From: Vitrella brassicaformis CCMP3155
Lineage: Eukaryota > Protista > Chromerida
DNA length: 64,000 nt
Reading direction: 5' to 3'
NCBI GenBank assembly: GCA_001179505.1
Contig: CDMY01000802.1
Coordinates: 1 to 64,000, forward strand
Part shown: positions 1 to 64,000 of the stretch, piece after piece
Layout of the letters: the number at the start of each line of letters is the position of its first letter
How positions within the stretch are numbered: position 1 is the first letter of the stretch
The notes under the pieces: model-generated
Database searches by the model: none
What the model was told of the DNA's origin: nothing
The model's input: the letters and a program-made list of their open reading frames with translations, nothing else
Program-made: the position numbers and the translations under genes

Positions 1-126
1 CCCTAAACCCTAAACCCTAAACCCTAAACCCTAAACCCTAAACCCTAAACCCTAAACCCTAAACCCTAAACCCTAAACCCTAAACCCTGAACCCTGAACC
101 CTAGACCCTAAACCCTAAACCCTAAA
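1..126. repeat. Telomeric repeat array (CCCTAAA)n, i.e. TTTAGGG type; probable chromosome end
   Basis: About 18 tandem heptamers from base 1. Inner variants CCCTGAA x2 and CCCTAGA x1 lie at about 85-105. Confidence 0.97.
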
Positions 127-420
127 CCTGTGTGTATAGCATATGGTGTATGAGTTAGAGGCCTGACTGTATGATACAGAGGCAGATACGAGAAGACAGG
201 GAGGGATGCTGGAATGACGGATGAATGGATGAATGTGTGTGCCGAGTTGTGAATATGCGCACTCACACGTACTGACATGACATGACGCATTTTATTGTGT
301 GAATGAGAGTGCATCTGTTCCGCGTCGTCAACATGTGGGTTGAATGAATGAGCAGAGGTCCCTACGATATGTGTCCTGTCCAGTCATCCGCTTGTGTGTC
401 TGTCTGTCTGTGACATGCTG

Positions 421-782
421 GACGGCCACCGCACACAGAGAGTGAAGATAACACTCAATGTGTATGGTCGCCGACGACCACGAGAGAGCCAGCACACCAA
501 CAGACGATGCACACCAAAGCAAACCAAACAACCCCAGAGTCTCCCCCATTAATGCGCCCATCCCATATTTCTCTCTCTCTTCTTCCCACCCACATGACAA
601 AAAGACAGGAGGAAATCGACAAACCACACAGACAGAGAGGGAGGGAGGGAAGGAATTCATCCACTTCATATGCCCCGACAGCACCAGCAGCAGTCGGCAG
701 TCTTTATTTCCTTTGTGTGCATGTGATGAGTGTGTGGTGCCTGTCTGTCAGACGCTCGACGGCCACCGCACACAGAGAGTGA
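421..782. repeat. 25-bp exact direct repeat in the subtelomere
   Basis: GACGGCCACCGCACACAGAGAGTGA occurs at 421-445 and 758-782. Confidence 0.8.
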
Positions 783-2448
783 TGTCACGGTGGCGGCGAC
801 GCTCCCAACGGTCAGAACACCCACACACGATGCACACCGCAAAGGGAAACGACATCCACCGCCCGATAGAAAGAGATAGAAAGAGGGGCGCATACCCCCA
901 TACACTCACTCATGTGTGTCACTTTGTCTGTCGACATGGGATCATCACACTGTCGCGTGTCCGTTCATTTCCCTCTGTGCGCATCTCTGTCGCCACACGG
1001 CAACCCCAAAGCACCGACACCACACATGGGCTGATACTCTGAGGTTACCTGTTCGCACCGGAGATGCCCACAAAAGGAGAGGGGGGACACGCACGCGGGA
1101 AAACCACACAGATGAGAAACCAGACGCAGCCTCTCTCCCATTAGACACCATGTCAGACGGAAATGAAGAGATAGACAGATCAGTGTGTGTGTGTGTGTGT
1201 GTCGGCATGCCTGTCTGTCTGTGAGCCGCCTGTGTGTGACAGATGCACCGACAAGAGATCAACACACTCTCGCCAACAAACGTCAACCACCGGCAACGAA
1301 CAGACAGACGGCAGCCCACACATGGCACCACACAGCGATTCTCTGCGCAGCCAATCAGCCAATCGTCCCCTTCTCTGTCTGTCTGTCTGTCATACTTCCC
1401 CCACCCCCCACTCACCGGCCCACACACTCACGGCAGCAGACGGCCAACACGCAAAACCCCACACAATCCAACACGGCACACTTCAGGACCCCCCGCGACA
1501 CACAAAGGGGGGCCAGCCCACGAGAGAGACAAAGCGATTCAGTTAAGTCGAGTCAGTCAGTCGTCGACACATCGGCCGACACACCACACACACACACACA
1601 CAGACGAGCAGCACTCAGCGGCCATCGTCAGTCGTCAAACCCGCCAGCCAACCACACCTGCACGCCACACTAACCACAGACAGACAGACAGACAGTCGGC
1701 TGATTCTGTGCTGTCGTGTGTCACATCCATCCCATCTGTGTCTGTGTGTCTGTGTGTGTGTCTGTGTGTGTGTGTGTGTGGCTGTCTGCCTGCGCACCGC
1801 TGCGGTGTTCGAAGGCAGTCGGCGGTAAGTCACCTCGGCGCCCTCAGCTGCAGCACTGTTTGACAGACAGACAGACATCTGCAGCACAGCAGACAGAGTA
1901 GAGCGGCCGTCTCACATCATGGCGATGCTCGAGGCGTCCCTCACTCACTGACCTGACTGACTCGCCACGTGTGTGTGCTTCTGCGTCGCCGACCTCAGCT
2001 GACAATGAAGGCAAAGTGACGCCAAAGGACGACACATCTCAGCACACAGCCGTCAGGAGGGCAGCACATCGAACCGAAAGGCCGGAGGGTTTGACGAGGG
2101 GTCAAAGGGTTTGTTACCCTATAGCCCCACGAGAGAGAGCCCAAAGTGCGGCGTTCGTGCGGCTTGTCGGACAGCTGTGCGTTGCGAGAGTGAGGCACTC
2201 GGCCGACAGACAAGAGGGCGAGAAGAGTCCCTCGAGTCAGTCGTCCTCTCGACTGCTGCCGTGGGTGGCGGGCCGTTGAGCTCACAGACATCGGAGGTGA
2301 GGGAGGCCCAACACTCACTGACTCACTGACTGATGCGCTCATCCACTGACCTCAGTGAATGCGTTGGCCTCTCTGTCTGTCTGTCTGTCTGTCTGTGTGC
2401 CTCTCTCTGTGTGTCTGTCGACCCGTTGGTGCAGTGTGGCTGAAGAGC

Positions 2449-4015
2449 GATGGCGGCCTCCTCATCTGCCGCTGCCGCAGGTGGTGGTGTTAGCTCATTG
2501 ACCTCTCTCTGATCTGTCCATCTGAGCATCGAACGAGGTAAGCAGCACACAGATGTGTGAGCAGCATGCTTGATGGACATAATCCTCTGTCTGTCGGCTC
2601 TGTCGCTCTGTGCAGCCTCTCGTCGAGCGCCTCACTCATCTGACCGTCTTGGCCCATCCATCCCATGCAGTACCACGAGCATCAGCAGCACCCCGTGTCA
2701 TATGTGTGTGTGGGCCGGAGGAGCCGCTACCTCCTCAGCGTCAAGGACGTCGTGCGGCTGAGGGCCACCTGCACCTGGCTCAGAGAGCTCTTCGGGCCGG
2801 CCCAGCTGAGAGATCGGCTCAGCCACTCGCTGGGCTCACAGGCGGGGCTGCGGCGGGCGAATGTGAATGGGCAGCAAGTGCAGCTGCTGCGGTTCTACGA
2901 CGACCACTTCCACACACATGATCTGCTGGCGGCTGTGTGTGTGGTGGAGGAGGGGGGCTGAGGCGAGATGGCCGAGGTGATTGAGCTGGCGGGGCAGTGT
3001 GGCAACTGTGTGCTGCCTGTGACCCTCAGTAGGGCTGACATCAACACACACGCAAACAAAACGGTGAGCCGGGGAGATGAGGGAGAGGGCCTCACTCGTG
3101 TGTGTGTGTGTGTGTGTGTGTGTGGTGGTCGTGTGTGTTGGTGTATGTGTCGGCTCCCCGTGTGTTGGCGCAGCTCAAGATTGTCAGCCGCCACGTTCAC
3201 TTCAGTGACGGCTCCTGCCTGCAGCTGTTCCAGCACGGCAATGGTGAGGTGCGGGCCATCAAAGACGAGCCCGGCTTCCGACTCACTGTCGACCCGCCCC
3301 TCCCTATCAACCACCTGTACCGGCAGCACAGACAGCTACACGACCCACCTGTGCGCAGCCGCATGTACAACTCGATCGCCGACGCCAGATAAGTGTCGCA
3401 TAGCGGCGAGTATACTAGTAGTGATATGTCAGTGTCGTCGTTTGCCAAGTTCAAGATCCTCTACTACTTCAGCAATACTCAGCAGATCAATTTCACATCG
3501 ACTACATTCAACAGGTAACACACCAAGGGCATCTATGGGGTCGGGCACACAACCAGAAGTCGTTTGTCGGTGTGGTTGGTCAAGGGGTGTCGGTGGCGGC
3601 CGTGTGGATCGCCTGTTGACCAAGTCGCCCCGCACACCAGTGGCCGGCTGCACGACCACGATGAGCTGGAATGAGGAGTGGGGCGGTCGTGAGACGTGTC
3701 GTGAGCGATGGCTGGTGCTCACCAACAGCAGCCACCCCTTTGTCGCGTGGATTTCCATTAGGGAATCCGAAGGGAAATGCGGTCAGAATGACAGAGGGAT
3801 TGCTTCTGGTCAAATGTCATTAGGATTTCCTTTCTTATTGTCTGCAGTCTATGGGTGTGTCGAGACGACTGAGGTGGCTGTGTGTAGGAGTGGCGCCTTC
3901 AAGCCCCGCTTCCCAGTGACCACTCAGCTGGCTCGCGTGGTGTTGGGGGCGGTGGCGCCATTCGTATTCGACGGACAAGTGCAACCGCCGCCGCAGCAGC
4001 AGCAACAACAACAGG

Positions 4016-4053
<38 letters not shown>

Positions 4054-4080
4054 GATGACGATGACAATGACAATGGTACA
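2449..4080 (+). pseudogene. Pseudogene of a lineage-specific F-box-like family (same family as 56400-57617) with a polyQ tail
   Basis: Reads LLSVKDVVRLRATCTWLRELF...EEGG*GEMAEVIELAGQC...HDPPVRSRM...RFPVTTQLARVVLG. In-frame TGA at 2959-2961 and TAA at 3390-3392; no AG acceptor before VYVSAPRV (~3140); CAG/CAA polyQ at ~3993-4051. The start codon is uncertain. Confidence 0.7.
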
Positions 4081-4890
4081 GATACAGAGAGGGACATATT
4101 CAAACATTCATCGGATGGATGGACGGATGATGTCCCTTCTCTCTCTGTGTGTGGAATAGATTTGGACGATGGTGTGGGTGTGTGCAGATGTCGACGACGG
4201 CAGCGGTGATGATGAGAGTGACGATATGAATGACGGCAGCGGAGAGGGCGGTAGAAGTACACAGCCACACACACCCAATACGCCCCCACGTCGACCTCCA
4301 TCACATTCATTCATTCATTCATTGATGTCAATGATGTGTGTGTTGTGCCCTCGGCAGGTGAGGGTGGCGCAGCTGAGGTGGAGGTATGGGTCGACATCTG
4401 GGGATTCGGAGACAACACCGGTAAGAATGACAGAGGGAGGGCTTGCTGCTGGTCAGATGTCGCGTGTTCTTCCTCTTCTTGTCTGCAGGGTCGGTGTCCG
4501 TTAGGACTATCGAGGCGCCTGTGTGTGAAGGTGGTTTGTTCAAGCATCGCTTCCCGGTCACCACTCAGCTAGCGCGTGTGGTGTTGGGGGCAGTGGCGCT
4601 ATTTGGGTTCGATGATGGTGATAATGATGTTACGATAGACGAAGGGACACACACATGGATGGATGAATGACGTGCCTTCTCTTTGTGTGTGATGTCTGGT
4701 GTGCTCTGCAGGTTTCGGACAATGGAAACGATATAGATGACGGCAGCGGGGAGGGCAGCGGAGGTATACAGGCACACATAGATGTCCCCACGTCAATCTG
4801 CATCACATTCATTTGTGTGTACGTGCGTGTATGTATGTGTGTGTGTTGCTTCGGCAGGTGAGAATGCCGAAGCTGAGGAGGAAAGGGGCG
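3760..4890 (+). repeat. Degenerate tandem duplication of the last exons of the pseudogene (about two units of ~550 bp plus the start of a third)
   Basis: RFPVTTQLARVVLGAVA is encoded at ~3907-3960 and ~4547-4600. The junction TCGGCAGGTGAG..GCTGAGG recurs at ~4350 and ~4850. Confidence 0.75.
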
Positions 4891-7429
4891 GCTGATCGGC
4901 AGACCTATCAGTCAATACGTACTGGGGTGATCATGCAGCGATCCATCTCCTCTGTCATTATGTGGTTGAATATCGCCATGCCCTGTGTGTATATGTGTGT
5001 GTTGTCTCAGGAGGGCATCTCTTTTGTTTTAGCTGTCGTCATTTTTCTCTGTAGCCGATCCGTTTCTTCAAGACAGATCACACACCCATCACTCTGTAGA
5101 CCAGCAGCTGCTGGTGTGTGACCGAATGGCTGGCTTGGCTCTGATGGATGGGTGTGTCGGCTGGCCTATGGTTTTCCCTTTTTGTCCATTCATCTGTCTT
5201 CTCTGTGTGTACCCCTCCTTCCATCCCTCCCTCTGTGTGTGTGTGTGTGTGTGTCCTCCGTGTGTGTGTGTCCTCTGTGTGTCTGTGTGTGTGTGTGTGT
5301 GAATGTGTGGAGGGAGATCCGCCCGTCCTCATCGTCCTCATGACTGCATGCCGCGGGTGTGAATGTGGGCGCATCTCGTGTGATTCCATCTGCTCCCCCA
5401 GCGAGCGATGTGTGACTGTATTTGGCTGCCCTTTGACTCACACTGCCTTGTCACTCTCCGTTTGCATGTGTGTGCCGTAACGGACATCGAGTGAACACTT
5501 CACTTAATTATACGGATGGCGATCTTATTTGAGCACACGCCACGCATCCCATCAATCACCCGCAGCCAAGCGAAATTCGCACCGCACCGAGAGAGACACC
5601 GGCAACGAAGATAAGGAACCCAGTACCACATAATGTTGTGCAGCAGTCACGCTTCTTGCTGCGGCCGTCCTGTTTGTTTGCGTGCCTTGTCTGCACACAG
5701 GCAGCATATTAATAGCAGACCGGGGACAAGTGAGATGGCCGACTGACCATCTTGATCCCTCTCTATGTGTCGACACACGCACGTTGTTCCAGCAACTGTG
5801 GCGGACACACACAAGCAGGGAGGATTTATGTGTGCGTGTCACTTGCAGTTAATCGATGGTGCACGAGATGCTTTTTAACAGCTCAAGTGAGTGAGTGCCT
5901 TCTACCTCCATTCTGCCTGTTTATATCGCCTTCTTCAATCGTCACCCCGTCGCGACATGTCGACGGCTTCTTGTGGTCCTTGTGCCTCAGAAAACCCCAG
6001 AACGACGACGGCACTAGCACGAAGGTGTGTGGGTGATTGGCAAATCAAGATATAAAATGCACGCGGCGATGAGGCCTGAAAGAGATAGAAAAAATTAACA
6101 AACCACTGAGCACACGGCGACTTTCCGACGCGCAGTGGATGTGCATACTTGGACTTCTGCGGCCAACTGGCGGTTACGTGAGTCGATCTCAGCCTGGCTG
6201 CAAAGCATCGACTCGTACTTGGCATTCCACACACCTGAAAGACCCCACACACGTGCGTGTGTGTCTTGATCGCATCAATTATGCCGTGTCTCTCACGTGT
6301 TCAGAGTGTTTGCGATCCTCCTCTCGCTGCGAGAGTTGCCGTCTGAGCGATTGGATCTCCTCCTGTGCCAAGTGGCGCTCAGTCACTCAGCGCACTTGAC
6401 CACACGTCGTCCCCCTCATCGGCTGCGTCGGACGGCGGGTTGGGCCTCTCTATCTTCTCTGTGTTTTGCTGTCCGCTGCGTGCCGTTTTCTTGCCCTTCC
6501 TTCGCCTGAAGACCTCCTCCTCGTCCGGAGGGAACGTAGAAAACGGCCTAGACAGAGAGGGACGCGTAGCAGCAGCAGCTGCTGCAGCAGCAACGATAGC
6601 AGGCCCTACCAGACATACAAGACACACAGACAAAGACACAATATTGGCATGTATGTCTTTAGCGCGGTAGATCGGTCGCTAACATACCGGGATGGGGTCG
6701 ATGGGGTCTGGCGCTAACGGTGGTCCAATCCCCACCCTAGCATACACACACTGACCGACCAGATGAAAAGCAAGCATACACACACACATACGTACCCACA
6801 TGTCACAAACCTCCTTATATACCAAAGCTCCTTACCCTGATGGGCATGTGCCTGGAGCCGCCGTCAGCGTCATGGAATCACAGTCGATTCTCAATGGGGC
6901 CCCACTCCCTATGACTGCAATGACAGAACAAGTCAACAGACAGCCGAGAAAGACAGGCATTACAGTCACGTGCACTCTCGGCTGGCTGGCTAGAAGCTGC
7001 CCTCGCTGCGCACGCTGGTCGTTCCAGTACTGCTGCTCCTGCTCGCGATTCTGCGATGCGAAGACGTAGTCGTGACAAAGATGGTCTTCCAGTCACAATC
7101 ATATAATATTTACCTGAAACTGCGGCGCATTGTTGTGCCTGCGCACCTCAGTGTTGTGTTGCTGCACATACAGCACTGATGTGTCGGCCATCGTGTGTGC
7201 TCTGCACATACATATACATACATGTCGTGAGCGTGTGTACATGTACAAAAAACGCACCTCTGCTTGGTCGGGTTCCTCTCCTCTACGCGCCAGCATAAGA
7301 CAACACACACACACACGGCGACACCGTGATTGCGTGTGAATCGTCTTCGTGACGGTGGTCCGCTTACCGCTGCAGTTGTTGTCAGCAACGATAGACAGTC
7401 GACCGGCCTGCAGCACAACAGCATAAATA

Positions 7430-8990
7430 TGAGAAGAGACACCAGCTCAGACCTTGTGCATCACCAAAAATGAAGACACGCGCACACACCGACTGCCGAA
7501 GGCGGTGCTTACCCATCGATGAGCACATGGGGCGGAACACGTCACAGGACAGTCGACTGAAGTCGCCACAATGTGTGTTGCATTCATTGAAGAGTGTGTG
7601 TTGGGGTGTGTTGGGGTGTGTGTATGTGTTAAGCTTGCCTGAGGTCTCTTTTTCTCGCCAATTTTGATGAGGACAGTGGTCCTTCTGTGGAGCCAGGTCA
7701 AACCCGATCTTGGTGTCTCCAATATAGACAAATCGTTCCGAATCGGCGAAGTACTCCGGATTAATACCCATAGCTTTACTCACCTCTTCTGTGAGCAACG
7801 TCTTTGGTGCGCCTGAGTGAGTGCACATACCGACAGACCGTAAGCCATTTTCATCATGCATGTGAGTCTGTTTGTTTGTCTCTCTGGCTGGCTGCTCGCA
7901 TACGTCTGTGTTGCTTGTCGAGGCCTCAATGACCTTCTCCATGCCAAACTTCTCAGCGGCAGCCTCCAACACTTTGAGCTGCATCCATCCATCCATCCAT
8001 CCCATCCATCCATCCATCAATGTGTGGTGTGGTGCTTTGGATGATCCTGTGTGTCCGTCCGTACGGTCTTCTGATATTGACTTGCTACGATGGTGGTATC
8101 AATTTCTTTCTTCAGCTTCTCCAAATTGGTCAGATCGAACGAAAACCACTGGCAGGCAGACAGAGAGAGAGAGAGATCTATGCACAGCTGCACACATGTG
8201 CGATTTCTGTCTGATGGACGCTAACGCGGTTGCCCTCTGCCTTTTCTGCGTCTTTGAGAGCGAGGAGGGCCGCCTGCATACAGTCAGACAGACAAACAGA
8301 CAGAAGGACGACTTTGCCATTGCCCGCCACCCATGCCCTGTCTCACTCACATAGTCATCTTTCATCTTGATGTCGTATTTGAAGGCCTTCACCAAATTGG
8401 AATCCGCCGATGCCTTTCTGAACTGCACGCAGTGAATGTACACACACGCAGTCAAACACACCCATGAAGAACTTATTTTGAATGGCCTTCCCCCCAGCTC
8501 GTCCCACCCCACCCCACCCTCACTTGCCTTGTCGATAATCGTCGGTAACATCCACACGCAGAGTTTGCGCTTCTCCCGGCGGTCGACCTCTCCCGGGTGC
8601 CTCCCGAGGGAGGACTGCGTCTCCACCTGGAATCTGAAGACCTTGTTGAAGACGGGCAGTCGAAAGCCACATTGAAGCGATTCGAACAATACATACCAAG
8701 ACGCACGCGCACACAGGACATCAGCGTGCGTCGTGTGTCCTTCTCTCTCTCTTTCTCCCTCTCTCTCTTGTTCTCTGTGTCTGTCTGTCTTCTGGGGTGC
8801 TTTTGCGGCTCGACCAAGGTCTTGGCACCCCAGGTTGCTTCCGGGAACGAACGCGGCATGTGCAGGAAGTTGGCTGTTGGGTCCCGCATGCAGTGAGTCA
8901 AGCGGGCAGAAGAATAGCTGATGATACACTCGAGCTGTCTCTTCAGGGTCATGACGATGGCGGCCGCCTCGGTTGCGGTGCGCCGACAGG
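7430..8990 (-). CDS. Multi-exon hypothetical protein; ends uncertain, may extend toward ~5900
   Basis: Coding-like exons bounded by splice sites: VETQSSLGRHPGEVDRREKRKLCVWMLPTIIDK, FRKASADSNLVKAFKYDIKMKDDY, AALLALKDAEKAEGNRVS, WFSFDLTNLEKLKKEIDT, LKVLEAAAEKFGMEKVIEAST. I do not recognise the family. Confidence 0.45.
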
Positions 8991-9361
8991 CCGTGGACAA
9001 AAAAAAAAGCCCCTTTATCTCCGACCGACAGCAAGCTCCCGGAGTTCAGGAACGTCACCGTGCCATCATCAGCCTTCCTGTTCACGCCAGAAACCACACC
9101 ACCAAACCGACGGCTGTACCTATACTCGTCTGCCGACACGCCTCCTTTCATCTCGTGCGCTACCGTCCTGCATGGGCCCAGAAGAAAGAAAATGTGCTCG
9201 TGTCGGCAATGCGCTTTTCTTACCGCCAACATGCTTTTTTGTCGCCGTCTCCTTTGCATCATTCCCCTGCCGTGGAGGCCTCGTTCAATTGGCCGCGTTA
9301 ATAGCCGCGTTGCCGTCTTCGCCCGGCATGTATCGCATGGGGGAGGGGGGGGGGGGGGGGG

Positions 9362-9661
9362 NNNNNNNNNNNNNNNNNNNNNNNNNNNNNNNNNNNNNNN
9401 NNNNNNNNNNNNNNNNNNNNNNNNNNNNNNNNNNNNNNNNNNNNNNNNNNNNNNNNNNNNNNNNNNNNNNNNNNNNNNNNNNNNNNNNNNNNNNNNNNNN
9501 NNNNNNNNNNNNNNNNNNNNNNNNNNNNNNNNNNNNNNNNNNNNNNNNNNNNNNNNNNNNNNNNNNNNNNNNNNNNNNNNNNNNNNNNNNNNNNNNNNNN
9601 NNNNNNNNNNNNNNNNNNNNNNNNNNNNNNNNNNNNNNNNNNNNNNNNNNNNNNNNNNNNN
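9362..9661. other. Assembly gap (300 N)
   Basis: N run preceded by a G homopolymer. Confidence 0.99.
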
Positions 9662-10769
9662 GGCGTGATGGATGGTCCTTGACGGCCAAGACAGCTGTGG
9701 CCGGCCAGTTTGAGCGGCGTGACTGTTGTGTGAAGAATCTGATGACGGCGCGAAATTAAAAAAACACGTCCGTCTCCGTTCTCGCCAGGGATGTGTGCGT
9801 ATGTATTTTGCGTGTCGGTTGTTGCACGTGTCGTTGGTGGCCATCCACTGGCATCCAGCAAGATAATGTAGGACGACGAGTCTGACGAATCTGTGTGGCA
9901 CCGCTCTTCGCCTTGATGAGTGGGGTGTGAGCCGCCATCATAATCAGCTGTACGGCGTCGTCTTTGCAACCCAACACCAACATGAATGACGCCATGGTGA
10001 GTGAGTGTGTGGGCGAGACGTGCGGGCAGATAGGCAGGCAGAGATGGATTATCTGCCATCAGTGAGGGGAAAAGGCACCTCCAATGAGGGCAGTCTGCAT
10101 GCCGTGGCTGCGTTAGGTAGCTTGCAGCAGGGATGGCAGCCGATGAACCACGTCCGCAAGCCAGATTGGTAGATATGGACACATGGACACGCCAGCTGCC
10201 ACCTGATGACCGTATGGATGCAGTAAGTGCTGCAATGTCACGCCATTACGTGTATCTGTGTGTGTGTGTCAGGCAAGGCACGCACACATGGATGGATTGT
10301 TCATTGAATTGAATCCATCCATTCATTCATCCAACCCACCCACCCATCCACCATCCAAAAGAACAGGCTGTCACGCGTGAGTGGATGGATGGATGGATTG
10401 CAATGTGAGACGTACAGATCATTGACTGCATGGCATGAAATGTATGGCTCTCCCCTGTCTCATGCAGTGTATCCTATCAGGTATGCATGTACCGACGTAT
10501 AAAGGAATGCGCTCGCTCGCCCTCCTTTGTGGCCTCGAGCAAAATCGACAACATAAATCGCTCAAACAAGAGCCTTTATCTGTCCGCCTGTGTGTACACT
10601 CACTCAGGGAGGAACATCGATGCCAACACTCCTTGTGTGTTGATGCATGCGTTGATGCGGTGTTGCAAAACAAAATCAAGACACCTGCCTGCCTTGTCCA
10701 ATCGCCAATCGCCTATCGCCTATTGCCCATCGACCACCCTGTATCATGCTTTCCCCTCTCTCGCTCTAA

Positions 10770-10802
<33 letters not shown>

Positions 10803-11033
10803 ATCTCCTTTAGCAGCAGCACAGCTCAAGGGCAAATTCGAACAGATGCACTTGCATCCATCCATCGATCCATCGATTCTCCGCCCGCCCGCCCCACCCA
10901 TCCCAACCCAACCCAACCTAACCATGCATTCATGGAATCGATCATGAGGAATAGATAAATGAGCGAGTCAGTGAGTGACAAAGAGTATGGATGACACATT
11001 GCATTCCATCGCATTCTCTCGTATTGCGTCGCA

Positions 11034-13771
<2,738 letters not shown>

Positions 13772-14654
13772 CTGGTGAGCTGAACAGCCAAGGGAGAGCC
13801 TGAGAGGGATGGACGGAAACGCGGCAGGACACCGGGCAGCGGTCCGAGATTCGCGATTTACTGCCGTACAGCGGCGGTTGAGATCTTGGCCGTACAAAGC
13901 GGTACTTTTGGCTGATCTCTGTGTGTCTGTGTTGACTGCAGGTACACACAGAGATCAGCGCCTCGTCGCCCGCACCGCCCCTGCATGTTCATCCGCCTGG
14001 CGGCCATCGATCGGTTCACACCGGTCAATGAGGCGCCCCTGGTGCGAACTCTTCTGTTCGTCTGGGGCTGCTTGCCCACCTTCCCAGCAGTCTTCGCCAT
14101 AGCCGGTGTGAACCGCTGGGAAGGTGGGCACCTTCACACCGGAGCTGCTGCAGCAGGAAGAGGATGGTGTCCTGGAGTGCCGTTGCTGGATAGAGTCATG
14201 AATCGTCATGTCCATGGCTCTCGCTCCGACTGTCTTCTCACCGAGACCATCGCCGCCATCTCTATGCGGCAATGCCTCTCAGCCAGTTGATGTCCGTCTC
14301 CCCATGTCAATGGCTGCATTCCGTCTTGCGCTGCGGTGATTTAGTCTCGATACTGGGGCCCTGATGGGCAACAAGTATGGGCATTGATTAGTGATATGTT
14401 GCCTGGTGTTGGGCCGGTGGGCCGGTGGTGATGGGTTGGATGACATGAGGGATTGCATGGTGTGTGTTGCACAATCAAAGCAAAATCGGCAGAATCGTCT
14501 CTGCAGCCACAGTCCGTCTATGCATGTGTGCGCGTATGACGCGAAATGTCTGTACAGACACGCAGGGAAAAACCACGCCCACCGTCCTGTCGAACCAAGC
14601 AGGCAGGCGGACGCGTGTATACACAAAGGCACACAGTATCGCAATGAGATTCGC

Positions 14655-16082
14655 TCACTGCTGCCCACTCAGATGCAACACTTCTATCTCGTCAGCCATG
14701 AAATCACTCGACCCAGCCAGATGAGCAGTGCCATATTCATTCCTCCTTCCCATGTAATCCTCAGGCACATGGTCGGTATGAGTGCACTGACAGCAGCTGC
14801 GGATGTCGGCAGCTGGCTGTTCATCCTCACCAGGACCGCTACAGCGGCCATCATACAAATACAGATGTCCCCCAATATACACTTTCGCATCGATGAGCAT
14901 ACACCCCTCCTCCCTCCCCGCCACCCGCACATTCTGCCAATCACGGCGAATCTCAATCTTTGTCGGCTTCTTGAAGTGGCCGGCCAGCGAGAACTGCCAT
15001 ACATCACACGGGTAGTAGTGCCAATCGGTGGGGTCATCGGGCTCCCAGATGCCGTCACTGATGAAGGCGCCGAACACATACATGTCCTTGCGTATGATAA
15101 ACACCAGGCCGGTCTTGTCGCCCACACAGCGGAGCAGATTGGCATATGTGGTGCCGTCTCGCGAGGACCTGACAGACACACAGACAGATGGATACATACA
15201 TATATATCACATCAGACTGCTGTATTACATGTGTGGGTGGCCTTGCCGACCTACCGATAGACAGAACGTAGCCGCTCGTCGCCTTCTATCAGGCCCAGCA
15301 GGCCGTAGTACTCCCACACGCCCAGAGAGCTGCCCACGGGCGGAGCCACCTGCACGACAGCACCAAGCACACCGCCTGCACAAATGAATCGCTGCTTGCG
15401 TGCGTGTCAGTGTGAGTGCGCACCAGTGGCTTGTGTAGCGAGGGAAACAACGATGCCCCCACACGCAGATCGCCAACACGCCCCTCCACACTACAGGCAA
15501 GCAATCCAGCAAACAATTCATAGAACAGATGGCTGCCTCTGCCGCTCTCTCTTGCTTTTTTACTTGGTGATTCTTGCCGAGTCTTGGTGCTTCCGAAGAG
15601 GCCTGAGCAGCCTGATCATGGCGTAATTCTTGAGGACGCTGGCAGCCGGGCTGACCACCCTGCACACACATTCACACAGACACATAGAGAGAGGCAGAAT
15701 GTGGACAGCGGGACATCTGCCTTGTCTTGCTGACCTGCACGTGGGGCACTCGGTGCTTCCATCGGCCTGCTTGATGACACTCACACACTGCAGGTGTTCA
15801 CACACACACAAACAAACAGACGGACAAACCATGAGTGCATTGTGCGGGATGGTTGTCTTGTGCTGCGCACTCACATCACTGCAGAGTGAATGGCCTGCAT
15901 GCATCGTATCAACACACACATCACAAACGAGGGGAAATGCATCGGATCCATCATCCTCCATGCACCTGCGAACCATATGTGTCGGTCGGCTCACCGCATC
16001 TGCCGAGTGTCATGGGCACGTGGCAGCCCTCAGCCTCCCACTTACAATAGCACACGTCACACACCATCTCCACTGACTCCAT
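14655..16082 (-). CDS. RING-HC (C3HC4) finger + TLDc domain gene (TLDc-1, no signal peptide); the fusion needs a 1-nt frameshift near 15603
   Basis: Spliced RING: MESVEMVCDVCYCKWEAEGCHVPMTLGRCG|HSLCSD|CVSVIKQADGSTECPTCR|VVSPAASVLKNYAMIRLL. TLDc exons: VAPPVGSSLG...LRSVYR|SSRDGTTY...LVFIIRKDMYVFGAFIS...WQFSLAGHF...FMADEIEVL. Confidence 0.7.
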
Positions 16083-16109
16083 CTTCGGACCATCGCTCCG
16101 TTCGAGCTT

Positions 16110-30049: not shown

Positions 30050-31191
30050 TGTGGAGTCTGCTGGAGTGGGGGACCTGGGCAGTAAGGTTACTTACCGAGC
30101 ATTCCTGCGGCGCCCATGCGGGCCTGCAGAGCACCACCAGGCTGCATACACACCACATCACATCCAGGTGCTGAAATCCATCCATCCATCCACCATGTGC
30201 ACCTGTTGCTGCTGCTGATAGCCCCCCAGCTGACCGGCCACACCTACTTGACGCAGCCACAACGACAGACAGACAGACAGACAGACAGAAATGCGGCGAT
30301 GTGTGTCAACAAGGGCGTGGCAGTGTGGTGTGTTGATACCTCTGGCACCTCCCGGCTGCTGGCCCGCCTGCTGCTGAGTCGGCGAGGGCTTACGCACACC
30401 TACACTCACATACACACATCGACACACGGATGGATGGATGGATCAACATACCTCCCTGCTGCTGCTGTGCCTGCAAGGCACTGGCCTGCTGCTGCGCCGC
30501 TGCAGCTGCCGCGGCCTGTTGCTGCTGCGGCCCCCCTGCACCGAGCTGCTGCTGCGCCTGTGCGCCTGGTGGCTGGGGCTGACGCACAAACCCCCCACCT
30601 ACACACACACATGGATACAGGCAGAAAGGTGTGCGCGTCGTGCCCGGGGTTAGCTTACCTTGTGGCTGTTGCTGCTGAGATTGCAGGCCGCCTCCCATAC
30701 CGTCTGTGTGTGAGAGAATGGCCACAGACATCCAAATTTCCGTGTGTGTGAGGGGGAGAGGGGGAGAGAGAGAGGGAGAGTGTCTGTGTGTGTGGTTGCT
30801 CACATGGATAGCCGCCGCCAAATCCAGTGCTCTGCTGGGGGAACCCTGCACGCAGGCACAATACGCATCATCGACACAGACACGTGTGTGTATGTGTGTG
30901 TGTGCATCGATCGCACCTTGCCCCTGCTGCTGCATCGACTGCTGCTGGTGACCTGTCAGACCTACACACACCCATGTGTGTCAACAGCGAAATGACCATC
31001 TGTGTGTGTGTGTGTGTGTGCATTGCTTCCCTCCCTCCCACTTACCAGCGGTGTTGAAGGCCGATGTGCCGCCCATTGAGAACGGCATCGCGTCAGGACG
31101 CCTGCATGACGACATCCATCCATCCATTTATCCATTGTGTGTGTGCAGGGATGGGTGTGCGCTGCGCATACAGTTGTGGGTTGGCTCGTGT

Positions 31192-31224
<33 letters not shown>

Positions 31225-32004
31225 AACGAAGTCCATCGAGCCGTCGTAGAATGCGCCAGCTGACAACCACACACACATGGACACGGACATGGACACGGAC
31301 ATGGACACACTCCACGAGGATGCAGCTCAGGTGTATATGTGTGTGTGTGTGTGTGTGTGTTTGTGATGTTGACTCCTGCACTGACCATTAGGGTTGAGTT
31401 GCGTTGCGCCGATGCGTGCCGCAGCCGCCCTGGTCTGCTGCTGCTGAGCGAAATGGGGCAGCCTGCGCACACACGCATGCAGAGATCCACACACACGTGG
31501 ATGTGTGCGCTCTGTCGGATGGCGTACATGTTGGCGTGCATTGAGGGTGGGTATGGCCCCGCACCCGGGCCCCCCATCTGCTGCTGTTGTTGCTGCTGGC
31601 CCTGCTGCTGCAGACCTGACACACACACCACACAGACACCCACACACAGCCTCATATATCCACGATCCCCATGGACACACAGACACTTGTGTGCACTCCA
31701 CACTCAACGCTCCTACCTGCCACAGGGCCTGCACATCACCAAGAAGGGGACACACGCAGACAGACGATACAGGGGCGTGTGAGGTCTCTCTCTGTGTGCA
31801 GGTCAGGTGAGAATGCTCACCAGGTCTGACAGGAGGGCCACCTCCACCCTGATGCATACATACATCATGACCGAGCACAGCACACGCAACACACACACAC
31901 ACACGACTTAATCTGGATGCACCCCTTCTCCCTCCCTCCCTCCCTCCCTCCCGCAAGCAAAGCACACGCACCTAGCCCACCTGCATCATGTTGAACCGGT
32001 CCAT
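27606..32004 (-). CDS. CNOT2: CCR4-NOT subunit 2 (NOT2/NOT-box) with a long Q/P/G-rich N-terminus, many exons
   Basis: HGLLGILKVIRMTDPDLNIVALG|MDLTTLGLNLNSPE|SLYSSFSSPW, LPSCYYTN, DDTLLYIFY, AANEL..RKWRF. Probable first exon MDRFNMMQ. Confidence 0.9.
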
Positions 32005-32437
32005 AGTCGCTTCTCTCCTGATCCCTCAGAGCCCTCCACACAAACCAAACCAACCTAACCTGCCCGTAGCACACATCACGGACGGGAGAGGGAAACCATG
32101 GCACACAACACATCTTTTCTCTGCCCGCAGTCGTGCCTTCATGCCTCGCGCGCACGCACCACGTCCACAGACAACAGATCTCACCTCGACAAGAACCGAT
32201 ATCGCCCGAGCTGAATTCAGAAGGATGACAAGGCCCTTCTTCTCCTCCAACTCACAATTTTTGGCATTGTGCGAGCTCAAGAAGTAGTGAGTTAGAGCGC
32301 AGTCCTTGCACGCGATAGATCTTGGGGCACCTCGCAATGACCCAATCGTGCGGTTTGTTTGGTTCGTCGCGTTCCTGTTCTGTGGATCTCTCCTCTCTCC
32401 TCTCTTTTCTTCTCTTCTTTTGTTGTTCACACACGCG

Positions 32438-33493
32438 ATGCTTGTTCGGGCAGTGGCTGGCCTGCTGATCGTCCTTTGTGTGGTGGAGGGACAACAGGTG
32501 CACGCAGACGCCATCACCCATCCACTCATCAAGTGTGTCCATGTCTGACTCATGCGTCCAGGTCCATTTGCGTGGCCTGCAGGAGGTTACCCCGCCGAAC
32601 GGCACGTCACTGTCAGCGTCAGAGTATGAGGGGCTGCTCGGCCTACTGGGGGGCAACGACACCACAGAACTCACCTCACTCTACCGGTAGACACACATCA
32701 TGCCAACAGCTGGGATGATGGGCAGATTCTGTGTCTGTGTGTGTGTAGGACGTCTGTTCACGGCACCACCTATGGCGACCTGCTGGACAGAGTGGGCGAC
32801 GCGAAGCCTATCGTGCTGGTCATCAGGAAGGACAAGTATGTTTTCGGCGTCTTCATCAGCAAGGGTCTGCTGCTGCCCGACGACCGAACGGGAAGCAACT
32901 TCTACGACTGTCAGAATACATACCCGTGTGATCTGTGGCATTTCTCGCTGGCCGGGCACTTTCCCAAGCCGACCAAGATCGAGATCCGCCCAGTAATCAA
33001 GCGTGTGGAGGTGGCGGGGAGGGAGGGGAATGTGAGTGGTGCGAATTTCATAATCGGGACGTATCAGCTTTTGGCCTGTGGTGTGGTGGCTGAGTCTGGG
33101 CTGGGTCCGAGGAATAAGCGGACTGCTGCCGACATTCGCAGCTGCGCTCAGAGAATCCCCATGAGCCTTCTACCTGAGGGCTACACCGGGGAGAAGAATA
33201 GCAGCTGGGGCTATGCTCTGTTCGGCGGCGGGTCAGGCTATTTCACGGCCGATGAGATAGAAGTGCTGCAAGTGCGAGAGTCAATTGACCAACCTTCACC
33301 CCCTATGACAACAGCACCCGAACCAGTTGACAGCACACCGACAATAACACCCCAGCCGACAACAACCGGGCCGATTAGCGCACCCCTCACGACAACATCC
33401 GATCCAGCTGAGAGCGCAGCGGTGTGTCAGGGGGGCTTGCGGTGGGGCGGGATGGTAGTAGCGATGCTTATCTGCACGGGGGGGCTCTTGTAG
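32438..33493 (+). CDS. Signal peptide + TLDc + Thr/Pro-rich stalk + predicted GPI-anchor signal (TLDc-3)
   Basis: MLVRAVAGLLIVLCVVEGQQ|VHLRGLQEVTPPNGTS...|TSVHG...FTADEIEVLQ, then PSPPMTTAPEPVDSTPTITPQPTTT..., then ESAAVCQGGLRWGGMVVAMLICTGGLL*. Confidence 0.88.
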
Positions 33494-33690
33494 AGCTCCT
33501 CGACTATGCTGTGTGTCTGTGTGTGCACGTCGCATGGGTTCATGGCTTATGAGATAGAGGTGCAGTAGTCAGGGAGAGAAAGATGTGTGCTTTTGCCACT
33601 CTCTATAGTGCTGTCTGGCGCACAGAGGAGGTGCCCTCCTCTGTGCGCCCCTGTCTGTCTGCCTGTCCACGTCTAGGTGTACCTGATCTG

Positions 33691-33711
33691 CCGGCACACT
33701 GCTGGTGCCCC
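33691..33711 (+). repeat. Conserved 21-nt element downstream of TLDc genes, copy 2
   Basis: CCGGCACACTGCTGGTGCCCC, about 200 nt past the TLDc-3 stop. Confidence 0.9.
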
Positions 33712-33721
33712 AGTGTGTGTG

Positions 33722-34205
33722 TGTGTATTGTGCATTGGTGTGTTTGTCTGCTGATCAGTGAGTTTGTGTGTGCGCTGGCTGGACTGACTCCAACGAATGA
33801 GTGACTATGGCTGACTGTCTTTTTATCGTTGTCCTCCCCTGATGTGTTCGTTGGAGTAAGTAGGTCTGTCAGTGTGTGTGTTGTTGATCGAGTGAATGAC
33901 AGTGTATGTGGCCTCACAGACAGACAGACAGACAGACGGCCATTCATTCACCGCTATGCCAAATGGCCGCACAAAGCGCCGCCACACGTGGAAGGGATGC
34001 TTGCATGAAGTCGCCTTCGCACACAATGGACAAACACACACACACAGACACACACACACACACACACATCAGGGCAGGATAACGAGAAACACACACGCGC
34101 AGCCACCGTCACTCAAAATAGCCGTCACTCGTTAATTGCAGTCAGTCCAGCCACTGCTCACACAAACTCACTGATCAACAAATAAACACACCAATACACA
34201 CACAC
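33722..34205. repeat. Imperfect inverted repeat (~65-bp arms) formed by two oppositely oriented TLDc downstream modules
   Basis: 33722-33790 (..CTGATCAGTGAGTTTGTGTG..GGCTGGACTGACT) is the approximate reverse complement of 34135-34200 (AGTCAGTCCAGCC..CACACAAACTCACTGATCA..). Confidence 0.75.
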
Positions 34206-34209
34206 ACGG

Positions 34210-35197
34210 AGTAGAGGACCTTGTGTGTGGTCGACAGATAAACACGCTGCAATGGTGTCAAGAAGCAAGGCGTCGCCGGTGGCGGCAGCGAGTGAATCGG
34301 TGTGGTTGGGTCACCATGTGTGGACCACACCTCTGTGTGCGGTGTGTGGTGTGTGTTTTGATTTCTATGTCATCTTTGGTACCAAACCAGACATGAATGC
34401 GTTGAATGAGTTGGCCCGCACACAATCACTGCCAACTTTTCCCTTTGGCTGTGTGCCAGAGATACGCAGACAGACGTCAATACGTACGTCAATAAACTCT
34501 TGTCCTTCAGAAAATGCCAGTCAATCGCATACACACACACAGACGTGCACACACACACCACACTGTCTGTCCGTCCCGCTGCCGCCGCGCTAGCTACCGC
34601 CGACAGTATGTCTGTCATGCCGCCACTCGCATTAGCAAGTGGGGCACGTTTCTAGATGTGTCTCGCGCTTATGCGCGGGCCTGGAACTGCACCTTGGCGC
34701 AGCCGACTCCCCTGGCCTTCGCCCTCATGCTGCTGGCACCCTCCTCGATGGTCAGCGGCGTGCCCGTGAGGTCGCGGACGCGGGCGGCCGGGGGGGTGTC
34801 TGCCAATCGCCTGAGATACAAACACATCAATGCGGCCGCTGCATTGTCTCTCTGTTTGTCTGTCTGCGTGTGTTACTTGGCGGCGATGTCTCCCATGTAG
34901 ATGACGGCCATGTGCGTCTTGTCGCCGCTCATAAACACCTCGACGAGAGGCATCGGCGCCTCGCCCGTCAGACCCTTGACGCGGTGCAGGTAGTCCGCCA
35001 ACTTCATCTGCACGCGCACAGACACACACACACACACACACATGGAGATACAAATCATCTGACACACATACGGCGCCTCAGCCACTGACCACATCAGCGA
35101 TGAGCACATTCTTCGGGCACTTGACGATGAAGCTGTCGGCCAGCGATGCTGCGACGTTGAGCACATTGAACGCCGACTGCAAGTCATGTAAGCGACA

Positions 35198-35231
<34 letters not shown>

Positions 35232-36365
35232 AATACATATGGTACAGATTGTCCGTCCATCACGTACCATGCTGCCGTCGCCCATTTTGTCGAGGCAGTA
35301 GGTCTTCCTTTGATACTCTTGGCCCCATGGCATGTCGAAATGGATGGCCGCGAACTTCGTGCCCTTCATGGCCCAGCGGGCTGCCAGCTTGGCCACCCTC
35401 TTGAAGTAATCGCCGCAGCGTATGAAGAGGCGCTCGAGGACTCCCACCCCTGCACACACACAACGCAGCAATTTGGCAGCAATTTTGCATATGGATATGC
35501 ATATGTCGTGACATCCGCCACCCATTGCCGTGCTCTTGCCAATGTTCGTACCGTGGGCACTGGCGTTGTGTTTGGTGTGTTCGACATTGGCGGCGTCGAT
35601 GTCGCACGCATAGACCGTCAGGCCCGCAGCCAACAGAGAGGCGGTCTGGCCGCCGACACCGCTAAATGCATCGAGCACCATGCCCACGCCCAGGTAGGTG
35701 ATGATAGTGGTGGTGATGCAGTCGGCGATGAAGCGCGGCGTGATGCTCTTCCTGCATTCACCATTGATGAAGAAATGGATGGATAAGTCAATGCGGGCAA
35801 CACGCATGCATGCATCAAAAGGTCCCCTCCCCCCATACCGCATGTTGGGGTTGTATTTGACCTTTCGCCATATCCTTCCCCACAGCCATTCGTTGGCCGT
35901 CTGCATAAACACATCCAATGCATCAGGCACAGCACATGCATTCGAGAACCCACAGACGGCCAGTCGTGTCTCAGATGCATTGGGGCTTGTGGAGTTGTAC
36001 CCTTGCGTGTGGGCAACTCGTGATGATGATGGTCACCAGGCCCACAATGCACTCGGCGCCGACTGCGGCGCCCTCGCCAAGCTCCTCGGGCATGGCGGGC
36101 ATCTTGATGATGACGACAGAAACACGGGCAAGGTGCAGCCGGGGGACTGCCGCACTGCAAAAACCTTGCCGACGGGTGAGGAGACGATTTAGAGGTCAAA
36201 GAGAGGGAGAGGTGGTGGAAGAGAGCTTCAGAGCAGGAGCAGGGCAGCGGCTCGATCGAAGGCTGGGGCCACGGCCCCAAGCTGATCGCCTCCCACATCT
36301 CTCCGGACAATCAGATCTGCCCACTGGCAGCACTGGCAGGGAGAGGACCCGCCATTCACGGCGAA
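34210..36365 (-). repeat. ~2.1-kb segmental duplication, copy A (inverted relative to 51672-53670)
   Basis: Long collinear reverse-complement matches from GACCTTGTGTGTGGTCGACAG to GGCAGGGAGAGGACCCGCCATT. Confidence 0.92.
34669..36102 (-). CDS. TGS1: Trimethylguanosine synthase TGS1-like SAM-dependent methyltransferase, apparently intact copy
   Basis: SITPRFIADCI, VLDAFSGVGGQ (motif I), VYACDID..NVEHTKHNA, IRCGDY, FDMPWG (SPPW position), FIVKCPKN, MAVIYMGD. The last exon follows an AA|GTAA donor and ends QARA*. Confidence 0.8.
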
Positions 36366-37025
36366 AGGAAAGAAGGGGTCGGTGATCTGCGTGCTACGTG
36401 CGCTTGAATAATGTTGGGTGGCTGACCACCAACAGCGTCACAAATCACGTCTTGATACCAATTCCGAGTCACGGGTGGCCACACACACGTACGCACACAC
36501 ACACATGCACTCTCTCTCAACTGGGATATCCATTATGGAATATGTTCGTTCACCATCATGGAAGGCTGTCTGTGCCAAATGGCTGCGCAAAGCATACATC
36601 TACACAGCCAGCTAGCTACTGCACGCACACACACGCATAGGTCTGATGGTCGGTCGATCGATCGACCGATCGATGGTCGACACGTAAGGAAGGCATGTTT
36701 GCAGTGATGGTGTGTGTTACATGGTCGTGCAACCACACTCGCATTTGCATGCCCGCTTATGTACATACACAGACAAATGGATACATACATTACGTACGTG
36801 TCATTCAACGTCGTTCGTCCCGCCTGTCGCACCACAAACCTCCACACACACAGCAATGAATCATAGCTGCTTGTCTGTGTGATGTGCATTAGACAGCGAC
36901 ACACCGCACCGTACCCCAATGCATTCACACCCATTTAGGCGGATGGACAGGGAGATAGACAAGAGCCAGACAAGCCACGGAGTCGTAAAGAATCGCTGGC
37001 TTAGGTAGAGCGATAAGTGTATGCC

Positions 37026-37794
37026 TCACTGCCCCACCACGTGCAGCACTTCTCTTTCATCCGCATGGAAACTCTCCTCCCCAGCCAAGAGAGCATCGCC
37101 TGTGCTATTTCTCTCTCCGGTATAGCCAGCAGGCACATTCCAGCTATTGGTGTACTGCTCGCAGCGGCAGATGCCGACTGCAGGCCCCTCATCACTCTCG
37201 CAACCCATCCACAGACACCCGGCAACATACACCCTTGTACCACCCGCACTTCCCTCCCTCCCCGTCACAAACACAGCTTGCCCCCCGCACCCCCGCAGCC
37301 CTCCCCGCAGGTCGATCTTGGTCGGTGTGGCGAAGTGGCCGGCCAGTGAGATATACAGTATATCGCACTCGCATCTGCGGGTGTCGGTCGGGTCGTCGGG
37401 CTCCTGCAGGCCGGCACTGATGTAGACGCCGAAGACATACTTGCCCTTGCGGATGATGATCACCAGGCCGGTCTTGTCGCCCACACAGCGGAGCAGATCT
37501 TCGTACCTGCTGCCGTCACGCGACGACCTGAAACACACACAGACAGACACACACACACACTTACGCCTCTGTTTTGACGTGAGAGTCAGTCCAACGCTGC
37601 CTAGAGCAGGTAGCGTACCGATAGATTGATGCCAGCTTCATGTTGGGATTGCCGAGCAGGCCCAGCAGGCTGGAGTACTGGGACTCAGACAACGACGTGT
37701 CCTGCACAACCACCATACGACAACGAGAGGATGTAATCGGTAGCTGGCAATTGATCTTTATGGCTGTGTGTACCAAAGTGCCGACGGGTGTCAT
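37026..37794 (-). CDS. TLDc protein without a signal peptide (TLDc-4; same subtype as TLDc-1)
   Basis: DTSLSESQYSSLLGLLG..LASIYR|SSRDGSRY...GDKTGLVIIIRKGKYVFGVYIS...ISLAGHF...FHADEREVL. The first exon MTPVGTL is tentative. Confidence 0.82.
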
Positions 37795-37842
37795 TGCCAA
37801 AGAGCCGCGTACCCACAGTACAAAAAGCTAAAATGGAAAAAT

Positions 37843-37931
37843 GGTGGACGGGCGAAGGTGCCCTAAGGAAAGCAATGGAATATCCTGTTCTTGCCGGATG
37901 GAGGCACAAGAGCCTGGACAGCGGCGACACA
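37843..37931. promoter_or_regulatory. ~90-bp upstream block duplicated at 41459-41547
   Basis: Identical core GGTGGACGGGCGAAGGTGCCCTAAGGAAAGCAATG in both copies. Confidence 0.75.
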
Positions 37932-38365
37932 CGCGCGAGAATGAGCACAGCCGATGAATGACGTGAGAGGTCGATCTGCCTTCCGGAATGGTTCACTCTC
38001 TGCCTCACTCTTTCAAGACTGAATAGATTCCTTTGCTGCGCGTTATGCACCAGTCTGACAACACAAGGCGGTCAATCGGTTCTCTGATTGACGCCACTCA
38101 TGCATTGACCCATTCAGTCAGTCACGCAACCATCTGTCTGTCTGCCTGTGTCTGCTACGCTATACACACAGTGTCAAGGAGACGAGATCGATGGACCTGT
38201 ACTAAGAGTGAAGCACGATATTTCACAATACGCAGACGAAAAGGCCTACGAGATAGAGGAAGCATGCAAATCGCATCATGCGACAGACATGAAAAAGAGG
38301 AGCGACAAGAGACGACAAATATACAGCCAGACAGACAGAGACAAACATCGATCAGCCGCATTCAC

Positions 38366-39304
38366 TCACTGCACCAGATGCAGCACCTCTATCTCGTCAG
38401 CCATGAACTCACTTGACCCACCCAACAGGTTGTCGGGTATCGCCCGCCGCTGCTGCTCCTCCCGCTGGCGGCCGATGCACCTTATAGTCTCCATATTCTG
38501 GTCATGTATCCTGAACAGATTCTCCATCTGCTGCGTGTCGCGATCGGCCACCGTTTGCTGCCGTGTGTCCATGCAGCTCGTACGAACACTGCTGCTGAAG
38601 GTGTACTGCCGGCAGCTGCGGATGTCGTCAGCAGGCCGGCGGCTGCCACGGCTGTCAGCCGCCAGATGCAGATACCCACCGATCCGCACATTTGCACCCA
38701 ACGCACTTCCCTCCTTCCCCGCCACATGGACAATCTGCCCCTCTCGTGGTATCTCGATCTTGGTCGGCTTCTCGAAGTGGCCGGCCAATGAGTAATACCA
38801 CACATCACACGGGTACATGCTGCTGCCGGTCGGGCTGTCGGGCAGCAGAATGCCGCAATTGATGAAGGCGCCAAACAAGTACTGACCATTTCTGACCACC
38901 AACACGAGAGGCTTCGCGTCGCCCACTCGATCCAGCAGGTCGTCATAAGTGGTGCCGTGCACAGACGTCCTACACACACACACGGAATCTGCCCATCATC
39001 CCAGCACTGTTGGCATGATGTGCGTCTACCGGTAGAGTGAGGTGACTCGTGTAGTGCCATTGGCCCCCAGCAGGCCGAGCAGCCCCTCATACTCTGACGC
39101 CGACAGCGACGTACCGTCAGGCAATCCCTGCAGGCCACGCAAATGGACCTGAACACACGAGTCATTCGAGCCACACCACACCAAAGCATCAAATGGATGA
39201 GTAGATGGGTCATGGCGCGAGGACGTTCTCACCTGCCCGACGACCCGACCGGCCGCCGTGAGTACGACAGTGATCATCAACAGCACGATACAAGAAGTTG
39301 CCAT
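38366..39304 (-). CDS. Signal-peptide TLDc protein (TLDc-5) with a 38-aa in-frame insertion
   Basis: MATSCIVLLMITVVLTAAGRVVGQ|VHLRGLQ...ANGTTRVTSLYR|TSVHG...FMADEIEVLHLVQ*. Confidence 0.88.
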
Positions 39305-40395
39305 CGCGGGAGCAGAAGGAGGGAAGACAGTGAGCCTCGTTTGGTCAAGTCAACCAGAGGCAGCCAGCCAGATGAGATCCGAGCGAGGCACGAGGCAAGG
39401 ACCCATTATCCTCCCTGAAATGACGTGAGAGGTCGATCTGCCAGACGAGGAAAGGACCTGCGCTTGGACGAAGAAACGACAAGCACGGTGCCCCTTCTTC
39501 CGTGAAACCTTCAGTTTCGAGGTGATTACCCTTGACGATGGACATGCATGTCTCACATATGCATACGTGTCTCCTCTACATCTCCTCATCCACTACAACA
39601 AATACTCACACATCAAACAGATCCAGCGGCCCGACCGTAAAGACGATAAAGACGATTAGTTCAGACAGGAGCCTCTGGACATGCATGCACACAAAAGAAC
39701 CATGCACACCAAGCACGTCGACAACATACACATGCCGACTCAGCCCAAAAGAAACAAACAGAAAGAGAGCCACACCCAAAATAGCCACCATACACATCGA
39801 CGCGGCCCGACCCTAAAAACGATAGGCCACTGCACACGCATCGCATGCACAAAAGGCATGCTCCCACGATTAATCACATGCAAGAGCCACACCCAACACT
39901 CACTGACCAGCAACCCCACGGGAAAAACAGAAACGCCAGAAGTAACCCACTGCAAACAGATTCCATATATGCATGCACACCTCCCTCTCACGCGACACAC
40001 AGATGAAAGGCCTCTCAGTGAGGCAGGATGGCATTGGGTATGGCTGCATGGTGGATGAGATAGAAATAGTGCAAGTGGGGCAGTTGATGACGGCCAGTCG
40101 ATCAGCACAGACAGGCACTTACGTATCAGACAGACAGACAGACAGACGGGCAGGCAGGCAGGCAGGCAGGCAAGCATATCACGTACAATGCCAGATCTGC
40201 ACATATCGCATATGTAATCGCTAGACAAGCCCGATTGACCTATACTACATTGTGCCGTTCTATACATATACACAAGACGGCCTCACTAGAAAGGGACATG
40301 AAAAAGAGAAGCGACGAGAGACGACAGAAGGAAGAAAGGAAGAACGACAGACAGACAGATAGACAGACAGACAGAGACGAACATCCGCCTCTCAC

Positions 40396-40896
40396 TCACT
40401 GCACCCAGTGCAGCACCTCTATCTCCTCAGCCATGAAATCCTTCGACCCGCCTAACAGAGCATCTTCATCCTCTTCCCTCTCTCCCGTGTAGCCCGAAGG
40501 CACATTTCTGCCGGTGGTGTACTGCCTGCAGCTGCGGATGTCATCAGCAGGCCGGCCAGGGCCAAGGCCACTCCAGCCCAGCCACATTCGCCCACCGATC
40601 CGCACATTTGCACCATCTATATGTCCCTCCCTCCCCGCTGCATACACAATCTGCTCTTGTCCGTAGAGGTTGATCTTGATCGGCTTCTCGAAGTGTCCAG
40701 CCAGCGAGAACCACCACACCTTACACGGGTACATGACGTATCCGGTCGAGCTGTCGGGCAGCCGGATGCCTTCACTGATGACGGCGCCGAAGACATACTC
40801 ACCATTCCTAACCACGAACACGAGAGGCTTCGCGTCGCCCACTCGGTCCAGCAGGTCGTCGTAGGTGGTGCCGTGCACAGACGTCCTACACACACA

Positions 40897-40934
<38 letters not shown>

Positions 40935-41264
40935 TCTGCCCATCAGCTGTCACATCATCCCAGCTGTTGGCATCATGTGCGTCTACCGGTAGAGTGAGGT
41001 CAGTCGTGTGGTGTCATTGCCCTTCAGCAGACGGACCAGCCCCTCATACTCGAAGGCAGACAGCGACGTACCGTCAGGCAATCCCTGCAGGCCACGCAAA
41101 TGGACCTGAACACACGAGTCATTCGAGCCACACCACACCAAAGCATCAAATGGATGAGCGGATGGGTCATGGCGCGAGCACGTTCTCACCTGCCCGACGA
41201 CCCGACCGGCCGCCGTGAGTACGACAGTGATCAGCAGCAGCACAGCGCTCCGCCGAGTCGCCAT
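40396..41264 (-). CDS. Signal-peptide TLDc protein (TLDc-6), tandem paralog of TLDc-5
   Basis: MATRRSAVLLLITVVLTAAGRVVGQ|VHLRGLQ...GNDTTRLTSLYR|TSVHG...FMAEEIEVLHWVQ*. Intron 1 and the 3' flank are close to those of TLDc-5. Confidence 0.9.
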
Positions 41265-41594
41265 CGCGTGAGCGGGAACAGAAAGAGGGATCACAGAGAG
41301 TCTTGAGGTCAGTTCAGAGGCAGTCGGGAGGGAGGCGAGGGAGCAGACAGGATTCAGAAGGGAACAAGTGGTTTGATAGACGTGTTGGAGCTGTAGCGGG
41401 ACGAATGTCCCAGCAGTGAGAGATCTCTCCCCGATTGGGTCATTATTTCTGCAGTATTGGTGGACGGGCGAAGGTGCCCTAAGGAAAGCAATGAATGTCC
41501 TGTTCTTGATCGATGCAGGCACATGAGCCTGGATAGCGGCGACACACCCACCAGACTCAGCTAGCCGCTGATCTGACGAAAGATCTTTGCGGGA

Positions 41595-44500
41595 ATGGAA
41601 CCCAACAGGAGCCGGTGGCAGCAGCACGCGGGGAATCCCTTCCAGCATCAACAGCATCAACAGCATCAACAGGAGAATGCTATGCACATTAATGGCTCCT
41701 TCCAGCAGCAACACAATCATCGTTACAGCCACGCGAGGCCACAGCAGCCACAGCCATATGGCGGCTTCGCTCCCCCAGGACCGCCGCAACACAACCAACA
41801 GCACACCCAGGTGCAGACACAGACACACACACACACGCACAGTCACATTCGATTCCCTGACACACGTGTTTGTCCTCTGTTGTGTGTGTGTCGTGCGTGC
41901 GCAGGCGGTTGGCTTCGCCCCCTCTGGCTACACAATGACCGCACACAGCATCATGCAGCCGCCGATGACGGCACCCGGCCCGCCACTCATGGCATTTCCA
42001 CCTCCACCACCGCCACCCCCTCCCCCACCCCCACCTCCTCCCCCACAGGTGCCAGTGATGCACACCACCGACGCACAGCGGCGAGCCCATCCCAATGTGA
42101 CGCCGCACAAGAGCAAGAGTAGGAGTAGGAGTAGGAGCAGAAGTAGAAGCGGATCGTATGAGGTGGGCACATCCCATAAACTTGTCCATGTGTGTGAGTG
42201 TGTCATGCCAATTGTGTGCAGCGCGTGTCGCGTCGATCGCCGTCGTATGAGCCTATGAGGAGAGGGGCCGACCGAAGGTGTGTGTTTATGCGTGTGGGAA
42301 TGCATCCCTGTGCACCGCACCCATCCATGTGTGAATATGTGCAGGCAATCCCGGTCTCGCTCCTCTGACCGCCGCACACAAGACGACAGACGCATGAGTG
42401 GGTACCCCCTCTGCCCCTTTGCCCTCCCACACACACATTATGAGGCCCATGAATGTGTGTGTGTTCGTGTCAGCCCCCTCCCCCAGTGAGCCAGCAGCAG
42501 CGGCAGCGTCGGCGGACACCGAAGATGACGACCAGGAGGACGCTGACTGGGGACCCAGGGAGGGTAATACAGGCCCGTACACATGGCGTCTGGATGGATG
42601 GATGGATGGCTGAATGCAGGTGTGCATTTCGACCGGTTCGACGCCCAGTCAGCCACAGTCGATACCCGGGGCGGCCCCGAGGCGCCCAAAGCCGTCACGG
42701 CTTTCAGAGACGATGACGCCTTTAGGTGGGTGGGTGTGAACGTGTGTGTGCACACATGAGGTTGGCTGTGTGTGTGTATGGTGGGTGCAGGGAGTGTGTG
42801 GGCGGTGTGGTGTGCGAGGCCATTCTGTCTCGGGGGTTCCAGCGGCCGACGCCCATTCAGAAAGTGGCCATGCCCATCATAGCAGGTGCACACAGACACG
42901 CAGACACACACATATAAGTATACGTGTGTGTGTCTGTGTCTGATCAGCGCGCCGCGATTTGTTGGCTTCGGCCGAGACGGGCAGCGGCAAGACGATGGCA
43001 TTCCTGGCGCCACTGCTGGTATTGTGCTGCCCACACACACGTGTGTATATGTGTATCTATGTCTATGTCCATGTGTATGTGTATGTGTGTGTATGTGTGT
43101 GTATCTATGTGTATGTGTGTGCAAGGGGAATGTGCTCAAGGATGGTCCCGTGTTCAGGCCATACTTTGCCGGCAAGGCCGCACAGGCACGTCCACACATG
43201 CAAGCGTCCCCACACACACATGAATGTGTTGGTGATCCTCTCGCGCTCTCTCTGTCTTTGTGTGTGCGCAGGCGTCCCCACTGCTGCTGATTCTCGTGCC
43301 GACACGAGAGCTGGCCGTGCAAATCAGCGACCAGGTGACTTGTGTGTGTGCATGTGCCTAAGTGTGTGTGGATGTGTGTGTGCGTGTGCAGGTGAGAGAT
43401 CTGCTGGCCAAGACCGACGTGACGCACATGGCGGTGTACGGCGGGGAGACTACCAGTGAACAAGTGCGTCTATTGGATGCCTTCACACACACACACACAC
43501 ATAGACACACACACACATAGACACACACAGAGAGAGAGAGAGAGATGTCGATATGTATTTGTCTGTGTGTGGGTACGCGCAGGTGTCGGTTATCAATCGC
43601 ACTCAGATTGACGTCATGGTCGCCACACCGGGCAGACTGCTCGTAAGCCATCTATACACCCCCCGCCCCCCCGCCCCCCCCCCACACACACAGGTGCGTG
43701 TGTCGACATGGATGTGTGTGTGTAGGATTTGATCGACAGCCCGAAGGTGTCTCTGATGTTTGTGCGCTCCCTGGCCATCGACGAGGCCGACGTCATGCTC
43801 TCCATGGGATTCGACGAACAGGCACGCCCTGCACACACCAACCCCCACACACATGGATGGATGGACGGATGTGTGTGTGTGTGGTGTGCGCAGGTGTCAG
43901 CCGTGCTGCATGGCCGCGATCTGCCTGAGAAAGACGTCAGGCAAACCGTACTCTTCAGCGCCACTTACCAGGCATGTTTGTATGCACGTTTGTCCATTTC
44001 TGTCTAAGTGTACGCTGGGTGGATGCATGTGTGTGCCGGGTGTGTGTGGTGCAGGAAGCCGTCTTGTCTCTCGCAAAGGAGGTGCTGAAGGATGACTACG
44101 TCTGCATACAGATCGGCCAGCCGAGCGGCACCACAGACACCATCAAACAGGCACGCACACACACGGGGAGAGAGAGAATGACGCGCACATATCCCTCTGT
44201 CTGTCTGTGGTCAGTACGTCCGTTGGGCTGACGAGGCCGACAAGAACCAGGCGCTGCTCGACGACCTCAGAGGTGCATCCACACCCACACGTGCCCACGA
44301 ATCCACCATGAGCTACATGCACGTGTATGTGTATGTGTGTGTGTACAGGTCTGTCTGGCCGCATCATCATCTTCACCGGCAAGCGCACCACCACCGACAC
44401 TGTCACAAGGTGCGTGTGATGCATTTCTGTACTACAACGCCTCCGATCCACCCATACGCAGATCGATGTGTATGTGTATGTGTGTGTCAGTCTGCTGGCG

Positions 44501-45901
44501 CGGAATGGCTACGAATCGCTCGCACTGCACGGCAAACAAAGCCAGGTCCGTTGCTCGACCCACCTTTGTAGAGGGGATGCACATGTGAATATATCGGTAT
44601 GTTTCGGTGTGTGCAGGAGGTGCGTCTCGACCGTGTCCGGGCATTCAAGCGCGATGATGGTACGCACACACACACACACACACACACAACACAGATGCAT
44701 TTGTCGCTTACGCGTACGTGCCCATTCATAAACAGGTGTGCGCATCCTGGTGGCCACGTCGCTCGCCGCTAGAGGCCTGGTAGGCAGCTGGCACGGACAT
44801 TCGCTGCACACACATATGGACCAGGCACAAGTGGACGGGCATACATGTGTTTGTGTGTGTAGGACTTCCCGTCGATCTGCTGTGTGATCAACTACGACCT
44901 GCCGCCCACAATCGACCAGTACACTCACAGAATCGGCCGCACCGGCAGAATCGGTACCTAATGGCATGTGTACTCGGCACATTTATTTGTGTACATGTGT
45001 TTTGTCTACACTCGTGTGTGTGTGTGTGTGTGTAGGCAATGACGGCTGTGCGATCAGCTACTTCAACGGCATCAACAGGGCCATCGCGCGAGACCTCATC
45101 GACAAATTCAGATCAACCAATCAGGTCACACGGACTGACCGAGACACACCGAGATGGAGAGACACACGCGTGTGTCTGTGTGTGTGTGTGTGTGGATATG
45201 CAGCCGGTCCCGTCATGGCTTGAAGAGTACGGCCACACACTCAGACGGCCCAAGGGCATCCACTATCGCTCACACGGTGCGCACACCATGCACACAAAAC
45301 AAGACGAACGCCCCTCACCCCACCCACCGTGTGTGTATGTCGGCAGGCAACAACCGCCCGATCAATGCTCCACCCCCTCCCCCGCCCCCGCCCCCGCCAC
45401 CGCCACCGTCCCCCTNNNNNNNNNNNNNNNNNNNNNNNNNNNNNNNNNNNNNNNNNNNNNNNNNNNNNNNNNNNNNNNNNNNNNNNNNNNNNNNNNNNNN
45501 NNNNNNNNNNNNNNNNNNNNNNNNNNNNNNNNNNNNNNNNNNNNNNNNNNNNNNNNNNNNNNNNNNNNNNNNNNNNNNNNNNNNNNNNNNNNNNNNNNNN
45601 NNNNNNNNNNNNNNNNNNNNNNNNNNNNNNNNNNNNNNNNNNNNNNNNNNNNNNNNNNNNNNNNNNNNNNNNNNNNNNNNNNNNNNNNNNNNNNNNNNNN
45701 NNNNNNNNNNNNNNNCCCCCTACCCTCCCCCTCCACCCAGCGGCCCTCCCCCCGACCCATCGCCATCGCCATTTCACGACGACAGACGAGCCGACGACCA
45801 CCATGACCGCAACCCAGATAGGCACGACAGAAGGTCCGTGTGTGTGCATCCATGGATGTGTCTGCTCAGCCAGTAATCTATGCAAAGCCTTGTGTATGTG
45901 T

Positions 45902-45937
<36 letters not shown>

Positions 45938-46163
45938 GTATGAGCGTTCACGCGATCGCGAGAGGCGGGACCGTAGCTTTGACGACGACAGACGGCGGTG
46001 GCGAGAAAAGGACGATAGATGGGATAGAGAGAGGGAGAGGGAGCCGCCATCTCTGTCGCATCAAGACCCCGACCTGGCGGCTCAGCTGCGGGCCGTCAAC
46101 GAGATGCACCACCACCATAGCTACGCTGCACAACACAGACAGACACCCTCAGGCTGGCGGTGA
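41595..46163 (+). CDS. DDX3: DEAD-box RNA helicase of the DDX3/Ded1 clade with Q-rich, poly-Pro and RS/RD low-complexity termini; spans an assembly gap
   Basis: [89 protein letters not shown]. The linker regions match DDX3 better than other DEAD-box clades. Confidence 0.85.
45416..45715. other. Assembly gap (300 N)
   Basis: N run flanked by C-rich tracts that read as poly-Pro. Confidence 0.99.
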
Positions 46164-46465
46164 TTGACTGACTCACGGCTGACCAATGGAAGATGGTGCA
46201 TGCATGGCGTGTTCATCTGCAGACTGACACTGTATGTGCATAGCCGTGTACACGACCTGCGAAACTGGCGCATCATACCCTTTGACGGGAAGACTGCGGG
46301 CGGCCCGGCGGCATGGGGGGGTCTTTTCCCCTCGCAGCCGTTGTGTGTTAGTGCAAGGAGTCAAAGCTGCTTCTCTCGCCAAGGTAGAGAAGAGTCACCT
46401 CCGCTTCACGTGTAGGTTCGGCTCCGTGTGACTGCCAGAAACGGCGAGAGTAGAAGGAGCACCAC

Positions 46466-48107
46466 ATGGCAGAAAACGACGATATCCTTGCCAAGTTCAA
46501 GGCGGCTGGCGTCCCTGGCAGCCTCGAGGACTTCAGGGGCAAGAACGTCTGCTTCCACGTAAGCAAAGCAAAGCAGCCGCTGTGCACTGCACTGACAGGC
46601 AAATGCGCACACACGCTTGTTGTCCTTGGTCTTTCGTCCAGGGCTCAGAGGTCATCCACGTGGTGAGAAAAGAGCAGAGCACGGCGCCCCGCAGAGCGGC
46701 AACATCTGTCGGTCTGTCTGTCTGTCTGTCTGTGGTTGTGTATGCGTGCAGGCTGCAGAGGGCAAGTGCTATCGTCGGATCATTGAGGACAAGAAAGAGC
46801 TCATGACGGTGGTGGTCAAGGCCTGCAACCGACTCACCATGTTCATGGACAAATTCCGCATCAAGCCGGTGGGGAAGCGAGTCGAGTCAACCCATTCTTC
46901 AACACACACACAGAGCCAACCTTTCGACTATATATGTATGATGCCTTCGTGTGCAGTCGGTCGTGTTTGAGAGCGAGTTTGAGAAGCCAGGCACCCGCGA
47001 TGTCTGCTCAGTGTCCACGCGCTGCCGCGGGAACGGTGCCGTGTTCGCTGCACAGCTGGCCATCGCGGAGCACATCATGAAGGTACCACACACAGATGGC
47101 ACGCACACACACAGAGAGAGAGAGAGACGCATTGGTGTGTGTGTGTGTGTGTGTGCGTGTGTATGTATGCGTTGCCGTGTTGCAGTCGTTGGACGCCCTG
47201 AGGATCCCCCACATGAAGGCAGGGGGGACTGCCAGCCATCAGTGCTGCTACATTGCGGTCGGTTCGGTGGGCGATGCATGACACATCAATCAGCGCACCT
47301 GATGGACGGATGGATGGATAGATGTGGGCATGCGTGTGTGTCGATATCTGCAGGAGAGTGCATCTTACCCCGTTCGCGCATCTCTGGTGGTCGGCAGGCA
47401 CTACGACCTCTGTTACCTGTGCCCCCAGGTGTCAAGCAAGAGCACACAGACAGACGAGTACACAGCCCCTGTTGCTTTGCTGCCTCCGTGTGTGCGCCAA
47501 AAGGTCATGTTGGACCTTGGTGACGACGGCAGGGGCCTGCTGGTGGAGCGCGGGAGGCTTCTGCAGCACATGGGGCTCGACAACCAAGGTCAGACAGATG
47601 CAACACACACAAACACACAGTGTGGCTGAGTGCCCTTTTTGCCTGTATGTGTGGACCACACACAGATGCGTTGAGTTTGGTGGTGGCCGCTGCAGAGGCG
47701 CCGCCGCGCAAGTCCAACCTGACGAGTGCCCAGCTGCTGGACATCGTCACGCCCATCGCCAGACAGCTGACGGAGGCACAGAAGGCGCCTGCGTCATCGG
47801 CACACGAGGAGTGGATACTCCGCGAGCGGAGAGGGCCCGACATGTGCATCGTCGACAAGGAGGGATCGGTCAGCTAACCACACGGCCGCTCTACAAATCC
47901 AATGCATATGGCGTCTGTCCTCTGTGTGTGTGTGTGTGTGTGTCGTGTGTGTGTGTCCTTGCCCGCCTCCCTACCTCCCTCTCTGCTTATGGACAGGTCA
48001 AGGCTGCTCTGACTGCACGTGGGTATAAGGGTTTCAATGACCAGTGGGTGCGAGGGCTGGTCGTACGCACACTCTTTGCGGCTCATGCCGCTGTCAGGCG
48101 CATCTGA
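46466..48107 (+). CDS. Multi-exon hypothetical protein
   Basis: MAENDDILAKFKAAGVPGSLEDF, CYRRIIEDKKELMTVVVKACNRL, VVFESEFEKPG, VRASLVVGRHYDLCYLCP, VKAALTARGYKGFNDQW, all between GT-AG introns. Family not recognised. Confidence 0.6.
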
Positions 48108-48310
48108 AGCGACAGATAGACTCACAGGGGGACGCATCGGCACCGGGGGGTGAGACGAACCGGCCCGTTGAGGCGTAGTTTACATAGCTCCTGGCGAGTT
48201 TAGAAAGGAATTGGATGAACAGCTTTTTCTGTGGGTACTCGTTTACTGGTCACTGCATGACTCTCAGGCTGCATGCCCACTGCTCATGCGCACGAAGGTA
48301 TTTGTTCTAG

Positions 48311-48352
<42 letters not shown>

Positions 48353-49001
48353 GATGGACAGAAGGTGACTGTACGAGTGCATGTCTGTGGCAGCTGGCTG
48401 GCTATGTGTTGGGAGACAGGTACGGATGTGTGTATGTGTGTGTGTGTATGCAAGGTGTTCATTGCTGTCTTTCATTTCATGCTTCTGACCGACAAGACGA
48501 ACAGACAGCAAGTCTGGGTGGGGGGATGGATGAGTGGATGGAAGTGTGCGGCTCATCCACCGGCCGCGACTGCGTACACTCTAGATGAGTCAGGCACTTC
48601 GATAAAGCGTAAAGCTCATGGCAATGAACTCAACCAAGGAAGGGTCGCAGCTGTGGGGTCGCAGTGCAAGCTCGCAACGATGAGTGACCCTTCCTTCCGC
48701 TTCTCCCAACGACGACAAAGCACGGCACTGCAAAGGCCCTCATTGAGGCGCCAAATGCTTCTGAGATGATATCGATCACTTTGCACCGCTCATCATCTCC
48801 TCTTGCGACGCTACCCCGACTCATGGAGGTCCATTGAGGTGCGCTGAGAGCAAAACTGTGTGTGTGCATCACCAAGCGATGACAGTGCCTGTGATTGCGT
48901 TGTGTTCTATGGGTTGTGTGTGTGTGTGTGCGGCAGGAGTGACCCAGGGAGGAGAGCGAGGTTCTTGGCTTTTATTATTCGGCAGAAGACCTTCTGTGTC
49001 G

Positions 49002-49722
49002 ATGATGATGCACTCGGCCGCCAACGATTCAGAAGAGCGTGAGCTCCTGAGCCCATCCACCACGGCAGCTGGAACCACAGACTGTGAGCTGGACTGCGGC
49101 GCTTCTTCTCGCGATGAAGACTCTGGAAAGCAGCAGCTGCAGCGGCACAAGTCAGCACTCGTGTGGTTCGGTTCCCTCACGGCCGCCTTTCTGCTCGGCA
49201 TGGCTTTCATGAGCGGGGTGGATTGGTTACGGAGGCCAGCAGATAGCCCACCCCCACGGCAATCATGGCAACGAGAGGGCTACACAAGGGCTGTTCCCTC
49301 ATTGAAGATGAGGCAGCATCACCCGTCAGCAGCAGCAGCAGCAGCAGCAGCAGGAGGAGGACCATCAGTAGGCCATCTTTACTACTTCATTCAGCTGACT
49401 GACATCCACCTGGACCCCCTCTATGACCCACACACCCCACCCCAGCAGTACTGCCGCACACGGCAGCAGCAGGTGATCCCAGACAATGCGTCATCGTCTT
49501 ATGTGTGGCCGTTTGTGGCTGCCTTCGGCCGCTACGGATGCGACAGCCCGATGCCGCTGCTGGAGAGCGTCTTGGCCGATGCGCGGGAGAGGTGGCCGTC
49601 GCCTGCATTTGTGATCGTCAGCGGTGATAGTGCTGCTCACTCTCTTGGGAAAGAACACAGGTGCACACAAAGCGAATTCACGTTGGTACGTATTGTAAGT
49701 GCGCATTTGCTCGCGTGATGTG

Positions 49723-49754
<32 letters not shown>

Positions 49755-51299
49755 GCAGGCTGCTGTCGATCTCTCGCGTGACTGACTTGGTGCGGAGGAG
49801 CTTTCCCAACACGACGATTGTGTGGGTGCTGGGCAATGACGACTGCTACGACAACTACAAGCTGCCACTTCCTGCATACAAGTGGACTCATGAGCTGTGG
49901 CGAATATGGGAAGCCGATATGCCGAATGATGATCACACACGACAGGTGCACATGGAAATGGGGGTGTATGTCTGATGTCATGTCGATTCGATGTGTGTGT
50001 CCAGGGGTTCCTGAGGGGTGCGTATTACTCGGTCGATGTGGCTGTGGGTGTGGGTCCGTCATCCCGCCGTGTGCGCGTCATGAGCCTCAACACGATCTTT
50101 TACTCCAAGTACTTCGCATGGGAGTCTGCAATGGGCGACGATGCAGAGTTTGACGATGACCCAGGTGCTTCAATTCACACGTGTGTTGCTGAGTGAGTGA
50201 TGCTGGCTGAATGCCGGTGGGTATCCAGTCATGATATCTGTGTGTACTCGTCTGTGTCCTTATTTCTTCTAGGTGGTCAGTTCGCATGGATGGAACACAA
50301 GCTGAAAGAAGCGGCGGTACTCGGCTTGCCGGTCAGTCAGCGAGTGACCACACCATAGCAGACCACACAAGAAAGTCTGCAGACGTCCGTCCGTCGTCAT
50401 GTGTGTGTAGGTGATTATGGCCTTGCACATCCCTATGGGATTCGCCCTCTCCCAGATCAGCGGCAAATTCACCAGCGAGAAGGAGTGGCACCAGCACTAT
50501 GCTGACAGGTAGACACGTACATACATAAGACACACATGCACTGTCTCTCTGGCTGTGTCTGTGTGTTGCCCATACACACATAGGTTCCTGCGTATCGTAT
50601 CGGCCCACAACATGACGATCCTCGCATTGCTGGCCGGCCACCTGCACAAGGACATCACCTCTCTCTACCCCAATCCCCCTGTGCCCATGTACACGGCCCC
50701 CTCTGTGTCGCCCGTCTACACCAACAACCCCTCCTACAGAGTCTTCCCCTTTCGCACAAACATGCCCAGCCAAATCGGCATTCGTGACATGCACACCTAT
50801 GTGGCGCCACTCTATGGCACAGTCGACGCCCTGGGCACGTTCGGGCAGTCATTGCAATGGCAGAGAGAGTACTCATTCACGGTAAGCGACTATATGAGCA
50901 AGAGAGCGGTGATCTTGACGCCGTGCTGTGTGTGTGCGTGTGCGTGTATGTGTGTGTGTGTGTGTGTCTGTGTGTGTGTATCCATTAGGAGGCGTATGGT
51001 GTGAGGGATATGAGCGTCTCATCTATCACCCGCTACATGCGGAACATATCCACCGATGCACACACATACAAGTAAGTAGTACAGATGGATGCAGCTACAG
51101 CACACGCACACATAGAAGTAGATGGACACACAGCCGGCCATCCCTCTGAACTGGTGTGTGCTTTCACTGCAGCGCGTGGCTGTCTCATCGCGACGGCGGT
51201 GTGTCGTTCCCCGCCTTCTACCAGACGTGCATCTTCACCAGCCAAGATGCCAATGCACTCGACAAATGTGTCCGAGGCAGAATAGACATTGGCGAATGA
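49002..51299 (+). CDS. Calcineurin-like metallophosphoesterase, acid sphingomyelinase-like (SMPDL3) / endopolyphosphatase Ppn1-like, with an N-terminal type II transmembrane anchor
   Basis: TM segment LVWFGSLTAAFLLGMAFM. Motifs LTDIHLD, GRYGCDSP, VSGDSAAH, VLGNDD, SLNT, GQFAWM, HIP.G, AGHLHKD, APSVSPVYTNNPSYRVF. Cys-containing tail ends ...KCVRGRIDIGE*. Confidence 0.9.
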
Positions 51300-51335
51300 T
51301 GCAGACAGACGGGGGCGTGTGTGTGTGTGTTGACG

Positions 51336-51555
51336 GATGAGGGGACTTTTGTCGTCAGGGAAAAACAGAGGTCACATCGATGCGTGTGATCGGAGTGACT
51401 GTGTGTGTGTGTGTGTCACTCATGCAAAGGCGAGGCCCGAAGGGCCGAGCCGAGCGAAACCTGCCTCGTCTGTGTCTGTCTAAGTATGTGTGTGTGTGCG
51501 TTGATGAGGGGACTTTTGTCATTAGGGAAAGAGGTCACATCGATGCGTGTGATCG
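51336..51555. repeat. ~55-bp imperfect direct repeat
   Basis: GATGAGGGGACTTTTGTC...GAGGTCACATCGATGCGTGTGATCG at 51336-51392 and 51503-51555. Confidence 0.8.
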
Positions 51556-51671
51556 ATCCACTTTGGCGTGTCTGCGTCACTCTCATTCGCCATACATACG
51601 GCCAGAGAGGAAGTCAGTCTTTTTTGACAACTCGTACCTTAAAGCTATTCTCAAGTCGTGTTTGCCTCGAT

Positions 51672-53670
51672 TTCGCCGTAAATGGCGGGTCCTCTCCCTG
51701 CCAGTGTGGCGGATCAGATCTCAGAGAGGATGCGAGATGAAATTTCCCTCCTTCGTCGGGCTGGCGGGACTCGCGTTCGCGAAACGAAATGCATGCAAAG
51801 CCCCCAAGCCTTCGATCAGCCGCTGCCCCTGCTCCTGCTCTGAAGCTCTTTTCCACACCTCTCCCTCTCTCTTTGACCTCTCAAATCGTCTCCTCACCCG
51901 GCAAGGTTTTTGCAGGGCGGCAGTCCCCCGGCTGCACCTTGCCCGTGTTTCTGTCGTCATCGTCAAGATGCCCGCCATGCCCGAGGAGCTTGGTGAGGGC
52001 GCCGCCGTCGGTGCCGAGTGCATTGTGGGGCTGGTGACCATCATCATCACGAGTTGCCCACACACAAGGGTACAGCTACACCAGCCCCAGTGCATCTGAG
52101 ACACGACTGGCCGTCTGTGGGTTCTCGAATGCATGTGCGGTGGCTGATGCATTGGATGTGTTTATGCAGACGGCCAACGAATGGCTGCGGGGAAAGATCT
52201 GGCGAAAGGTCAAGTACAACCCCAACATGCGGTATGGGGGGAGAGGACCTTGTGATGCATTCACGCATGTTTGCGTTGCCCGCATTGACTTATCCATTTC
52301 TTCCGCATGATGAATGCAGCAAAAGCATCACGCCGCGCTTCATCGCCGACTGCATCACCACCACCATCATCACCTACCTGGGCGTGGGCACGGTGCTGGA
52401 CGCATTTTGCGGTGTCGGCGGCCAGACCGCCTCGCTGTTGGCTGCGGGCCTGACGGTCTATGCGTGCGACATCGACGCCGCCAATGTCGAACACACCAAA
52501 CATAACGCCAGTGCCCACGGTTCGAACATCGGCAGGAGCACGGCAATGGGTGGCGCATGTCACGACATATCCATATGCAATATTGCTGCCAAATTGCTGC
52601 GTTGTGTGTGTGCAGGGGTGGGAGTCCTCGAGCGCCTCTTCATACGCTGCGGCGACTACTTCAAGAGGGTGGCCAAGCTGGCAGCCCGGTGGGCCAGGGA
52701 GGGCACGAAGTTCGCGGCCATCCATTTCGACATGCCATGGGGCCAAGAGTACAGCAGCGAGACATAATGCCTCGACAAAATGGGCGATGGCAGCATGGTA
52801 CGCGATGGCTGAGGCGCCGTATGTGTGTCAGATGATTTGTATCGTCCATTTTTTTTTTTTTTTTTTTTTTTTTGCGTGCAGATGAAGTTGGCTGACTACC
52901 TACATCGCCTTAAGGGCCTGACGGGCGAGGCACAGATGCCTCTCGTTGAGGTGTTCATGAGCGGCGACAAGACGCACATGGCCGTCATCTACATGGGAGA
53001 CATCGCCGCCAAGTAACACACACAGACAGACAGGGACATAATGCAGCGGCCGCACTGATGTGTGTGTGTATCTCAGGCGATTGACAGACACCCCCCCCGC
53101 CGCCCGCGTCCGCGACCTCACGGGCACGGTGCTGACCGTCGAGGAGTGCGCCAGCAGCATGAGGGCCCAGGCCAAGGGAGTCGGCTGCGCCAAGGTGCAG
53201 TTCCAGGCCCGCGCCTAAGCGCGAGACATATCTAGAAGCGTGCCCCACTTGCTAATGCGAGTGGCGGCAAGACAGACAAACTGTCGGCGGTAGCTAGCGC
53301 GGCGGCAGCGGGACGGACAGACAGTGTGCATGTGTGTGTGCAAGTCTGTGTATGCGATTGACTGGCATTTTCTGAAGGACAAGACTTTATTGACATCTGT
53401 GCATATCTCTGGGCCACAGCCAAAGGAAAGAGTCGGCAGTAATTGTGTACGGGCCAACTCATTCAACGCATTCATGTCTGGTTCGGTACCAAAGATGACA
53501 TAGAAATCAGTACACACACCACACACCCCACCGCAACCACACACACAGAGGTGTGGTCCACACATGGTGACCCAACCACACCGATTCACTCGCTGCCGCC
53601 ACCAACGACGCCTTGCTATGACACCATTGCAGCGATTTTACCTGTCGACCACACGCAAGGTCATCTACTC
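51672..53670 (+). repeat. ~2.0-kb segmental duplication, copy B (inverted relative to 34210-36365)
   Basis: Reverse-complement match to copy A, with local indels. Confidence 0.92.
51968..53218 (+). pseudogene. TGS1: TGS1-like methyltransferase, broken copy
   Basis: ACA TAA TGC (stop at ~52765-52767) where copy A has ACC TAC TGC. A ~200-bp deletion removes the exon DLQSAFNVLNVAASLADSFIVKCPKNVLIADV. Confidence 0.8.
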
Positions 53671-53928
53671 AATCGCAGAGAGACACACATCATAGCAGGA
53701 GAGCGATAAACCCGCAGGTCCAGCCACCGCACAGACACCTTCACTGATTGATGAATAAATACGCCAACACGCGCACACACGCGCACACACACACGTGCAC
53801 CAGCAGTTACAGTGAGATGAGAGGCAGACAGACAGGCAGGGGCCCAGAGAGGACGGTACAGATAAATGGAACGCACCCACTTATGTCAGTGCAGCACGAT
53901 AGAGACAAATATCTCCCTCCCTCCCTAC

Positions 53929-64000: not shown

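What the first reader, a model, noticed from the sequence alone, without database searches (positions are those of the whole stretch)
32438..33493. TLDc on a mucin-like stalk with a GPI-type tail
Other copies stop 2-5 residues after EIEVL. TLDc-3 continues in frame into a ~45-aa Thr/Pro-rich segment, then small residues (E-S-A-A), a spacer and a terminal hydrophobic stretch (MVVAMLICTGGLL). That is the standard layout of a GPI-anchored surface protein, which would display TLDc on the cell surface (inference).
Basis: partly seen in the sequence, partly recalled or inferred. Interest (0 to 1): 0.78.

Follow-up and report, generated by a model that had tools for sequence, protein, structure and literature searches.

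The report
Signal-peptide TLDc protein with GPI-type tail
One gene of the coral-associated alga Vitrella brassicaformis joins a secretion signal, a TLDc domain (a fold known only from proteins that bind the proton pump inside cells), a threonine/proline-rich stalk and a C-terminal signal of the lipid-anchor (GPI) type, so it is probably tethered to the outside of the cell; nobody has tested this.

Summary
The window is Vitrella brassicaformis CCMP3155, scaffold C802. The gene has three exons (32438-33493, + strand) and equals the public protein CEM33989.1 / A0A0G4GT89 (309 aa).

Its parts, in order:
- a signal peptide;
- a TLDc domain (Pfam 32.4 bits against a cut-off of 24.5; the top 16 Foldseek PDB hits are all TLDc structures);
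- a 47-aa stalk that is 57% Thr+Pro+Ser;
- a C-terminus with the GPI layout: omega site Ser284 (E-S-A-A), a 7-aa spacer, then 16 uncharged hydrophobic residues that end the protein.

The genome encodes Gaa1, PIG-T, PIG-U, PIG-A and one C13 peptidase. The other eight copies in the window lack any such tail.

The tail core motif occurs at only five loci in the genome. This is the only one with signal peptide, domain, linker and tail all in frame. The other four are frameshifted, deleted or chimeric.

GPI anchoring is the best reading (about 0.6). A C-terminal membrane helix (about 0.2) and an unused extension (about 0.1) are not excluded. No GPI predictor or transcript data could be used.

The scan had already noted a secreted, probably lipid-anchored TLDc family on other pieces of this genome (s1-252817, s1-212069).

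The parts
32438..32497 (+). Exon 1: signal peptide (20 codons; Arg4, a 12-residue hydrophobic core, then V-E-G before Q-Q)
   Evidence: Translation by reference equals the start of P0001. The best 11-residue Kyte-Doolittle window scores 3.33, at residues 6-16. 28 of 58 family proteins have a comparable N-terminus.
32498..32561 (+). Intron 1 (64 nt, GTGCAC...TCCAG)
   Evidence: Gap between the exon translations that match P0001.
32562..32686 (+). Exon 2: start of the TLDc domain, with the sequons NGTS and NDTT
   Evidence: Matches P0001 residues 21-62. The Pfam TLD match covers residues 40-103. Sequons listed.
32687..32748 (+). Intron 2 (62 nt, GTAGAC...(TG)nTAG), which splits the Arg62 codon
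32749..33271 (+). Exon 3, TLDc part, up to EIEVLQ (residues 62-236)
   Evidence: Nine paralogous exon copies in the window. AlphaFold2 pLDDT is 84-97 in most 10-residue blocks of residues 31-240; it dips to 57-64 for residues 171-190. The best Foldseek hits are TLDc structures.
33272..33412 (+). Thr/Pro-rich stalk, residues 237-283 (47 aa, 57% T+P+S), not a tandem-repeat array
   Evidence: Composition. No tandem repeat found. No secondary structure is predicted for residues 240-309, and pLDDT is 52-66 over residues 241-280.
33272..33355 (+). Candidate optional intron (84 nt, GTGCGA...CCCCAG). It is in frame, so the tail is kept whether or not it is spliced.
   Evidence: Scan of all AG acceptors: only 33355 keeps the frame. 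The annotated protein retains this stretch.
33413..33421 (+). Predicted omega site Ser284, with omega+1 and omega+2 both Ala
   Evidence: Rule-based scan.
33422..33442 (+). Spacer, residues 287-293 (V-C-Q-G-G-L-R)
33443..33490 (+). Terminal hydrophobic segment, residues 294-309 (16 aa, mean Kyte-Doolittle 1.82, no charged residue). It contains the conserved core W-G-G-x3-A-M-x-I-C.
33491..33493 (+). Stop codon TAG

Best explanation
The gene encodes a secretory pre-pro-protein.

Shown from sequence:
- an N-terminal signal peptide;
- a TLDc-fold domain carrying four N-X-S/T sequons;
- an unstructured stalk rich in Thr and Pro;
- a 25-residue C-terminal segment with the canonical GPI-signal layout.

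Inferred:
1. The protein enters the ER.
2. The transamidase encoded in this genome cuts after Ser284 and attaches a GPI lipid.
3. The stalk is O-glycosylated.
4. The TLDc domain is held on the outer face of the plasma membrane, or passed on into the cell wall, as with fungal GPI wall proteins.

The gene is the one intact membrane-tethered member of a Vitrella-restricted family of mostly secreted TLDc proteins. My reading of the function, which is inference only, is that the domain serves as a binding module outside the cell and not as a V-ATPase partner.
For: - Gene model: exon-by-exon translations equal public protein P0001 = CEM33989.1 / A0A0G4GT89, tail included.
- TLDc: Pfam TLD 32.4 bits (cut-off 24.5) on P0001. 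The AlphaFold2 model has mean pLDDT 77. Foldseek ranks 1-16 are all TLDc structures (6r82, 8ar6, 7uzg, 7une, 4acj, 7fde, 9nn1), with probability 0.99-1.00.
- C-terminus: omega Ser284 followed by Ala-Ala, a 7-aa spacer, a 16-aa uncharged tail that ends the protein, and a 25-aa propeptide. The same rule flags only 3 of 58 family proteins. The C-terminus is absent from the four best 19-residue Kyte-Doolittle windows, all of which lie in the signal peptide (lowest 1.63). My own sum for the last 19 residues is about 1.5, under the usual 1.6 helix threshold.
- Machinery in the genome: Gaa1 59 bits, Gpi16/PIG-T 64 bits, one Peptidase_C13 locus 97 bits, PIG-U 43 bits, PIGA 70 bits.
- The tail is not a one-off read-through. 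The same core motif sits right behind TLDc domains at four other loci. A diverged tail subtype keeps a small-residue cluster 10-11 residues before the W-G-G core although its linker is unrelated.
- The three mucin-type stalks cannot be aligned, yet all read as Thr/Pro-rich in the tail's frame.
- A second tail type with the same layout sits on an intact signal-peptide member, P0020.
- Woo et al. 2015 (PMC4501334) report mucin-like proteins and O-glycosylation enzymes in chromerids.
Against: - No GPI predictor could be run, and no transcript or proteome data were available. The tail search of 5.8 billion proteins returned only the protein itself, so no MMETSP transcript carries this tail.
- Four of the five tail loci are not intact anchored genes:
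  - C770 changes frame inside the stalk.
  - C545 changes frame in a C10 run and has a stop inside its TLDc domain.
  - C234:56686 lost 40 nt of linker.
  - C234:123708 is a chimeric model without a signal peptide.
  This pattern could mean the anchor is dispensable.
- The invariant G-G-x3-A-M core is more conserved than GPI signals usually are. It resembles a small-xxx-small helix-packing motif, which favours a membrane helix.
- dN/dS on the 30 tail codons is about 0.6, so purifying selection on the tail is not shown.
- Woo et al. saw no amplified GPI-linked families in chromerids.
Confidence: 0.6

Rival explanations
1. It is a type I membrane protein. The last 16-20 residues are not cleaved but form a short C-terminal membrane helix with no cytosolic tail, perhaps pairing with another helix through the conserved G-G-x3-A motif. 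The TLDc domain would still face the lumen or the outside.
For: The core W-G-G-x3-A-M-x-I-C is invariant at five loci and in two diverged tail subtypes, which is unusual for a cleaved GPI signal. Leu292 to Leu309 spans 18 residues with a mean Kyte-Doolittle score of 1.58.
Against: The C-terminus is not among the best 19-residue hydrophobic windows, and my own sum for the last 19 residues is about 1.5. There is no residue, and so no basic stop-transfer cluster, after the hydrophobic stretch. The only charge (Arg293) lies on the lumenal side. The small omega triplet at canonical spacing is kept in both tail subtypes although their linkers are unrelated.
Confidence: 0.2
2. The extension has no function. 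It could be a decaying relic, or a gene-model read-through that is not made in the cell. The product would then be an ordinary secreted TLDc like its neighbours, or the gene is not expressed.
For: Four of five tail loci are broken or chimeric. No transcript-derived protein carries the tail. Tail dN/dS is about 0.6. A rough composition estimate of my own puts the chance of a 73-codon open extension near 0.08.
Against: Here the whole extension is in frame and ends exactly after the hydrophobic stretch. The linker just after EIEVLQ is conserved among the three mucin-type copies, and all three stalks stay Thr/Pro-rich in the tail's frame. Against the window copy the tail shows 4 synonymous and 8 non-synonymous differences, far fewer than TLDc-domain rates predict (p = 7e-4 and 1e-5).
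Confidence: 0.12
3. The tail module was moved recently between unrelated TLDc genes by gene conversion or exon shuffling, so this copy gained its anchor secondarily.
For: Tail DNA is 86-87% identical between this gene and the C770 and C545 copies. Tail dS is about 0.21 against about 0.94-1.04 in the TLDc domains of the same gene pairs.
Against: A tree that holds the three tail-bearing TLDc domains together is not rejected, and in fact scores 11 log-likelihood units better than the free quick search (AU p = 0.72). Plain vertical descent with a slowly changing tail is therefore just as possible. This concerns the origin of the tail and is compatible with any of the functional readings.
Confidence: 0.35

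Closest known systems
Cytosolic TLDc proteins (OXR1/Oxr1p, NCOA7, TBC1D24/Skywalker, mEAK7/TLDC1, Rtc5p)
   Same: Same fold. They are the top 16 Foldseek hits, and the Pfam TLD model matches above its cut-off.
   Different: Those proteins lack signal peptides and act on the cytosolic V1 sector of the V-ATPase. This one has a signal peptide, N-glycan sequons, a Thr/Pro-rich stalk and a GPI-type tail, so it should never meet V1. Sequence identity is only 13-18%. The Pfam match covers only profile positions 11-76 of 170.
Fungal GPI cell-wall proteins and plant arabinogalactan / fasciclin-like proteins (from general knowledge)
   Same: The same layout: signal peptide, functional domain, Ser/Thr/Pro-rich glycosylated stalk, C-terminal GPI signal. 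All occur in walled cells.
   Different: There is no sequence relationship. The displayed domain here is TLDc, and the stalk is short (47 aa) and not repetitive.
GPI-anchored surface antigens of other alveolates (Toxoplasma SRS/SAG, Plasmodium MSPs, ciliate immobilisation antigens; from general knowledge)
   Same: Alveolate lineage, multigene families, anchoring by a signal peptide plus a GPI signal.
   Different: The domains are unrelated. Here only a handful of at least 150 family copies carry a tail, and Woo et al. 2015 saw no amplified GPI-linked family in chromerids.
TLDc gene-family expansions in Entamoeba (54-343 copies; PMC12930195)
   Same: A lineage-specific amplification of TLDc genes in a protist, function unknown.
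   Different: That paper discusses the family only in terms of oxidative resistance and V-ATPase binding and mentions no secretion or anchor for it. The Vitrella family was found only in Vitrella records or unnamed metagenome contigs.

Membership tests
TLDc domain (Pfam PF07534) | Match to the family profile above its curated cut-off | tested here: met
   32.4 bits against a cut-off of 24.5, E = 1.1e-7, on P0001. Only profile positions 11-76 of 170 are covered. Exon 3 alone scores 21.4 bits, below the cut-off.
TLDc domain (Pfam PF07534) | TLDc three-dimensional fold | tested here: met
   AlphaFold2 model with mean pLDDT 77. Foldseek PDB ranks 1-16 are all TLDc structures, E about 1e-5 for the best, target TM-score up to 0.64. 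A profile search of PDB sequences gave only a weak hit to mEAK7 (E = 0.76).
TLDc domain (Pfam PF07534) | Binding to the V-ATPase V1 sector in the cytosol | not testable with these tools
   The signal peptide predicts the opposite side of the membrane. This is inference.
GPI-anchored protein | N-terminal ER signal peptide | tested here: met
   By hydrophobicity and inspection only: Arg4, a 12-residue hydrophobic core (11-residue window 3.33), V-E-G before the likely cut. No SignalP-type predictor was available.
GPI-anchored protein | C-terminal signal: small omega, omega+1 and omega+2 residues, a 5-10 residue spacer, then 10-20 hydrophobic residues that end the protein | tested here: met
   Ser284-Ala-Ala, a 7-aa spacer, a 16-aa uncharged tail, a 25-aa propeptide. 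My rule flags 3 of 58 family proteins. This is rule-based; NetGPI, PredGPI and big-PI were not run.
GPI-anchored protein | The organism has the GPI synthesis and transamidase machinery | tested here: met
   Gaa1, Gpi16/PIG-T, PIG-U, PIGA and one C13 peptidase locus all score above their Pfam cut-offs in the genome. The C13 hit was not separated from legumain.
GPI-anchored protein | Lipid anchor shown biochemically (PI-PLC release, detergent partitioning, mass spectrometry) | not testable with these tools
   Experiment needed.
Mucin-like (PTS) domain | High Pro/Thr/Ser content in a disordered stretch | tested here: met
   57% T+P+S over 47 aa. No secondary structure predicted, and pLDDT 52-66 over residues 241-280.
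Mucin-like (PTS) domain | Tandem repeats | tested here: not met
   Tandem Repeats Finder finds no array in 33272-33412. It is a mucin-like stalk, not a mucin.
Mucin-like (PTS) domain | Dense O-glycosylation | not testable with these tools
   Woo et al. 2015 report the O-glycosylation pathway in chromerids.
Type I single-pass membrane protein | A hydrophobic helix of about 19 or more residues followed by a cytosolic, usually basic, segment | tested here: not met
   The C-terminus is not among the four best 19-residue windows (lowest 1.63), and my own sum for the last 19 residues is about 1.5. No residue follows the hydrophobic stretch.

The most novel reading that the evidence does not exclude
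Vitrella uses the TLDc fold, known elsewhere only as a cytosolic V-ATPase partner, as a fast-diversifying binding module outside the cell. Most copies would be secreted and a few tethered by GPI on glycosylated stalks. Indels in the low-complexity linker (a C10 run, a 1-nt shift, a 40-nt deletion) would switch copies between tethered and released forms. This would be the extracellular arm of the alga's very large TLDc repertoire, which also includes BTB-, RING-, LRR- and HTH-TLDc fusions.
Probability: 0.15. Interest if true: 0.75.

Novelty: new variant of a known kind. Interest (0 to 1): 0.5.

Why it matters
Every TLDc protein studied so far (OXR1, NCOA7, TBC1D24, mEAK7, Rtc5p) works in the cytosol on the V-ATPase. 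A TLDc domain with a signal peptide, glycan sequons, a mucin-like stalk and a GPI-type signal would put the fold on the other side of the membrane, so it must have some other partner.

This gene is the only intact tethered copy of its tail type in the assembly. That makes it the natural construct for testing where the Vitrella secretory TLDc family goes and what it binds.

It also bears on the surface repertoire of the free-living relatives of apicomplexan parasites, in which no GPI-linked family has been highlighted. I found no paper that mentions both TLDc and Vitrella. The genome paper does not mention the family.

Tried and rejected
- Tail-only search (residues 237-309) of the 5.8-billion-protein collection found only the protein itself, so there is no transcript-level support.
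- A profile of 27 family members against PDB sequences gave only E = 0.76 to mEAK7. The fold search was needed to settle the domain.
- Intron after EIEVLQ. In the window only the 84-nt option keeps the frame. In the C770 and C545 copies, introns of 118 and 73 nt would rescue the tail frame. However, any AG at a codon boundary of a stalk rich in Pro-Glu-Pro or Pro-Gln-Pro would do the same, and the stretch right after EIEVLQ reads as a conserved linker plus Thr/Pro-rich sequence in the TLDc frame. I therefore favour real or assembly frameshifts there and leave the question open.
- Recent transfer of the tail between subfamilies. Low tail dS suggested it, but the AU test does not reject one clade of tail bearers (p = 0.72).
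- Purifying selection on the tail. The ratio of about 0.6 rests on only 30 codons and is uninformative.
Exons were translated one by one by reference, and the full-length protein was taken by id (P0001) from the database. The joined step was left out.
- Nothing in the window looks human.

Full report
**Source and gene**

The window is scaffold C802 (bases 1-64000) of a 72,700,666-base assembly in 1064 pieces. Woo et al. 2015 (PMC4501334) give exactly these figures for Vitrella brassicaformis CCMP3155. All named protein matches are from that species. Nothing here looks human.

The feature is a three-exon gene on the + strand:
- exon 1, 32438-32497;
- intron 1, 64 nt;
- exon 2, 32562-32686;
- intron 2, 62 nt, splitting the Arg62 codon;
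- exon 3, 32749-33493, with TAG at 33491.

I translated the exons one by one by reference and did not join them. The full-length sequence was taken by id from the database: P0001, 309 aa, equal to CEM33989.1 / UniRef A0A0G4GT89, named "TLDc domain-containing protein". Each exon translation lies in P0001 where expected. The public model therefore already includes the stalk and tail.

**The observation**

It holds. After EIEVL the frame runs on for 73 codons. These hold a 47-aa stretch with 11 Thr, 11 Pro and 5 Ser (57%), then Glu-Ser-Ala-Ala, then a short spacer, then a hydrophobic end with nothing after it. The two other frames have 3 and 4 stops across the same stretch.

The window holds eight more exon-3 copies, all on the minus strand. 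Seven end 2-6 residues after the motif and one (58892-58412) is frameshifted.

**The domain**

On the whole protein Pfam TLD scores 32.4 bits against a cut-off of 24.5, although only the first 40% of the profile matches. An AlphaFold2 model built on a 27-member family alignment has mean pLDDT 77. Most 10-residue blocks of residues 31-240 score 84-97, with a dip to 57-64 at residues 171-190. The stalk and tail have no predicted structure. Foldseek against the PDB returns TLDc structures at ranks 1-16: Skywalker/TBC1D24, NCOA7, mEAK7, OXR2, Oxr1, Rtc5p. The fold is therefore TLDc.

**The family**

The genome gives at least 150 matches, from 385 first-look candidates.
- 28 of the 58 family proteins I collected have a signal-peptide-like N-terminus.
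- Others carry RING domains and no signal peptide. One example is P0024, at 14658-16067 in this window.
- Named relatives are from Vitrella only. The rest come from short, unnamed metagenome contigs.
- Earlier notes of this scan describe the same secretory family, and BTB-, LRR-, HTH- and DRE-TIM-TLDc fusions, on other pieces of this genome.
- No paper in the library holds both "Vitrella" and "TLDc", and the genome paper never mentions the family.
- TLDc expansions of 54-343 copies are reported in Entamoeba. There they are discussed only in terms of oxidative resistance and V-ATPase binding.

**Is the C-terminus a GPI signal?**

The best register puts omega at Ser284 with Ala-Ala at omega+1 and omega+2. 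A 7-residue spacer follows, then a 16-residue uncharged tail (mean Kyte-Doolittle 1.82) that ends the protein. The propeptide is 25 residues.

The C-terminus is not among the four best 19-residue hydrophobic windows, which all lie in the signal peptide (lowest 1.63). My own sum for the last 19 residues is about 1.5, below the usual 1.6 threshold for a membrane helix. No cytosolic residues follow the hydrophobic stretch.

A simple rule for this layout picks out 3 of 58 family proteins: this one, P0020 and P0058.

The genome encodes Gaa1, Gpi16/PIG-T, PIG-U, PIGA and a single C13 peptidase, each above its Pfam cut-off. Woo et al. report mucin-like proteins and O-glycosylation enzymes in chromerids. 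I could not run a trained GPI predictor.

**Is the tail a chance read-through?**

No. A protein search of the genome with the extension finds two more copies, and a DNA search finds the same two at 86-87% identity. Each lies right behind a TLDc domain on scaffolds C770 and C545. A degenerate pattern for the core W-G-G-x3-A-M-x-I-C finds five loci and none in the reversed control.

Two of the five, both on C234, form a diverged subtype with a short acidic linker in place of a stalk. Even so, they keep a small-residue cluster 10-11 residues before the core.

The three mucin-type stalks cannot be aligned with each other. All of them read as Thr/Pro-rich in the tail's frame, and the linker straight after EIEVLQ is conserved.

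**The complication**

Only the window copy is intact.
- C770 changes frame by one base inside the stalk, and its annotated protein P0026 ends without the tail.
- C545 changes frame in a run of ten C and has a stop inside its TLDc domain.
- C234:56686 lacks 40 nt of linker compared with its sister and hits a stop before the tail.
- C234:123708 (P0058) is in frame, but it is a chimeric model with an AP2-like front, only a remnant of the first TLDc domain, and no signal peptide.

Introns of 118 nt (C770) and 73 nt (C545) could rescue the tail frame. I do not think this is significant. Any AG at a codon boundary of such a stalk would serve, and the supposed intron reads as coding in the TLDc frame. 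Assembly errors are also possible.

**Evolution of the tail**

Between the window copy and the C770 and C545 copies, the TLDc domains have dS of about 0.94-1.04 and dN of about 0.48-0.61. The 30 tail codons have dS of about 0.21 and dN of about 0.13. Against C770 the tail shows 4 synonymous and 8 non-synonymous differences, both far fewer than domain rates predict (p = 7e-4 and 1e-5). The ratio of about 0.6 says nothing about selection on the protein.

This fits either recent homogenisation or constraint at the DNA level. A family tree is poorly resolved. Forcing the three tail-bearing domains into one clade is not rejected and scores better than the free quick search (AU p = 0.72). Vertical descent therefore remains possible.

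From the donor at 33272, acceptors at 33314, 33326 and 33333 would shift the frame. The acceptor at 33355 removes 84 nt and keeps the tail. The annotation keeps the stretch. Its coding-like character in the paralogs argues against an intron.

**Other anchors in the family**

There are two further kinds of hydrophobic C-terminus.
- One sits on P0020 and P0025. Its pattern has three genomic hits, two of them on C802 directly behind TLDc copies; the reversed control gave one hit, so the C239 hit is doubtful.
- The other sits on P0012 and P0019, with two loci.

Tethered members are thus a small minority, roughly ten loci among at least 150 copies, but they recur.

**Verdict**

The architecture is real (about 0.9). 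GPI anchoring is the best single reading (about 0.6). A short membrane helix has about 0.2 and an unused extension about 0.1.

This is a known domain and a known anchoring layout in a combination that has not been described. The scan had already reached a similar reading on other DNA of this genome (s1-252817, s1-212069).

Noticed in passing
window 14658-16067 (minus strand): A RING-type zinc finger fused to a TLDc domain of the same family (P0024, 305 aa, no signal peptide). The same domain type is therefore used in cytosolic E3-like proteins as well as in secretory ones. Further RING-TLDc members are P0018, P0037, P0038, P0044 and P0053.
   Followed up: partly
window 58412-58892 (minus strand): A TLDc exon-3 copy with a frameshift after about 53 residues. 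The public models P0032 and P0033 around it look truncated or patched, so it is probably a pseudogene.
   Followed up: no
window 38375-38968 (minus strand): This copy has an in-frame insert of about 40 residues inside the domain that no other copy has. The insert is also present in the metagenome protein P0021. It may be an unspliced intron or a real insertion.
   Followed up: no
window 32728-32748 and the matching sites of the paralogs: The introns before exon 3 end in (TG)n followed by TAG, which reads as Cys-Val repeats in the open frame. TG/CA microsatellites are very common between the genes.
   Followed up: no
G000:C802:94015, C802:243431, C239:47411; C802:77001, C217:114981: Two other conserved hydrophobic C-terminal tail types lie directly behind TLDc copies outside the window. 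One sits on P0020 and P0025, the other on P0012 and P0019. P0020 also fits the GPI layout rule. The C239 hit is doubtful, because the reversed control pattern also gave one hit.
   Followed up: partly
L004 (G000:C234:120500-124300): The public model P0058 joins an AP2-like segment (26.5 bits, below the Pfam cut-off) to the remnant of one TLDc domain, a second TLDc domain and the conserved tail. It is probably a rearranged locus or a merged gene model.
   Followed up: partly
proteins P0013, P0016, P0017, P0019, P0021, P0027, P0029-P0031, P0033, P0035, P0036 and others: Short JGI and ENA metagenome contigs (1-5 kb) encode family members. P0033 matches the window exactly over its first 29 residues. 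This suggests Vitrella or a very close relative is present in environmental samples. The samples were not looked up.
   Followed up: no
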